In this document: in pieces, positions 1 through 64,000 of the stretch
Layout: each line of letters opens with the position of its first letter
Numbering within the stretch: position 1 is the stretch's first letter
Source: a virus
DNA length: 64,000 nt
IMG/VR virus record: IMGVR_UViG_3300023110_000006
Direction: 5' to 3' (one strand)
Notes under the pieces: generated by a model
The model's database searches: none
What the model saw: the letters and a program-made list of their open reading frames with translations, nothing else
Told to the model about the DNA's origin: nothing
Made by a program: the position numbers and the translations under genes

Positions 1-16
1 TAAGATGGGGTGAAGC

Positions 17-544
17 TCAAGCGTAAATGTTATAATTTACAATACATCTAGGCTTGTCTGTAGGATATCCACCTGCATGTAAAGTATTACCGTCAAACAA
101 TACTATACGTCCTTTTTTAGGTGACACACGTTCTATGATTTTTTCATTTTCAAAAAATACAGTGTCTCCGTCGCTGTCGTTTAGATAGTAAATTAAGCCT
201 AAATGCTCTTCTGGACGATCTGTATGCGGAGCATAATGTTCCAAACTAGTTTTGTGTGGCACAGTTATAAAAAGTCTAGCCGCAATAATATCAATTAAAT
301 TTATATCTAAATTTGCACACACAATTTGTGGTACTTTACTAAAGTTACCATAATGTTCTGTAAGTTTTGTACTGCTTTTTAAAACATGTTCAAAACTGAC
401 AGGTAAAATATTTCCGTCATACGCAGTTGGTTCATACTTACATACTAGTGGTAACATAGCATTAACATTATTATTACCAAATACAAGTGTATGGTAATAG
501 TCCTGTAAATCTAAAGGAATAATATCGTCTTTAATTACTATCAT
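17..544 (-). CDS. 2OG-Fe(II) oxygenase-like protein
   Basis: PHTD (HxD) ... IYYLNDSDGDT ... LFDGNTLHAG ... R motif set of phage 2OG-Fe(II) dioxygenases. Confidence 0.75.
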   Translation of the reverse strand: MIVIKDDIIPLDLQDYYHTLVFGNNNVNAMLPLVCKYEPTAYDGNILPVSFEHVLKSSTKLTEHYGNFSKVPQIVCANLDINLIDIIAARLFITVPHKTSLEHYAPHTDRPEEHLGLIYYLNDSDGDTVFFENEKIIERVSPKKGRIVLFDGNTLHAGGYPTDKPRCIVNYNIYA

Positions 545-1166
545 CTAAGCTATCCACAAACGCGGCTAGATTGTCAAACACTTTTGTTGCTTTTCTAATA
601 TTTTTATATGTAAATCTTTTTTTAATTAATTGTTCAGTTTCTTTACCATGTCCTGTACGTACAAGTATAGGTTTAGCACCCATTTTTAGAGCGGCCTTTA
701 AATCTCTAATTCTGTCACCTACATAATAACCCTTAGAAAATTTTACATGAGGTACTTCTTTTTCGCAACGCTTGAACATACCAGTGTTTGGTTTAGCATA
801 CATATCATTTTTTGCGCTACTTGCACTATAATACAACCCATCTATACTAGGACATCCTGCTTTGCCTAGTTCTTCAAACATATAAGTGTGTAATTTATCT
901 ACATCTTCTTGTGTGTATAATCCTTTTTCTATACCACCTTGATTTGTAATGATTACAATTTTATGACCAAGTTTACGCAATTTTACAATAGCATCTAAAC
1001 TTCCATCTTCAAATTTCCAGTCATCTTTTTTGTATACATAGTCTCCTATGTCTACATTTATAACTCCGTCTCTATCTAAACCAACTACACATTTTGGTGC
1101 AATATAGTCTGGTTTATAAAAATCGATGTCAACGTCATCACTCCATACTATCTTGGGATTGTTCAT
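531..1166 (-). CDS. gmhB: D,D-heptose 1,7-bisphosphate phosphatase (HAD family)
   Basis: LDRDGVIN, ITNQGGI, KPNTGM, VGDRIRD, VRTGHG motifs; adjacent to hldD/hldE. Confidence 0.85.
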   Translation of the reverse strand: MNNPKIVWSDDVDIDFYKPDYIAPKCVVGLDRDGVINVDIGDYVYKKDDWKFEDGSLDAIVKLRKLGHKIVIITNQGGIEKGLYTQEDVDKLHTYMFEELGKAGCPSIDGLYYSASSAKNDMYAKPNTGMFKRCEKEVPHVKFSKGYYVGDRIRDLKAALKMGAKPILVRTGHGKETEQLIKKRFTYKNIRKATKVFDNLAAFVDSLDDSN

Positions 1167-1563
1167 CTTGTATTTCTTTCAATTTTGCAGTTATTTCTCC
1201 TTGACTATCGCCAGGAATAATTCTATAGTTATCTTCTACACTATCAGCTGTACTTACTTCTGTAATACTACTTCCATCTTCTAGAGCTTCTAGTTGATGT
1301 GGTAATAGTGGAGGATTATGCCATGTGCTACCTGTAGTTAAAGTTTGACTAAACAATGTAGCAGTTTTTGTATCAATCCATCTCAATAAAAAACTACCGT
1401 TATTAACAAACCAAGTTTCGTCTTTTTCTCTGTGGAAATGCATACTAAATTTGTTTCCTTTTTTAGTAAAAACTAACATTTTACCACAGTATTTGTCATT
1501 GCTTGCCCAAATTACTTCATAACCCCAACCTTTTTCTACTTTACCATTTAATCTATCTGTCAT
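1138..1563 (-). CDS. Cupin-domain protein (sugar isomerase-like)
   Basis: KGWGYE, SMHFHREKDETW, PHQL, EVST cupin motifs. Confidence 0.7.
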   Translation of the reverse strand: MTDRLNGKVEKGWGYEVIWASNDKYCGKMLVFTKKGNKFSMHFHREKDETWFVNNGSFLLRWIDTKTATLFSQTLTTGSTWHNPPLLPHQLEALEDGSSITEVSTADSVEDNYRIIPGDSQGEITAKLKEIQDEQSQDSME

Positions 1564-2386
1564 TTATCCATTCCTTTGTTGTAGTGAATTTAAATTCACC
1601 AATAGTTTTTAGTAACTTGTCATTATTACTACACGTATAATTTTGATATTGATTTTTTAATATATCAGGCATTGGTATTGGGTTTATCTTTGCATCATAT
1701 TTCTCTGCAATATCTTCTGCAATACTTTGAAAACTTGTTGCTACACCAGTACCACAATTCCATATACCACTTTCGTCAATATCTAATAATTTTTCTACAA
1801 TTTTACAAACATCACCAACATATATAAAATCTCTTTTGTAGTTTGCACTATTTTCAAAAGGTTGTACAATACCTTTAGTTTGAGCTTGTTCAGTAAATTT
1901 ATGAAATACACTCATTTGATTGCCTTTGTGTTCTTCATGCTCTCCATAAACATTGAAGAAACGTAGTCCTTGTATTTTACATTTATATTGTTCCCAATCT
2001 AACAGCGTTATACTTCGGTCAAATAAGTATTTGCTCCATGCATAAGGGCTTTGTGGTTGTAAAGGCCCATCTTCTGTAAAATGCTGTGTATCTCCATATA
2101 CGCTGGCACTAGATGCATACAGAAAATCAACACCCTGCATGTCACAAACTTGTAATAATCTATGACTAAAATCTAAGTTGTATTGTAATATTTTTTCAAC
2201 ATCTCTTTCTGTTGTGCTACTAATTGCACCCATGTGTATAACTTTATCAAATTGACTACAATCTGGCACTACATTCAATGTAGGTTCATTGTATTCAGCA
2301 ATGCCGTGTCCTTTAGACATAAGGTAATTTTTTAAATTTTTACCAATAAAACCTGCGGCACCAGTAATTAAAATTTTATAACTCAT
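1553..2386 (-). CDS. hldD: ADP-L-glycero-D-manno-heptose 6-epimerase
   Basis: ITGAAGFIG, HMGAISSTTE, YASSASVYG, YAWSK, RFFNVYG, HKG, RDFIYV, YQNYT. Confidence 0.9.
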   Translation of the reverse strand: MSYKILITGAAGFIGKNLKNYLMSKGHGIAEYNEPTLNVVPDCSQFDKVIHMGAISSTTERDVEKILQYNLDFSHRLLQVCDMQGVDFLYASSASVYGDTQHFTEDGPLQPQSPYAWSKYLFDRSITLLDWEQYKCKIQGLRFFNVYGEHEEHKGNQMSVFHKFTEQAQTKGIVQPFENSANYKRDFIYVGDVCKIVEKLLDIDESGIWNCGTGVATSFQSIAEDIAEKYDAKINPIPMPDILKNQYQNYTCSNNDKLLKTIGEFKFTTTKEWINDR

Positions 2387-3521
2387 TTATTTTCTCTAAT
2401 GTTGCTGTTGTAGAAAATCCTTTTACTGTAGGAACAATATGCACTGGTGCTAAATCGTGCCCTACAATTTCTTCTACAGTGTAATCTCCGCCTTTAACTA
2501 TAAGATCAGGCTTTAATTTTTTTATTAATTCATATGGAGTATCTTCAGTAAATGTATGCACTTCGTCGATCCATGGTAGTACTTCTAGTTGTGCTACTCT
2601 TGTTGCAACATCGTTAATAGGACGATCACTTCCTTTAAGTCGTTTCACACTACCGTCACTGTTTACTCCTACTATAAGTTTATCACCTAAACTTCTAGCT
2701 TCTTTTAGTAATGTTAAATGTCCTTTATGCAAAACATCAAAACAACCATTTGTGAATACAACACGCTTTTGTAGATCTTTTTCAGTTAAAATATACGTGC
2801 CTAAATGTTTTACACTTTCAGAAGAACCTCGTATAGCAAGTTCTAAACATTTTTTATAATCGTACTCTTTAGTAAGAGCATACACAAATCCTGCTATAAA
2901 ACAATCACCTGCGCCTGTTACATCAGATACTTCAACTGTTTCTACAGACATATCATATTCTTTGTCTTCTATTTTTGCAATAACATTATTACCTGCATCT
3001 GTAGTAATGATATTGCCTTTCCACTCATCAAATTCAAAATTAGTAAATTCATTATAATTAGGTTTTACTAACCAAGCTCCTTCGTAATCATGAGCGTAAC
3101 GTTTTGGATCTACAATTATTTTACAATTAAATTTGTTAATATGTTTTATAATTTTTTTGGAATTATCTAATACACCTTTATCATAGTCACTTAAAACTAC
3201 AATATCGTAACTAGAAAAATCTGATTGTTTTATTTGCTCTAATACAGCACCCGAATCTGCATCTTTGTCATCATCTATACGTGTGATGTAATGCCCGTCA
3301 CAAATTACTCTAGTCTTAACACTGTTATGTCCTTGGTAATTAAATAGATCTACATTAACACCTAAACTTTTCAAGTTCTCGTATACTAATCCTGCACCAC
3401 CAATAGTTTCTACAATTCTTTCTTGTGATACAACAGGCACTGGTGCTTCTGGACTCAAACGTGTGCTTGTTCCATATATGTATTTGTCTATTATTATATC
3501 ACCAATTACTAAAACTTTCAT
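2376..3521 (-). CDS. hldE: Bifunctional heptose 7-phosphate kinase / heptose 1-phosphate adenylyltransferase
   Basis: RLSPEAPVPV, SDYDKG, DVTGAGD (ribokinase fold) fused to FTNGCFDVLHKGH, KGGDY. Confidence 0.9.
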   Translation of the reverse strand: MKVLVIGDIIIDKYIYGTSTRLSPEAPVPVVSQERIVETIGGAGLVYENLKSLGVNVDLFNYQGHNSVKTRVICDGHYITRIDDDKDADSGAVLEQIKQSDFSSYDIVVLSDYDKGVLDNSKKIIKHINKFNCKIIVDPKRYAHDYEGAWLVKPNYNEFTNFEFDEWKGNIITTDAGNNVIAKIEDKEYDMSVETVEVSDVTGAGDCFIAGFVYALTKEYDYKKCLELAIRGSSESVKHLGTYILTEKDLQKRVVFTNGCFDVLHKGHLTLLKEARSLGDKLIVGVNSDGSVKRLKGSDRPINDVATRVAQLEVLPWIDEVHTFTEDTPYELIKKLKPDLIVKGGDYTVEEIVGHDLAPVHIVPTVKGFSTTATLEKINEL

Positions 3522-3556
3522 AACTTATTATACTACATTTAAGAAAGTAAATCAAG
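3522..3556 (-). promoter_or_regulatory. Sigma70-type promoter directly upstream of the hldE start (leaderless)
   Basis: Minus strand TTGATT ... TATAAT, with the ATG 5 nt downstream. Confidence 0.55.
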
Positions 3557-3973
3557 CACTTTTGTTAAAGTTTCTAACTTATTTTGATTAACTTTACTAT
3601 TCAATGTATTCCGTAATCCTTGGTGTAATGGTTTAGGCCAACTTCCGCTTTTTACCCAAGCATAGCCGTCGTGTTCATCATTTAATATTGGAATAAACTC
3701 ATTATCTATAACACACAAATATGTGTGAAAGAAGAATTTTTGATCAGTTGATATAAATGTTTCTAATGGAATTGTTTTTTTAATATCAGGGATCTGTCCA
3801 ATTTCTTCTTTTATTTCACGTTTTAGTGCCTCCCAAGGAGTTTCGCTATTTTCGTTAGTACCGCCTACTAATCCCCAAACATTTTTTTGCTTAGTATTTG
3901 TCCTACGAAGTAATAGATATCTCTTTGTGGATAGAGAATAAAACAGAGTTCCACTGCAAATAATCTTGTTCAT
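3539..3973 (-). CDS. NUDIX hydrolase
   Basis: GG-x5-E-x5-ALKREIKEEIG Nudix box; LNDEHDGYAW. Confidence 0.85.
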   Translation of the reverse strand: MNKIICSGTLFYSLSTKRYLLLRRTNTKQKNVWGLVGGTNENSETPWEALKREIKEEIGQIPDIKKTIPLETFISTDQKFFFHTYLCVIDNEFIPILNDEHDGYAWVKSGSWPKPLHQGLRNTLNSKVNQNKLETLTKVLDLLS

Positions 3974-3981
3974 GTAATTAA

Positions 3982-5412
3982 TTAGCCGTTAAGACTTATG
4001 CGCCAAGTGCCTCTTGGATACAGACCTTCTACACTTAGTAGCCATTCTTCGCTATTCCAACGATATTGTACACCAGTATTAAGATTTGTAGTGTATGTAA
4101 CATCTGTTGTTTCGCTTGCATCAAATACTATTTGCCATTCAGTACCAGTCCACTCTATAATATCATTTTTATCAGCTAAGAAATCAGTGCCGTTACCATT
4201 TTTCCAAGCATCTGGACCATCTGTATTACTTGCATCTCCTATGCTATCTAACAATAATATCCTTGCACCAATACCTTTCATATTAGTAGGTGGTGTTTTT
4301 GTAGGATCTACAATGTAATCAATTGACGTCCATTGTGCATTTTGTCTTGCAGGACCTTCGATAATTGAATTACTAGGAAATGTATCTATATCCCAATTTA
4401 TAACCATTTCTGTTTCATCGTTTGGATTAATACTTATTGTACCTGTAACTTCTTGTGATTCATCTAATTTTCTAATATAAACTCTACTAATATCATCTTG
4501 GTATTGTCCAGGATATGATTCTAGAATTTGACGCCAATTTGATTCGCCAACTCTTCCATTTTTAACAAGTTGAATTATATTACCAGTTACATACAATCCA
4601 AATCCTTGATAAGTGGATGCAATAACTTCTGCATCTGTACCTAATGTACCTATTTCAGCAGGATTACCTGTTGCACCTGGCACTATAGAATCATCGTATC
4701 TGTTTAATTCTGGCATACTTAAACTTAAATCAATCGTTCCTGTTTTTTCATCAAATATACTTGTAATTATATTTGTGATAACACCTAAGCGTTTTACTTT
4801 TACTGGAGGTGAAATGTAAATTGGTGTACTGAAATCTAATTTTCCTACATCTATCTCACTGTCAACCCCTACAGGTATACTCCTTGTACTAAAAGTTATA
4901 CCTTCCATGTTAACTACACTTAAACTTGTCCAGTCAATATAGTTATCTGTGGTTTGTATTTCTAAACTAGGATTAAACAGCATAAGTATCTGTTCCATTA
5001 TTTGTAATTTTTGATCCGTGTTTGTTGCCCATATGTCTACACTCATACGTAATGTGTATGGACTTGGTTGAAGTCTTTCTACTGTATAATTTTTACCTTG
5101 ATAATTAAGATATTCATTATTGTTCTCGTCATATGCACGTTCTCTTATATTAACTTTATTGATATAACTTGAATCAGCAGTTCTAGTTCTGTCCATTTCT
5201 AAACCTGTAATATAAACAGCTATTCTAGGAGCAGTGGGTATTTTGTTTTCACTATTATCTCTAATAATGTTTGCAACTTGTCTTGTAAGATCTCCGTACA
5301 TAACCGGTACTTGTTTTAGTGTACCACTACCATCTTTAACAGAGAAATTACTAAACAATCTCACCATTTGTGTTACATAACGTCTTATTTGTGCATCGTA
5401 AAAATGTTGCAT
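3982..5412 (-). CDS. T4 gp15-like tail sheath stabilizer/terminator with C-terminal extension
   Basis: FYDAQIRRY, VPVMYG, PSPY, QIMEQILMLFNP motifs; adjacent to neck genes. Confidence 0.75.
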   Translation of the reverse strand: MQHFYDAQIRRYVTQMVRLFSNFSVKDGSGTLKQVPVMYGDLTRQVANIIRDNSENKIPTAPRIAVYITGLEMDRTRTADSSYINKVNIRERAYDENNNEYLNYQGKNYTVERLQPSPYTLRMSVDIWATNTDQKLQIMEQILMLFNPSLEIQTTDNYIDWTSLSVVNMEGITFSTRSIPVGVDSEIDVGKLDFSTPIYISPPVKVKRLGVITNIITSIFDEKTGTIDLSLSMPELNRYDDSIVPGATGNPAEIGTLGTDAEVIASTYQGFGLYVTGNIIQLVKNGRVGESNWRQILESYPGQYQDDISRVYIRKLDESQEVTGTISINPNDETEMVINWDIDTFPSNSIIEGPARQNAQWTSIDYIVDPTKTPPTNMKGIGARILLLDSIGDASNTDGPDAWKNGNGTDFLADKNDIIEWTGTEWQIVFDASETTDVTYTTNLNTGVQYRWNSEEWLLSVEGLYPRGTWRISLNG

Positions 5413-6569
5413 TAATTATCTGCCTTAGGTCTAAGTGCTTTTGATAAGCTCTGTCTTTCTTGGACTTGTTCACCACCAATTGTACTTGTTTTTGTATTGT
5501 TAACAAAGGTACCTTTTTGTGTATCTTTTGTATCTGTGTTTGTTAAATCTGTCCTTACACCGTCTTGTAATTTCATCCATCTATTATTTGTATATTTAAA
5601 CAATCTTTTTGGCATAAAATCTGTCCTTAAGAAGTAATCACCTTCTAATGGCTGATTAGGAAATTGAATTCCCATGCCGTAAGGTGCTCCGTTTGGCGCA
5701 TCTTCAACGCCTAACAAGTATCCTTTATATCCATGTCTATCAGGTCTATCAGCTATTTCGTCTGTAGTTGTGTTTATTCCACTAGCGTCTATATCAGTTT
5801 CATCAGCAGTTTGTAAAGCAACAGAACCATCATCATTCGTACTAAGTGTGTAAAAGTTTGTAATGTCATATCCAGATTTACTTGCATCAGCTTCAGCTTG
5901 TTCTATTACTGCATTGTTAATTTGCATTTCTTTTTCATAAGTTGAAAGCAGATCTCTAAGTGTATTATCCGAACCTTCTTCTGCAGGTAAATCAAGTATT
6001 TCTTTGAATTCTTGTGAATCAACAATTTGTTTTAATTTCATTCTATACAAATGTGGATACCAAGTTGGTGAAAATCCTTCAGCCGCTCTGTTAACATCTT
6101 CAACAACATAAAATCTTTTAAGAGCAAACGAATAGTCATTTAGTGCATATTCGTCTTTTAAATGAGGTAGTTCTATTACATCACCGCTCATAATTTTTCT
6201 ACCAAGAGTCTTTACACTACTGTTAATATGAACAGTCATAAACAGTGTATCATTTTGCAAAAATAATCCAAATTGACTAAGGTCAAAATCTATGTCATTT
6301 ACATTGTATATTGCTCTCATTGTATAGATGTCTGGATCGTATTTTCTATCTCTATTTTCTAAAAACAACATATCTTGTATATTAGTTTCTTTTACTGCAT
6401 CATATCTAGGCTGATCAGCAGTAGCATTAGCTTCATCAGGATTTGAAGGTCCTAAATACTTATGGACATGTATATCTGTACCGCCTACGGTAAACATTTC
6501 AAGGATTTGCTTGTCTAAAAAGTTGTAATCCTTGCCTTTTTCTGGTTTATATAAAGATAGTCTTGGCAT
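5412..6569 (-). CDS. T4 gp14-like neck protein
   Basis: LSQFGLFL, GDVIELPHL; position next to gp13/gp15. Start set at the ATG just after the late promoter. Confidence 0.65.
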   Translation of the reverse strand: MPRLSLYKPEKGKDYNFLDKQILEMFTVGGTDIHVHKYLGPSNPDEANATADQPRYDAVKETNIQDMLFLENRDRKYDPDIYTMRAIYNVNDIDFDLSQFGLFLQNDTLFMTVHINSSVKTLGRKIMSGDVIELPHLKDEYALNDYSFALKRFYVVEDVNRAAEGFSPTWYPHLYRMKLKQIVDSQEFKEILDLPAEEGSDNTLRDLLSTYEKEMQINNAVIEQAEADASKSGYDITNFYTLSTNDDGSVALQTADETDIDASGINTTTDEIADRPDRHGYKGYLLGVEDAPNGAPYGMGIQFPNQPLEGDYFLRTDFMPKRLFKYTNNRWMKLQDGVRTDLTNTDTKDTQKGTFVNNTKTSTIGGEQVQERQSLSKALRPKADN

Positions 6570-6574
6570 ATACA

Positions 6575-6595
6575 TATTTATCGTAACGATAAATA
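6575..6595. promoter_or_regulatory. Back-to-back T4-type late promoters (palindrome TATTTATCG-TAA-CGATAAATA)
   Basis: Perfect inverted repeat giving ATAAATA on both strands between the divergent gp14 and gp13 genes. Confidence 0.7.
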
Positions 6596-6613
6596 CTAGT
6601 GGAGAAAGTTCTT

Positions 6614-7372
6614 ATGGCTACACTAGCAACAAAAAAACAAGAAGTATATGATTATGTTTACACCCTTTTAGGCGGTGGTATGGTTGATGTGGAGTTAGAT
6701 CCTGCACATTACGAAACAGCATTAGACAAAGCACTATCAAGATTTAGACAAAGATCTGACAACTCAGTTGAAGAGTCTTATCTTTTTATGCCAACTGTAG
6801 AAGACCAGAATACATATGTTCTTCCACAAAACGTAATTGAAGTTAGAAGATTATTTAGACGTTCAATTGGTTCACGCACAGGTGGAGGCGACGGTGGTAC
6901 TTTATTCGAACCATTTAATATGGCATACACAAATACATATTTGCTTAGTTCATCTAACATGGGCGGACTTGCTACATACGATTTGTTTAGTCAATATCAA
7001 GAATTAGTAGGTAGAATGTTTGGTTCTTTTATAGAATTCAAATGGAATACAACAACTAAAGAACTGACACTTTTACAAAGACCTAGAACAGAAGAAACAC
7101 TTTTACTTTTTGCATATAACTATCGTCCAGATGAACAATTATTGGAAGATTATCTTGCAAAACAATGGATAAAAGATTATACACTTGCTACGTGTAAATA
7201 CATGCTTGGTGAAGCACGTAGTAAATTTGCTACTATTGCTGGACCACAAGGTGGATCAGCACTTAATGGTGATGCACTAAAAGCTGAAGCACAAGCTGAA
7301 ATGGAAAAATTAGAAGCAGAAGTAAGCACAGCAATACCTGGTGGCATGGGATATGGATTCACAATAGGTTAA
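6614..7372 (+). CDS. T4 gp13-like neck protein
   Basis: LGGGMVDVEL, WIKDYTLA, SKFATIAGPQGG-ALNG-L; GGAGA RBS before ATG 6614. Confidence 0.8.
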   Translation: MATLATKKQEVYDYVYTLLGGGMVDVELDPAHYETALDKALSRFRQRSDNSVEESYLFMPTVEDQNTYVLPQNVIEVRRLFRRSIGSRTGGGDGGTLFEPFNMAYTNTYLLSSSNMGGLATYDLFSQYQELVGRMFGSFIEFKWNTTTKELTLLQRPRTEETLLLFAYNYRPDEQLLEDYLAKQWIKDYTLATCKYMLGEARSKFATIAGPQGGSALNGDALKAEAQAEMEKLEAEVSTAIPGGMGYGFTIG

Positions 7373-7379
7373 AAAACAC

Positions 7380-7414
7380 TTGACAAACTAATTTTTTTAT
7401 TGTATATTTTATAC
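7380..7414 (+). promoter_or_regulatory. Sigma70-type promoter, leaderless start at ATG 7415
   Basis: TTGACA-17 nt-TATATT-6 nt-ATG. Confidence 0.7.
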
Positions 7415-8059
7415 ATGCAGTATGAAATTACACCCTTATTTTCCACACCTCTATTGAAAACACATCTAGGAGCACTTGATCCTATTACACTTGCTTGGAT
7501 GAAAAAATTAGATTATCCTAGTTCAGCTGTAGCATCTTATTCCGGAGAAGAAGAATTACCTCTAACTGAGAGAGGATTTAATGTTTTAAATCAACCTAAA
7601 CTACAAGGATTAAAAACACTTATTGAACAAGCAGTTCATTATTTTGCACACACAGTATTAGATGTTGTTGATGATGTAGACTTTACATTAACAACAAGTT
7701 GGATTAATAAAATGAATACAGGTAGTGATATTGTATTACACAATCATGCAAATGCAGTTATAAGTGGAGTGTATTATCCAGATGTAGGTCCAACTTCTAA
7801 TCCACTAACTTTTAAAAAAAATAGACAACATTTAAATAGTTTTCCAGAACATGTACGTCCGGATACTAAAGGTAATTATAATCAATATACTATAGGTGCA
7901 TGGACAGTACAGCCTATTACAGGTGATTGTTTAATATTTCCTAGTCACTTAGAACATGAAGTTGCACAAAGTTTAGATAAACAAGATAGATACAGTTTGG
8001 CATTTAATTATTTTCCAAAAGGATCGTTAGGACAAAATTCAGTAAGAGTAAACATATGA
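7415..8059 (+). CDS. Putative 2OG-Fe(II) oxygenase (TIGR02466-like)
   Basis: LFSTP, SWIN, HNHANAVISGVYY, IFPSHLEHEV, RYSLAFN. Confidence 0.8.
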   Translation: MQYEITPLFSTPLLKTHLGALDPITLAWMKKLDYPSSAVASYSGEEELPLTERGFNVLNQPKLQGLKTLIEQAVHYFAHTVLDVVDDVDFTLTTSWINKMNTGSDIVLHNHANAVISGVYYPDVGPTSNPLTFKKNRQHLNSFPEHVRPDTKGNYNQYTIGAWTVQPITGDCLIFPSHLEHEVAQSLDKQDRYSLAFNYFPKGSLGQNSVRVNI

Positions 8060-8664
8060 CAGTAACATCTTTATTTCCGATACCATTATACTACTCAAAT
8101 ATAGGTGTAGTTAATGATATGACTAAACAATGGGTCTACAAACTAGATTATCCACATGAAGCGGCAGGCCACGATCATACAGGTAATAAAAAAATATTAG
8201 ATGAAGTGCCTCTAAAAAACTTAAAAGAAAAAATTATTGATAGCTGTAATAAATTCATTACAGAAGAATTAAAAGTATCCGACGTTACTTTTGAATTACA
8301 AAACAGTTGGATTAACAGACATGATAAAGGTGAATATAATACTACTCATTGGCATAGTAATTCAATGTTAAGCGGTGTTTATTATATACAAAATGCGCCA
8401 GGCGCAGGCGATATAGTATTTCAAAAATCTCATTTATATTACAATTTATTTCATGATACTGTAAGAGTAAATTTTAAAGAGCCTAATGCATTTAACACAA
8501 ATGAATTTTATATAACACCAAACGAAGGAGACATTGTGATTTTTCCAAGTCATTTAGAACATATGGTAACGCCAAACGAAACTGATATCCCTAGATACAG
8601 TTTGGCGTTTAATTTATTTGCTAGAGGTACCGTAGGCGGCGGAACATCGGAGTTAACTGTATGA
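8056..8664 (+). CDS. Putative 2OG-Fe(II) oxygenase (TIGR02466-like), tandem paralog
   Basis: LFPIP, SWIN, HWHSNSMLSGVYY, IFPSHLEHMV, RYSLAFN. Confidence 0.8.
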   Translation: MTVTSLFPIPLYYSNIGVVNDMTKQWVYKLDYPHEAAGHDHTGNKKILDEVPLKNLKEKIIDSCNKFITEELKVSDVTFELQNSWINRHDKGEYNTTHWHSNSMLSGVYYIQNAPGAGDIVFQKSHLYYNLFHDTVRVNFKEPNAFNTNEFYITPNEGDIVIFPSHLEHMVTPNETDIPRYSLAFNLFARGTVGGGTSELTV

Positions 8665-9278
8665 GGCAAGTAATAGGTATTTGTGGATTGATCAGTAGTG
8701 GTAAAGGTACTGTTGCTGATATTTTAGTAAATGAACACAATTTTACAAAAATTAGTTTTGCTGACAAGCTCAAAGACGGTGTAGCAAGCGTATTTGGTTG
8801 GGACAGACAAATGCTAGAAGGCGACACAGAAGAAAGTAGACAATGGAGAGAAACTGTTGATAGTTTTTGGACTAAAGAAACTGGTAGAACTGTTACGCCA
8901 AGATTAATACTACAAGAATTTGGCACAGAATGTATGCGTAAAGGTTTTTATGACGGTATATGGGTAAGTGTAATCAAACAAGAAATAGTTAGAAATCCAG
9001 ATACAAATTTTGTTATTCCGGATGTGCGTTTTCCTAATGAAGCAAATATGCTTAAAACCATATATGGAGAAGTTTGGCGTGTACGTAGAGGTCCTGATCC
9101 TGTATGGTTTAGAATGTACCAAGATATAGGGGTGGAACCGAAAGAAATACACGAATCAGAATGGCGCTGGGCTAATGTTGCATTCAATGAAGTTATTGAA
9201 AACCAAGGAACTATTGAACAACTTAAAAGTCAGGTAAAAGGTCGCCTTGTTTCCAACGGATCCCTTGTTTCTGCATAA
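8661..9278 (+). CDS. Deoxynucleoside monophosphate kinase (T4 gp1-like)
   Basis: GLISSGKGT P-loop, SFADKLK, TPRLILQEFGTE, DVRFPNE, HESE. Confidence 0.9.
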   Translation: MRQVIGICGLISSGKGTVADILVNEHNFTKISFADKLKDGVASVFGWDRQMLEGDTEESRQWRETVDSFWTKETGRTVTPRLILQEFGTECMRKGFYDGIWVSVIKQEIVRNPDTNFVIPDVRFPNEANMLKTIYGEVWRVRRGPDPVWFRMYQDIGVEPKEIHESEWRWANVAFNEVIENQGTIEQLKSQVKGRLVSNGSLVSA

Positions 9279-9561
9279 GTCTTTGACAGTTAGCACATAT
9301 TGTTTTTAGATTCATAGGCAAGCAATTATTTAGATCACCATCTATGTGAAACACATTAAACTGCTCTTTGTGCTTACTTTTAAAATTGCATTTTTCACAT
9401 ACATCCTTTTTTACATAGCCGGCCATTTTCCATTTAGGAATACCGTACCCTACGTGTCCATGCTTCAAACAAATTTCACACTTTTTTCTATAAAAGGTTC
9501 TGCCATTCTTTTTATAATTAATTGCCGCAGGTCTTTGTTTGCATATACATAATGGTCTCAT
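9223..9561 (-). CDS. Small Zn-binding HNH-like protein
   Basis: Several CxxC pairs and HIDGDLNN...NLKTICANC. Confidence 0.65.
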   Translation of the reverse strand: MRPLCICKQRPAAINYKKNGRTFYRKKCEICLKHGHVGYGIPKWKMAGYVKKDVCEKCNFKSKHKEQFNVFHIDGDLNNCLPMNLKTICANCQRLMQKQGIRWKQGDLLPDF

Positions 9562-9669
9562 AACGTATTTACCACACCTTTATAACCCCTTTTTCTGGGT
9601 GTATTTTAGGTAATCTTTATCGAATTCATATAAATACATTAGAACACTTTATTTGAAGGAGAAACTATC

Positions 9670-12600
9670 ATGGCATTATCATCACCAGGTGTTGAGGTTA
9701 AGGTAATTGACGAAAGTTTTTACACGCCAGCCGAACCCGGCACCGTACCAATGATTTTTGTCGCAACAGCCCAAGATAAACAAAATGGGTCAGCTACAGG
9801 CACAGCGCCTGGAACTACAGCGGCAAATGCAGGTAAACCCTACCTGATTACATCACAAAGGGATTTAGTAGAAACATTCGGAGAGCCTTTATTCTATACA
9901 GATAGCAACAACAATCCAATACATGGAGGTGAGCTAAATGAGTATGGTCTACAAGCGGCTTATTCATTATTAGGCGTAAGCAATAGAGCATACGTTGTAA
10001 GAGCAGGAATTGACTTAGGTGGCATTACAGCTACAGCAGATGCACCGACAAGCGATCCAGCAGATGGAACATATTGGGTAGATACAGCATCTACAATTTA
10101 TGGTTTATTTGAGTGGAACGGCGCGGCAGGTTCAACAGCAACTGGTCAAAGTTTTGTTTACAATGCACCTATTGTTATTACAGATGCAACAAAATTAGAC
10201 GGCGGAGTACCAAAAACATCAGTAGGTGCTATTGGTGACTACGCAATCACAGCAACAACTACACTACAAAAAATGTATTACAAAAATTTAAGTGGTGCAT
10301 GGGTAGAGGTTGGAAGTTCAGCATGGAAAGCAAGCTGGCCAACAGTGTCAGGTTCAACTGCACCATCAACAACTTCAGGCTTTGATATGACAATTAACGG
10401 CTCAACAGTTACAACAGCCGGTACAGATGCAACAGCGGCGGCGGCGGCAATTAATAGTGCGGCCATTGCAGGAGTTACAGCAGACGTAGATACAGCAAAC
10501 GATATTTTGAGAATATACTCAACAGGCGCAAACCTAGTGCTTGCAGAAGGAACAGGTCTTATGGGAGACATGGGCTTAACAGCAGGAACTTACTACGCAC
10601 CTGAGTTGAATATTGCCCCTCATACAAGTGTTCCTGAGTTTGGTGAAAACGATGCTACTCCACGTCCAACTGGATCTGTTTGGGTAAAAACAACAACACC
10701 TAACAAAGGTGCTAATTGGGCAATTAAAGTTTGGAATGATGCAACTAAATTATGGGATACAAAAAGTGTTTCGATTTTTGCAGACAACCAAACTGCTATC
10801 TACAACTTAGATAAGTCCGGTGGTGGATTGAATCTTAACTCAGACGCATTATTTGTAAAATTTAATGATGCAGAAGAATCAACACTAGTAGCAAACTTTA
10901 AAGTATACAAAAGAAATGCTACAGGAGCAACTACAATTACTGGTAGCGCAGTTACTACACAAGTTTCAGCTGGTGGAGTAACATTTAGCATCCAAGAATC
11001 AATTGTAGGTAGTGCAAGTTTAAACAGTGCAGTGGCTATTAGTGCTACAGCAACTGGTGCGGCAACTGATGCAGATGTAATTGCAGGTGCTATTAACAGT
11101 GCTGGCTTTACAAATGTTTCTGCAAGCGTTGACACTGCAAACAGAATTGTAATTTCACACAGCAAAGGTGGCGAATTTAGAATTGCTGACACAAGTGGAC
11201 ATTTAGCAGAGGCTGGATTTAGCACAAGTGATACAACAAATCTTTACGCGGCGCCAGCAGGTGATACAACTAACGATTTTGTAGCAACAAACTGGAAAGT
11301 ACTTACTGCGACTAACAGTGCAAATGCACCAACTGCACTTGCAACTGACGGCACATTATGGTATAATTCAGTAGTTGATGAAGTTGATATCATGGTACAC
11401 AATGGAACAACTTGGGTAGGTTATTTAGATTCTACAAGTCCGTTCTATAGTGCAAGTGCTAACGATCAAACTGATCCAGCAGGACCGATTGTAAGTGCAA
11501 CAGAACCAACTTTACAATCAGATGGTACAGCTCTTAAAAATGGAGATTTATGGATAAGCACAGCAAGCATTGACAAATATCCAGAAATTTACAAATGGAG
11601 CGGTGCTAAATCACAATGGATCCAGTTAGATACAGGTGATCAAACTACTCAAGATGGTATCTTATTTGCAGATGCACGTTGGAGCACAGCAGGTGCAAAC
11701 AGCGCAGAAGCAACTATTGCTGACTTGTTAGTTAATAACTACTTAGACTTTGATGCTCCAGATCCTGCATTATATCCAAAAGGTATGTTACTATGGAACT
11801 TACGTAGAAGCGGATTTAACGTAAAGAAATTTGTACGTAATTACATTGATGTAACAGCAGACAATGGACGTTTTGAAGTTAACAACGCAGACGAGCCTAT
11901 GACAAATTACTATCCACACAGATGGGTAACTGAATCAGCAAATAATTCAAACGGTTCAGGACGTTTTGGTCAATCTGCACAAAGAGCTGTAGTTGTTCAA
12001 AGTTTACAAGCAACTGTAAACAGTAATGATGAAATACGTGATGACGAATCGCGCATATTTAACATTATGGCAACTCCAGGTTATCCAGAACTAATTGGTG
12101 AAATGATTTCACTAAATTACGATAGAGGTTTAACAGCATTTATCGTAGGTGATTCACCAAGTTCACTACTACCAAATGCAACGTCATTAAACGAATGGGG
12201 AACAAATGTTAACCTTGCAGTTGAAGATAATGCAGATGGATTAGTAAGTAGAGATGAATATCTAGGCGTTTACTATCCATGGGGTTTCACAAGTGATAAC
12301 TTTGGTAACAACGTTGTTGTTCCACCGTCACACATGATGCTACGTACTATCGCACTTAGCGACCAAGTATCGTTTCCATGGTTTGCACCAGCAGGTACAA
12401 GACGTGGTGGTATTACAAACGCAACAGCAACAGGTTACATTGATAACGAAGGCGAATTTGTATCAGTAGCGTTGAACGAAGGACAACGTGATACACTATT
12501 TGGAATTAGTGTTAACCCAATTACATTCATTACAGGAGCAGGACTTGTTGCATTTGGTCAAAAGACTAGAGCAAGAAATGCAAGTGCATTGGATAGAATT

Positions 12601-12909
12601 AATGTTGCTAGATTGGTTATCTACTTACGTAGTCAGCTTAACAAACTTGCTAAGCCTTATATCTTTGAGCCAAATGATAAAATCACACGTGATGAAATTA
12701 AACAAGCGGCTGAAAGTTTAATGCTTGAACTAGTAGGTTCGAGAGCACTATACGATTACATTGTAGTATGTGACGAAACAAACAACACACCAGCTAGAAT
12801 TGATAGAAATGAACTATACTTAGACATTGCTATTGAGCCAGTGAAAGCAGTGGAATTTATTTACATTCCATTGAGATTGAAAAACACAGGAGAAATAGCA
12901 GGTTTATAA
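9670..12909 (+). CDS. Tail sheath protein (gp18-like) with large central insertion
   Basis: LSSPGVEVKVIDES start; WFAPAGTRRG, GQKT, LDRINVARL, FEPND, VVCDETNNTP, IDRNEL, EFIYIP. Confidence 0.95.
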   Translation: MALSSPGVEVKVIDESFYTPAEPGTVPMIFVATAQDKQNGSATGTAPGTTAANAGKPYLITSQRDLVETFGEPLFYTDSNNNPIHGGELNEYGLQAAYSLLGVSNRAYVVRAGIDLGGITATADAPTSDPADGTYWVDTASTIYGLFEWNGAAGSTATGQSFVYNAPIVITDATKLDGGVPKTSVGAIGDYAITATTTLQKMYYKNLSGAWVEVGSSAWKASWPTVSGSTAPSTTSGFDMTINGSTVTTAGTDATAAAAAINSAAIAGVTADVDTANDILRIYSTGANLVLAEGTGLMGDMGLTAGTYYAPELNIAPHTSVPEFGENDATPRPTGSVWVKTTTPNKGANWAIKVWNDATKLWDTKSVSIFADNQTAIYNLDKSGGGLNLNSDALFVKFNDAEESTLVANFKVYKRNATGATTITGSAVTTQVSAGGVTFSIQESIVGSASLNSAVAISATATGAATDADVIAGAINSAGFTNVSASVDTANRIVISHSKGGEFRIADTSGHLAEAGFSTSDTTNLYAAPAGDTTNDFVATNWKVLTATNSANAPTALATDGTLWYNSVVDEVDIMVHNGTTWVGYLDSTSPFYSASANDQTDPAGPIVSATEPTLQSDGTALKNGDLWISTASIDKYPEIYKWSGAKSQWIQLDTGDQTTQDGILFADARWSTAGANSAEATIADLLVNNYLDFDAPDPALYPKGMLLWNLRRSGFNVKKFVRNYIDVTADNGRFEVNNADEPMTNYYPHRWVTESANNSNGSGRFGQSAQRAVVVQSLQATVNSNDEIRDDESRIFNIMATPGYPELIGEMISLNYDRGLTAFIVGDSPSSLLPNATSLNEWGTNVNLAVEDNADGLVSRDEYLGVYYPWGFTSDNFGNNVVVPPSHMMLRTIALSDQVSFPWFAPAGTRRGGITNATATGYIDNEGEFVSVALNEGQRDTLFGISVNPITFITGAGLVAFGQKTRARNASALDRINVARLVIYLRSQLNKLAKPYIFEPNDKITRDEIKQAAESLMLELVGSRALYDYIVVCDETNNTPARIDRNELYLDIAIEPVKAVEFIYIPLRLKNTGEIAGL

Positions 12910-12915
12910 TTTAAA

Positions 12916-12943
12916 AATGAGCCCTTGAAATACAGGGCTCATT
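12916..12943 (+). terminator. Stem-loop after the sheath gene
   Basis: AATGAGCCCT...AGGGCTCATT. Confidence 0.55.
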
Positions 12944-12975
12944 AAATGATAAATACTTGTAAGGAGTAAAACATT

Positions 12976-13608
12976 ATGGCAATATCAACACTCTCAAAGA
13001 TTACAGTACCACTAGCAAGCGATAATAGTGCAAGCACTCAAGGCTTATTAATGCCTAAATTGCAGTATCGCTTTAGAGTGACACTTGAGAATTTCGGTGT
13101 ATCAACACCAACAACAGAACTAACAAAACAGGTAATTGATGTAACACGCCCAAGTGTAACATTCGAAGAAATGGAAATACCTGTTTACAACAGTAGAGCA
13201 TACCTAGCTGGTAGACACAGCTTTGAGCCTATTACACTAAACTTACGTGAAGATGTAAACAACAGTGTACAAAGACTAGTTGGCGAACAGTTACAGAAAC
13301 AGTTCGACTTCTTTGAACAGTCTGGTGCGGCATCAGGTATTGACTACAAATTTTTAACAAGAATTGAAATACTAGATGGCGGTAACGGAGCAAATACTCC
13401 AAACACACTAGAAACATTTGAACTATATGGTTGTTTTGTACAAAATGCTAATTACAACTCATTAGCTTACAGTGCAAACGAACCAGTAACAGTAACACTA
13501 AGCATACGCTTTGACAATGCTATACAGACACCACAAGGTGAAGGAATTGGTACAGCAGTTGGTAGAACTATTAATAGCTTAGTAACTGGTGGCGGCGGTA
13601 TTGGTTAA
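12976..13608 (+). CDS. Tail tube protein (gp19-like)
   Basis: PKLQYRFRV, RPSVTFEE, YLAGRH, LYGCF; follows sheath; late promoter GATAAATA upstream. Confidence 0.85.
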   Translation: MAISTLSKITVPLASDNSASTQGLLMPKLQYRFRVTLENFGVSTPTTELTKQVIDVTRPSVTFEEMEIPVYNSRAYLAGRHSFEPITLNLREDVNNSVQRLVGEQLQKQFDFFEQSGAASGIDYKFLTRIEILDGGNGANTPNTLETFELYGCFVQNANYNSLAYSANEPVTVTLSIRFDNAIQTPQGEGIGTAVGRTINSLVTGGGGIG

Positions 13609-13633
13609 TACCTAAGTCAATTGCCATAATTAC

Positions 13634-13663
13634 AAAAAGGGGTCTTTTTAAGGCCCCTTTTTT
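13634..13663 (+). terminator. Rho-independent terminator (possibly bidirectional)
   Basis: AAAAAGGGGTCTT-loop-AAGGCCCCTTTTTT. Confidence 0.75.
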
Positions 13664-13701
13664 ATTTTATACGTACTTTTCTTTCATGGATAAATATTAG
13701 T

Positions 13702-15111
13702 ATGGCAAACTTTTTAAATGGATTTTTAGATAATTTATTCAAGGGTGCTCTTAATCCAGGAGGCACTTTTAAAGATTATCAACACGCGGCAAGGTTGTTT
13801 TCTGATAACGGTTTTCGTCTTGCACCTAAAGCAAAATTTCTCTATCATGTTGTTTTTGAATTAACTGAAGAAGCAAGAAATACTGTTCCTCAATTAGATC
13901 AAAGGCATAAACAAGAAATAAACATGCTTGTAAAACAAGCAGATCTTCCCAAATTTAGTGTACAAACACAAACAAAAAATATGTACAATAGGAAGAAAAA
14001 TTTACAAACTAGTTTAGAATATGATCCTATTAATATAACATTCCACGATGATAACTTAGGTCTTACTACACTTCTATTAGAATCTTATTATAGATATTAT
14101 TTTAGAGATGGAAATTATAATACAGAAGGAGTGAGTCCTCCTTATTCTCCGAGAAATACATACGGAAAACCAGAAGAACAAAATTACAGATATGGTTTAG
14201 ATAACAATCATAAAAGTCCATTTTTTGATAAAATTACAATATATCAATTATCACGAAAAGAATATACTGCATATACTCTTGTAAATCCACTTGTTACAGG
14301 ATTAACTCATGACAGTGTAGATGCGTATGAAAGCGCAGGCTTAATGCAAAACCAAATGACGGTTGCTTACGAAGCTGTATTCTATAGCAGAGGACCAGTA
14401 GGTGAAGATAGTCCAAAAGGATTTGCTACTGTACATTATGATAAAACTCCTAGTCCATTAAGCATACAAGGCGGCGGAACATCTAGCTTATTAGGTCAAG
14501 GAGGTGTCTTTGGTGGCTTGACAACAGTATTAAATGATATTGCAGGCGGGCAATTTAATCTAGGCACAGCATTAACAGCATTTAATACCTACAAAAATGC
14601 AAAAAGTTTATCTAAAGAAGGTTTGCGAGAAGAAGGATTTAATATATTGAAAGGTGCTCTTGGAGATATTAGAAAAGAAGGCATAGGTGGCATACCTGGT
14701 GTAAATGTTCCTAAGCAAAATGGTGCAGGCGGATACAATGATCCTGTGCTAACTAATGGTGGCATTGTTGATACACGCTCTAGTTTGTATAGTAGCAAAA
14801 TAAATGAAAGTTATTCAAACAACGGATTAACATATAGTCCAGGTGATCTTGCTATACCAAGTATAAAATCTGAACCGTTAGTACCCGGCACAGGACAAAC
14901 ATTAGACGAAATTTTAGCAAGTCCACCAACAGTAAGTAGCAGTTCGGTCACAAGAAGTAGCAGTAGTAGCTCACAAACAGTAACTACAACAGGTGGAGGA
15001 GTTACTACACGTACTGGAGTACAACGAACACCTTTGAGAGAACAAATAGCAAATAGAAAAGCGGCAAGAGCAGAACGCCGTGCATTAAGAAACCAAGTAG
15101 GGGACTTTTAA
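13702..15111 (+). CDS. Tail-tube-like baseplate/tail initiator protein
   Basis: gp19-like core (LVKQADLPKF, NMYNRK, PINITFHDD, MTVAYE) plus Ser/Thr-rich and basic C-terminus. Confidence 0.6.
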   Translation: MANFLNGFLDNLFKGALNPGGTFKDYQHAARLFSDNGFRLAPKAKFLYHVVFELTEEARNTVPQLDQRHKQEINMLVKQADLPKFSVQTQTKNMYNRKKNLQTSLEYDPINITFHDDNLGLTTLLLESYYRYYFRDGNYNTEGVSPPYSPRNTYGKPEEQNYRYGLDNNHKSPFFDKITIYQLSRKEYTAYTLVNPLVTGLTHDSVDAYESAGLMQNQMTVAYEAVFYSRGPVGEDSPKGFATVHYDKTPSPLSIQGGGTSSLLGQGGVFGGLTTVLNDIAGGQFNLGTALTAFNTYKNAKSLSKEGLREEGFNILKGALGDIRKEGIGGIPGVNVPKQNGAGGYNDPVLTNGGIVDTRSSLYSSKINESYSNNGLTYSPGDLAIPSIKSEPLVPGTGQTLDEILASPPTVSSSSVTRSSSSSSQTVTTTGGGVTTRTGVQRTPLREQIANRKAARAERRALRNQVGDF

Positions 15112-15470
15112 TGAGTGATTATAAATTAGAACCTGTAGATAGTGGCTCTGTTGTAAAAGAATTTTTTAACAAATATTTTTCTGAACCAATTACATACAAC
15201 GCAAACACAGTAGACAGTGTAGTAGGATTTTTTAAAAGACGTGGGTTCGATGATACAAGTGCAACAGGAGTTGCGACAGTGTTGTTAGAACAAGCAAAAA
15301 TAGATGGTGTAAATGTTTATACATTGTTAGACACATTAAAAGGTGTAGATGACATTCAAATTAGTGCTATTGTTGCACAAGTTTTAAATTACAATAGACA
15401 AAAAGTAAGTTCTTTAGGTTTTACATCAGATAAAATTGCAAGAGAAGAATCAAGAAATATAGTGGTATGA
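15111..15470 (+). CDS. Hypothetical protein (late module)
   Basis: 119-aa ORF translationally coupled within the structural operon. Confidence 0.6.
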   Translation: MSDYKLEPVDSGSVVKEFFNKYFSEPITYNANTVDSVVGFFKRRGFDDTSATGVATVLLEQAKIDGVNVYTLLDTLKGVDDIQISAIVAQVLNYNRQKVSSLGFTSDKIAREESRNIVV

Positions 15471-15471
15471 T

Positions 15472-15906
15472 ATGCCTAGATTTGCTCAAGGAAAATTTGG
15501 TCTAAAAAACCCAGCAAAGTATATTGGAGGCAGAACACCGACTTACAGATCAAGTTGGGAATTTGCTTTTATGAAATTCCTAGATGAACATCCTAGTGTA
15601 GCAAAGTGGGCAAGCGAAGCTATAAAAATTCCATATAGGAATCCACTAACAGGTAAACACACAATTTATGTACCAGATTTTTTTATAGTATATGCAGATA
15701 AAAGAAGTAAACAGCATGTAGAATTAATAGAAGTAAAACCTGCAAATCAAGCTATAAGAGAAAAGGTAGGACGTAGTAAGATTAATCAAGCACATTTTAT
15801 TGTTAACCAAGCAAAATGGGAAGCCGCAAGGGCCTACTGTAAACAAAAAGGCATTTTCTTTAGGGTTATTAGTGAAAATGATATTTTCCATAACGGTAAA
15901 CGATAA
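15472..15906 (+). CDS. Head completion nuclease (T4 gp4-like, TnsA-like PD-(D/E)XK)
   Basis: NPAKY, YRSSWE, WASE, IPY, YVPDF, IEVKP, NQAKWEAA. Confidence 0.9.
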   Translation: MPRFAQGKFGLKNPAKYIGGRTPTYRSSWEFAFMKFLDEHPSVAKWASEAIKIPYRNPLTGKHTIYVPDFFIVYADKRSKQHVELIEVKPANQAIREKVGRSKINQAHFIVNQAKWEAARAYCKQKGIFFRVISENDIFHNGKR

Positions 15907-15936
15907 ATAATAGTAGCATATAATACTGGAAAGACT

Positions 15937-16434
15937 ATGACAAAAAAACTACAAGACCTACTTGATTTACCAGATTCTAAAGAAATAATTCAAAACGAAT
16001 TAGAAGATGATATAAAATCTAAATCAGTTATAGAACAAAAAGATACATTGCGTGATATTTCTGAACTTGATAAGATTGAAGCGGCATTACCTACTGTAAA
16101 AGGATTAGGTGAAATGGCAGATGCTGAACTTAATGATGTTGCACAGAGAGCATTACAAAGTTATGAAGACTTAATGGATTTAGGAATGAATGTTGAAAGT
16201 CGTTATAGTGGCAGAGTGTTTGAGGTAGCAGGAGGTATGCTGAAAACGTCTCTTGATGCTAAGGTAGCAAAATTAGATAAAAAACTAAAAATGGTAGAGC
16301 TTCAACTTAAAAAAGAAAAACTAGATCAAGATAAACCTATTGAAGAAGCAGGTATTATTAGCGGAACAGGCGCTATTGTAGCTGATAGGAATAGCCTACT
16401 ACAACGTTTAAAAGATCTAGATAAAGATAAATAG
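15937..16434 (+). CDS. Probable terminase small subunit (gp16-like)
   Basis: Helical protein with RVFEVA motif, upstream of the terminase large subunit. Confidence 0.55.
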   Translation: MTKKLQDLLDLPDSKEIIQNELEDDIKSKSVIEQKDTLRDISELDKIEAALPTVKGLGEMADAELNDVAQRALQSYEDLMDLGMNVESRYSGRVFEVAGGMLKTSLDAKVAKLDKKLKMVELQLKKEKLDQDKPIEEAGIISGTGAIVADRNSLLQRLKDLDKDK

Positions 16435-16451
16435 TATTAGAGGTATTAAAC

Positions 16452-17015
16452 ATGAAGACATTTACAGAAGTACTTACAGAATCAAAAAAAACCTATGAAT
16501 TTAAAGTAGGTGTTGCAGGTGAACTAGGTGAAAATTTTACTGATGCACTAGAAACTTGTATGAAAAAATATCAAGTTGTATCTATGTCAAACGGTAAAAA
16601 GACACCAATACAAGAACGTCCATTAGATTTCCCCCAGCTAGAAAATATGGAAGTAACGTATTGGGACGTAGAAGTTGCATATCCAACAACACCGCAAGTG
16701 TTAGAAGAATACATTGAAAAATGTTGCCCATGTGACCCTAATCATGTAATTGTACGTACAGCAAATGCACCTCAAGAAGAATACCAAGTGCCTAAGTCAG
16801 GCGAGCCATACCAGTCAAAATTAGATACATTAGAAATGGAACAGGCAGAACCAGATGCACAGAAAAAAGTAGCTGGAGACAGAGTTATGGATCTATTAAA
16901 AGAATTAGAAACAGCTCGCAAAGAAAGAAATGTCGATCCTATGGAAGCCGCTCCTAAAGGCGAAAGTGCAGACATAGATGATAAAATAAACACAAAAGCA
17001 GTTGTAGGAGGCTAA
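16452..17015 (+). CDS. Hypothetical late protein
   Basis: Late promoter GATAAATA and GAGGT RBS; MKTF..LTES N-terminus typical of head-associated proteins. Confidence 0.6.
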   Translation: MKTFTEVLTESKKTYEFKVGVAGELGENFTDALETCMKKYQVVSMSNGKKTPIQERPLDFPQLENMEVTYWDVEVAYPTTPQVLEEYIEKCCPCDPNHVIVRTANAPQEEYQVPKSGEPYQSKLDTLEMEQAEPDAQKKVAGDRVMDLLKELETARKERNVDPMEAAPKGESADIDDKINTKAVVGG

Positions 17016-17016
17016 T

Positions 17017-17733
17017 ATGAAAGACATACTACAAAAATTAGATGAACTAGATAAAGCAATTGATCAAAGAGATCCAGCTCCAGAAATAACAAGATTGGAC
17101 GAACAAGCAAATATGAATATTTCTATGAGCGGAGAAACAGCTGATGAAGTAGCTAGTTTGTTACGTATCATGCAAGGCGGCGGTGCACCTGAAGCAAAGC
17201 CAGTTGGTCCTGACATGATGCCAATGAAAAAATTAATCAAAATTGCTAATCCAGATATGGATGATCCAGAAGCGCCAAGCGATGGAGATATGAATGATCT
17301 AAAACCTGGCATACAAAAAGAACCATGCAAAGTTTGCGGCAAAGTACACTTAGGCAATAGTGGTTGTGGTGGACATGAATCTACAGAAGAAGAATGGGAT
17401 AATTCTCCAGACGAAGAATACAAAGATACACAATACATGACGAAAGATTTGTCAGGCGGAGCGAACAGAGAAAAAGGTCAATACAAAGCATCTGTTAGAG
17501 GCGACAATGCAATGGCAATGGAAGAATTACAAACCGAATTACGTGATCAACTAATGGCTAAAATGAACGAAGCCAAAGATGAAGAAAAATTTGATGAAAT
17601 GGGTTGTGTAAAGGAAATGAAAAAACTTTATGCAAGCGGTTGCACTAAAGCAGAAAACTACAAAAAGTGCAAAGAAGGATACGGTTGTTCAAGAGGACAA
17701 TTTGAAAAACTATACGCATCCAATTGCGGTTAA
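17017..17733 (+). CDS. Hypothetical acidic late protein
   Basis: GGAGG RBS, 238-aa ORF followed by a terminator. Confidence 0.6.
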   Translation: MKDILQKLDELDKAIDQRDPAPEITRLDEQANMNISMSGETADEVASLLRIMQGGGAPEAKPVGPDMMPMKKLIKIANPDMDDPEAPSDGDMNDLKPGIQKEPCKVCGKVHLGNSGCGGHESTEEEWDNSPDEEYKDTQYMTKDLSGGANREKGQYKASVRGDNAMAMEELQTELRDQLMAKMNEAKDEEKFDEMGCVKEMKKLYASGCTKAENYKKCKEGYGCSRGQFEKLYASNCG

Positions 17734-17741
17734 CATAATTC

Positions 17742-17768
17742 AATAGGGCCTACGGGCCCTATTCTTTT
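17742..17768 (+). terminator. Rho-independent terminator
   Basis: AATAGGGCC-TACG-GGCCCTATT-CTTTT. Confidence 0.75.
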
Positions 17769-17781
17769 GAGTAAATACAAC

Positions 17782-19362
17782 ATGTCGAAAAGTTTAGATG
17801 GCGTATTAACAAAGAAAGCCAACCAAAGAGAAACATTTACCGAAGAACAAATACAAGACTTAATGGCTTGTATGGATCCTCAAAACGGTTATTTGTATTT
17901 TGCAGAAAAGTTTGGTTATATACAGCATCCAGTAAAAGGCAAACTATTGTTTGAACCTTTCACTTATCAGTGCAGACTTTTAGAAAGTTATCATAATTAT
18001 AGATTTAACATTAATATGTTACCTAGGCAAACAGGCAAAACTACATGTGCCGCCATTTATCTATTATGGTATGCAATGTTTCAACCAGATCAAACTGTAC
18101 TGATTGCCGCACACAAATATACTGGTGCACAAGAAATTATGCAACGAATTAGATATGCATATGAATTATGTCCTGATCACATTAGAGCAGGTGTAATTAA
18201 TTACAACAAAGGTACTATAGAGTTTGAAAATGGATCACGTATTGTAAGTCAAACAACAACTGGCAATACAGGCAGAGGTATGTCTATTTCATTACTATAC
18301 TGCGACGAGTTTGCATTTGTACAACCTAATATAGCCCAAGACTTTTGGACTTCAATATCACCTACACTAGCTACAGGTGGTCGTGCTATTATTACAAGCA
18401 CACCTAACTCAGACGAAGATACATTTGCTACAATTTGGAAACAAGCAGAACAAAAATTTGACGAACACGGTAATGAAAATGAAGTTGGCATAAATGGCTT
18501 TCATAGTTTTACTTGTCATTGGAGTGAACATCCTGATCGAGATGATAAATGGAAAGAAGAAGAACTAGGAAGAATTGGTGAAGAAAGATTTAGACGTGAA
18601 TACGAATGCGAATTCCTTGTATTTGACGAAACACTAATTAATGCTATAAAACTTGCTACACTAGAAGGAACATCTCCTATAATTAATATGGGACAAACAA
18701 GATGGTATAAAAAACCTACTAGTGAGTTTACATATGCTGTTGCCCTTGATCCTAGTATGGGTACAGGAGGAGATTATTCAGCTATACAAGTTTATGAATT
18801 ACCTAGTTATGAACAAGTAGCAGAATGGCAACACAATACTACAGCTATACCAGGACAAATTAGAGTGCTTGCTGATATATGTAAGTATATAGAAAGCGAA
18901 ACAAAGGCACCACAATCAATTTACTGGAGTGTAGAAAACAATGGCTTAGGTGAAGCCGCACTTATTGTAATAAATGATTACGGTGAAGAAAATATACCAG
19001 GGCTTTTTGTAAGCGAACCTATTAGAAAAGGTCATGTTAGAAAATTCCGTAAAGGATTTAATACTACCCATAGTACAAAGGTTACAGCTTGTAGTAGGCT
19101 TAAAACTATGGTTGAAAACGATAAATTAATGATTAAATCGAAACCACTTGTATCTGAACTTAAAAATTTTGTAGCTACAGGATCTAGCTATCAAGCTAAA
19201 TTAGGGCATAGCGATGATTTAATAAGTGCTACTCTACTAGCATTAAGAATGATGGATGTAATGAAAGATTGGGATCCTAGGGTATATAACACCTTCAATC
19301 AAACCGAAGAAATAGAAGATTACGAACCGCCAATGCCTATCTTCATAAGTACAAACTATTGA
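17782..19362 (+). CDS. Terminase large subunit (gp17-like)
   Basis: PRQTGKTT Walker A, LLYCDEFAFV Walker B, ITSTPN, FRREYECEF, ALDPSMG, VENN, HSDDL. Confidence 0.97.
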   Translation: MSKSLDGVLTKKANQRETFTEEQIQDLMACMDPQNGYLYFAEKFGYIQHPVKGKLLFEPFTYQCRLLESYHNYRFNINMLPRQTGKTTCAAIYLLWYAMFQPDQTVLIAAHKYTGAQEIMQRIRYAYELCPDHIRAGVINYNKGTIEFENGSRIVSQTTTGNTGRGMSISLLYCDEFAFVQPNIAQDFWTSISPTLATGGRAIITSTPNSDEDTFATIWKQAEQKFDEHGNENEVGINGFHSFTCHWSEHPDRDDKWKEEELGRIGEERFRREYECEFLVFDETLINAIKLATLEGTSPIINMGQTRWYKKPTSEFTYAVALDPSMGTGGDYSAIQVYELPSYEQVAEWQHNTTAIPGQIRVLADICKYIESETKAPQSIYWSVENNGLGEAALIVINDYGEENIPGLFVSEPIRKGHVRKFRKGFNTTHSTKVTACSRLKTMVENDKLMIKSKPLVSELKNFVATGSSYQAKLGHSDDLISATLLALRMMDVMKDWDPRVYNTFNQTEEIEDYEPPMPIFISTNY

Positions 19363-19373
19363 TAAATACTAAC

Positions 19374-21419
19374 ATGAAAGACTTGAATAAAATAGCATCT
19401 GAACTTTTTGCAAAATTACGTGGTAAATTTAAAGAAATTACTATAGGTAATGAAGCAGGAGATATAACAAATCTACCTGAAGAAGGCAGATTTTATGAAT
19501 TTACATTTAACGGTAAAAAAGTTAGTGTTAGTTTAGATGAAGAAAACGTTGCTGTCATGTATAGTGAAAAACTATTCGACGACGACGAAGGTGCTACAAA
19601 AAAGTCTTGGTATGATTTTTTGAAAGAACTACGGGAGTTTGCACGTAAAAGACTTTTAAATTTTGATACCCGAAATATACAAAAAACAAATTTAGATAGA
19701 AGAGACTATAAATTTTTAGCAAAGAACAATACTTCCGGAGAAGATACCATGACAGAATCAAAACTTTACGGAACGTCAAAAGTAAGTTATCAAGACGTTG
19801 ACAACGCAAAGATTGTTATTAAACATACAGAGAGCGTTGGTGAAAATAGAAATATCAAAATAGGTAGCATTTATATTGAAAGCTCAAATGGAGAACGTTT
19901 TAAGTATCCATTTAGACATATCAATGGTGCTAGAGCAATGGCAAGGCATGTAAGTGAAGGCGGCAATCCTTATGACGACTTTGGTAAACACATTGTTGGA
20001 CTTTCGGAAGAGTTAAACAAATTACGTAAATTTAAAACATATATGTCAAGAAGCGGTGTCATGGCCGAAGGTCTTGCACAATACATGGATATTGTAAATG
20101 AGCGTTTAGATTCTGTTAAAGATACAATTTTTAAATTACAAAGAACATCTGCATACAAAGAAGCATTTGAAAGTTTTGAATCTAAAGTATTAGAAGAAGT
20201 TCCAGCAGATGTTGCAGGTGATTGGATAGACCAACTTACTATTAGACAATTTAATGAAGAACTGAAAGACGTATTTCCTTATATCTATAGATTAGTAAGC
20301 GAAGCCACAGCAGTGAAAGAATTAGGTCCAGATGAATTAGTTGCAGAAGCAAGCGATGAAGAAGTAGACGGAGAGATTACCAAAGACTCAGTCAAGAAGA
20401 GTGCATTAGAATTACTAGTAGATATTGCAAAAACTTCTAAACAATACAAAGGTGAAGTCACAGACGACCAAGTTCATTATTTAGGCAGTCTTGTACACGA
20501 TTTTGATATGGCTGGTATTGAAACAGAAAAGTATAGTGAAATAGAAAAATTATTCAGAACAGCGTCAAAAACTAATAAAGCAGACATGTCAATGATTCAA
20601 CCAGCATATGCCCAAGCAAAGACATTAGACGAAGGCGGAATGAAAGATCAGCTTATCGACGCAATGGAAAAGATTGCAAGTGATACTAGCGGACAGTTGC
20701 TATACAAAGCATTAAGTAAAGGCTCAATGGGTCCAGACGTACAAAACTATCTACAAGATATGTACGATGAAGTGGCGAGAGATAATGGATGGCATCCAGA
20801 TGATGACCATGACGAAATCGAACAACGCATGTGGGATGAAATTAATGACGAATATGGAATGGGCGAAGGTATTCCTACTACAGACGACATTGAAGCGGCA
20901 TTTGATAAATCAATGGGACAATTTAGTGATAAAGAAATTCCAGTAACAATAGGCAAAGATGGTAGCATGGCTAAAATAAATCCAGACGATGAAGATGAAA
21001 AACCAGAGCCAACAGTTTCATTGCCTGAAAAGATTTTATCATTATTTGATAGAGAAAAGGGAATGTTTCCAAAAGGAGAAACAGCAATACTAACAATGGT
21101 TGAAAAGGATTATGGTGAGGAACATATTGAGCCAGCAAAAGATTTTATTGAAAGAATTAAGGCAAAATATGAAGAAGTAATGATTCCTATGGAACCAGTA
21201 GAAGATGAGGGCGATATGCAAATTGAGTTCAAAACGGACACAAAGGACAAAGAAGACTTAGACGCAAAGCAAAAAGAACTGGAGCGTATTAAAAGAGACA
21301 AAAATACACATAAAGATCCAGAACTTAAGACAGCATTAATGAAACGTCAAGCAGAGCTTAATAAAGACAAAGAAGCTATGGCGGCTATGGAAACTTTAAA
21401 GTCACTAGCAGGAATTTAA
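19374..21419 (+). CDS. Large acidic hypothetical late protein (possible internal head protein)
   Basis: Late promoter GATAAATA 5 nt before the ATG; conserved-looking GARAMARH core; ends LKSLAGI. Confidence 0.6.
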   Translation: MKDLNKIASELFAKLRGKFKEITIGNEAGDITNLPEEGRFYEFTFNGKKVSVSLDEENVAVMYSEKLFDDDEGATKKSWYDFLKELREFARKRLLNFDTRNIQKTNLDRRDYKFLAKNNTSGEDTMTESKLYGTSKVSYQDVDNAKIVIKHTESVGENRNIKIGSIYIESSNGERFKYPFRHINGARAMARHVSEGGNPYDDFGKHIVGLSEELNKLRKFKTYMSRSGVMAEGLAQYMDIVNERLDSVKDTIFKLQRTSAYKEAFESFESKVLEEVPADVAGDWIDQLTIRQFNEELKDVFPYIYRLVSEATAVKELGPDELVAEASDEEVDGEITKDSVKKSALELLVDIAKTSKQYKGEVTDDQVHYLGSLVHDFDMAGIETEKYSEIEKLFRTASKTNKADMSMIQPAYAQAKTLDEGGMKDQLIDAMEKIASDTSGQLLYKALSKGSMGPDVQNYLQDMYDEVARDNGWHPDDDHDEIEQRMWDEINDEYGMGEGIPTTDDIEAAFDKSMGQFSDKEIPVTIGKDGSMAKINPDDEDEKPEPTVSLPEKILSLFDREKGMFPKGETAILTMVEKDYGEEHIEPAKDFIERIKAKYEEVMIPMEPVEDEGDMQIEFKTDTKDKEDLDAKQKELERIKRDKNTHKDPELKTALMKRQAELNKDKEAMAAMETLKSLAGI

Positions 21420-21448
21420 TAAAAAAATCAATTTATTAGCAAAAAGAG

Positions 21449-21478
21449 GTTGACTTTTGCTAATTAATATCGTATAGT
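21449..21478 (+). promoter_or_regulatory. Sigma70-type promoter for gp32/uvsX
   Basis: GTTGACT-17 nt-TATAGT. Confidence 0.65.
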
Positions 21479-21544
21479 ACATAATATGTGCTGTACAAAA
21501 CAACTAGGCACAAAGCTAAAGGCAACAAATAGGAGGCATATAAT

Positions 21545-22546
21545 ATGGCATCATTAGCTGAAATCCGAGCAAAGCTCAAAGAACAAGAGAACCGCACAAG
21601 TGGTAACTCTTCCGGCGGCGGCGACAACGCAATTTACCCATTTTGGAATATGAAAGAAGGCGACACTGCAACGTTGCGTTTCTTACCTGATGGGAATAAA
21701 GATAACACTTTTTTCTGGGTAGAACGTTTGTTAATTAAACTTCCGTTCCAAGGTATTAAAGGTGAAACTGATTCACGTCCAGTACAAGTACAAGTTCCAT
21801 GTATGGAAATGTATGGAGAATCATGTAATATTCTTAATGAAGTACGTGGTTGGTTTAAAGATCCAAGTCTTGAAGATATGGGTCGTAAATATTGGAAGAA
21901 ACGTTCATATGTATTCCAAGGTTTTGTAACTGATAATCCTTTATCGGAAGATACAACTCCAGAAAATCCAATTAGACGTTTTATAATTGGTCCGCAAATT
22001 TTCCAAATCATCAAGCAAGCATTGATGGATCCAGACATGGAAGAATTGCCAACTGATTACACAGCTGGTGTAGACTTCCGTCTTAACAAAGCAAGCAAAG
22101 GCGGTTATGCTGACTATTCAACATCAACTTGGGCACGTAGAGATCGTCCATTAGGTGATTCAGAAATGAATGCTATTAATACGCATGGGTTGTTTAACCT
22201 AAGTGATTTCCTTCCTAAAAAACCAGGTGATGTAGAACTTAAAGTTATGCAAGAAATGTTTGAAGCATCAGTAGATGGTGAAGCATACGATATGGACAGA
22301 TTTGGTCAATATTTCCGTCCAGCAGGTATGGCGGCACGTACAGGTGATCCAAAAGCACAAGCAACACAAGCAACACCTGTTGCAACAAAAACAGAAGCAC
22401 CTAAGCAAGCTGAACCAGTTGTAGAAACAGCACCTGCAACTGCACCAGTAGCAGAAGCGGCTCCTGTTGCTGAAACTGCTCCAACAGCATCTGGTGGTGA
22501 TGCACAAGACATTCTAGCAATGATCCGTGCAAGACAAAACCAGTAA
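21545..22546 (+). CDS. Single-stranded DNA-binding protein (gp32-like)
   Basis: LRFLPD, YWKKRSY, GVDF, GGYADYSTS; Ala/Pro-rich linker; adjacent to uvsX. Confidence 0.85.
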   Translation: MASLAEIRAKLKEQENRTSGNSSGGGDNAIYPFWNMKEGDTATLRFLPDGNKDNTFFWVERLLIKLPFQGIKGETDSRPVQVQVPCMEMYGESCNILNEVRGWFKDPSLEDMGRKYWKKRSYVFQGFVTDNPLSEDTTPENPIRRFIIGPQIFQIIKQALMDPDMEELPTDYTAGVDFRLNKASKGGYADYSTSTWARRDRPLGDSEMNAINTHGLFNLSDFLPKKPGDVELKVMQEMFEASVDGEAYDMDRFGQYFRPAGMAARTGDPKAQATQATPVATKTEAPKQAEPVVETAPATAPVAEAAPVAETAPTASGGDAQDILAMIRARQNQ

Positions 22547-22593
22547 ACAAAATATGTGGGGGGAAACCCCCACACTAACTTTAAGGAGTAACT

Positions 22594-23673
22594 ATGGCAA
22601 AAGCATTTGATCCTAGTAAATTTAGGACATCATTAACGAAATCTATTTCAGGTATGAGTGCAGGATTTAACGATCCAACTGATTGGATTTCAACAGGCAA
22701 CTATGCACTCAACTATCTAGTATCAGGAGACTTCCATAAAGGTGTTCCACTAGGTAAAGTAACTGTATTTGCAGGCGAAAGTGGTGCAGGTAAAAGTTAT
22801 ATTTGTGCAGGTAACATTGTGAAAGCCGCACAAGAGCAAGGTATCTTTGTAGTTCTAATTGATAGTGAAAACGCTCTTGACGAAGCGTGGTTACATGCAC
22901 TTGATGTAGATACAAGCGAAGATAAACTACTTAAACTTAACATGTCAATGATCGATGACGTTGCTAAAACTATTAGTGTGTTTATGGCAGACTACAAAGC
23001 AATGGACGAAGAAGAACGACCTAAGGTGTTGTTTGTTATTGATAGTTTAGGTATGTTACTAACACCTACAGATGTTGATCAGTTTAACAAGGGTGATATG
23101 AAAGGTGATATGGGCCGTAAGCCTAAGGCACTAACTGCACTTGTTCGTAACACAGTTAACATGATTGGTTCACATAACGTAGGACTTGTATGTACTAACC
23201 ATACGTATGCATCGCAAGATATGTTTGACCCAGATGACAAGATCTCAGGCGGTCAAGGATTTATCTATGCATCTTCGATTGTTGTAGCAATGAAAAAACT
23301 AAAACTAAAAGAAGATGAAGATGGCAACAAGATCAGCGAAGTACGTGGTATTCGTGCTGGTTGTAAAGTAATGAAAACACGTTACGCAAAACCTTTCGAA
23401 GGCGTACAAGTAAAGATTCCTTATGAAACAGGAATGAATCCTTACAGCGGACTTGTTGAACTTTTTGAAAAACAAGGTATGATTGTTAAAGATGGAAATA
23501 GGTTAAAGTATATAGATTCATCTGGTACAGAACACAAAGAGTACAGAAAAAATTGGACGGGTGAATTACTCGATATGGTAATGAATGATTATAAAAATCT
23601 AGAGTCAGAGGTAAATACCGCAGACGACGATGTCATAGAAAACCATAACGAGGAGCCTGTATTAAATGACTGA
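22594..23673 (+). CDS. uvsX: RecA-like recombinase UvsX
   Basis: GESGAGKS, IDSENALD, IDSLGML, DMGRKPK, NHTY, ISGGQG. Confidence 0.95.
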   Translation: MAKAFDPSKFRTSLTKSISGMSAGFNDPTDWISTGNYALNYLVSGDFHKGVPLGKVTVFAGESGAGKSYICAGNIVKAAQEQGIFVVLIDSENALDEAWLHALDVDTSEDKLLKLNMSMIDDVAKTISVFMADYKAMDEEERPKVLFVIDSLGMLLTPTDVDQFNKGDMKGDMGRKPKALTALVRNTVNMIGSHNVGLVCTNHTYASQDMFDPDDKISGGQGFIYASSIVVAMKKLKLKEDEDGNKISEVRGIRAGCKVMKTRYAKPFEGVQVKIPYETGMNPYSGLVELFEKQGMIVKDGNRLKYIDSSGTEHKEYRKNWTGELLDMVMNDYKNLESEVNTADDDVIENHNEEPVLND

Positions 23674-23902
23674 AGAACAAATTCAAGAAATTTGGAATAC
23701 CTTTAAAGAGTATCTTGACAAAAAACACATAGAAACTGCCGCAGAAAGATTTGTTGATCTTATGGCAGACTATGGTGTTGAGGACAAAACATTTTATGAT
23801 TCTTTAGGTAATGACGAAGTATTAGATAATGCTATTAACTATTACTTAGATGAAGATGCAGAAGATGTTTATGATGATGAAGATGAGGATTACTGGAATT
23901 AG
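23666..23902 (+). CDS. Small acidic hypothetical protein
   Basis: GGAG RBS; lies between uvsX and uvsY. Confidence 0.6.
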   Translation: MTEEQIQEIWNTFKEYLDKKHIETAAERFVDLMADYGVEDKTFYDSLGNDEVLDNAINYYLDEDAEDVYDDEDEDYWN

Positions 23903-23904
23903 CA

Positions 23905-24360
23905 ATGGGTTGGTATAGCGAAATATCTCGTGATATAAGTAAGATTCCTACAGCAATACAATTCTTTGAAAGCGAATTACACGATGCTAGATTAGAATGT
24001 AAATTGTCAGGCAACTTAGAAAAAGCGAGTGCGGCTATGCCAGGCATTGTTGAACACCGTTTCAATCAACTTCAGGAAATTGAAGCTATACTAAACTATT
24101 TGAATATTGAGCTACGTAGATTGCGTAGCTCATATTTTAAAAAATATCTTGAAAACTACCAACGTGCATTAAGCAGTCGTGATGTTGAAAAATATGTCGA
24201 TGGCGAAGCAGATGTTGTTGACTACGAAAAAATTATTAATGAATTTGCACTTATTCGTAACAAATGGTTAGGTGTGTTAAAAGCACTTGATCAGAAACAA
24301 TGGCAAATAACAAACATTGTTAAACTACGAGTAGCCGGAATGGAAGATGCATCAATTTAA
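23905..24360 (+). CDS. uvsY: Recombination mediator UvsY-like
   Basis: Helical 151 aa with KYVDGEADV...KALDQKQWQITNIVKLRVAG; next to uvsX. Confidence 0.75.
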   Translation: MGWYSEISRDISKIPTAIQFFESELHDARLECKLSGNLEKASAAMPGIVEHRFNQLQEIEAILNYLNIELRRLRSSYFKKYLENYQRALSSRDVEKYVDGEADVVDYEKIINEFALIRNKWLGVLKALDQKQWQITNIVKLRVAGMEDASI

Positions 24361-24377
24361 TTAAATTAAATATTGGT

Positions 24378-25166
24378 ATGAAATATACCTTTGTTACAAG
24401 TCTAAATAAAGACTACTGGAATTCAACAAGTAAAATTAATTTAGAAAGCTGGTGCAACTGCTTACCAGACGATGTAAATATCGTTGTTTACAGTGAAGAT
24501 TTAATACACACTGACAGAGTTAACAAACGTTTAGTTTACAAGCCTTTGTACGACTTATGTAAACCTTTAGTTGAGTTTAAATTAAAACATAAAGATAATC
24601 CTCATTACAATGGGCAAATAGGACGCAAGTTAGAAGGCAGTTCAAAAGCATTTAAATGGAATGGAATAAAGTTTGCTCATAAAACATTTTCTATTTTTAC
24701 AGAAGCTAAGACACTTGATGAAGGATATTTGATATGGTTAGATGCTGACGTCCTAATGCATCAGTTTATTGATCATGAATATTTAAAAAGATTATTTCCA
24801 GAAGACAAAGCTATATCTTACCTAGGACGTCCTAATGAATACGATGAATGCGGATTAATGGGTTATAATTTAAATAACCCACTAGCAAAAGATTTTTTAA
24901 ATAAGTTTGAAAATTTATACCTTACCGGTTTAGATCATTTGCGTGAAACACACGATAGTTGGGTCTTTTATCAATTGCGACTTAGCTATGATGATCAGAG
25001 TCAATTTTTAAATTTAAATCCCAATCCTGTGAATAATAAAAGTCCTTTTAACAATAGCGGTATAAAAGAAGTTATGGTACACACTAAAGGAAAAAACAAA
25101 GAACGTTTACAGCAAAAGTTTTTGAAACGCTTTATGTTAGAAGAAAGACGTAGACAAAATGCTTGA
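24378..25166 (+). CDS. Putative GT-A glycosyltransferase
   Basis: KFAHK, IWLDAD (DxD), ECG, HDSWVF, HTKG; paralog of 31289..32134. Confidence 0.65.
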   Translation: MKYTFVTSLNKDYWNSTSKINLESWCNCLPDDVNIVVYSEDLIHTDRVNKRLVYKPLYDLCKPLVEFKLKHKDNPHYNGQIGRKLEGSSKAFKWNGIKFAHKTFSIFTEAKTLDEGYLIWLDADVLMHQFIDHEYLKRLFPEDKAISYLGRPNEYDECGLMGYNLNNPLAKDFLNKFENLYLTGLDHLRETHDSWVFYQLRLSYDDQSQFLNLNPNPVNNKSPFNNSGIKEVMVHTKGKNKERLQQKFLKRFMLEERRRQNA

Positions 25167-25719
25167 AGAACATCTTGGCGGACATGGAAATAAAACACAT
25201 CTAGATGAAGGTGTTATTAACTGGTGTATAAAAACATTAGGTATAAAAAGCTATCTTGATATAGGTTGCGGTCCAGGCGGCATGGTTGAACTTGCTGAAG
25301 AGAAAAATTTAAAAGTATTAGGTGTAGATGGCGATCATACTCTTGAAAGAAAAAATGCTAACAATTTTTTAATTCATGATTTTACAAAAGGTCCTGCGCC
25401 TATAAAAGAAAAATATGATTTAGGTTGGAGTGTAGAATTTGTTGAACATGTGTACGAAGAATACCAACCAAATTATATGCCAGCATTTCAACAATGTAAG
25501 TATGTGATAATGACATACGCACCTCCAGGCTGGAAAGGTCATCATCATGTAAACTTGCAAGAAGAACAATATTGGATTGATAAATTTAAAGAATATGGAT
25601 TCTTTCATATAAGAGCATATACAGATGTAATTAGACAAGTGAGCACAATGAACGCACACAAACGTAAGAAAGCGTTTGTTCGAAATAGAGGATTATTTTT
25701 TGAAAATAGTAGCTATTAA
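25159..25719 (+). CDS. Class I SAM-dependent methyltransferase
   Basis: LDIGCGPG, GVDG, SVEFVEHV, GHHHVN. Confidence 0.8.
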   Translation: MLEEHLGGHGNKTHLDEGVINWCIKTLGIKSYLDIGCGPGGMVELAEEKNLKVLGVDGDHTLERKNANNFLIHDFTKGPAPIKEKYDLGWSVEFVEHVYEEYQPNYMPAFQQCKYVIMTYAPPGWKGHHHVNLQEEQYWIDKFKEYGFFHIRAYTDVIRQVSTMNAHKRKKAFVRNRGLFFENSSY

Positions 25720-26596
25720 AGAACTAATGTGGAGTTATCATCCTTTGCCTAAGGATTGGATAACTGTACCATTTAGTGACAAAGGTACAATAGAGAATGC
25801 AGATGTACTCGTGCAAAGTAATCAGTCCGGATCAAAAAAAGAAAAGAAAATAGGACACATTTACAAATATGTAAAAGAATCTGGTAAGCCTTTTATTGTA
25901 ACTGAAAGTGCAGTGTTTAGAAAAAATATGCCACAACCACCTAATCCAATGGCATATCACAGATACAGTTGGACAAGTTATTTTAGAGACGAAGGCGATT
26001 ACTGTAATGAAAATAGTCCATCAGATAGATGGGAGCAGGTTAAAAAAGATCAAAATCTTACAGTTAAAGATTGGCGCACAAAAGGTGATTATGTCCTTGT
26101 TATGCTACAACGTCCTGGAGATAGTAGCTTAGTAAATTTAATAAAGAAGCACAAAAGTTACGAAGGATTTGTAACGCATACACTACAAGAGATAAAGCAA
26201 AATACTGATAGACCTATTAGAGTACGTATGCATCCATTACGTCAAGATAGACAGTTAGCAATACTGAAGAACTTTGATGTTACTATAAGTGATAATATGG
26301 AAGGTGCAGGAATTTTAGAAGGTGGTACAGGATTACAAAAAGACTTTGATAATGCTTGGTGTGTTGTAGGCTTTAACAGTAACGGACTTACAGAAAGTGT
26401 TATGGAGGGAATACCAACATTCAGCATGTGTCCTAGTTCAATGGCTTGGGACGTTTCAAATAAAACATTAAAACTTATTGAACAGCCTATGATGTTTGAA
26501 AGACAACAATGGCTCAACAATCTAGCATATTGTCAATGGCGTGAAGATGAATGTGTAGCCGGATTGCCATGGGAGCACTTAAAGAAGGCTTTGTAA
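25676..26596 (+). CDS. KpsC/KpsS-like (capsule-synthesis family) glycosyltransferase
   Basis: QRPGD (QxxxD), RMHP, FNSNGLTESVMEGIP, RQQWLNNLAYCQW; true start may be ~25700. Confidence 0.55.
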   Translation: MFEIEDYFLKIVAIKELMWSYHPLPKDWITVPFSDKGTIENADVLVQSNQSGSKKEKKIGHIYKYVKESGKPFIVTESAVFRKNMPQPPNPMAYHRYSWTSYFRDEGDYCNENSPSDRWEQVKKDQNLTVKDWRTKGDYVLVMLQRPGDSSLVNLIKKHKSYEGFVTHTLQEIKQNTDRPIRVRMHPLRQDRQLAILKNFDVTISDNMEGAGILEGGTGLQKDFDNAWCVVGFNSNGLTESVMEGIPTFSMCPSSMAWDVSNKTLKLIEQPMMFERQQWLNNLAYCQWREDECVAGLPWEHLKKAL

Positions 26597-27190
26597 ATAC
26601 GGTTCAGTAATTTTTACATCTTCTTTAAAATAATCATTAATTAATGTATACAAATTTCCCGACTTTTTAAATTTTTCTGCAATTACATGTCCACCAAATA
26701 CAGTCTGTTTATTAATATTAGGAGTATCAGGCATCATACTCATATGTTTTTGATCTTTGGCTTTGTGTCCTGTAATTAAACAATAGTTGGTCCAGTTTAC
26801 AAACGTAGCTTTTGGATATTTAAATTTTTTCCAAGTTATTTGTTTACGCCATCTATCTTCCCAAGGAACTATTGTTTTGTCCATACTAAATTGAGGACTA
26901 AATGCAAGGACTTTTTGTGTGGGATAAAAATTACTAAACATAATTGCATTGAATCCTCCCATGCTATTACCTATAGCGTAGACGTTATAAGTTTTAATAT
27001 GTTTGGTTATTTCATTTATATCTATTGCACTGAAATAACTTTTATTATGATCTAACACCCATATTACATTATAACCATTATTTTTTAAATTATAGAATTC
27101 TCTATTAACACCTTGTATAGTGTTTCCAATACTAGAGAAACTTACTATTGTGTGTTTACTTCCTGTATATAAATGTTTGATCTCAACCAT
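26579..27190 (-). CDS. Alpha/beta-hydrolase-fold protein
   Basis: GNSMGG nucleophile elbow, AFSPQ. Confidence 0.65.
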   Translation of the reverse strand: MVEIKHLYTGSKHTIVSFSSIGNTIQGVNREFYNLKNNGYNVIWVLDHNKSYFSAIDINEITKHIKTYNVYAIGNSMGGFNAIMFSNFYPTQKVLAFSPQFSMDKTIVPWEDRWRKQITWKKFKYPKATFVNWTNYCLITGHKAKDQKHMSMMPDTPNINKQTVFGGHVIAEKFKKSGNLYTLINDYFKEDVKITEPYLQSLL

Positions 27191-27229
27191 AATATTATTT
27201 ATTGTAAAAGTGCGTATATAAATACCTAC

Positions 27230-28096
27230 ATGAAGACCTTACACACATTTGGCTGTTCAATTACACAAGGATATGCACTTCCTGATGTTGTAAATCCTGT
27301 TCTTAACGAGAATGGCGAGCCATACACTAAAGAAGAAATAAACGCTAAAAACATTAAAATTAATTGGGAAGACATTCATATTTTAAAACCTAGTGAACAT
27401 GCATGGCCAAAAATATTAGCTGATAAGCTAAATGTTCCGGTAATTAATCATGCACGTAGAGGAGCGTGTTTTCAGCAGATAGCGAGACAGTGTGCAGTAG
27501 GTGCAAAAGATATACAACCGGACGACACAGTAATAGTAATGTGGACATATATGTCTAGACTATCATTACAATGGCCTGCTAGAACATCGGTTCCTTTTTG
27601 TAACATAGCAGATTCAAATTGGGGATGGAAAACAGTAATATTAGGTTTTAATAGATTTTTTGGTTTGTCAGGATCAGATGAAAATACAAGTGAGGATGAT
27701 AAAGAAATACAAGAATACATCGAAAAATCTACAAAAGAAACGTATTTGGATCCAATGGGTGTATATAATAGATACTATAATAGTTTAGTATTACAGCAAA
27801 TGGTTGACGGATTTTTAAAAGCAACTGGTGCAAGGGTAATACATTTAAGTGTAGAGACTGAGTCTGTATTACGTCAACTTGAATTTGCAAGAGATGAACT
27901 GAGTAATACATTAAAAGAACCTTATAATATTCCAAGTCCAGATGAATGGTATAATTTAGATATAGATTACCAAAGCAGTTTTACGATATTAGATCCTAGT
28001 ATTCCTCCAGCAGAAAACGACATGCACCCTAGTGTTACTCACCATAAAAATTTTGCTGAATTGATTCATAAAAAATATTTTGAAGGACAAACATGA
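27230..28096 (+). CDS. SGNH-hydrolase-like protein
   Basis: FGCSIT block I, ARRG, DMHP near C-terminus; TATAAATA promoter 5 nt before the ATG. Confidence 0.55.
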   Translation: MKTLHTFGCSITQGYALPDVVNPVLNENGEPYTKEEINAKNIKINWEDIHILKPSEHAWPKILADKLNVPVINHARRGACFQQIARQCAVGAKDIQPDDTVIVMWTYMSRLSLQWPARTSVPFCNIADSNWGWKTVILGFNRFFGLSGSDENTSEDDKEIQEYIEKSTKETYLDPMGVYNRYYNSLVLQQMVDGFLKATGARVIHLSVETESVLRQLEFARDELSNTLKEPYNIPSPDEWYNLDIDYQSSFTILDPSIPPAENDMHPSVTHHKNFAELIHKKYFEGQT

Positions 28097-28863
28097 AAAC
28101 TATTGTATTAGTAACAGGAGGATTTGATCCTTTACATTCAGGCCATATTGAATATTTTAAGGCGGCTAAATCTTTAGGTGATGAATTACATGTAGGTTTA
28201 AATTCAGACGATTGGCTTACAAATAAAAAAGGACGTCCTTTTATGTCTTTTAAGGACAGAGCAAATGTTATTGAACAACTAAGTATTGTTGACAGAGTCA
28301 TAAGTTTTGATGACAGTGACGGCAGTGCATGTGGTGCAATCTATAAAACAATGGCAACTCATGGAGATGTTAAAATTGTTTTTGCTAACGGTGGAGATAG
28401 AACAAACACCACTACACCAGAATATGAAACATACGGAGAATTGCCTAAAGTTGAATTTGCGTTTGGTGTAGGTGGAGAAAATAAAATAAATTCTAGTAGT
28501 TGGATATTAGATGAATGGAAAGCGCCTAAAACAGAACGTAGTTGGGGGTATTATAGAGTGATACATGAATATGACAGACATACTAAAGTAAAAGAATTAA
28601 CAGTACCTCCGGGTAAAAGACTATCAATGCAAAGACATGCAGAACGTAGCGAACATTGGTTTGTAGCTGAAGGAACTGCAACAGTATATACTCTAGACAG
28701 TAGTTCCGACGTTGATTTACTTGGAGTTTATGAACAACACAGAAGTTTACACATACCTGTAAACACATGGCATCAACTTGTTAATGAACATAACGAACCA
28801 TTGAAATTAGTTGAAATACAATATGGAAAAAATTGTGTTGAGGAGGATATAGAAAGAAAATGA
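28093..28863 (+). CDS. Cytidylyltransferase fused to mannose-6-phosphate isomerase-type cupin
   Basis: TGGFDPLHSGH, FANGGDR; RSWGYY, LSMQRH, RSEHW, VEIQYG, EEDIER. Confidence 0.85.
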   Translation: MKTIVLVTGGFDPLHSGHIEYFKAAKSLGDELHVGLNSDDWLTNKKGRPFMSFKDRANVIEQLSIVDRVISFDDSDGSACGAIYKTMATHGDVKIVFANGGDRTNTTTPEYETYGELPKVEFAFGVGGENKINSSSWILDEWKAPKTERSWGYYRVIHEYDRHTKVKELTVPPGKRLSMQRHAERSEHWFVAEGTATVYTLDSSSDVDLLGVYEQHRSLHIPVNTWHQLVNEHNEPLKLVEIQYGKNCVEEDIERK

Positions 28864-29534
28864 AAATATTTGTAGGCTATGATACTAGAGAAGATATTGC
28901 ATATCAAGTGTGCAAGCACAGTATCGAAACAAGAAGTCCCGATGCAGATGTGCGTCCGTTAAAACAACAGGAATTAAGAGATGCAGGTTGGTATACTCGT
29001 CCAATAGATAAACTAGCATCAACTGAATTTACGTTTACACGGTTTCTTATACCTGAACTTGTAAATTTTGAAGGTTGGGCTGTGTTTATGGATTGTGATA
29101 TGATCTTAACAACAGATATAAAAGAACTGTTTGATCAAGCAGATGACAAGTATGCTGTAATGTGTGTACATCATGACTACAAAGTTAAAGAAGGTACAAA
29201 AATGGATGGACAAAAACAAACTATCTATCCACGTAAAAATTGGTCAAGTGTGATGTTGTTTAACTGTGGTCATCCTAGTAATGCAAAACTTACTATGGAT
29301 CTTGTTAATGATAAAGAAATTAATGGTGCCTACTTGCATAGATTTAGTTGGTTAAAAGATGAAGAAATTGGAGAATTGGATCATACTTGGAATTATCTTG
29401 TTGGTGTTTATGACGATGTAGAGACACCAAAACTAATACATTATACAGAAGGTGGTCCTTGGTTTGAAAACTACCGAAACTGTGAATACAATGAATTATG
29501 GAAACAGGAATTAAAATGCATGATGGATCTGTAA
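28860..29534 (+). CDS. Glycosyltransferase (GT-A, GT8-like)
   Basis: IFVGYD, STEFTFTRF, FMDCDM, YPRKNWSS, WNYL, HYTEGGPW. Confidence 0.8.
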   Translation: MKIFVGYDTREDIAYQVCKHSIETRSPDADVRPLKQQELRDAGWYTRPIDKLASTEFTFTRFLIPELVNFEGWAVFMDCDMILTTDIKELFDQADDKYAVMCVHHDYKVKEGTKMDGQKQTIYPRKNWSSVMLFNCGHPSNAKLTMDLVNDKEINGAYLHRFSWLKDEEIGELDHTWNYLVGVYDDVETPKLIHYTEGGPWFENYRNCEYNELWKQELKCMMDL

Positions 29535-30349
29535 AACATCATCTAGCAATAGATGAAAATGATCAAATATTAAAATGTTGGACCAAGGGCATTGGTGCAA
29601 CTTACATACACGATTGGAAACAACTGAAAGAATATGATACCAATTTACCAGTAAGTTTTAGAGGTATGACTGGTAGAAAAATTGTTGCTGAATGTGAAAG
29701 AACAGGCCGAGATTATTTTTATATTGATACTGGATATTTAGGTAATAGACAAAAAAGAAAAGTATTTCATAGAGTAGTAAAAAATGGTATGCAACACAGT
29801 AACTTTAAAAACTTGCCAAATGATAGATGGAGAGAACTGTCTGGTAGAGCTAGAGATTTTAGCTACGCATTTAGAGGCTGGACTAAATCAAAAAATCAAG
29901 GAAGGAATATTTTACTAGTAACACCTTCCGAAAAGCCTTGTAAATTTTATGGAATCAACAGAGATGACTGGGTAAAAGAAACAACAGAACTAATAAAAAA
30001 ATATACTGACAAAGAAATAATTGTTAGAGATAAAGGACTACGTCATCAAAGAATAGGTGACGGAAGCATCTTTAATCAGTTTGATGAAGATAAAATTTTT
30101 GCTGTAGTAACATACAACAGTATTGCGGCAACTGAAGCTATTATGTATGGTGTACCAGCATTTACAACTGCTCCAGGTGCGGCTGATATGCTATGTGAAA
30201 AAGACCTTAGTAAATTAGAAACACCTAAGTATAGCGACCCGCAACTTGTGCAAAATTGGTTACACTGGTTATGTTACTGTCAGTTTACAACTGATGAACT
30301 TGTAAATGGAGAAGCATACAGAATTATACAGGAGCACGACATACGATGA
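29516..30349 (+). CDS. KpsC/KpsS-like glycosyltransferase paralog
   Basis: YIDTGY, VTYNSIAATEAIMYGVP, WLHWLCYCQF...E...G. Confidence 0.5.
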   Translation: MHDGSVKHHLAIDENDQILKCWTKGIGATYIHDWKQLKEYDTNLPVSFRGMTGRKIVAECERTGRDYFYIDTGYLGNRQKRKVFHRVVKNGMQHSNFKNLPNDRWRELSGRARDFSYAFRGWTKSKNQGRNILLVTPSEKPCKFYGINRDDWVKETTELIKKYTDKEIIVRDKGLRHQRIGDGSIFNQFDEDKIFAVVTYNSIAATEAIMYGVPAFTTAPGAADMLCEKDLSKLETPKYSDPQLVQNWLHWLCYCQFTTDELVNGEAYRIIQEHDIR

Positions 30350-31287
30350 ATGGATTAACTGTTGCTTCATACTTAATGGGTATTCCTCCAGGAAATACCA
30401 ATCCTGAAAAACCTAGAATTATAAATGATTTTATTAAAGGTGTAAATGCATGTGGAGACAGAGGTGCAGTAGTAACGGGCTGGCATCCTATGAATACTGA
30501 TGTAGCAGTAATACAAGGATTTGTTCATGCAAACAGTAAAAACACAAGACACTTACGGTTAAGAAAACAAGTATACGAAAATCAAATCCTTAGAAATAAA
30601 AGATGTGTAATTGTAGATAGTAATTTGTTTTTAAGTTTTGATCCAGGTAATACAAAAACATATTTACGGTATAGCTTTGATGGAGTATTTCCAACTACTG
30701 GTGAATATTGTTATGATAATCCTAACCCTTACAGGTGGGAAAAACTTAGTAAAGATTTGAACATAAAAGTTAAACCTTGGCGAAAACCCGACGGTGGTAC
30801 AATACTTTTATGTTGCCAAAGAGACGGTGGTTGGAGTATGGATTCAGAGCCTGTTGTAAGTTGGATTGTACAAACAGTTACTCAAGTAAGACATTATACT
30901 GACAAACAAATTGTAGTTAGATTTCATCCTGGAGATAAAAATGTAAGAAATCATATAAGACATCTTGCAAGATATAAAATTGGAAATTTAAGAATAAGCA
31001 ATAGTGAAAATATCTTCACTGATTTTGCAACCGCTTGTGCAGTAGTAAACCATAATAGTAGTCCTGCCGTTGCAAGTGTTATCGAAGGCATACCTACATT
31101 CCAAACAGATGTAGAAAGAAGCCAGGCTAAAGATGTTGTACATAGTGATATGAAATATATTAACGAACCAAAAGAATTTGAAAGAGAAGGTTGGCTACAT
31201 AAACTTGCACAATGCCACTGGACTCTTGACGAAGTAGCCGCAGGCGAAGCATGGCGTCACATGCGTAAATGGGCAGTAAAGGAATAA
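30346..31287 (+). CDS. KpsC/KpsS-like glycosyltransferase paralog
   Basis: LCCQRD, VVRFHP, HNSSPAVASVIEGIP, WLHKLAQCHW..DE...G.AW. Confidence 0.55.
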   Translation: MNGLTVASYLMGIPPGNTNPEKPRIINDFIKGVNACGDRGAVVTGWHPMNTDVAVIQGFVHANSKNTRHLRLRKQVYENQILRNKRCVIVDSNLFLSFDPGNTKTYLRYSFDGVFPTTGEYCYDNPNPYRWEKLSKDLNIKVKPWRKPDGGTILLCCQRDGGWSMDSEPVVSWIVQTVTQVRHYTDKQIVVRFHPGDKNVRNHIRHLARYKIGNLRISNSENIFTDFATACAVVNHNSSPAVASVIEGIPTFQTDVERSQAKDVVHSDMKYINEPKEFEREGWLHKLAQCHWTLDEVAAGEAWRHMRKWAVKE

Positions 31288-31288
31288 C

Positions 31289-32134
31289 ATGAATATTGTA
31301 GCTTTAACAACATTTAATAACGAAGGACTTTTTACATACGGCCAGAGATTAATAGACAGTTGGGCAAAAAATGTAGATCCAAAAATTAAACTGCTAGTCT
31401 ATGCAGAGGATTGTGTGCCTACAATCCCTGAAGGAGCAAATATACAAATTTTAAATGCAGATGCTTTACCAGAAAAGAAAGCATTTATTGAACGCTGGAA
31501 AAATGAACCAAAAGCGACTGGTACACCTCCACCTGAAATAAAACGCAGACGTCCAAGAGATTGGCATAAAGAATTTAAATGGGACGCTATTAGATTTTCA
31601 CATAAAGTTTATGCAGTATTTGACGCTTACGAAAACGAACCAGCTGATTGGATAGTATGGGTTGACGGAGATACATACGTTCATAGTGCTTGGAGTCATG
31701 AAAACTTTGCAAAATTACTACCAAAAGAAAGTTGGATCACTTATGTAGGCAGAGGAGCAGGATCTCAAACTTGGCCCGAATGTGGATTTTATGGTTTGAA
31801 TAAAAACGACAAACAGTGTGTAAACTTCATAAAAGAATTTAAAGATTATTATAATAATGCAGAGACTGGAATATTTACATTAGAAGAATGGCATGATAGT
31901 TATGTATTTGGTCATATCTTAATGAAACATAAAAATTATAATCCAAGGGCATTAGATTATAGCGCATCAATATATGTAAAAACTGCAAAGACAGGCGGTG
32001 GAGGTCATCCACTCATTAACACTGAACTAGGTAGATATATTGATCATATGAAAGGTGATCGTAAGTATACAGGTCATAGTAAGAAAAAAGATTTAATGAC
32101 AGAAAGATCAGAAGCATATTGGAATGAAATTTAA
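31289..32134 (+). CDS. Putative GT-A glycosyltransferase
   Basis: RFSHK, VWVDGD, PECGF, EWHDSYVF, DHMKG. Confidence 0.65.
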   Translation: MNIVALTTFNNEGLFTYGQRLIDSWAKNVDPKIKLLVYAEDCVPTIPEGANIQILNADALPEKKAFIERWKNEPKATGTPPPEIKRRRPRDWHKEFKWDAIRFSHKVYAVFDAYENEPADWIVWVDGDTYVHSAWSHENFAKLLPKESWITYVGRGAGSQTWPECGFYGLNKNDKQCVNFIKEFKDYYNNAETGIFTLEEWHDSYVFGHILMKHKNYNPRALDYSASIYVKTAKTGGGGHPLINTELGRYIDHMKGDRKYTGHSKKKDLMTERSEAYWNEI

Positions 32135-32975
32135 CTTATGGACTCAGTATGGCGCACAAAATTCTAAACCTGTTTTTGACGCCTTTCGTAATGGTGCTTT
32201 GGCTCTCGGTCATGATGTTGTCACTAATAGTAATGATGGTATTGATGTTATTTGGAGTGTACTTTTTAACGGTCGTATGGGTCCAAACCGTACTATCTGG
32301 GAAAGGTGTCAAAAAGAAAATAGAGCCTGTATTGTTCTCGAAGTCGGAGGTATTAGACGTGGATCAACTTGGAAGGTAGCTCTTAATGGAATTAATCGTG
32401 ATGCTTATTTTGGTCCCGTTAATAATAACTCTGATCGCGCTGATAATCTTGGGTTACTTTTAAAGCCATGGCGAGAACAAGGAAATCATATACTAATTTG
32501 CGGACAACATGAAAGAAGTTTGCAATGGCAAGACATGCCAAGAATGAGTACTTGGGTAATGCAAACCATAGATAAAATACAACAGCATACTGATCGTCCT
32601 ATTGTATTCCGTCCACATCCAAGGTGTAGATTAGAAGCTATAGAACACCAATACAAGAATGTTTCTCGGCAAGAACCTAAGCATATTAATGGTACATATG
32701 ATGATTTTGATATGGGATTTAATAATGCTTGGGCAACAATAAGTTGGAGTAGTAATCCAGGTATACACAGTATACTTGAAGGTGTGCCTGCATTTGTAAG
32801 TCCGCATAGTTTAGCATATGATGCCGCAAATGATATTGATTTCTTACACGATATAGAAAATCCTTTGACACCTGATAGACAACAATGGTTAAATGACTAT
32901 GCATGGACAGAATTTACTGTTGAAGAAATTTCTCAAGGTTTACCACTTAACCTCTTGACATCTAAGTTAAATTAA
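32124..32975 (+). CDS. KpsC/KpsS-like glycosyltransferase paralog
   Basis: ICGQ, VFRPHP, WSSNPGIHSILEGVP, RQQWLNDYAWTEF..EE...G. Confidence 0.55.
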   Translation: MKFNLWTQYGAQNSKPVFDAFRNGALALGHDVVTNSNDGIDVIWSVLFNGRMGPNRTIWERCQKENRACIVLEVGGIRRGSTWKVALNGINRDAYFGPVNNNSDRADNLGLLLKPWREQGNHILICGQHERSLQWQDMPRMSTWVMQTIDKIQQHTDRPIVFRPHPRCRLEAIEHQYKNVSRQEPKHINGTYDDFDMGFNNAWATISWSSNPGIHSILEGVPAFVSPHSLAYDAANDIDFLHDIENPLTPDRQQWLNDYAWTEFTVEEISQGLPLNLLTSKLN

Positions 32976-32989
32976 GTTATACTACAAAC
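32955..32989 (+). promoter_or_regulatory. Sigma70-type promoter, leaderless start at ATG 32990
   Basis: TTGACA-17 nt-TATACT-6 nt-ATG. Confidence 0.75.
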
Positions 32990-34213
32990 ATGGAATTAAA
33001 AAATATAGAAGATTGCCTTGAGGCATTAGCAGGATTTACTTTACCTTATAAGATCGAAATCGAGTCTGTTGATCAAACAATCTTATATAGTATTGCAAAA
33101 CAAGTGTTTAGAGGTAAAGCTCTTACTGATAGGCAACTAGACGTTTGTCAGAAGAAATTATTATATTATCAACAGCAATTTATTGATCAGGGTGTCGATG
33201 ATTTACCTTCACTAATTAAAGTTTTACGACAACCTCTGCGAGAAATTGATCGTAGTAAATATGTTGTAATCGAAGATGATAAGATCAAAATTAGATTTCC
33301 CTTCAATAAAAAGACTATCATAGACATTGAACAAATTGCTTTCAAACACAGGAAAGAATATTCACATACTAAAGGTACGCATGAACATTTTTTTAAAATT
33401 AATGAAGGCACAATTTATTCAGTAGTAGAGAAATTTAGAAATAAAGAATATGAAATTGATGAAGAGCTTGTAGATAGTTTTAATAAAATTGATGAAATAA
33501 AAAATAATCCTAGTTTATATGTGCCTGGAATATACAACCTACAGTTTAAAAATGTATCAGATAAATTAATAGAATCTATTACAGATCACGTAGGTGAACT
33601 TACACAAGACAATCTTGCGTTGTTTAGAGATAGATCAATTCTATATGGTTTAGATTATTTCGATCCTAACGTATTAGATAGTATCAAACAGTTTACACCT
33701 CTATCACAAAACATAATCAAAAGAAAAAATCCAAATGTTTTTGTAAGCAAAAACAAATGGACACTTGATAATGTTTTTTATAGTATAAAAGAATTAAATA
33801 GGTTCCCTATACTAATAGTGTTAGGTAATGATGCATATGATGAATTAGTTACTTGCAATAACATTACCAGAAATTTTGTAGACAGAAATAAAATTAGTGT
33901 TATGTTTAGGCTTGATAATAAAGATAACAAAAATTTTAATGATTATATTAAAAAGAATGGTTTAAATAATTCGGTTGCAAAAGATACAGAAATAGTGTAT
34001 ATTAGTAGTAATAAAAAATATCCAAAGCCGTTGATGTCAAGCGATTGGCGGTTTAAGTCGTGTTTGTATTTACAAAGTCAGTATAACAGTCATAAGATTG
34101 ATTCTATTACTAACGAATCTGATTTAGAAATACATTACGACACTGTGCCTTCACAGTACGGAACTTTCCGTCACAGTAGATCGCGCAGACATTTGATGAT
34201 AGAAGAGATGTAA
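32990..34213 (+). CDS. Hypothetical protein upstream of uvsW
   Basis: 407-aa ORF with its own promoter; LTDRQ motif; no family recognised. Confidence 0.6.
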   Translation: MELKNIEDCLEALAGFTLPYKIEIESVDQTILYSIAKQVFRGKALTDRQLDVCQKKLLYYQQQFIDQGVDDLPSLIKVLRQPLREIDRSKYVVIEDDKIKIRFPFNKKTIIDIEQIAFKHRKEYSHTKGTHEHFFKINEGTIYSVVEKFRNKEYEIDEELVDSFNKIDEIKNNPSLYVPGIYNLQFKNVSDKLIESITDHVGELTQDNLALFRDRSILYGLDYFDPNVLDSIKQFTPLSQNIIKRKNPNVFVSKNKWTLDNVFYSIKELNRFPILIVLGNDAYDELVTCNNITRNFVDRNKISVMFRLDNKDNKNFNDYIKKNGLNNSVAKDTEIVYISSNKKYPKPLMSSDWRFKSCLYLQSQYNSHKIDSITNESDLEIHYDTVPSQYGTFRHSRSRRHLMIEEM

Positions 34214-35670
34214 TGGCAAGTTGTAAATTAATTATCGAAGACGAAGTGAACATAAAGATAGAAGGACTTGAAGTAGATGTACGCAGGAAGCTCTCTAACG
34301 CTCTTAAGTTTGAAGTGCCATACGCTAGATACATGCCACAATATAAGTTGGGAAGATGGGATGGTAAGGTTGCTTTCTTTGGTATTGGCGGCACAGGCTA
34401 CGTTAATCATCTTAATGTTATTACTGATGTACTGGCAAAAAATAATGTACAAATAGTAGATATTGAAGACAGACGACATACAATCAAATTAGATTTTCAA
34501 ATTATTAGTGAAGATTTCTGGGGTACAAAAACCTGGCCAAAAGGTCACCCTGCCGAAGGCGAACCAATACGTTTGCGGGATTATCAAGTTGAGGTAATAA
34601 ACAACTTCTTGGAAAATCCACAATCATTACAAGAAGTGGCTACAGGCGCGGGCAAGACTATTATAACAGCTACACTGAGTAAGATCACAGAACCATATGG
34701 ACGTAGTCTAGTAATTGTTCCTAATAAAAGTTTAGTAACACAAACTGAGGAAGATTATATAAACTGTGGACTTGATGTGGGCGTATATTTTGGCGACAGA
34801 AAAGAACTAGGCAAGACTCATACTATTTGTACATGGCAAAGTTTAAATATTTTAGATAAAAAGTTTAAAGATGGCAGTGCAGTATTAGGTCTTGCCGAGT
34901 TTCTAGATGGTGTAAGCACAGTAATTATCGACGAAGTGCATCAAGCAAAAGCAGAAGTTTTAAAAACATTACTTACACGGAATCTAAAAAATGCTCCAAT
35001 ACGTTGGGGACTAACTGGTACTATACCTAAAGAACGTTTTGAATTTGAAAGTATACATGCAAGCATTGGGCCTGTTATAGGACAAGTGAGTGCAAAAGAA
35101 CTACAAGACAAAGGTGTGCTATCACAATGTCATGTAAATGTAGTACAGCTATTAGATACAGTAGCACACAGAGACTACCAATCAGAATTAAAATATCTTG
35201 TAACAAATGAAGATAGAATAAAATACATAGCATCATTATTAAACAAAGTAAAACAATCAGGCAATACACTAATACTTGTAGATAGAATATCAGCAGGCGA
35301 AAAACTTCAAGAACTTATCCCAGGCAGTACATTTGTAAAAGGCGATGTTAAATTAAAAGATAGAAAGGAAGCGTATGACGAAATTAACGAAGGAACAAAT
35401 CACGTGGTCATTGCTACGTATGGTGTCGCCGCTGTTGGCATTAATATTCCTCGCATTTTTAATCTTGTCCTCATTGAACCTGGTAAATCTTTTGTAAGAG
35501 TAATCCAGTCAATAGGCAGAGGCGTCAGAAAGGCAAAGGACAAAGACTTCGTTCAAATATGGGATCTTACAAGCACTTGTAAGTTTGCGAAGCGGCACCT
35601 TACTCAACGTAAAAAGTTTTACAAAGAGGCGCAGTACCCATTCACAATAGAAAAAGTAGAATGGAACTAG
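34213..35670 (+). CDS. uvsW: SF2 DNA helicase UvsW
   Basis: GRWDG, LRDYQ, ATGAGKT, IIDEVH, GLTGT, QSIGRGVR. Confidence 0.92.
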   Translation: MASCKLIIEDEVNIKIEGLEVDVRRKLSNALKFEVPYARYMPQYKLGRWDGKVAFFGIGGTGYVNHLNVITDVLAKNNVQIVDIEDRRHTIKLDFQIISEDFWGTKTWPKGHPAEGEPIRLRDYQVEVINNFLENPQSLQEVATGAGKTIITATLSKITEPYGRSLVIVPNKSLVTQTEEDYINCGLDVGVYFGDRKELGKTHTICTWQSLNILDKKFKDGSAVLGLAEFLDGVSTVIIDEVHQAKAEVLKTLLTRNLKNAPIRWGLTGTIPKERFEFESIHASIGPVIGQVSAKELQDKGVLSQCHVNVVQLLDTVAHRDYQSELKYLVTNEDRIKYIASLLNKVKQSGNTLILVDRISAGEKLQELIPGSTFVKGDVKLKDRKEAYDEINEGTNHVVIATYGVAAVGINIPRIFNLVLIEPGKSFVRVIQSIGRGVRKAKDKDFVQIWDLTSTCKFAKRHLTQRKKFYKEAQYPFTIEKVEWN

Positions 35671-35671
35671 T

Positions 35672-36178
35672 ATGAGAATATTAACTTTAGAGAATACATG
35701 TTATGATCTAAAAAATTTACCAGAGCAGTTAGAAGAAGATATAAGATTTAGTGTATTAGATAATTCAGATCCAAAAAATCCAGATTTCTTTTATGTACCG
35801 TTAATTTTTTTAGAATCGTTCAGTGCACCAGCAATGGTTTTAGATATAAAGGGACATGAAATAACAATGCCTTTAGATTGGTGTGTAGCAGTTGGAGATA
35901 GAGAAGCATATAATGATTTGGAAGTATTACCTTTAACAAGTTTAAATGATAGGGGCTTTCAAGCATTTTTATTCAATCCATTAACTAGCTATGCTCCGGA
36001 CTTTGGTGAAATAAAAATTACACATTTCTATAATGATGTTAAATGGTATTTTCCAAAAATGAAAAACGGACAGTTACTTAGTGTACCTATCACAGATGGA
36101 CCAAATCCTAAATGTGCATTTTTTGTAAAAGACATTTCGCGTCAAAGTGAAATTATAGAATACAGTCAGCTAATATAG
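35672..36178 (+). CDS. Hypothetical protein
   Basis: 168-aa ORF coupled to uvsW. Confidence 0.6.
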   Translation: MRILTLENTCYDLKNLPEQLEEDIRFSVLDNSDPKNPDFFYVPLIFLESFSAPAMVLDIKGHEITMPLDWCVAVGDREAYNDLEVLPLTSLNDRGFQAFLFNPLTSYAPDFGEIKITHFYNDVKWYFPKMKNGQLLSVPITDGPNPKCAFFVKDISRQSEIIEYSQLI

Positions 36179-36187
36179 GAGACTAAA

Positions 36188-36541
36188 ATGAAAGCAGGCA
36201 AGATATGGGGACAGACAGAACTTATCCATGCAAATGGAGTACTAGAGTTCCATCGTATTGAATTCAAAAAAGGATTCAAATGTAGTGAACATGAACACAA
36301 GTATAAATGGAATGGCTTTTTTGTAGAGTCAGGTAAGATGCTTGTACGTGTTTGGCAAACAGCAGATCAAGATGGTTTAGTAGACGAAACTATTCTTGAA
36401 GCAGGTGACTTTACACAAGTTAAACCAGGCTTAGTGCATCAGTTCGAAGGACTAGAAAATGGTGTTGCATTTGAGCTTTATTGGGCTGAATTTAACCATA
36501 ATGACATAGTTAGGCGTACAGTTGGAACAAAAACTTCTTGA
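36188..36541 (+). CDS. Cupin-domain protein
   Basis: GKIWG, CSEHEH..KWNGFFVESG, PGLVHQF. Confidence 0.75.
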   Translation: MKAGKIWGQTELIHANGVLEFHRIEFKKGFKCSEHEHKYKWNGFFVESGKMLVRVWQTADQDGLVDETILEAGDFTQVKPGLVHQFEGLENGVAFELYWAEFNHNDIVRRTVGTKTS

Positions 36542-36607
36542 CATTAACCTAAATATGTTGTATATTATAATGAACGACATCCACGTCGATAACTCGGAGA
36601 AACAAAT
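36538..36607 (+). promoter_or_regulatory. Sigma70 promoter and short hairpin-containing leader of folE
   Basis: TTGACA-17 nt-TATATT; leader CGAC-ATCCAC-GTCG hairpin followed by GGAGA RBS. Confidence 0.55.
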
Positions 36608-37294
36608 ATGAGCAAAAGTTTACAACTAAGAACACGCCTTGAAGAAGAAGGTATTCGCTATTGGGCAGGAGACAATATCTCTTATGTTATGCAAAAAGGC
36701 GATAAAGAAGAACTAATTGAAGAAGCAACTAAAGCATTTGAAAATGTACTAGACTGTTTAGTTATAGATCGTAAGAATGATCCTAATTCACAAGACACTG
36801 CAAGACGTCTAGCAAAAATGTATTTTAATGAAATTATGAGTGGTAGATATGATGTACGTCCTAATGCTACTGCATTTCCAAATGTTACAAACGATCCTTA
36901 TAAAGGAATGTTAGTTGTAAGAAGCGAACTCAAATCAATGTGTTCGCATCATCATCAACCAGTTAGCGGTGTAGCTTATATAGGTATTATTGCGGCAGAT
37001 ACTTTAATTGGATTAAGCAAGTATACACGTTTAGCACAATGGTGTGCAAGACGTGGTACACTACAAGAAGAACTTGCTATGGACATTGCACGAGAAATCA
37101 TGCAAGCTACAGGTTCGGAAAATGTAGGTGTATATATCCAAGCAACACACGGTTGTTGTGAAAACCGTGGAATAGGCGCACACTCAAGTTTAACGCAGAC
37201 TACTGTGTTAAAAGGTGCATTCGCAGACGATGCAGGAACAAAAAAAGAGTTTATGGATAACATTAAACTCCAGCAACAGTTTGCACCTAAATAA
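36608..37294 (+). CDS. folE: GTP cyclohydrolase I
   Basis: TARRLAKMY, SMCSHHH, GLSKY, LQEEL, HGCCENRG. Confidence 0.95.
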   Translation: MSKSLQLRTRLEEEGIRYWAGDNISYVMQKGDKEELIEEATKAFENVLDCLVIDRKNDPNSQDTARRLAKMYFNEIMSGRYDVRPNATAFPNVTNDPYKGMLVVRSELKSMCSHHHQPVSGVAYIGIIAADTLIGLSKYTRLAQWCARRGTLQEELAMDIAREIMQATGSENVGVYIQATHGCCENRGIGAHSSLTQTTVLKGAFADDAGTKKEFMDNIKLQQQFAPK

Positions 37295-37314
37295 AACCAA
37301 AGGGAGAATAAAAT

Positions 37315-37986
37315 ATGTTCCAAAAACTTTTAGACGGTGTTGATAAGACACTTGTTCGCAATTTAGTAATTTTACATACGCTTGTAATTGCTGTGTCAAA
37401 TTACTTAGTAACAATTAGATTTAATGTGTTTCCTGGCGCAGACTTACCATTGTTTGGTGAGTTTCCACTTGCGGCGGCCGCATTTACATTTCCGATTGTT
37501 GTAGTTGCAACTGACTTAACTGTACGTTTAGTTGGTAAGGAAGCAGGTCGTGCTGTAGTAGCTATGGCTATTATTCCTGCGATTATTGCTTCAGTACTTG
37601 TACTACTAGCACTAGGCGATGAACATGCTTACAGAGTAGGTATTGCTTCAGGTGTTGCTTATGCAATTGGTACAATGCTTGATGTATATGTATTTCAACA
37701 CATTAGAGAAAAGTATACGGAAGCATGGTGGGCGGCACCAGCAATTTCAACTATTGCCGCAAATATCATCGATACTTACGCATTCTTTTACACAGCGTTT
37801 TACCCAGCACCTTGGGTACACGGTGTAGCATTTAATAACACATTAACTAAAATTGTTGTAGGTTTAATTGTATTCCTTCCAGCATACGGTGTGTTACTTG
37901 CCACATTAAAAAATAAGTTTGGTGTTGATGCTTTAGTCTTAAAAGATGAAGTTAAACCTAAACGTGGTAGGAAAAAGAAAGCATAG
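37315..37986 (+). CDS. yhhQ: Queuosine-precursor (preQ0/preQ1) transporter, VUT/YhhQ family
   Basis: Multi-TM; SNYLV, AFTFP....TDLTVRL.G...R, RVGIAS..AY..G..LDVYVF, WW.AP..S, DT..F...AF. Confidence 0.85.
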   Translation: MFQKLLDGVDKTLVRNLVILHTLVIAVSNYLVTIRFNVFPGADLPLFGEFPLAAAAFTFPIVVVATDLTVRLVGKEAGRAVVAMAIIPAIIASVLVLLALGDEHAYRVGIASGVAYAIGTMLDVYVFQHIREKYTEAWWAAPAISTIAANIIDTYAFFYTAFYPAPWVHGVAFNNTLTKIVVGLIVFLPAYGVLLATLKNKFGVDALVLKDEVKPKRGRKKKA

Positions 37987-37989
37987 TTT

Positions 37990-38247
37990 ATGGGTAAGTT
38001 ATTGCCCAATGAACCCTTGATATACGAGCGTGCCAACGGTGTTGTGTACGCTCGTTATCGCGACAAACCTGAAATAGAACGTTGGATAATAGGCGGAGAC
38101 GCAGACGCAGTTCAAAAAGAACAAGGTTGTTTGTTTAGCTACAGTGACTGGCAAGATATGATGTTATTAGCAGACAAGCATGTAACTTTGAAAAAACAAA
38201 TGCAAAAGTTGTTAGACATATATTATATTGTAAAGGACGGAGAATGA
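37990..38247 (+). CDS. Hypothetical protein
   Basis: 85-aa ORF in operon, YERANGVVYAR motif. Confidence 0.55.
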   Translation: MGKLLPNEPLIYERANGVVYARYRDKPEIERWIIGGDADAVQKEQGCLFSYSDWQDMMLLADKHVTLKKQMQKLLDIYYIVKDGE

Positions 38248-39017
38248 GAATAATTGCAGGACCGTGTCAACACGAAACACTGGCACAAAGTTATGAAATT
38301 GCTAAAGAGTGTAAACGTGTATGCGATAAACACAATATAGAATATGTATTCAAAGCTAGTTTTGATAAAGCAAACAGAACAAATGTAAAGGGCAAACGTG
38401 GTGTTGGTTTAAAAAATACTATGATAGATTTTGCTATATTAAAAGACGAGCTGGGTGTACAAACTTTAACTGATGTACACAACCAAAATGAAATTTTAAA
38501 AATTGCGGCATATTACGAAGAATGTGTAGATGTTTTACAAATTCCTGCATTCTTGTGCAGACAAACAGATTTATTACAAGCCGCATGTAAAACAAATAAA
38601 ATAGTCAATATTAAAAAAGGACAGTTCCTTGCACCGTGGGATGTCAAAGGTATACTAAGTAAAACAGAAGGTGCAAAAGAAATTTGGATAACAGAGAGAG
38701 GAACAAGTTTTGGATATAATACTTTGGTCGTTGATTTCACTGGCTTGCAGTATCTGCTTGATACCTATAATGTTCCTGTTGTTTTTGATGTTACCCATTC
38801 GGTTCAAAAACCGGGAGGAATGGGCGATAGTAGCGGCGGTAACCGTGGGTATGTTCCTGGGATGGCTCGCTCTGCATCTGCACTTGGTATAAAAAACTTC
38901 TTCTTAGAAGTACATGCCGATCCGGACAATGCACCAAGTGACGGTCCTAACATGTTAAAACTACAAGACTTTGAAAGGGTAATCGATGACATCAACCGCT
39001 ATTCTTATTCCGGCTAG
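38244..39017 (+). CDS. kdsA: KDO 8-phosphate synthase
   Basis: IAGPC, KASFDKANRT, QIPAFLCRQTDL, KKGQF, ERG.SFGY, DVTHSVQ, SDGP. Confidence 0.96.
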   Translation: MRIIAGPCQHETLAQSYEIAKECKRVCDKHNIEYVFKASFDKANRTNVKGKRGVGLKNTMIDFAILKDELGVQTLTDVHNQNEILKIAAYYEECVDVLQIPAFLCRQTDLLQAACKTNKIVNIKKGQFLAPWDVKGILSKTEGAKEIWITERGTSFGYNTLVVDFTGLQYLLDTYNVPVVFDVTHSVQKPGGMGDSSGGNRGYVPGMARSASALGIKNFFLEVHADPDNAPSDGPNMLKLQDFERVIDDINRYSYSG

Positions 39018-39669
39018 ATACGGAAGCACACGATTTGAAGGTAAGCCATTAGTTGAGCTAGGTGGCGTACCAATGATAAAGCGTGTATACAACACATGTA
39101 AGTCAACTGGTATTGATACTTACGTTCTTACAGATGACCAACGCATTTATAATGTAATTGGACCAAATTGCTATTTAGATAATGAAGAATACGACAACGG
39201 TACTGAAAGATGTACAGGTGCAGTAAACAAATGGGATGTGCTTAAAGAGTACGATCAATTTGTAAATGTTCAAGGTGATATGCCAGATGTAACAGAACAA
39301 ATAATAAGCCGTTGTATTGAATGGCTCAAGCACTATCCTATAAGCACTGTGTACACTGAAATGCCAAAGGAAATGCAAAATGATCCTAACAGTGTTAAGA
39401 TGGTACGTGCAGGAGATCAAGCTCTTTGGTTTGGCAGAGGTATGACAGGCTACGGTGAATGGCATCTAGGCGTTTACGGGTATAAACGTAATCCGTTAGA
39501 ATTTTATGATACGTATGAAGTAGAACAAGAAGAACAAGTTGAAAAATTAGAACAGCTACGATGGTTAAAAAATGGTTGGCAAATAGGCTGTTCGAGTGTA
39601 TACTTTAATGGTGTAGAAATAAACGAACCAAAGGATGTTGATAAATGGCACAGCAAAAACTCCCAATAA
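38986..39669 (+). CDS. kdsB: CMP-KDO synthetase
   Basis: IPARYGSTRFEGKPL, GTER, NVQGD, HLGVYGY, EKLEQLRWL. Confidence 0.93.
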   Translation: MTSTAILIPARYGSTRFEGKPLVELGGVPMIKRVYNTCKSTGIDTYVLTDDQRIYNVIGPNCYLDNEEYDNGTERCTGAVNKWDVLKEYDQFVNVQGDMPDVTEQIISRCIEWLKHYPISTVYTEMPKEMQNDPNSVKMVRAGDQALWFGRGMTGYGEWHLGVYGYKRNPLEFYDTYEVEQEEQVEKLEQLRWLKNGWQIGCSSVYFNGVEINEPKDVDKWHSKNSQ

Positions 39670-40100
39670 AGGATATACTTGCGGCTGTTGATATGGGCGC
39701 AAAAAACGTATGGGACGAACTATCTGACGATGAAAAGAAACAAGTTAGTTTTTGGCTGTTAAACAGATATGTATCTAGTGTAAAAGGTAATAGAGAGGAT
39801 CAAGAACTTGCAGTTTTTAAAACAAATGAATATTATAACAAAAATTATATGGTTGTTTCGAAACATCCTAAACTTCAATGGCAATTATTATGCCAATCAG
39901 GAAACACAGGAAAAATACAATTTCACCAATGGATTGGGTTCAAGAAAAAAGATGCACAAACAAATGCTCAAGGAGTAAAATTATTACAACAAATTTATCC
40001 TAACATGAAACAAAGAGAAGTTGAAATTTTAGCATCAATGCATACTAAAAAAGAATTAAAAGAGATAGCCAAAGAATATAATATTGAGGTTAAGCTGTGA
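39645..40100 (+). CDS. Probable clamp-loader small subunit (gp62-like)
   Basis: Size and pattern (W.LNRYVS...N...Q..LL...W..K...Y) resemble gp62; weak recognition. Confidence 0.45.
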   Translation: MAQQKLPIKDILAAVDMGAKNVWDELSDDEKKQVSFWLLNRYVSSVKGNREDQELAVFKTNEYYNKNYMVVSKHPKLQWQLLCQSGNTGKIQFHQWIGFKKKDAQTNAQGVKLLQQIYPNMKQREVEILASMHTKKELKEIAKEYNIEVKL

Positions 40101-40810
40101 GTAAACTTTATGTAGTAGGTTGTAGTCACACTAGATACTGTTGGCCTACGTATGCAGATATACTTGCCCAAGAATTTGATGAATATGAAAATTGGGGGCA
40201 AAGTGGATTTGGCAACTATGCAATTATGCATCGTGCTATAGAGATAGCAGATAAAATGTCTGACGAAGATGAACTAATTGTACAATGGACATATCCTACA
40301 CGTTTTGATTTTCATAGAGGTAGTGCAGGTTGGTATCAAGGAGGAAACCTAGCAAATAATAATGATGCTGTACAAGATACAATAAACAAATATTGCTTTG
40401 ATGAAGATAGCTACGAATGGCATACGCAAATGTATATAAAATTAGTAATGCAATACTTAGATATGAATGTATACAGCTACAAAATGATTGCTCCAGACTT
40501 TGAAATCGAATGTGTAGATAATCAGAGCTTACCACAATTAAATACAATGAACAATTTTGATATTCCGTTTAGAAAATTTTTTAATACATTACCTAGTAAA
40601 AAATTTGTAGTACAGAAACAACAAGATTCTCATTGGACACCAAAGCATCATTTAGAATATTTAAAACAAACCAATTTTTCTGTAACAGACAGAATGATCG
40701 AATATGTAGATAAAGTAGAAAAGATTTTAGATGAAACAGACGACTGGAAACTTATCCATCACAAAATGGCACAACAAAATTACATTGAGACCAACGACTA
40801 TGGCAGATAA
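40097..40810 (+). CDS. SGNH-like hypothetical protein
   Basis: VVGCSHT, NWGQSG.GN, VQWT, DSHW. Confidence 0.5.
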   Translation: MSKLYVVGCSHTRYCWPTYADILAQEFDEYENWGQSGFGNYAIMHRAIEIADKMSDEDELIVQWTYPTRFDFHRGSAGWYQGGNLANNNDAVQDTINKYCFDEDSYEWHTQMYIKLVMQYLDMNVYSYKMIAPDFEIECVDNQSLPQLNTMNNFDIPFRKFFNTLPSKKFVVQKQQDSHWTPKHHLEYLKQTNFSVTDRMIEYVDKVEKILDETDDWKLIHHKMAQQNYIETNDYGR

Positions 40811-41486
40811 ACCTTTTAAATGTAATTACTGTGGTAGTGCTTATATGAAGGAAAAGACTTTACTTGCTCATATGTGTGAGCAAAAACGTAGAGCATTGCA
40901 AGAAAAAGAAAAGCATGTACAGCTAGGCTTTTATGCATTTAATCAATTTTATAGATTAAGTGCAGGTGCAAAGCAGGATAAAACTTATACTGATTTTAGA
41001 AAAAGTAGTTTTTATAATGCATTTGTAAAGTTTGGCAGTTTTATTAGCAATGTAAGGCCTTTGTATCCTGAAAAATATATTGATTATGTTGTTACAAGTA
41101 ATGTTAAATTAGATCATTGGTGCAGAGAAGAAATGTATCAAAAATATGCAGTTGAACTTATTAGAAAAGAAGATGTAACAACTGCACTAGAAAGAAGTGT
41201 TAAAACAATGATGGAATGGGCAAGTGAAAATGAACCTGCTCCGTGGAATCATTACTTTCAACACATTAGTCTTAATAGAGCCGTTTGGAATATTAAAGAT
41301 GGCAAAATAAGTCCTTGGCTAGTTTTAAATTGCACTAGCGGAAAAGAGATGTTAAATAAATTGAATACAGAACAATTAAGTTTGATCTATGATGTAATGG
41401 ATCCTGAACATTGGGCGATGCGTTTTAAAAGGCAACCCGATGATGTACAACTTGTAAAAGATGTTGCAAAGGAAAGTAAATTATGA
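40800..41486 (+). CDS. Hypothetical protein with N-terminal Zn finger
   Basis: MADKPFKCNYC...HMC; start placed at ATG 40800. Confidence 0.55.
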   Translation: MADKPFKCNYCGSAYMKEKTLLAHMCEQKRRALQEKEKHVQLGFYAFNQFYRLSAGAKQDKTYTDFRKSSFYNAFVKFGSFISNVRPLYPEKYIDYVVTSNVKLDHWCREEMYQKYAVELIRKEDVTTALERSVKTMMEWASENEPAPWNHYFQHISLNRAVWNIKDGKISPWLVLNCTSGKEMLNKLNTEQLSLIYDVMDPEHWAMRFKRQPDDVQLVKDVAKESKL

Positions 41487-41908
41487 AAGTATTAATTTTT
41501 GGTTTGCCAGGTAGTGGTAAAACTACACTTGCTAAACCTTTTACTAAATTAGTTGGAGGTGTGCATTTAAATGCAGACGAGATACGTAAGAAATATAACG
41601 ACTGGGATTTTACACCTGAAGGACGTATGCGACAAGCGTATCGTATGCGTCTATTAGCTGACGGTGTTGTACGTGCAGGACAGATTGCTGTTGCAGACTT
41701 TGTTGCTCCTACAGACCAAGTACGTATGGAATTCAATGCTGATTTTACTGTATGGATGGACACAATTAAAGAAAGCACATACCCTGATACAAACACTATG
41801 TTTGTGCCGCCTGCACATTGCAATTACCATGTTGCAAAATGGTTTAACGATACTCATGCACAACTTATGGAAGTTGTTTCAACTTGGATGGAAAGAAACA
41901 ATGTTTGA
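41483..41908 (+). CDS. P-loop kinase, adenylylsulfate-kinase-like
   Basis: GLPGSGKTT, NADEIR, DWDF..EGR.RQ, DFVAP. Confidence 0.75.
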   Translation: MKVLIFGLPGSGKTTLAKPFTKLVGGVHLNADEIRKKYNDWDFTPEGRMRQAYRMRLLADGVVRAGQIAVADFVAPTDQVRMEFNADFTVWMDTIKESTYPDTNTMFVPPAHCNYHVAKWFNDTHAQLMEVVSTWMERNNV

Positions 41909-42257
41909 TTGGAAAAAACCTACAGCACAAATGCTAGGACGTTGGCAACCATGGCATGATGGACATACTGCTCTGTTTAAAAAAGCACTTGCTGAAATTG
42001 GTCAAGTATGTATAATGGTACGTGACATGCCACAAGATAAAGATAATCCATTTAATCTGCGTATAGTGCGTGGCAATATTGACAGAGCATTAGAAGCAGA
42101 AGATTACCAAAACGGTATAGAGTATATTGTAATGAAGGCGCCTAACATTGTTGATATTAGCTACGGACGAGATGTAGGGTATACATTTACACAGCATGAC
42201 TTAGGCAAAGAAATACATAACATAAGTGCAACCAAAATAAGACAAGGACAAATATGA
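41901..42257 (+). CDS. Cytidyltransferase-like (HIGH) nucleotidyltransferase
   Basis: GRWQPWHDGH, NPF, YGRDVGY, ISATKIR; start at ATG 41901. Confidence 0.75.
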   Translation: MFDWKKPTAQMLGRWQPWHDGHTALFKKALAEIGQVCIMVRDMPQDKDNPFNLRIVRGNIDRALEAEDYQNGIEYIVMKAPNIVDISYGRDVGYTFTQHDLGKEIHNISATKIRQGQI

Positions 42258-42754
42258 ACTTAATATATTACCCAAATGATTTTTTAAATAAAAAAGTAAA
42301 AGATTTTAATTTAGAAAATCCTGAAGTAGACCCCAAAGAATTAAAAGATAATATGGTGCAAATTATGCTAGACAATAACGGCATCGGACTTGCGGCTAAT
42401 CAAGTAGAGTTTGATGGACAAGTTTTTGTTATGGGTGACACGGCAGAAAATGCTACTATACATATTAATCCTGTAGTCCTGCAACATACAAAAGATACTG
42501 TAACTGATGTTGAAGGGTGTTTAAGTTTTCCTAATATATTTGTAAAGGTTACTAGGCCAAAAGAAATACTTGTACAATTTTATGATGAAAACTTAAAATT
42601 AAAACAAGCAAAGATAGGCGGCTATAGTGCAAAATGTTTTTTACATGAATATGATCATCTACAAGGTATAACGTTTAAAGACAGAGTAAGTAAACTGAAA
42701 TGGAATATGGCTGAAAAGAAAGCTAAGAAATATGAAAAAGTTCAATTGGGCTAA
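42254..42754 (+). CDS. def: Peptide deformylase
   Basis: GIGLAANQ, EGCLS, HEYDH. Confidence 0.95.
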   Translation: MNLIYYPNDFLNKKVKDFNLENPEVDPKELKDNMVQIMLDNNGIGLAANQVEFDGQVFVMGDTAENATIHINPVVLQHTKDTVTDVEGCLSFPNIFVKVTRPKEILVQFYDENLKLKQAKIGGYSAKCFLHEYDHLQGITFKDRVSKLKWNMAEKKAKKYEKVQLG

Positions 42755-42983
42755 TCCAACAGAAGTATTATTAATAGATAGTTGGGACAATAGTTGCGTA
42801 GAAAAATTTAAAAAACTGTTGACAAAAACAGAACAAGTTGCTATAATGTTAAAAACTTTAGATCGTAATAATCCGTACTACATGCAAGCAACTACGGGTA
42901 CAATAATAAGTGAGCTTGCAAAATTTGAATATGAAGAAAATAAACATTATATTATTATTGAGGTTCCAAATATAAATGCCTGA
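42732..42983 (+). CDS. Hypothetical protein, degenerate paralog of 41901..42257
   Basis: FNWANPT / QV.IM / NPY / YIII.VPNI mirror FDWKKPT / QVCIM / NPF / YIVMKAPNI, but the HxGH motif is lost. Confidence 0.5.
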   Translation: MKKFNWANPTEVLLIDSWDNSCVEKFKKLLTKTEQVAIMLKTLDRNNPYYMQATTGTIISELAKFEYEENKHYIIIEVPNINA

Positions 42984-43533
42984 TATCGATATTGACTTTG
43001 CAGATCGTAGTATTATTTTAGATAAACTAAAACATCGTGTGGCAAAACTTGACACAGGCAAAAAACATAATACAGGAATTTATGCAACTGAAATTCCACA
43101 CAATCCTGTCGATATGTTATCTACTATAGATTATGAAACAGCAGAAGAACGAGGATACTTCAAATTAGATTTTCTTAATGTGTCTATATACAAAGATGTG
43201 AAAGATGAGACACATTTGGCAAACCTAATGAAAAAGGAACCACTATGGGAACTATTGGAGCACAAAGAATTCGTAGATCAGGTATTTCATCTAAGCGGAC
43301 ACGACAGTCTCTTAAAACAATTGAAGCCTATCTCGATACCACAACTAGCCGCAACACTAGCAATCATTCGTCCGGCAAAAAGACATCTTGCGAACAAGGA
43401 TTGGCAAACGATAGAAAAAGAAGTTTGGATAAAACCAAACAACGGTGAATACTTTTTTAAGAAGGCACATGCTGTATCATATGCAATGGCTTGTGTTGTG
43501 CATATGAATTTAATTTGTGAACAAGCTATTTAG
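42976..43533 (+). CDS. Miniature family-C (DnaE-like) polymerase core, 185 aa
   Basis: MPDIDIDF, KHNTG, GYFKLDFL, LAIIRP, FKKAHAVSY in canonical order. Confidence 0.75.
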   Translation: MPDIDIDFADRSIILDKLKHRVAKLDTGKKHNTGIYATEIPHNPVDMLSTIDYETAEERGYFKLDFLNVSIYKDVKDETHLANLMKKEPLWELLEHKEFVDQVFHLSGHDSLLKQLKPISIPQLAATLAIIRPAKRHLANKDWQTIEKEVWIKPNNGEYFFKKAHAVSYAMACVVHMNLICEQAI

Positions 43534-43894
43534 GCTTTTTAACTAATTGAACATTTTTTCTTTTTATTCTTTTGACAGTCATATTCAATAAGTTTACAAT
43601 TGGTCCTATTGTTACTTTCACATCTTTGCTATTCATTGTTTGAATAGCATATTTAAATTTTTCCATATCCTTACGTAGAAATATATTAATTGGTATTAGT
43701 CTATTTGACTCCCACCACCATACTCCTCCAAGGTCTAAAAACTCTTCTCGTTCTCTGCTAGAACGTAAATCAGTGTATACATACATAGATGTTACATACT
43801 GATCTTGATTTATTATAATTCCAACATATTCGTTTCCGCCGTATTGTACGACACTAATAAATGGAAAGTTCTTTTCTATATCTTTTAATAACAT
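43526..43894 (-). CDS. Hypothetical protein
   Basis: Start at ATG 43894 (MLLKDIEKNFPF); WWWESNR.IPINIFL motif. Confidence 0.6.
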   Translation of the reverse strand: MLLKDIEKNFPFISVVQYGGNEYVGIIINQDQYVTSMYVYTDLRSSREREEFLDLGGVWWWESNRLIPINIFLRKDMEKFKYAIQTMNSKDVKVTIGPIVNLLNMTVKRIKRKNVQLVKKPK

Positions 43895-43913
43895 AATTCT
43901 CGATAAATATTGT

Positions 43914-44681
43914 ATGCAGTTAATACCTAGATATTTAGTAAATAATAGAACAACACTCGTGTTGAATGACATAGAGTTCGTAACGGAGTACAGACCAGTG
44001 TATAGTAGACAATTACAAGTTTATAGAGGAATAGATAATAATGTAGAATTTAGATTCTTAAATGCAGATCAAAAGCCTGTAGCTTTAGGCACAAAGGTAG
44101 CTAAATTTGTTGCATTTGATGAAAGTAATAATCTTATATTAGAAAAAACAGCAACAGCAGGTACAGCTACTGGTGTTGCAATAGTAAACATTTCTGAAAA
44201 TGATTTGCTAAATTTAAAAGACCAATTCTTAAAATATAATGTATATTTAGAAGAAACAGACGGACAAAAAACATTATCGTATTCACAACCTCACTTTGAA
44301 AACAACGGCACTATACATATATCTAGCGTAGCATTTCCAGGAGCACAAGCAAGTAAAAGTGTAACACAATTTACAGAAACACAACCTAATGCAAGTGTAT
44401 GGGTAAGCGAGCAAGTAGATGCACAACCAGGAATCAACGGTAATGAAGCTGTTCATACAGTAGCAATTTATTCTGATAGCTTTATAGGTGATGTAGAAGT
44501 ACAAGCAACTCTAGATAACCAACCTGATAATGATACTGCGTGGACTACTGTTGCTACAGCAACATTAAATAACGAAACTGCTCCTGTACCAGTAAATTTT
44601 GTAGGAGTGCATAGTTATATAAGGTTTAGAACTACAGCAGACCCTGCAAGCAAAATTTCAAAGATATTGGTAAGAAACTAG
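43914..44681 (+). CDS. Hypothetical late (probable virion) protein
   Basis: GATAAATA late promoter 4 nt before the ATG; beta-rich composition. Confidence 0.55.
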   Translation: MQLIPRYLVNNRTTLVLNDIEFVTEYRPVYSRQLQVYRGIDNNVEFRFLNADQKPVALGTKVAKFVAFDESNNLILEKTATAGTATGVAIVNISENDLLNLKDQFLKYNVYLEETDGQKTLSYSQPHFENNGTIHISSVAFPGAQASKSVTQFTETQPNASVWVSEQVDAQPGINGNEAVHTVAIYSDSFIGDVEVQATLDNQPDNDTAWTTVATATLNNETAPVPVNFVGVHSYIRFRTTADPASKISKILVRN

Positions 44682-44716
44682 TTGACTTCTGATTAACTTT
44701 ATACTATAATGATAGT
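44682..44716 (+). promoter_or_regulatory. Sigma70-type promoter, leaderless start of primase
   Basis: TTGACT-17 nt-TATAAT-6 nt-ATG. Confidence 0.75.
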
Positions 44717-45712
44717 ATGAGTGTAGTCGTAGAAACAGTTCTGACATTTTTACCTCCTAAGCGGAAAACAACGCCTAGCGGGTGGACTTCATTCAACGCA
44801 CCCTGTTGTCATCATAATGGTCACACACAAGACAAACGTAGTAGAGGCGGTGTTATCCAAAGCGACAATGGTATATCGTTTCATTGTTTTAATTGTGGGT
44901 TTAAGGCCAGTTGGCAACCGGGTCGACCTTTTTCTCATAAAATGAAAAAACTAATGCAATGGCTCAATGCCCCAGACGATATTATTACAAAGTTAGCACT
45001 AGAGGTTATGCGTGAGAACGAAGGAGTTGAAGCAACAGAACACAAAGTACTACTACCTACATTTACTACAGTAAACTTACCAGAAGGATCTGAAAAGTTA
45101 TCTAAACATGTATGGGCAGAAGCTGGACAACTAGACGAACGTGTTGCACGTATCTTTCAATATATGTTAGAACGGAACTTGCGTATAGACGATACAGATT
45201 ACTATTGGTCACCTCAATTAGCATACAGAGATAGATTAATTATTCCTTTCTATTATGAAGGAAGCATAGTTGGGTATACTGCTCGTTCTATAACTGAAGG
45301 TAAAAAGCCAAAGTATATGACAGAAGTACAACCTGGATTTGTATACGGCTTAGATGAACAAAGACCAAACAAAGTATTTGCTATTTTGTGTGAAGGACAA
45401 ATTGATGCTATACATGTTGATGGCTGTGCATTAGGCGGTTCTGATATTTCAGATCAACAGGTGTTACTGTTAAATAGATTACAAAAACAAATAATTGTTG
45501 TACCTGATAGAGACAAGGCAGGAAAGAAGCTAATAGAACAAGCTATTGATTTAGGTTGGAGTGTTAGTATGCCTAATTGGAGCTCAGATATAACAGACAT
45601 TGGAGAAGCTGTACTTAAATACGGTAGATTATATACATTACACAGTATTGTTAATTCAGCGGAGGAATCTCCTTTGAAAATACGACTAGGAGCAAAAAAA
45701 TGGTTTGGTTAA
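44717..45712 (+). CDS. DNA primase (gp61-like)
   Basis: Zn ribbon (CC...HCFNC), RLIIPF, GYTAR, TOPRIM EGQIDA, PDRDKAG. Confidence 0.9.
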   Translation: MSVVVETVLTFLPPKRKTTPSGWTSFNAPCCHHNGHTQDKRSRGGVIQSDNGISFHCFNCGFKASWQPGRPFSHKMKKLMQWLNAPDDIITKLALEVMRENEGVEATEHKVLLPTFTTVNLPEGSEKLSKHVWAEAGQLDERVARIFQYMLERNLRIDDTDYYWSPQLAYRDRLIIPFYYEGSIVGYTARSITEGKKPKYMTEVQPGFVYGLDEQRPNKVFAILCEGQIDAIHVDGCALGGSDISDQQVLLLNRLQKQIIVVPDRDKAGKKLIEQAIDLGWSVSMPNWSSDITDIGEAVLKYGRLYTLHSIVNSAEESPLKIRLGAKKWFG

Positions 45713-45822
45713 AAAAGATCAAAGATTTGATTCTCTATCCTTACACACGTTGGAAAGAAAATAGAGAATTCAAAAAGCGTATGGATGAACTTAAGAAAAG
45801 AGATCCATTTATTTATAAGTAG
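45700..45822 (+). CDS. 40-aa small protein (below the ORF-track cutoff)
   Basis: AGGAG RBS; MVWLKKIKDLILYPYTRWKENREFKKRMDELKKRDPFIYK fills the gap between primase and the next gene. Confidence 0.55.
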   Translation: MVWLKKIKDLILYPYTRWKENREFKKRMDELKKRDPFIYK

Positions 45823-45830
45823 GAGAATGT

Positions 45831-46079
45831 ATGATACAAAATGAGTTTACACTAGGTATCTTCGAATTACTAAAACGTATACTTGGCGGCAACAGCGTAA
45901 TGCTTGCAGTCATTTATACATTCGGACATATTATAATTGCAATGACTGTTGTAACTATCATGACTGGAGCAAGTCTATGGGAAGCAGGACTAGTTGCACT
46001 TATTGAACCTAGTATTAACGGCGTATGGTTTTATATTTTACATAGCACATGGAAAAAAATTAACAACGAGAAACGATAG
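45831..46079 (+). CDS. Small membrane protein (DUF2061-like)
   Basis: Two hydrophobic helices; IYTFGH, EP.IN.VWFY.LH..W. Confidence 0.6.
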   Translation: MIQNEFTLGIFELLKRILGGNSVMLAVIYTFGHIIIAMTVVTIMTGASLWEAGLVALIEPSINGVWFYILHSTWKKINNEKR

Positions 46080-47086
46080 TGGAAAAAAAGATAACATGGG
46101 GAATGGTTGGCAACAGTCACGATGCCAGTCTTGCGGTATTTAGGACCAAGGTACAAGGATTAACTGATCATTACAAAACAAAATTATTATGGGCTAGTAT
46201 GTCTAGAGATTTTAGTGACGTACCTAATGATCCGGATTTTAATTGGACGCAATTACAAGTTGCTATTCAAAGCTATGGATATCCTAAAAAAATAGTTTGG
46301 TATGAACGTCCTATGTTAAAAACTCTACGTCAAGCATACGCAGGACAGGGTTGGTTAAAAGAAGAAAACGATATAAAGAAATATTTAAAGCGTTGGGACA
46401 TTGATGCTCCTATTGAATATGTACAACATCATTTATCACATGCGGCCTATGCTTATTATACACAACCTCAAGATAATTGTGCAATCATTTGCTTAGATAG
46501 TATTGGTGAGTTTGAAACCCTAACAGTATGGCACGGCAAAAATAACAAGTTAAAAAAGATTTATAGTCAAGGGTATCCACACAGCCTTGGTTTATTTTAT
46601 AGTGCTATGACTCAACGTTGCGGGCTACAACCACAGCGTGACGAATATATGATTTCGAGTATGGGAGAAAAAGGTGATCCTACTAGATTATATCAAAGCA
46701 TAAAAAGAGATCTACTAGGAAATAGTCATGGGCTCTTCTACAGATACTTTAACACAAAAGAAAATTTACATAGGGGGTGCCAATGGTGGCGACCTGATTT
46801 AACTACAGAACAAGATATGAACGATATTGCCGCGGCTACCCAAGCAATTTTTGAAGATGCCCTTAGTTGTATTAGCTATTTGGCTCATCAAAAAACAGAC
46901 GCTGACCACTTAGCTCTTGCAGGGGGTGGTGCATTAAATAGACAGGGTGTTGCAAAAATTAGTAGACATTGGGAAAGTATTTGGGTACCACCGAATCCGG
47001 GAGACCCAGGGTCTAGCATAGGTGCTGTTTTAGCACAGTCACAACAAAAAATAACACTTGACAATCAGTGGTATAAGAAAGTATAA
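46079..47086 (+). CDS. Carbamoyltransferase (NodU/CmcH family), N-terminal domain only
   Basis: HDAS, HHLSHAA, DSIGE, SLGLFYS, DEY, AAATQ, AGGGALN, PGDPG. Confidence 0.8.
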   Translation: MEKKITWGMVGNSHDASLAVFRTKVQGLTDHYKTKLLWASMSRDFSDVPNDPDFNWTQLQVAIQSYGYPKKIVWYERPMLKTLRQAYAGQGWLKEENDIKKYLKRWDIDAPIEYVQHHLSHAAYAYYTQPQDNCAIICLDSIGEFETLTVWHGKNNKLKKIYSQGYPHSLGLFYSAMTQRCGLQPQRDEYMISSMGEKGDPTRLYQSIKRDLLGNSHGLFYRYFNTKENLHRGCQWWRPDLTTEQDMNDIAAATQAIFEDALSCISYLAHQKTDADHLALAGGGALNRQGVAKISRHWESIWVPPNPGDPGSSIGAVLAQSQQKITLDNQWYKKV

Positions 47087-47093
47087 TTACTAT
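47058..47093 (+). promoter_or_regulatory. Sigma70-type promoter, leaderless start of helicase
   Basis: TTGACA-18 nt-TATAAT-6 nt-ATG 47094. Confidence 0.7.
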
Positions 47094-48518
47094 ATGACAA
47101 GACAAAATACAGATTATGGTTATGATATACAAAAGGTATATCTTGAAATGATGCTTACAGATGCAGAAACATTTGTAAGATGTCAAAGTGTTTTTGACGA
47201 CAGTGTATTTGATAGAAAATTACAACCAGTTGCAAAATTTATAAACGATTATGTTGTAGAACATAATGCTATGCCAACCTTTGATATGGTGAATGCGGCA
47301 ACAGATACTAACTTGAAACATCCAGGTGACTTAGCTGAAAATCATTATGATTGGTTATTGTTAGAGTTTGAAACATTCAGTAGACACAAAGCACTTGAAG
47401 CGGCTATACTTAAAAGTGCTGACTTGCTTGAAAAAGGTGATTACGGTCCAGTTGAAGATTTGGTTAAGAAGGCTGTGCAAATTGGTTTGCAAAAAGATCT
47501 TGGTACTGACTATTGGGCAGATCCTAAAGCACGTTTGGAAGCGATCAAAGACAAAAACGGACAAGTAAGTACAGGATGGAAGAGTTTAGATAAGAAACTG
47601 TTTGGTGGGTTTAATAGAGGCGAACTGAATATTTTTGCAGGAGGTTCAGGTAGTGGTAAGAGTTTGTTCTTAGCAAACATGGGAGTGAACTGGGCACTAG
47701 CAGGCCTTAACGTATTGTATTTGACTTTTGAACTTTCAGAAAACTTAGTTAGTATGCGTATAGATAGTATGACTACTGATATTCCTAGCAGAGACATTTT
47801 CAAAAGTATTGATGATGTTGAAATGAAAGTTAAAATGATTGGCAAGAAGTCAGGAGCGTTTCAAGTTAAGTATATGCCAACTGGTAAGAACGCTAACGAT
47901 ATTAGAAGCTATCTAAAAGAATATGAAATCAAAACAGGTAAAAAAGTAGATGTGTTACTTGTAGACTATTTAGATTTAATGCATCCTATTGCCGCAAAGA
48001 TTAGTGCAGAGAATTTATTTGTTAAAGACAAATATGTAAGTGAAGAACTACGTAACTTGGCTATGGAACTAAACTGTTTGTTTGTTACAGCATCACAGTT
48101 GAACAGATCTAGTGTAGAAGAAATTGAATTCGATCACAGTCATATCAGTGGTGGTATTTCAAAGATCAATACAGCAGATAACTTAATTGGTATTTTTACA
48201 AGTAGAGCAATGCGTGAACGTGGACGCTATCAAATACAGTTGATGAAAACACGTAGTAGTTCTGGTGTAGGACAAAAAATTGATTTAGAATTTGATGTTG
48301 ATAGTTTACGTATACGTGACTTAGCGGAGGACGAAGACTATCAAGAATTTAAGAAAAGATCAAGTACAGTGTTTGATCAAATCAAACGCGGAACAAATAT
48401 GCCTTTAGAAGAAAACACAGAAGCAGATCCCAGTCAAGGAGATACTATAGGCAAAGTACGTGCAGAAGCAGACAGTACAAAATTAAAACAGTTCTTAAAT
48501 AATCTAGGGAGTGAATAG
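47094..48518 (+). CDS. Replicative DnaB-like helicase (gp41-like)
   Basis: STGW..LD, GGSGSGKS, VDYLDL, TASQLNR, MKTR. Confidence 0.93.
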   Translation: MTRQNTDYGYDIQKVYLEMMLTDAETFVRCQSVFDDSVFDRKLQPVAKFINDYVVEHNAMPTFDMVNAATDTNLKHPGDLAENHYDWLLLEFETFSRHKALEAAILKSADLLEKGDYGPVEDLVKKAVQIGLQKDLGTDYWADPKARLEAIKDKNGQVSTGWKSLDKKLFGGFNRGELNIFAGGSGSGKSLFLANMGVNWALAGLNVLYLTFELSENLVSMRIDSMTTDIPSRDIFKSIDDVEMKVKMIGKKSGAFQVKYMPTGKNANDIRSYLKEYEIKTGKKVDVLLVDYLDLMHPIAAKISAENLFVKDKYVSEELRNLAMELNCLFVTASQLNRSSVEEIEFDHSHISGGISKINTADNLIGIFTSRAMRERGRYQIQLMKTRSSSGVGQKIDLEFDVDSLRIRDLAEDEDYQEFKKRSSTVFDQIKRGTNMPLEENTEADPSQGDTIGKVRAEADSTKLKQFLNNLGSE

Positions 48519-48940
48519 TGTTAAGATCGTTAAAAGTAAATGAAAAAGATTTAATTCAACAAGATCCAGTTAGACCACATATACCATATGACAAAAGATT
48601 TGGTAATGGTAGGAATATTGTAGTATTAGAAAAAGATAACGAAATTGCCGCTATTGTTTGTACTGCATTATGTGATCAAGTGCCTACAACAGAAGATGAT
48701 ATGTTTGAATTTGCTAACCCACATGGCAGGGTATTAGTTGCATACACAGTATGGAGTTACACAAAAGGTGCAGGTAGAGAAATTATTAATGCACTAAGAG
48801 ATAGTGCTATAGATGAACATTGTGATAGACTAGTAACACTAAGTCCTCTTACAGAAATGGCTGAACGTTTTCATATTCGCAATGGTGCAAAGTTTTTAGC
48901 AAAGTACGATAAGTGTCAAAACTTTGAGTATGAGCTTTGA
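48518..48940 (+). CDS. Hypothetical protein, possible GNAT-like fold
   Basis: DPVRP, YTVWSY.KGAGR, VTLSP.T.MA.RFH.RNGA. Confidence 0.5.
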   Translation: MLRSLKVNEKDLIQQDPVRPHIPYDKRFGNGRNIVVLEKDNEIAAIVCTALCDQVPTTEDDMFEFANPHGRVLVAYTVWSYTKGAGREIINALRDSAIDEHCDRLVTLSPLTEMAERFHIRNGAKFLAKYDKCQNFEYEL

Positions 48941-49206
48941 GATATTTTATAGGTCAGACAGAATACAAATGGACACATAAAGGACAACGTGTTGAAAAAC
49001 TTTGGGTCCGTAGAGAAGTTGGTGAAGAACTATATAAGGAAGTTGAAATACGTAATTGGCATTGGGCTTTAATACATAGCCAATCACAAATAGACCATTT
49101 TTGTAGATGTGACATTTACGTAGATACAGACAATTCTAAATATGCTACACTGTTTCCAATCAAGTTCCCTCACATTAAACCAGTACCAAAGACAAGCCAG
49201 ATTTAA
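48937..49206 (+). CDS. Hypothetical protein
   Basis: 89-aa ORF overlapping the upstream stop. Confidence 0.45.
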   Translation: MRYFIGQTEYKWTHKGQRVEKLWVRREVGEELYKEVEIRNWHWALIHSQSQIDHFCRCDIYVDTDNSKYATLFPIKFPHIKPVPKTSQI

Positions 49207-49285
49207 ACCAAGTGATTGTTACACAAATAAATATCTTGCGTTGGAAACAACGACTAGGCATTTAGAAAACACAAAGAGGCTAACA

Positions 49286-50929
49286 ATGGCAACGGATTTA
49301 GAAAACATACAGAGGCTATTAGATCGATTCAAAAGGCCTGTCCCACCCGGACCCGACTATCAAAATCGTTTAGCTGAAGAATTTGAGCTCATTCTCAATC
49401 AGCGATTCACTGATTACTTCCTACAAATCTGCGACATCATAGACTTAACTACTGACCTTACACACATGACACGTGGGTCAGCAGGTTCTAGCCTAGTATG
49501 CTACTTGTTGGGTATTACAGATGTAGACCCTATCAAGTGGAACATACCTGTGGCACGGTTCATGAACCCTATGAGGGACGACCTGCCAGATGTAGATATA
49601 GACTTTGAACATCATCGACAGACGGAAGTCATGGAAAGGATATTCCGCAAATGGCCAGGCAAAACTGCACGACTCAGTAACTACGTCACTTATAAAGAAA
49701 AGTCAGCTAGACGCGAAGCGGCTAAACGCTTAGGTGCCACAGGTAATCTTCCACGTAACTTTACATATGAAAGTGTTGGCGTTGATTCTAAAGAAGCAAA
49801 ACGCATAGAAAGAAAGTTACTAGGAAAGAAAAGAGCAATATCAAAACACTGTGGAGGCATCGTAATGTTCACTAGGCAATTACCTAAATCACTTATATCA
49901 CAAGATAACCAAATACTATTAGACAAATATGAAGTAGAAGACTTAGAACACTTAAAAGTTGACATACTAGCAAACCGCGGATTGTCGCAACTATTAGAGA
50001 TCGATCCGCATACAGAATTGGCGTCTTATCCGCGCACAGACGCCCGTACAAGCGCCTTATTAGCAAGAGGGGATGTACTGGGTGTAACCCAAGGAGAAAG
50101 CCCTGCTATGCGTAGATTGTTTAGAGCAATACAACCTACAAGCATGGAGGACTGTGTATTTGCTACAGCTATGATACGCCCTGTAGCAATGAGTGGTAGA
50201 CAAAAAGCCGCTATGTTTCAAGACTGGTCAAAAGAAACTGTACAAGATAGCATTGTATTTGAAGATGATGCTATAGATATTATAAGTAGTATCATCGGTG
50301 TAGATATGTATGAAGCCGATATGTATAGGAGGGCATTTGCAAAAAAGAATGATGAAAAGATTTTGGAATTTGTTGAAAGGCTCGGCAATAATCCGCGTAA
50401 GCAAGAAGCTATGGCGGCGCTTCAAGAACTATCAGGTTTCGGCCTTTGTAGAGCTCATGCAGTCAACCTCGGAAGACTCATCTGGGCACTCGCATACCAA
50501 AAGGCGCACAACCCGGAAGCGTTCTGGAGAGCAAACCTAAAACACTGTCAAGGCTCATACAAAGGTTGGGTGTATCAGTGTGAAGCACATCGTCGTGGTC
50601 TTGAAACTAAACCAGGATGGTGGCAACATGGATTTCCTAAAGGTATGGGTGTACGCCAGCAATGGTTAGACAGAGTAGAATTTGCAGGAGTAATAGCAAA
50701 TGGTAGAGTGTTTCGTGGACGTAACGGACGCTGGGTTACTTTTATTACTCTTGGAATAGGGTACGGTGAATACATAGATATAACTGTACAAAAACCTTTT
50801 GGTTACAGAGACGGCGACATTGTAGTAGGCAGTGGTCGTGTTAAACACCAAAACAATTCAGACTATATAGAATCAACTGATGCAGAACTGCATACATTTA
50901 CATCATGGAGAGAAAGATGTACTCGTTAA
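49286..50929 (+). CDS. dnaE: DNA polymerase III alpha-like (DnaE) lacking the PHP domain
   Basis: RGSAGSSLVCYLLGITDVDP, LPDVDIDF, KHCGG, LKVDIL, IRP, RAHA, C-terminal OB-like region; GAGG RBS before ATG 49286. Confidence 0.85.
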   Translation: MATDLENIQRLLDRFKRPVPPGPDYQNRLAEEFELILNQRFTDYFLQICDIIDLTTDLTHMTRGSAGSSLVCYLLGITDVDPIKWNIPVARFMNPMRDDLPDVDIDFEHHRQTEVMERIFRKWPGKTARLSNYVTYKEKSARREAAKRLGATGNLPRNFTYESVGVDSKEAKRIERKLLGKKRAISKHCGGIVMFTRQLPKSLISQDNQILLDKYEVEDLEHLKVDILANRGLSQLLEIDPHTELASYPRTDARTSALLARGDVLGVTQGESPAMRRLFRAIQPTSMEDCVFATAMIRPVAMSGRQKAAMFQDWSKETVQDSIVFEDDAIDIISSIIGVDMYEADMYRRAFAKKNDEKILEFVERLGNNPRKQEAMAALQELSGFGLCRAHAVNLGRLIWALAYQKAHNPEAFWRANLKHCQGSYKGWVYQCEAHRRGLETKPGWWQHGFPKGMGVRQQWLDRVEFAGVIANGRVFRGRNGRWVTFITLGIGYGEYIDITVQKPFGYRDGDIVVGSGRVKHQNNSDYIESTDAELHTFTSWRERCTR

Positions 50930-51606
50930 GACCTTTGAATAAAACAGAAATTATTAGTGTAGTAGGAGAACAAACTATTACAAATCTCGGATCAGAACTT
51001 GAAAGAAGAATAGGTCCTTGTAGAAGAGACCTAGCTAAAGGACGCCCGTTCCAGATTGCTAAAGAAGCATGGGAATATGCTCTTGCTGATGCTACTGAAT
51101 GGAATGGTGGTGAATGGGTAGGACACGGAAACAACCCAGAAGATGTACGCATGGGAAATAAAAAGTTTGATGTTAAAGGACTTGGCGGCAAGTGGACAGC
51201 TACTAGCGGAGAAGCAAGTGTAAAACAAACCCTTAGTGCAAGTGCAAGAATAGATGAAAGTTTTTTAGAACACGATAGTCTCAACCTATGGCAGGGTGTA
51301 GTAGAACCTTGGATGGAAAAGGTATTTGTAAACGATGAATACTACGTTACAGTGTTTTGGAGAAACAAACAAAGTTTAGATATACGTCTTGTAATGTTTG
51401 CTGTTGATCACGATCATAAACCTACGTATGATAAACAAAGTTGTGTGTTTAATAAATCTAGCACAATGATGGAACTTACAAATATTGTAGACCCGGAACA
51501 AGCAAGAATGTATGTTCTAAGAAGTAAACATCGTATGGAAATGCGTATCAAAGGTTCGTTTTTTAATGAGTCAGATTACTATGTAGATGTATATAATTTT
51601 AGTTAA
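50917..51606 (+). CDS. Hypothetical protein, possible PD-(D/E)XK nuclease
   Basis: WE...PED-x8-DVK pattern. Confidence 0.4.
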   Translation: MYSLRPLNKTEIISVVGEQTITNLGSELERRIGPCRRDLAKGRPFQIAKEAWEYALADATEWNGGEWVGHGNNPEDVRMGNKKFDVKGLGGKWTATSGEASVKQTLSASARIDESFLEHDSLNLWQGVVEPWMEKVFVNDEYYVTVFWRNKQSLDIRLVMFAVDHDHKPTYDKQSCVFNKSSTMMELTNIVDPEQARMYVLRSKHRMEMRIKGSFFNESDYYVDVYNFS

Positions 51607-51629
51607 TTACTGTATATAAAGGATTATAC

Positions 51630-52379
51630 ATGAACACAGTATGGGTATTTGGCGACAGCTATGCAGTAGATCACGGACAGGAATGGCAGTGGTTCAAACA
51701 GTATGCAAAACTAAAAGGCAAGGAATATAAAACCTTAGCCGATTACGGAGTTGCCAATAGTTGGATATCTATGCAAGTTTTTGAACACTATCACAACAAA
51801 GTGTTTCAACCTGGCGACAGTATTATTGTTGTAACTACACATTGTATACGTCATTGGTTCTTGTGGGATCATCCTAATGTATCTAACTATCAAAATATGA
51901 CACATCTTGATCCTAATCACTTTGGGATAAACAAAGAACAAATACATGCAATTGAGCTCTACTACAAACATATCCAAAGCGGATATCAAGATAGTTTTTT
52001 ATATGATGCAAATACTGCTTGGTTAAATCATTATGCAGAACTATTCCAACAACAAGGAATTGAAATGATAATCATACAAGGTTTCCCAAATGCTACAGAC
52101 ATACAACCGAAAGGTGCAAGAAATATAAAAGGATCTTTATTTGATAGTGTGTGTAGTTTAGAATTCAAAAGCCAAAAACATATGGACGAATGGTATGAAA
52201 GAGATGTTCCTGATCAAAGAGTAAATCATATGTGTAAAGACAATCATCAAGTATTTGCTCTTGCACTTGCTGATCAACAAGATATAGAATTAAATTCATT
52301 ACCATGGCGGCAAAATTTATTAAGTGTTAGTACAGAGGCGTTGCTTAAAGATCAACTGTCACCAAAACTACTAAGATAA
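51630..52379 (+). CDS. SGNH-like hypothetical protein
   Basis: VFGDSY, G.AN, NHM...NH. Confidence 0.5.
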   Translation: MNTVWVFGDSYAVDHGQEWQWFKQYAKLKGKEYKTLADYGVANSWISMQVFEHYHNKVFQPGDSIIVVTTHCIRHWFLWDHPNVSNYQNMTHLDPNHFGINKEQIHAIELYYKHIQSGYQDSFLYDANTAWLNHYAELFQQQGIEMIIIQGFPNATDIQPKGARNIKGSLFDSVCSLEFKSQKHMDEWYERDVPDQRVNHMCKDNHQVFALALADQQDIELNSLPWRQNLLSVSTEALLKDQLSPKLLR

Positions 52380-52400
52380 ATAAACAAAAGGAGACATTTG

Positions 52401-53471
52401 ATGAGTTCAGGAAGATTAGGAGCATACGATCTTACTGCTAATACACCTCAAAGTTTAGCACAAGGAAATACAGATCGTTTTACTGCTTGCAGTGTTAGTC
52501 TATGTAATCGTAACAACAGCAGTGTAAGAGTTTCTATAGCTATTACTACTACAGTAAACAATATAAGCCTACTAGACTATATTGATAAAGACCTAACACT
52601 AGAACGTAATGGTGTTCTTGAACGTACAGGTATTGCTATTAAAAGCGGTCAGTATCTTACAGTAGAAGCAGACACAGATAATGTAAGTGCAGTAGCTTGG
52701 GGCATTGCATCAGGTGATCCTATATCAGTTACTAGTATTCCACCAAACGGACCAATGGTTGAAGCAGTATCAGGTGGACTAATATTACCAGATGGTGTAA
52801 GTGTTCTTGCAAATCAATATAACACATCAGATCCTGCACTGTCATTTGACGGATCAGCACAAGCTGTAATTGAAAAAGCCTTTGACAGTTATCTAACAGG
52901 TGACTGGAGTTGGGAAGCAATTATTAGACCAAATGCATCAATCTTTACACCGCAAGAATCACAAAGTTTGTTTATGAGTGTAGGTGCCCTAACTGGTGCA
53001 GTAACGTCAAGACAACTAGCATGGATGACCAAGTTTCAGCAAAACAGCGGCGGCACAAACATTATTCAAAACGGATATGGTGACAACACTGACGGAACAG
53101 GTAACTGGAGTTACGCAAGCCAGAACGTTTCAATAACACCAGGCAATTGGTTGTACATCAAACACTACTTTGATGGTACTAACTGGCCTATAAGAGTATG
53201 GGATTATACTGCTGGAGCTTGGGTAACTAATCAAAACAGCCCAGGAATCACAGCAGGTGATTACGAAGGTATCACACTAGGACGTCCACCATTTGGACAA
53301 GTACAGCTACCAGGTAGTAGTGCATTCCAGGGTTGGGCAGGTGAAGTAGCAATGTTTAGATTCAAAAGCACAAGTGATCAAATTGATCCAGCTGTGTCAG
53401 GTGTACCTAACAACTATGACTCAGATGACGTTACACCTGAAGACATTATCATGTATTGCAAACAGGCGTAA
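52401..53471 (+). CDS. Putative virion protein with LamG/concanavalin-like C-terminal domain
   Basis: Late promoter; SVSLCNRN...VLERTGI N-terminus; DWSWEAIIRP, W..I...FDG. Confidence 0.55.
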   Translation: MSSGRLGAYDLTANTPQSLAQGNTDRFTACSVSLCNRNNSSVRVSIAITTTVNNISLLDYIDKDLTLERNGVLERTGIAIKSGQYLTVEADTDNVSAVAWGIASGDPISVTSIPPNGPMVEAVSGGLILPDGVSVLANQYNTSDPALSFDGSAQAVIEKAFDSYLTGDWSWEAIIRPNASIFTPQESQSLFMSVGALTGAVTSRQLAWMTKFQQNSGGTNIIQNGYGDNTDGTGNWSYASQNVSITPGNWLYIKHYFDGTNWPIRVWDYTAGAWVTNQNSPGITAGDYEGITLGRPPFGQVQLPGSSAFQGWAGEVAMFRFKSTSDQIDPAVSGVPNNYDSDDVTPEDIIMYCKQA

Positions 53472-53474
53472 GCC

Positions 53475-53954
53475 ATGCAACTAGAGTTTGGATGTGGAGA
53501 ACGACCAACACGTCCAGGCTACAAAACTTGTGACATAAGAAACTTACCCGGAATAGATTATGTTTGTCCTGCATGGGAAATAGATCATCACGTTTCTGCA
53601 AACACAGTAAGCCACATATGGAGTAGACACTTTCTTGAACATCTTACGTTTGCACAAGGTGAACTATGGTTACGTGCATGCCTACACATACTAAAGCCCG
53701 GAGGTGAACAACAAATTTGTTTGCCCAATATGGAATTCCATATACGTCAATGGCAACAACAAGACAACCTTGCACATGCAAGAGCAGGCTTTTGGGGTTG
53801 GCAAAGAGAAGGCGAGTCAGAACTATGGGACGTACACAAAAGCGGATACAATGCCAGTCAATTGATTGACCTTGTACACGAAATTGGTTATAAAAATGCA
53901 CATAGTCTACGCAAAGCAGGCGACAAGCATCTTGAAATAATCTGCTATAAATAG
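53475..53954 (+). CDS. SAM-dependent methyltransferase (type 11-like)
   Basis: LEFGCG, HFLEHL, ILKPGG. Confidence 0.8.
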   Translation: MQLEFGCGERPTRPGYKTCDIRNLPGIDYVCPAWEIDHHVSANTVSHIWSRHFLEHLTFAQGELWLRACLHILKPGGEQQICLPNMEFHIRQWQQQDNLAHARAGFWGWQREGESELWDVHKSGYNASQLIDLVHEIGYKNAHSLRKAGDKHLEIICYK

Positions 53955-53958
53955 TAGT

Positions 53959-54912
53959 ATGGCAAATGAAACCTTTACCCTAACCCTAGACGACCAAGGA
54001 AATAGTGTCAATGTAACAGTTGTTGACACTAGCCAAGACCCACCGGAAGGCAATCAAATATTTAGTGACGTGGGTACCCATACATGGACAGTACCTTCTG
54101 GCATAACAGAAATAAGTGCAGTAGCCATCGGAGGTGGTGGAGGTGGATTCGGACACTGGGATGTTGATGCTAACTATCTTCAGTCAGCACGTTCAGGTAA
54201 TGGTGGCGATCTAAGTTATGTAAACAGCCTTAGTGTAACTCCTGGAGAAGAACTTACAGTTGTTGTAGGAGCAGAAGGCCAAGGCCATAGCTATACAGCG
54301 GGAAGATTTAGTGGACCAGGCAACCAAGCTACTCCAGGCGGAAGCAGTTATATTCAAAGAGGCACAACTTTTTTATTGTGTGCTAGAGGCGGTTCAGCTG
54401 GAAGCAGTGTGTCAGAATCCAACGTAGGTGATGTAACCTATCTAGGAGGATCAGGTGCTAACAAAGGCGGCAGTCAAAATGGCGGACCAGGTGGCGGAGG
54501 TGCGGCAGGGTATGCACAAAACGGAGGCAACGGAAGGCCAGGTGGATTTAGTATATACAATGAACCAGGAACAACAAATGTAATCACAGGCGGTTCAGCT
54601 ACAGGTGGTAATGGTGCATTTGGACAAAGCTCAAATGGTTCAGGGGGCGGAGGTGTAGGCATAGAGGGCCAAGGCAACAACCCACCCAAGCAAAGTGGAC
54701 GAGGAGGCTCAGGTGGTTCTAATGCAAGTGGCGCACACGGAGGCGCATATGGTGGCGGCGGTGGAGGTGGTAAAACCTCTGGCGGTGGCACAGGTGACGG
54801 TGGACAGGGTGCAGTAAACATCTATTGGGGAGGAGCAGACTTTCCAGTACCTGGTCTAGGAGGCGGCACTGTAACAGTAGATTCAAAAGGAAGTCTAGCA
54901 ATCAAAAGCTAA
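53959..54912 (+). CDS. Glycine-rich virion/tail-fibre-associated protein
   Basis: GTHTWTVPSGIT.ISAVAIGGGGGG, VTPGE, GGQGAV.I.W; TATAAATA promoter. Confidence 0.7.
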   Translation: MANETFTLTLDDQGNSVNVTVVDTSQDPPEGNQIFSDVGTHTWTVPSGITEISAVAIGGGGGGFGHWDVDANYLQSARSGNGGDLSYVNSLSVTPGEELTVVVGAEGQGHSYTAGRFSGPGNQATPGGSSYIQRGTTFLLCARGGSAGSSVSESNVGDVTYLGGSGANKGGSQNGGPGGGGAAGYAQNGGNGRPGGFSIYNEPGTTNVITGGSATGGNGAFGQSSNGSGGGGVGIEGQGNNPPKQSGRGGSGGSNASGAHGGAYGGGGGGGKTSGGGTGDGGQGAVNIYWGGADFPVPGLGGGTVTVDSKGSLAIKS

Positions 54913-54921
54913 GGAACAACG

Positions 54922-56142
54922 ATGGCAACAGAAACTTTTACACTTACACTAGACGACACAGGTAACAGCATTGCTGTTAGTATATTCGATACCAGTCAAT
55001 CACCTACCTATCTACTGTCAAGCAATATTTCAAGCGTAAGCGAAGGTAGTACTGTTACTGTTACACTAACTTCAACAAATGTACCCAATGGAACAGATGT
55101 AGCATATACATGTACAGGAATCGACAGTGCTGATCTTTCATCAGGCAGTCTCACAGGAGTGTTTACTATTAATGGAGGCACAGCAAGTCAAGCGTTTACT
55201 CTAGCTTCCGATCTTGTTACAGAAGGCACAGAAACAATGACTGTTGCACTAGATAACGGAGGTGCTACACTAGACATTACTGTACTAGATACTAGCACTA
55301 CAACAGCAGGTCAAGAACTGTTTACAACAACTGGAGTTAACACATGGACAGTACCCGCAGGCATTACCAGTGTGAGTGTTGTTTGTGTAGGTGGTGGTGG
55401 AGGCGGTCAGTGTGGCCGTGGAACATCAGGTGGATCAGAAGTAGGCGGATCAGGTGGTGCTGGTGGTGGACTAGGCTATAGGAACAACATTTCAGTTACA
55501 CCAGGATCAACAATTACCGTGTATGTAGGTGCTGGTGGCGCAGGTGGTACTACTCAGACACAGCAGAGTGGTAGAAGCAATGGTGGCAGTGGAGAGGCAA
55601 GTTATTTTTCAAGCACGGCTGTGGTGGCAGGCTACGGTGGTGAAGGCGGCAAAAACGGCAACGCACAAGGTGGCAACTACTCAGGTGACGGTGGCGGTAG
55701 AGGCGGCACAGGCTACAACTCAAGCTCAGGATGGGACGGTTGTGGAGGCGGAGGTGCTGGCGGATACTCAGGTAATGGCGGCAATGGTGGACCCAACATA
55801 GGTGCCACAGGCCAAGGTGGCGGTGGTGGAGGTGGAAGTTCAGACCGCTACACATACACAGGAGCGTTTAGCCAAAGTGGTGGATACGGCGGAAGTGTTG
55901 GATCAATGGGTGAAGGAACCAGTGGCTCAGGCGGTCAATGGATCAACAACAATCCTGGTAGCGGTACAGCTGGTAGTGTAAAGAGCGGTGCAAGCTACGG
56001 AGGTGCAGGCGGACCAGGACGTATGATCGCATACTACAGTGCTACAGGAACAGCGGCCGCAGGTACTCGAGGTTATGTAAGAGTTGTTTGGCCAGGCACC
56101 ACACGGCAGTTTCCCAATACCAATGTAGACACAAATTTATAA
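54922..56142 (+). CDS. Glycine-rich virion/tail-fibre-associated protein with Calx-beta/Ig-like insert
   Basis: SVSEG..VT.TL...D.VTEGTE domain, then WTVPAGITSVSVVCVGGGGGG; paralog of the preceding gene. Confidence 0.7.
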   Translation: MATETFTLTLDDTGNSIAVSIFDTSQSPTYLLSSNISSVSEGSTVTVTLTSTNVPNGTDVAYTCTGIDSADLSSGSLTGVFTINGGTASQAFTLASDLVTEGTETMTVALDNGGATLDITVLDTSTTTAGQELFTTTGVNTWTVPAGITSVSVVCVGGGGGGQCGRGTSGGSEVGGSGGAGGGLGYRNNISVTPGSTITVYVGAGGAGGTTQTQQSGRSNGGSGEASYFSSTAVVAGYGGEGGKNGNAQGGNYSGDGGGRGGTGYNSSSGWDGCGGGGAGGYSGNGGNGGPNIGATGQGGGGGGGSSDRYTYTGAFSQSGGYGGSVGSMGEGTSGSGGQWINNNPGSGTAGSVKSGASYGGAGGPGRMIAYYSATGTAAAGTRGYVRVVWPGTTRQFPNTNVDTNL

Positions 56143-56149
56143 ATACACT

Positions 56150-56335
56150 ATGAGCTATACTATACGAACAGAACGTGCAGACGAATACACAGTATACAAC
56201 TATGTGAGTGGCGATGCAAGCCCTAGACAACTGTATGAATGGTTTCTAAGTCAACGTCCACGCTATGCCTCTGTGCCTACAGCATATGTACAGACCAGTG
56301 ACTCACCTAGAACCATACGCATATGGCTTACCTAA
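56150..56335 (+). CDS. Small hypothetical protein
   Basis: TATAAATA promoter 4 nt before the ATG. Confidence 0.45.
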   Translation: MSYTIRTERADEYTVYNYVSGDASPRQLYEWFLSQRPRYASVPTAYVQTSDSPRTIRIWLT

Positions 56336-56933
56336 CGTAGTCTACATTTCCTGAAACTACTATCCTAACATCGTCAGTTGAATAAAAAGGTGTGACACTG
56401 TGTGTCATTTCACAGGGGAATACTATCATAGTACGTTCCCATGATCGATCCACAGCTAGTTCATAGGGTGTTATCCTTCCCAAACTGTCTGTGTAGTGGA
56501 ATGCAAATGAGTGTAGCGCACCACTGGGTTTGCCGTTTGTTTCTCTCCACGCTTGTTCTTCTGCTTGTGTAAAAGGTACACGTATCCACAGTGCAAATGA
56601 AAATACGCCTCTGTGAGTGTGTGGAATCATATATTCTCCACGACTTTGAAAGTTTACCCAAGTGTCTGCAAGAGTAAGCTGACGATCTTCTACTGAGATG
56701 TGATTTGATTCACAGTAGGTGTCTACACAGGGCATAAGCAGTTGTACAACTTCGTTGCGAGCTGACGGTGTTACTATGCGATATTCTCTACTAACAACTC
56801 CCACATGTGAATGATCTATAGTGGGACTGGTAGCATAGTCTACAGTGTCAATCTCACGAGTGAGATTTTCTATGCTACTCTCTGGTACACTAGTCTGTAC
56901 AAAGCCGTTGTTGGGAAACACTATGTTCTTCAT
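56328..56933 (-). CDS. Putative 2OG-Fe(II) oxygenase
   Basis: WVNFQ..GEY..PHTH.GVFSF, FP..MTH.V.PF, RI.VSGN; start at ATG 56933. Confidence 0.8.
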   Translation of the reverse strand: MKNIVFPNNGFVQTSVPESSIENLTREIDTVDYATSPTIDHSHVGVVSREYRIVTPSARNEVVQLLMPCVDTYCESNHISVEDRQLTLADTWVNFQSRGEYMIPHTHRGVFSFALWIRVPFTQAEEQAWRETNGKPSGALHSFAFHYTDSLGRITPYELAVDRSWERTMIVFPCEMTHSVTPFYSTDDVRIVVSGNVDYVR

Positions 56934-56962
56934 ACAGTATATACCGAGGAAGCACAAGCCCC

Positions 56963-57037
56963 AAGCCACGAAGTGGTCCTGCGCCCAAAAAGCCGCGAAG
57001 CGGTAAGCACACAAGCGCGAAGCGTTTTCGCAGAAAA
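56963..57037 (+). repeat. Cluster of four GNA-triloop mini-hairpins
   Basis: CCAC-GAA-GTGG, CCGC-GAA-GCGG, CGC-GAA-GCG, TTTTC-GCA-GAAAA. Confidence 0.65.
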
Positions 57038-57238
57038 TAGCGGTAGTGAGATTTCTGAAGTACAACTGTACTAGAACACCCATTAAATCCTGTTTGGAAC
57101 TAACCTACATTTAAACACTATTCCGCCTTGACGCAATACACCGTAAATAGTGTTTTGTAAAAAGATGAGTCTTATTTGCAGTGATAGCTAGTACACAGTA
57201 CAGCAAACTCCGTTACTGTACACACACTAGTAGAGGGG

Positions 57239-57469
57239 TTAGTCTAGAACTCTAACAGTGTACAACGGATCGTCACTAAGCAGTAGTATAGCATATGACC
57301 GATCTCTTTCTGATTCGAATTCTAGTACACTAGCACTTGACTGCGTAGTGTGTATGTTGCGTATGAATAGCTCTATACCTTTGGCATGTGTTATACACTC
57401 TTTGAACTCTTGAGCAGTGCCCGATTCGAACACTAGTTTGAGTTTGTATGTTGTGTCTAGTTGTAGCAT
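57239..57469 (-). CDS. Hypothetical protein
   Basis: ORF MLQLDTTYKL...; start uncertain. Confidence 0.45.
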   Translation of the reverse strand: MLQLDTTYKLKLVFESGTAQEFKECITHAKGIELFIRNIHTTQSSASVLEFESERDRSYAILLLSDDPLYTVRVLD

Positions 57470-57476
57470 GAGGAGT

Positions 57477-57581
57477 TTATTGTAGAGGAGGTGAATAAAA
57501 CTCACACTGTGAACAGTTTGTATAGATTACAGTGACTACAAGTGCAAGTACAGCTAGTATGATGATTAGATTCTGTTGCAT
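57477..57581 (-). CDS. Possible 34-aa membrane peptide
   Basis: MQQNLIIILAVLALVVTVIYTNCSQCEFYSPPLQ, preceded by a TAAGTA late-like box. Confidence 0.3.
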   Translation of the reverse strand: MQQNLIIILAVLALVVTVIYTNCSQCEFYSPPLQ

Positions 57582-57788
57582 ATGTATACTTACCCGAAAT
57601 GGGTTCTTGACCCAAAAAAATTGGTCGCGCAAAAAATTATGGTGGAGTACTTATAGAACCTAGGTGGTGATTCTGCATCACCCCATTTTTTTTAGGCTTA
57701 AGGGCTGTAGCTAAGTGTTTGATTTTGCTGTAATATAACCCCCCGGTCTCGAAAAAAATTTTTTTTATTTTCTCCCCGATGGTCTTCG

Positions 57789-57822
57789 AAAAAAAAAACG
57801 GAGCAAGTCTCCCTGCTCCGTT
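57789..57822 (-). terminator. Rho-independent terminator closing the early-gene array
   Basis: Minus strand AACGGAGCAG-loop-TTGCTCCGTT followed by a T run. Confidence 0.75.
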
Positions 57823-57852
57823 CCAACACTAACTGTGTCTACTCGAGTTCTG

Positions 57853-58203
57853 TTAGTCTGCTCTGCTTCCCATGTAGGCCTTGAAGCCATACTTGCGTAG
57901 CACTTCAGCATAGGCCTGCGCTCCTACTTCTTTGCAGTCCATGCTCTGTCCGTTGTGCTTTGCAGGATCCCACAGTGTCATAGTCTTTGCACGGTAGCTC
58001 TTACGGAAGCCTACACTCTCAAGTGCCTTAGCTTCTTTAGAGTTAGTACGTTCTACTGCTACGTCTACCCAAGCAAAGCCACAGTACATTGGCTCACCGT
58101 ATTCGTTGCCACCTGTCTTAGCAGTCCAGTCTGTTAAGAATGTACCAACAGCGTTCTTAGCTGACTGTGTTGCTTCTGTGTGTATTTGTGTAATGTTTTG
58201 CAT
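57853..58203 (-). CDS. Early hypothetical protein
   Basis: CGFAWV...QSMD.KE.GA.AYA.VL...G motif; own promoter and GAGGGC RBS. Confidence 0.7.
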   Translation of the reverse strand: MQNITQIHTEATQSAKNAVGTFLTDWTAKTGGNEYGEPMYCGFAWVDVAVERTNSKEAKALESVGFRKSYRAKTMTLWDPAKHNGQSMDCKEVGAQAYAEVLRKYGFKAYMGSRAD

Positions 58204-58268
58204 TATGCCCTCCAGCGTTTGCGTTTGTTTATACTACTACTATATGATCAGTTGCTGTGTAAGTCAAC

Positions 58269-58583
58269 CTAAAATGGTTGACCACACTCTATCTTTTCTG
58301 CGGCTTTAAAGCCCACTGCCGCACACTTGTAGAGTGCACCATCCGCTTCAAAGTAATCACCCATTGCACTTGATCTGTGTCCGTACTTCTCTACAGGAAC
58401 TACAACCTCTACGTGTGGGTTCTTGTCTTGTACTCCTTCGGGGTGGCTCCAGCTGTCCATAATGTTCTGTGTCCAACGGTATGCATACTCGCAGGCTTCA
58501 GTGTGTACTGCGTGTGGCGCATCAACTGTTGCGATGTGTACCGGTTTGTCTTCGAATGCTGTGTGGAAAACTTTAACTTTCAT
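58269..58583 (-). CDS. Early hypothetical protein
   Basis: AYRWTQN...SW, RSS.MGD; own promoter and GAGGGC RBS. Confidence 0.7.
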   Translation of the reverse strand: MKVKVFHTAFEDKPVHIATVDAPHAVHTEACEYAYRWTQNIMDSWSHPEGVQDKNPHVEVVVPVEKYGHRSSAMGDYFEADGALYKCAAVGFKAAEKIECGQPF

Positions 58584-58668
58584 AGTGCCCTCTTTCTGTT
58601 TATACTCTTACTATAAGGTCAAAGGTCTTGTAGGTCAACCCCTAATTTACCAAAAGTTTACGTAAGAT

Positions 58669-58793
58669 GAACCCGGGGAGAGCGTAGTGAGGGCGAGTGC
58701 TCAATCCCCGGGTTCTATACCGTAGAGCGTGAGGGCTAGTAGCTCTTCGGTATGTACAGTGATCAGGTTGAGGGCTACCTTCTCATCACTGTA
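58669..58793 (-). ncRNA. Candidate triple-hairpin RNA with GCCCUCA in every loop (3' UTR of the AAA gene)
   Basis: Three consecutive stems (58669-58715, 58716-58754, 58755-58793), each with TGAGGGC (+) / GCCCTCA (-) in the loop; strand uncertain. Confidence 0.65.
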
Positions 58794-59782
58794 TTCTCTG
58801 CCATTGCTTCCCAGTTGCTGGGAAATGCTTTGGCTAAGTCAGCTACCTTGAGCACTGTACGTAAGCTCAGTTCTCTCAGTCGCTTCTTATTAATATCGAT
58901 GAAGTCTATAATGTCCTCATGTACTTCATCTGAGAATGCATATTCACTAAGCATACCGTCACCCACGATCTGCTTGATACGTAGCATCTTCTCTCGCTCT
59001 GTGTCGATAGTAAGATCTACATAGTGACAACGTGATTCAAGTGCTTCTAAATGGTCTCTCATCTTCTTAGATTTAACGTTGTCGAACTTGATGTTGGTAA
59101 TAAAGATCGCTGAACCTTTGAACTCGAAGCTGTCCGGCACGCCTTCATTACGCAACTTGAATGAATCTGTGTTCCAATGTATACGTCTAGTCTTCTTTGA
59201 ATCCAGTGCGGCTTTTAGGATGTTAAGGCTAAGCTCGTCCTGTAGTACTGAGTCACAGTCGTCAAACACAATTACATTGTCTTTGTCTGCGTACTTGAAC
59301 AGTTTACAGTAGAGGCCGATAGCACTCATCGCACCCTTGACCACTTCATACTTTTTAAAGCTACTGTCGCCTGCAATGTCTGCGAGTAGTTCGTGCTTGC
59401 CCAGCACTTTCTCTACGCCGAAACTTTTACCAACACCTGGAGGTCCTGATACGATCATTGCACGTACATCGCCTTTCTTACATGCTCGTGTCATGTCTTC
59501 TAGCATAGCGAAACGTTCACGCAAACGATCAACAGTCTCTTCATCTGTTTCTTCTCGCTGTGTGATCTTTGAGTTGCCTGCGCTTTCGTAACAGCTTGCA
59601 TCTGTTACTCTGATCTTGATGTTACGATCTGGAAAGCCTGCAATAGCCTTACCATCGACAGTTACGTAACCGCCTGCCGCTCCGATCTTGAAGTCTTCTA
59701 CTAGTGGAAATACCATACCGGCTAGATCAACGTCTTTGCCTCTAATTTTGTAAGTACCCTCTTTGATTCTAATGTTTGTCAT
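58775..59782 (-). CDS. AAA+-type P-loop ATPase, early
   Basis: GPPGVGKS Walker A, IVFDDCD Walker B, IFITN, ALESR. Confidence 0.85.
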   Translation of the reverse strand: MTNIRIKEGTYKIRGKDVDLAGMVFPLVEDFKIGAAGGYVTVDGKAIAGFPDRNIKIRVTDASCYESAGNSKITQREETDEETVDRLRERFAMLEDMTRACKKGDVRAMIVSGPPGVGKSFGVEKVLGKHELLADIAGDSSFKKYEVVKGAMSAIGLYCKLFKYADKDNVIVFDDCDSVLQDELSLNILKAALDSKKTRRIHWNTDSFKLRNEGVPDSFEFKGSAIFITNIKFDNVKSKKMRDHLEALESRCHYVDLTIDTEREKMLRIKQIVGDGMLSEYAFSDEVHEDIIDFIDINKKRLRELSLRTVLKVADLAKAFPSNWEAMAENTVMRR

Positions 59783-59822
59783 ATTGCCCTCGCGTTTTGT
59801 TTATATATTATACTGTAGCATC

Positions 59823-59951
59823 TTAGTTAACTAATGTCAACATCGAACCTATCCAAATTAGGCATACGCCCGCAAATGCTATTGCCATTTGAATAAGACC
59901 TGTGTAAAGACCTACTCCTACTACTGTGATTGCCCCAATTGCTTTTAACAT
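59823..59951 (-). CDS. 42-aa membrane protein (below the ORF-track cutoff)
   Basis: MLKAIGAITVVGVGLYTGLIQMAIAFAGVCLIWIGSMLTLVN; own promoter (GGTTGAC..TATAGT) and GAGGC RBS. Confidence 0.6.
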   Translation of the reverse strand: MLKAIGAITVVGVGLYTGLIQMAIAFAGVCLIWIGSMLTLVN

Positions 59952-60032
59952 ACTCGCCTCTCTGTGTGTTATTATGTTTTTACTATAACACCAAACGGTG
60001 CAATGGTCAACCCCTTTTGGTTACTTATTTGT

Positions 60033-60116
60033 TGGTGCCCGCACCCAGACTCGAACTGGGACGCACATAGCGAGGGATTTTAAGTCCCTTGTGTCTACCT
60101 ATTCCACCATACGGGC
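60033..60116 (-). tRNA. tRNA-Leu (UAA)
   Basis: GCCCGTA acceptor stem, AGGGA-CTTAAAA-TCCCT anticodon arm, long variable arm, GTTCGAG T loop, encoded CCA. Confidence 0.92.
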
Positions 60117-60118
60117 TT

Positions 60119-60195
<77 letters not shown>

Positions 60196-60296
60196 ATCTC
60201 TAAAACTGTTCCTATCTGATTGTAATAAAAGAATGGTTGGGACCCCACCTACTTCCCATACCTGGGGGAGCCTACGCTCCCCGCCCGAGGTGTGTC

Positions 60297-60602
60297 TTAT
60301 GCTTCGACTGTCTCCTCTTGCATCTTAGCTTCTAACTCTGATTTGATTGCAGGAGCATTTCTTACGGCGTATTCATAAATGGCCGCTTGTTGCTCTTCTG
60401 ATTGAAACTTGGGGTGTGCCATTAAGATCTGGCATACTTCTGACTTGGTGAACTCACCACCCATCTCAATCAACTCCACATTCTCGTGGCCGTTCTTGAA
60501 AAGGATTTTCAGTCTGCTCACGAAGTCGTTTGCAAATCTGATTTTTGTGATACCATTTAGAGTGCTTGTACCTGCTACACTGTATGTCTTAGTTGTTGTC
60601 AT
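60297..60602 (-). CDS. Early hypothetical protein
   Basis: VAGTS..NG..KIRFAND..R.K.L.KNGH..V.L motif; own promoter and GAGGGC RBS. Confidence 0.7.
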   Translation of the reverse strand: MTTTKTYSVAGTSTLNGITKIRFANDFVSRLKILFKNGHENVELIEMGGEFTKSEVCQILMAHPKFQSEEQQAAIYEYAVRNAPAIKSELEAKMQEETVEA

Positions 60603-60676
60603 GTTCGCCCTCCAGCGTGTTTGTTTAACTTATATACTAACTATAAGGTCTAACGATCCTAAAGTCAACCTCTTTT

Positions 60677-60865
60677 TTAATTATTTTTTAGAGCAATCAA
60701 TGCACCTGTTAGGAACATAGTCAAGCCCATGCCAGCATAAAACAGCATGTCACCAATAGAGTTGCCTGGACCACACTTGCCGTCACAGTCTCCACCAGCA
60801 CCTGCCATAAAGATAATGCCTGCCATAATTAAGAAGTAACCTATATATGTTGTTATCGTTTTCAT
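60677..60865 (-). CDS. Early small membrane protein
   Basis: Two TM helices flanking GDCDGKC; own promoter and GAGGGC RBS. Confidence 0.65.
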   Translation of the reverse strand: MKTITTYIGYFLIMAGIIFMAGAGGDCDGKCGPGNSIGDMLFYAGMGLTMFLTGALIALKNN

Positions 60866-60942
60866 TCTGCCCTCGTTTGTTAATTTATAATACTACTATA
60901 AGATCAAAAGGGGCTGTTGTCAACCCCTTTTTTCCTCTTATT

Positions 60943-61443
60943 TTATGCGACTGATTCGGGCTCCCAACCCATTTCCTTGAGCTGGTCTGGTGTGATCTTT
61001 GTGGACACTAGGTCAAATATAGGAAAGCCTGATGCATCCTTTTCTTCGTATGCATTGACCAACCACTGATCGCCTCCCCATAGGTAGTAGTATTCTACAC
61101 CCATATCGAAGTTGCTGACCCAGTCCGGGATGTTGTCGAACGTGCAAGGAGCAACTCGTGCCCACTCTTCGCCACGGTCTCGGTGGTATGCTGTAGTCCA
61201 GTCTTCGTACATTGCATCCATCTCTGGTTCGTCATAGTTACGATCGAACGGATGCTTCTCTCCGATCTCTGGTCGTAGGCTTGATATATCACCTAGGTCG
61301 ATCAGCTGTTTGCTCTTAGCTGGATCAGTGTAGTACCTACGGAGCATCTCTCCGTTGTGTGCTGGATAACCATCCCAATGGCAGTAGATTGCTCTGATCT
61401 TGCCTTCGGGAGTCTTCATTGCGATTGTGCTTCTTGTAGCCAT
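60943..61443 (-). CDS. Early hypothetical protein
   Basis: MATRS.I, IYCHWDGYP, GDISSL, AYHRDRGE, EYYYL. Confidence 0.75.
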   Translation of the reverse strand: MATRSTIAMKTPEGKIRAIYCHWDGYPAHNGEMLRRYYTDPAKSKQLIDLGDISSLRPEIGEKHPFDRNYDEPEMDAMYEDWTTAYHRDRGEEWARVAPCTFDNIPDWVSNFDMGVEYYYLWGGDQWLVNAYEEKDASGFPIFDLVSTKITPDQLKEMGWEPESVA

Positions 61444-61506
61444 GTTGCCCTCTCTTTGTTAATTTATGCTCTTACTGTAGCATAGGATTGACTGTGTGTC
61501 AACCCC

Positions 61507-61701
61507 TTAGTTCATGTCAGCTTGCCAATATGTGCCGTCAAACGTAGCAGTCAACGCACCTAATGGAAAGTCTGTGTGCTCAAAAATAATGTAAGGAGCG
61601 CCTGTAAATTCACAAATCTTTTGCGTGTGGATGTTTACTTCGCTCAACGGAATCAAACGCTCGTCTGTGTTACGGTATGCGCTGTTAAAAACTCTAATCA
61701 T
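61507..61701 (-). CDS. Early hypothetical protein
   Basis: GAGGGC RBS before ATG 61701; own promoter. Confidence 0.65.
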   Translation of the reverse strand: MIRVFNSAYRNTDERLIPLSEVNIHTQKICEFTGAPYIIFEHTDFPLGALTATFDGTYWQADMN

Positions 61702-61790
61702 CTCTAAGCCCTCTTTGCTTTGTTTATACAATTAATATAGTGCATTTAGTTGCTGTTGTCAACCCCTAAATGCACTTTTTTTTATTTTTT

Positions 61791-61994
61791 TTAATTTTCG
61801 TCTACTAATTCCCAAACTTGCATACGTGCATTGTCAAACAGTCTAAAAAACTGTAAGTCTGTATCCAAATAGTCGTTGTTAATTTCTCGCAAGCGTTTTT
61901 CTAAATCCTGTTGTGTAGCAAACACGCCAAAATTTTCCCAAGCAGTTTCACTGTCGCCTGTGCCCTGTAATTGTAAAACGAAAACATTTTGCAT
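61791..61994 (-). CDS. Early hypothetical protein (proline-free)
   Basis: Own promoter and GAGGGC RBS; lies in the GA/GG-free template block. Confidence 0.65.
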   Translation of the reverse strand: MQNVFVLQLQGTGDSETAWENFGVFATQQDLEKRLREINNDYLDTDLQFFRLFDNARMQVWELVDEN

Positions 61995-62068
61995 AAGTGC
62001 CCTCTCTATGCTGTGTAATATAAAAACACTGTAGCACCTATGCGCTACAGTGTCAAGTGTTTTTTTAA

Positions 62069-62341
62069 TTAATTTTCAAATTTTACTCCTAACAAACGCA
62101 AATAGCGTCCGTTGTCTGTAAAGTGTACTTTGTCACAGCCAGTTGCAAAACGTAACCAATTGCATTCTGCTTGTGTAAACTTGTCTCCTATTATTCCAAA
62201 GCACAAGTTGCGTCTGTCCTTTACATCCTCTAAATCTTTTTGCACACCGTTTGTCCAAGTGCGCCATACACCTGTGTCCTTTTGTGCAATCATATCTGCA
62301 ACCAATTTACGTGCTTGTTTTGTGTTTAATTCTGTCTGCAT
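62069..62341 (-). CDS. Early hypothetical protein (Pro- and Ser-free)
   Basis: GAGGGC RBS before ATG 62341; lies in the GA/GG-free template block. Confidence 0.65.
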   Translation of the reverse strand: MQTELNTKQARKLVADMIAQKDTGVWRTWTNGVQKDLEDVKDRRNLCFGIIGDKFTQAECNWLRFATGCDKVHFTDNGRYLRLLGVKFEN

Positions 62342-62417
62342 ATATAAGCCCTCCATATGCGTGTTGTATAAAAACACTGTAGCACAGTTGCGCTACAGTG
62401 TCAAGCATTTTTTTAAA

Positions 62418-62765
62418 TTACACCTCCATGCTTGCATAGCCATCGTCTTGCATGCCTTGCTCAGTAAAAGTTACGTCCATACCTAATGCTGTACTAATAG
62501 CACGTTCAAATCCACTGTCCGTGTAAATGTCCCATGTAGCATCATGCACAACGTTCACCATAACACTGTCGCTCATATCGTCTTCATACACAGTATGTCT
62601 TACCTGTATGCTGTCCACACGCACAGTATCCTTTCCTGTGTAATCCCATATGCTGTCCATAGCAAGTTTTACAGTTCCTTGCACATCATACATTGTATTA
62701 GTTACAGTTTCCTGCAGTTCCGCGTCACGCTCATTTTCAGTGTATAGTTTTTTAAGTGTAAGCAT
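62418..62765 (-). CDS. Early acidic hypothetical protein (proline-free)
   Basis: IYTDSGFE...FTEQGMQ motif; GAGGGC RBS; lies in the GA/GG-free template block. Confidence 0.7.
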   Translation of the reverse strand: MLTLKKLYTENERDAELQETVTNTMYDVQGTVKLAMDSIWDYTGKDTVRVDSIQVRHTVYEDDMSDSVMVNVVHDATWDIYTDSGFERAISTALGMDVTFTEQGMQDDGYASMEV

Positions 62766-62832
62766 ATTGCCCTCGCTTTGCTTGTTTGTTAATGTTAACT
62801 ATTTGTAGCACATACAAAAGCATAATGCAAGA

Positions 62833-62910
62833 GAAAAGTTTTGTTTAAAAACAATGACTTAGCAAAAAAATTTATTTTATAAGTCATTGAAAACAAAGGA
62901 AACTTTTTTC
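62833..62910. repeat. Imperfect inverted repeat with IHF-like cores between divergent promoters
   Basis: AAAAGTTT..CAATGACTTA / TAAGTCATTG..AAACTTTT. Confidence 0.55.
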
Positions 62911-62920
62911 ACAAATGGGG

Positions 62921-63028
62921 TTGACAAATGACCCTTAGCTTGCTATATTATAATTGAGGATGGGGGCAGTAGGTCCGAGGGAACCGAAGAGCCGCAAACG
63001 GGAGGGCACGGAGCTCTGACCATTTTTT
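62921..63028 (+). ncRNA. Candidate ~70-nt small RNA with its own sigma70 promoter
   Basis: TTGACA-17 nt-TATATT, then a G-rich structured segment containing GAGGGC and ending in TTTTTT; no credible ORF. Confidence 0.45.
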
Positions 63029-63040
63029 CAAACCAGAACC

Positions 63041-63075
63041 AAAAAGAAAGACGACCCCTAGGGCCGCCTCTCTCT
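63041..63075 (-). terminator. Rho-independent terminator
   Basis: Minus strand AGAGAGGCGGCCC-TAG-GGGTCGTCTTTCT-TTTT; G-U pairs fit the minus strand. Confidence 0.7.
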
Positions 63076-63089
63076 GAGGGCAAGTCTAT

Positions 63090-63293
63090 CTAGTACTCGT
63101 CTGAGTAAACCTCTCCAAAGTCTTCCCACTCCTGCTCCCAGGTGGGTTGCCCGTCGTTGTCGTCGAAACTCTCGTCGAACTCTACACGCACCCCGCCACC
63201 ATAGGCTAGGTTGTATTCTGTCTGCATGGCCTCGGCCTCGTTCCGATTATCGAAACTGTCTACGACCTCGCCCTTCCAAATTAACTTCCACAT
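63090..63293 (-). CDS. Early hypothetical protein
   Basis: EVVDSFD...EA..M..EY.LAYG and DGQPTWEQEW.DF; own promoter, GAGGTG RBS. Confidence 0.65.
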   Translation of the reverse strand: MWKLIWKGEVVDSFDNRNEAEAMQTEYNLAYGGGVRVEFDESFDDNDGQPTWEQEWEDFGEVYSDEY

Positions 63294-63345
63294 TTTTGCA
63301 CCTCTTTCTAACTATACCTTACTATAACACGGCCCCACAGCAATG

Positions 63346-63669
63346 TCAACCCCTTTTGGTATAAGTCCTCGGGTCGACTGAAATAGCGTTGGAGATCTGG
63401 TACTCCCGATAGTCTTTGCTATCGTCAGCCAGCTCGGCCATCCACTCGTCATAGGTGGAATATGAGCTTGGGAACTCCTTGAACGAAATGTTGTTCTCCA
63501 TCCCAATAGCCGCTACAAATGCCACAGCATCCTGTAGCCGCTCTACCCCACTTACAATGTAGGTATCGCCTCCCTTGAATTTCCAATAAGCGTTCCCGCT
63601 CTTGAACCGGCCGTCCTCACAGTGAGCGCCATAGTTTTCCATGTGTTGTGTGTGAACTACGAATTGCAT
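63346..63669 (-). CDS. Early hypothetical protein
   Basis: TQ..ENYGAH...YWKFKGG.TY; GAGGGC RBS before ATG 63669. Confidence 0.7.
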   Translation of the reverse strand: MQFVVHTQHMENYGAHCEDGRFKSGNAYWKFKGGDTYIVSGVERLQDAVAFVAAIGMENNISFKEFPSSYSTYDEWMAELADDSKDYREYQISNAISVDPRTYTKRG

Positions 63670-64000
63670 AATTTTTGCCCTCTCTAATGCGTTATTGTCT
63701 CTACAGTATAAGACCAACACAAGGAGAAGTCAACCCCTAATTTACCAAAAAACGGTTTTTTGAACGACACGGAAAGAACACGACGAGTGGGGTGATGATC
63801 CAAACTCAAGTGTACACCAAACTGTATAGTGTGACCAAAACCTGAATTTTCTCAATCTTTTCAAAGGGTTAGCAGGCTCTCTTAGTGTAGTAGCATAGTA
63901 GAGCTAACCGCAAGTCCAAAACCCCTAGTAGCCGCACTATACACTATAGCCGCAAGCCCCACCAAAAGGCCCCTCCAAACCCCTCTTAGGCCCAGATCTG

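Follow-up and report, generated by a model that had tools for sequence, protein, structure and literature searches.

The locus described here raises the question of why three consecutive hairpins of a giant phage, the first of which begins in the last codons of an ATPase gene, should all display the same six bases, GCCCUC, and why these bases should be the exact complement of GAGGGC, a sequence that precedes the start codons of early genes in the same genome. The window, i.e. the whole stretch of DNA that was analysed, comprises 64,000 nucleotides of IMG/VR virus record IMGVR_UViG_3300023110_000006. In the following, GAGGGC in front of a start codon is called the tag and its complement in a loop the anti-tag.

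The window comes from a large myovirus, the plus strand of which encodes a tail sheath of 1079 aa and carries helicase and polymerase genes; many of the plus-strand genes are equipped with T4-style late promoter boxes (TATAAATA) and with ordinary ribosome sites of the AGGAG type. On the minus strand a block of small genes extends from approx. 57.8 kb to the window end and contains 13 near-consensus sigma-70-type promoters (TTGACA-17-TAnnnT). This block is a T4-like early region and the phage is an uncultured marine giant phage. Its nearest cultured relatives, the PA5oct-like Pseudomonas phages and the Sinorhizobium phage Phosso, were seen at the protein level only, and when the nucleotide sequence of the ATPase region was compared with 50,697 phage records, no match was obtained. 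The gene whose 3'UTR is formed by the hairpins (58775-59782, minus strand) codes for an AAA+ ATPase of 335 aa, which matched phrog_1250 at 4e-83, gave weak Pfam AAA matches, contained an FtsH-like AAA module (E 2e-3, PDB) and was 47% identical to a protein of the Pseudomonas giant phage PA5oct. In PHROGs, Pfam and NCBIfam nothing beyond the generic AAA+ module was found for the ATPase, and no function was found for the small early ORFs.

Some further features of this region were recorded. Genes of a tRNA-Leu(UAA) and a tRNA-Arg(UCU) are located within the early block, just 5' of the ATPase promoter (60033-60195, minus strand). At 62022-62056 and 62370-62404 (minus strand) the same bases make up both a promoter (TTGACA-17-TACAGT) and a hairpin with a U-run, and these units resemble the PeSL composites of T4-type phages. 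Identification of the host from MAGs was rejected, since the ATPase gene occurred in MAGs of four different phyla, which indicates misbinning. The close relatives concerned, L237 (PBPT01000016.1, a contig of 335 kb) and L238-L240, had been binned in Neomarinimicrobiota, Ignavibacteriales, Flavobacteriaceae and Actinomycetota MAGs; these labels are almost certainly binning errors, and L237 looks like a near-complete phage genome.

The three strong hairpins follow each other on the minus (mRNA) strand from 58793 to 58669. The 141-nt stretch containing them folded at -57.1 kcal/mol, compared with -34.0 +/- 3.5 kcal/mol for 200 dinucleotide shuffles (z -6.7), none of which was as good. GCCCUC was present in all three loops (58775-58770, 58736-58731 and 58694-58689); in the partition function the motifs were essentially unpaired, and the cost of opening them was 0.0-1.0 kcal/mol. 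Thus the three tandem hairpins with one loop core, overlapping the ATPase stop codon, which had been proposed in a sequence-only reading of this DNA, were borne out by the fold. Hairpin 1 (58755-58793, minus strand) has its arms at 58755-58766 and 58782-58793, the 5' arm being made of the last ATPase codons, and its motif overlaps the ATPase stop UAG (58777-58775) in such a way that the G of the stop is also the first G of GCCCUC. Hairpin 2 (58717-58753, minus strand) carries the motif in a 13-nt loop, in the conserved context GCCCUCACGCUCU, and has an apical stem AGAGC/GCUCU. Hairpin 3 (58669-58715, minus strand) possesses an 11-bp G+C-rich outer stem (arms 58669-58679 and 58705-58715) and a weak U tract, UUCAUCUU, stands behind it; the terminator scan of the window did not pick up this hairpin, which is likely the 3' end or the terminator of the ATPase transcript. 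No relevant Rfam family was found in 58400-59000, even at E values up to 10, and in the whole window only a tRNA reached the gathering score.

Two solitary copies of GCCCUC were also seen on the early-mRNA strand (63002-63081, minus strand). One of them (63081-63076) was contained in the GCCCTCA that the same reading had pointed out just 3' of the stop of the 63090 gene, and it lies 5' of the terminator hairpin of that gene; the other, an additional copy at 63007-63002, is situated beyond the terminator.

The complementary hexamer, GAGGGC, was found 19 times in the window (7.5 +/- 2.5 expected). All 11 minus-strand copies sit 3-6 nt 5' of an ATG, in front of ORFs of 62-335 aa which are early genes with a sigma-70-type promoter, so the claimed complementarity of the loops to 11 early start sites was confirmed. 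The tagged block covers 58207-63682 on the minus strand, the first bases of the tags being at 58212, 58592, 59791, 60612, 60874, 61452, 61713, 62004, 62353, 62774 and 63682, and the mean opening energy of the tags was 1.6 kcal/mol. At the 41 middle/late start sites of the window the tag was absent, and AGGAG-type sites are used there. The ATPase gene is itself one of the tagged genes: its early promoter (TTGACA-17-TACAGT, 59840-59812) and the GAGGGC of its leader (59791-59786, 3 nt 5' of the ATG) occupy 59786-59840 on the minus strand. Since the ATPase leader is tagged and the array is located in the 3'UTR of the same gene, one tag and three anti-tags are present on the same mRNA. Directly 3' of the array the next early unit begins (58587-58638, minus strand), with a promoter at 58638-58610 and the tagged leader (GAGGGC 58592-58587) of the gene 58269-58583.

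When the ATPase protein was used as the query, 80 IMG/VR loci were obtained. At all loci with an ATPase identity of at least 64%, between 1 and 5 hairpins with GCCCUC loops followed the ATPase stop, mostly in 2 or 3 copies. After removal of the duplicates, 54 distinct arrays of marine IMG/VR relatives made up the set that is referred to as clade A. Their arrays are followed by the promoter and tagged leader of the next gene, and this downstream gene itself varies. The 140 distinct GCCCUC hairpin instances of clade A had the motif consensus H-GCCCUC-R and loops of mostly 6-9 nt; the loop type of hairpin 2 was found again in most of the arrays, and tight hexaloops of the form G[UGCCCU]C also occurred. 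When the motif was kept single-stranded, the mean energy of the hairpins was -16.9 kcal/mol with the true flanks and -7.1 kcal/mol after the 3' flanks had been swapped between the instances. The identity of the 5' flanks, taken over the 12 nt adjoining the motif, was 28% between instances. For hairpin 1, where MAFFT and RNAalifold were applied to 18 homologues, the outer helix was recovered with double compensatory changes at 4 of its 8 pairs; the inner helix was misaligned. In the 54 distinct arrays the stems thus vary and the loops stay fixed, as had been predicted for the relatives, and these comparisons mark the array as a selected structure whose loop is invariant.

The array and the tag were also compared on longer contigs and at the level of single bases. 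Three contigs of 236-275 kb contained exactly one tight motif cluster each, behind the ATPase gene, and 17-32 matches each to GAGGGC-N(2-8)-ATG, most of them in the 10-12 kb early block that holds the array. Single-base variants were common both in the loop (GCCCUU) and in the tag (GAGGGU), pairing being kept via G-U wobble, and in one clade A member (L054) the tag is mostly GAGGGAA and the terminal loop reads UUCCCUC. The initial description of GAGGGC as a private SD code is correct as far as the restriction to early genes is concerned; the code is not private to this phage, as more than 50 diverged relatives share it.

Additional copies and displacements were observed at some clade A loci. 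At L051:2186-3100, approx. 450-870 nt of foreign sequence splits the ATPase stop from a typical GCCCUC array, which was displaced and kept. Solitary GCCCUC hairpins, with the motif in an internal or apical loop, form one family at L021:2000-2060, L030:1750-1815, L031:2330-2395, L035:1925-1990 and L041:935-1000, and a second family at L039:310-375, L043:1330-1395, L048:1330-1395 and L062:1295-1390. Both families stand behind other early genes, at 1.4-3.4 kb 5' of the ATPase stop, and one of them has conserved GCAAG ... GUAAGAC flanks. These hairpins may provide additional anti-tag sites or may be RNA elements in their own right.

A second, sister clade (clade B) was reached via L078 and yielded 59 distinct arrays, the post-ATPase loops of which read AUUCGCUCC (104 instances). 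The clade B loop is closed by three co-varying pairs (CCG/CGG, GUG/CAC and CUG/CAG); in the gapless pair count around the loop only the three apical pairs (CG/UA/GC) were resolved, the outer helices being out of register. The early leaders of clade B read GGAGCGAA, which is the complement of UUCGCUCC over 8 bp. Leader 6-mers were counted in promoter-proximal leaders, 374 distinct ones per clade. GAGGGC occurred in 203 of the 374 clade A leaders and was outside the 14 commonest 6-mers of clade B, where AGGAGC (248/374), GGAGCG (193/374) and AGCGAA (126/374) were frequent; each of these three was in turn outside the 14 commonest 6-mers of clade A. In both clades the tag is composed of an SD core and a private 3' extension, GC[A] in clade A and CGAA in clade B, and the loop matches the core as well as the extension. 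The duplexes of the loops with the leaders of their own clade had energies of -12.0 (A/A) and -11.4 kcal/mol (B/B), and those formed across the clades were weaker (A loops with B leaders -8.1, B loops with A leaders -8.7 kcal/mol).

Neither array nor tag was found in the relatives designated clade C (L063, L065-L077, L079, L080, L217-L236), nor in the outgroups L070/L195/L201 and PA5oct. A quick maximum-likelihood tree was computed from the last 250 residues of the ATPase; in it a well-supported branch separated clades A and B; clade C was on the A side on a long branch, in a placement that is not secure. This distribution suggests that array and tag were lost jointly in clade C. With the L052 ATPase as query, L052 turned out to be a singleton and no third loop/tag code was obtained. 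Altogether more than 110 distinct arrays were found in uncultured giant phages of marine and other aquatic origin. The complementarity of loop and tag thus holds beyond the phage in which it was first noticed: two clades have each their own complementary code, and loop and tag are jointly absent elsewhere. The co-variation rests on few independent events, namely a single switch between A and B, a single probable joint loss, a single gain and L054. The comparative evidence that the loops and the early tag constitute a functional, co-evolving pair is good, and the loops very probably base-pair with the tags to control early protein synthesis.

The sequences beyond the clade B arrays have a character of their own. 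Among L081-L146, most clade B arrays are followed by G-rich repeats (GGTCGAGG, GGTGG or GGTCGGGG) which run into TATAAA-like boxes approx. 10-90 nt past the terminator hairpin, and a sigma-70-type promoter was detected 3' of the array in only 12 of the 59 cases. The repeats may represent a different promoter class or a protein-binding array.

The strand on which the array is expressed was deduced from the surrounding signals. On the sense strand a U-run follows the last hairpin in 28 of 54 clade A and 54 of 59 clade B arrays. A sigma-70-type promoter was present 5' of the ATPase gene at all 56 clade A loci; promoter-like sites in the last 400 nt of the ATPase gene were seen at 3/56 (A) and 0/62 (B) loci, and no promoter intervened between the ATPase promoter and the array at 53 of the 56 clade A and all 62 clade B loci. 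Because of these sense U-runs and the placement of the promoters, the array is to be regarded as the 3'UTR of the ATPase message, and the earlier assignment of the element to the mRNA strand is supported across the relatives.

The strength of the possible pairings was calculated for the window. The loops and the 11 early tags gave duplexes of -13.4 to -17.8 kcal/mol (mean -14.6), compared with a mean of -7.8 kcal/mol for the 16S anti-SD tail on the same 11 tagged leaders and a mean of -5.4 kcal/mol for the loops on the 41 middle/late sites. Taking into account also the small opening costs on both sides, the loops would therefore outcompete the ribosome on the tagged leaders and would ignore the other sites. 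When the array was combined in RNAcofold with a leader, or else with the small plus-strand RNA described below, the gain was within the range of the shuffled controls, loop-loop and loop-strand kissing being outside the model of this program.

We consider it probable, with some reserve, that the array is a multivalent anti-ribosome-site RNA which represses the tagged early genes of the phage, i.e. an RNA counterpart of T4 RegA. According to this model each open loop at the 3' end of the ATPase mRNA would hold a 6-7 nt anti-tag (GCCCUC), and the tag would combine a weak SD core (GAGG) with a private extension of 2-3 nt that is unable to pair with 16S rRNA. Pairing of a loop with the single-stranded tag would cover the landing site of the 30S subunit; the tagged leaders would be bound far better by the loops than by the anti-SD, and the middle/late sites would be spared. 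Since it is very stable and has a probable terminator hairpin at its end, the array would outlast the early messages, and the translation, probably the stability too, of the tagged early regulon would fall progressively as the array accumulated. The repression would operate in trans on the regulon and in cis on the ATPase message itself. Pairing in the cell, repression as opposed to activation or protection, and accumulation as a processed RNA are the steps that we infer from the sequences. The array shares early promoter type and timing with its supposed targets, so the shut-off would need a differential stability, which is assumed here. The ratio of loops to tags is low (3-5 loops for a dozen or more tagged genes), and the tight hexaloops would need the opening of their closing pair for 6-7 bp to be formed. 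No helper protein or processing site was identified for the array.

The pairing might be real and yet have a role other than repression in trans, such as cis autoregulation of the ATPase message, control of read-through into the next tagged gene, or protection or activation of the early leaders, for instance against an SD-cutting nuclease of the RegB type. The physical arrangement speaks for such a role: the array is always tied to the ATPase gene, the ATPase leader itself bears the tag (34 of 51 distinct leaders in clade A, 48 of 49 in clade B), the next tagged leader begins approx. 80 nt downstream of an array whose terminator U tract is weak in the window, and solitary anti-tag hairpins stand after some other early genes. 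The GGAG of early SDs, moreover, is a cleavage site of RegB, from which it is shielded by secondary structure (PMC3014915). However, a single tag in cis would hardly call for several loops (2-5), a dozen or more of the genes that keep the tag lack an anti-tag themselves, and Pfam homologues of RegB and RegA were not found in three relatives that are 67-77% complete, a search in which the control genomes gave no match either. We regard these alternative roles as rather unlikely.

Alternatively, the hairpins could be a 3'-end module, a terminator with an exonuclease barrier, whose loops bind a protein of the phage or of the host, the complementarity to the tag not being used for RNA-RNA pairing. 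In most relatives the last hairpin is indeed a terminator, and several of the loops are small and tightly closed, as protein-binding operators are. Tag pairing also leaves unexplained the extra conserved sequence of hairpin 2 (ACGCUCU and the AGAGC/GCUCU stem), as well as the conservation of the purine after the motif, which is unpairable with the A that usually precedes the tag. A protein-binding module would not account for the finding that the loops of the two clades each complement their own tag, including 2 and 4 nt beyond the SD core, for which the chance is about (1/4)^6 for the extensions alone, nor for the joint absence of loop and tag. In addition, there is no conserved neighbour gene for an RNA-binding protein: the downstream gene varies and the early ORFs are without an annotated family. 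Such a module is therefore an improbable explanation.

It had also been suggested that the functional transcript could be that of the plus strand, the GAGGGC loops of which would be a decoy for a factor binding the early tag, in the manner of the CsrB sponge. The plus strand of the window array folds well, as had been stated, and slightly better than the minus strand (-61.7 vs -57.1 kcal/mol). In the relatives the G-U strand asymmetry weakly favours the sense strand (82 vs 57, and 56 vs 46), and the average sense hairpin has a slightly higher stability and contains more G-U pairs. At 58579-58606 on the plus strand a weak promoter-like site (9/12) is directed towards the array; it arises from the leader and start codon of the next gene read as their reverse complement, and it is probably incidental. 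An antisense promoter downstream was seen at only 1/56 (A) and 0/62 (B) loci, the antisense equivalent of the terminator, an A-run 5' of the first hairpin, occurred in 0/54 and 2/59 arrays as opposed to the frequent sense U-runs, and the GGA loop context of the CsrA type is absent. A sponge on the plus strand is accordingly disfavoured, and we find it hard to credit.

That the signal is read at the DNA level, either as ssDNA hairpins for priming or an origin or as sites of a dsDNA-binding protein shared with the early leaders, is highly improbable, for although GAGGGC/GCCCTC is one and the same site to a duplex-binding protein, so that the co-variation alone would be compatible with it, and G4-type priming signals have a similar three-hairpin layout, the orientation is strict over hundreds of instances (the tags sense, the array anti-tags on the same strand as the complement), the motif is always in the loop of a co-varying stem, which a duplex site does not need, the tag keeps a fixed 3-6 nt from the ATG, and the last hairpin is, in most relatives, a transcription terminator.

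A separate plus-strand unit was noticed within the early region. It is a candidate small RNA at 62921-63034 (plus strand), with the promoter TTGACA-17-TATATT at 62921-62949 and GAGGGCAC at 63002-63009, and it ends with GGGAGGGCACGGAGCUCUGAC and a U-run. Its 3' part is identical in L161-L164 (e.g. L161:3120-3200), and in L027/L161 the unit runs the other way with respect to the ATPase gene. The fold of this RNA was not significant (z -0.6). Its GAGGGCAC would form 8 bp with the common GUGCCCUC loops, and it is possible that this candidate member of the system is a mimic of the tag and a partner or antagonist of the array.

Comparison with the known systems indicates where the proposed anti-ribosome-site RNA would belong. 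The cuckoo RNAs of Alphaproteobacteria (RSs0680/CcsR, SmelC397 and others) consist of 2-4 adjacent hairpins with an invariant C-rich, anti-SD-like loop and compensating stems, and occlusion of the RBS has been proposed for them (PMC4615179; PMC8034643). In the array, similarly, neighbouring hairpins share one loop motif and differ in their stems (three in the window, 1-5 motif copies in the relatives). However, the cuckoo loop is CCUCCUCCC, while the array loops are GCCCUC in clade A or AUUCGCUCC in clade B; the cuckoo RNAs are encoded on bacterial chromosomes by sRNA genes that possess a promoter of their own, while the array is the 3'UTR of a phage early gene without an Rfam match, and its targets would be the phage's own early genes with a private SD extension. 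In S. aureus RNAIII and in other sRNAs with UCCC loops, several C-rich loops start the binding at the SDs of several mRNAs and repress translation (PMC4615179; PMC9266662). The array likewise shows several C-rich loops, but RNAIII is a quorum-sensing RNA of the host with other motifs, and its targets have ordinary SDs. The CsrB/RsmZ sponges display the GGA motif (A(N)GGA), which CsrA/RsmA binds, in many hairpin loops; the sense loops of the array are C-rich, its antisense GAGGGC loops are without the A(N)GGA context, and the antisense strand lacks a promoter and a terminator.

Among phage elements, the PeSL cassettes of T4-type phages are repeated units of promoter and stem-loop which serve recombination, the sequence being conserved over stem and promoter (PMC2839356, PMC4122927). 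The setting of the array is similar in that small early genes are each accompanied by a sigma-70-type promoter and a stem-loop; its own stems, unlike those of PeSL, are unrelated, the loop is fixed, there is a single locus per genome and no promoter lies inside. In T4 the early products RegA and RegB lower about 30 early messages at the translation initiation regions, and RegB reads the SD variant GGAG, which is enriched in early genes (PMC3014915). The logic is alike, but RegA and RegB are proteins, while for the array the effector is proposed to be an RNA and the recognition to occur by base pairing. A precedent for a phage RNA of this kind is the c4 antisense RNA of P1/P7 (review PMC12197685). 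It is the closest one from phages, and like those of c4 the loops of the array complement an RBS site on the same message, the tag being in the ATPase leader and the anti-tags in the 3'UTR. As Citron and Schuster reportedly found in 1990, the loops of c4 pair around the RBS on a message of the same operon, and loop and target differ together between the phages, which sets heteroimmunity. The c4 RNA is also said to be a single small RNA, encoded by a temperate phage, whose two loops act on one target (icd/ant), and to be located upstream of that target and processed by RNase P. In the array, in contrast, 2-5 equal loops occupy a 3'UTR, the phage is a lytic giant one and its tagged genes number a dozen or more, and no similarity to c4 was found in sequence or in Rfam. 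Thus the array is outside the cuckoo, RNAIII and c4 families. No description of the element was found in the full-text literature searched with the motif together with phage terms and for phage sRNAs acting at ribosome-binding sites, and the array is apparently an undescribed, strongly conserved structured RNA element.

A more far-reaching interpretation, which by analogy with the heteroimmunity of P1/P7 c4 we put forward tentatively, as a possibility that may well prove wrong, is that array and tag are an RNA-only master switch that governs the early regulon as a whole and exists in two or more orthogonal codes, GCCCUC/GAGGGC for the marine clade and UUCGCUCC/GGAGCGAA for its sister. Because many diverged members of a clade use one code, a phage already established in a cell, with its array RNA built up, would also silence the tagged early genes of a relative that superinfects, and this would amount to an RNA-based cross-immunity among lytic giant phages. 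The small RNA at 62921-63034, which carries GAGGGCAC, could then be an antagonist.

Lytic phages shut off their early genes by proteins, e.g. RegA, RegB and Alc of T4. If the repression model is true, a conserved multivalent RNA together with a dedicated SD extension would be a new way of timing the phage programme, in which the virus would mark one temporal class of messages with an address readable by its own RNA alone. The two natural, mutually orthogonal tag/anti-tag pairs would then be usable as translational switches, and the system would show RNA-RNA co-evolution with unusual clarity on the basis of metagenomes alone.
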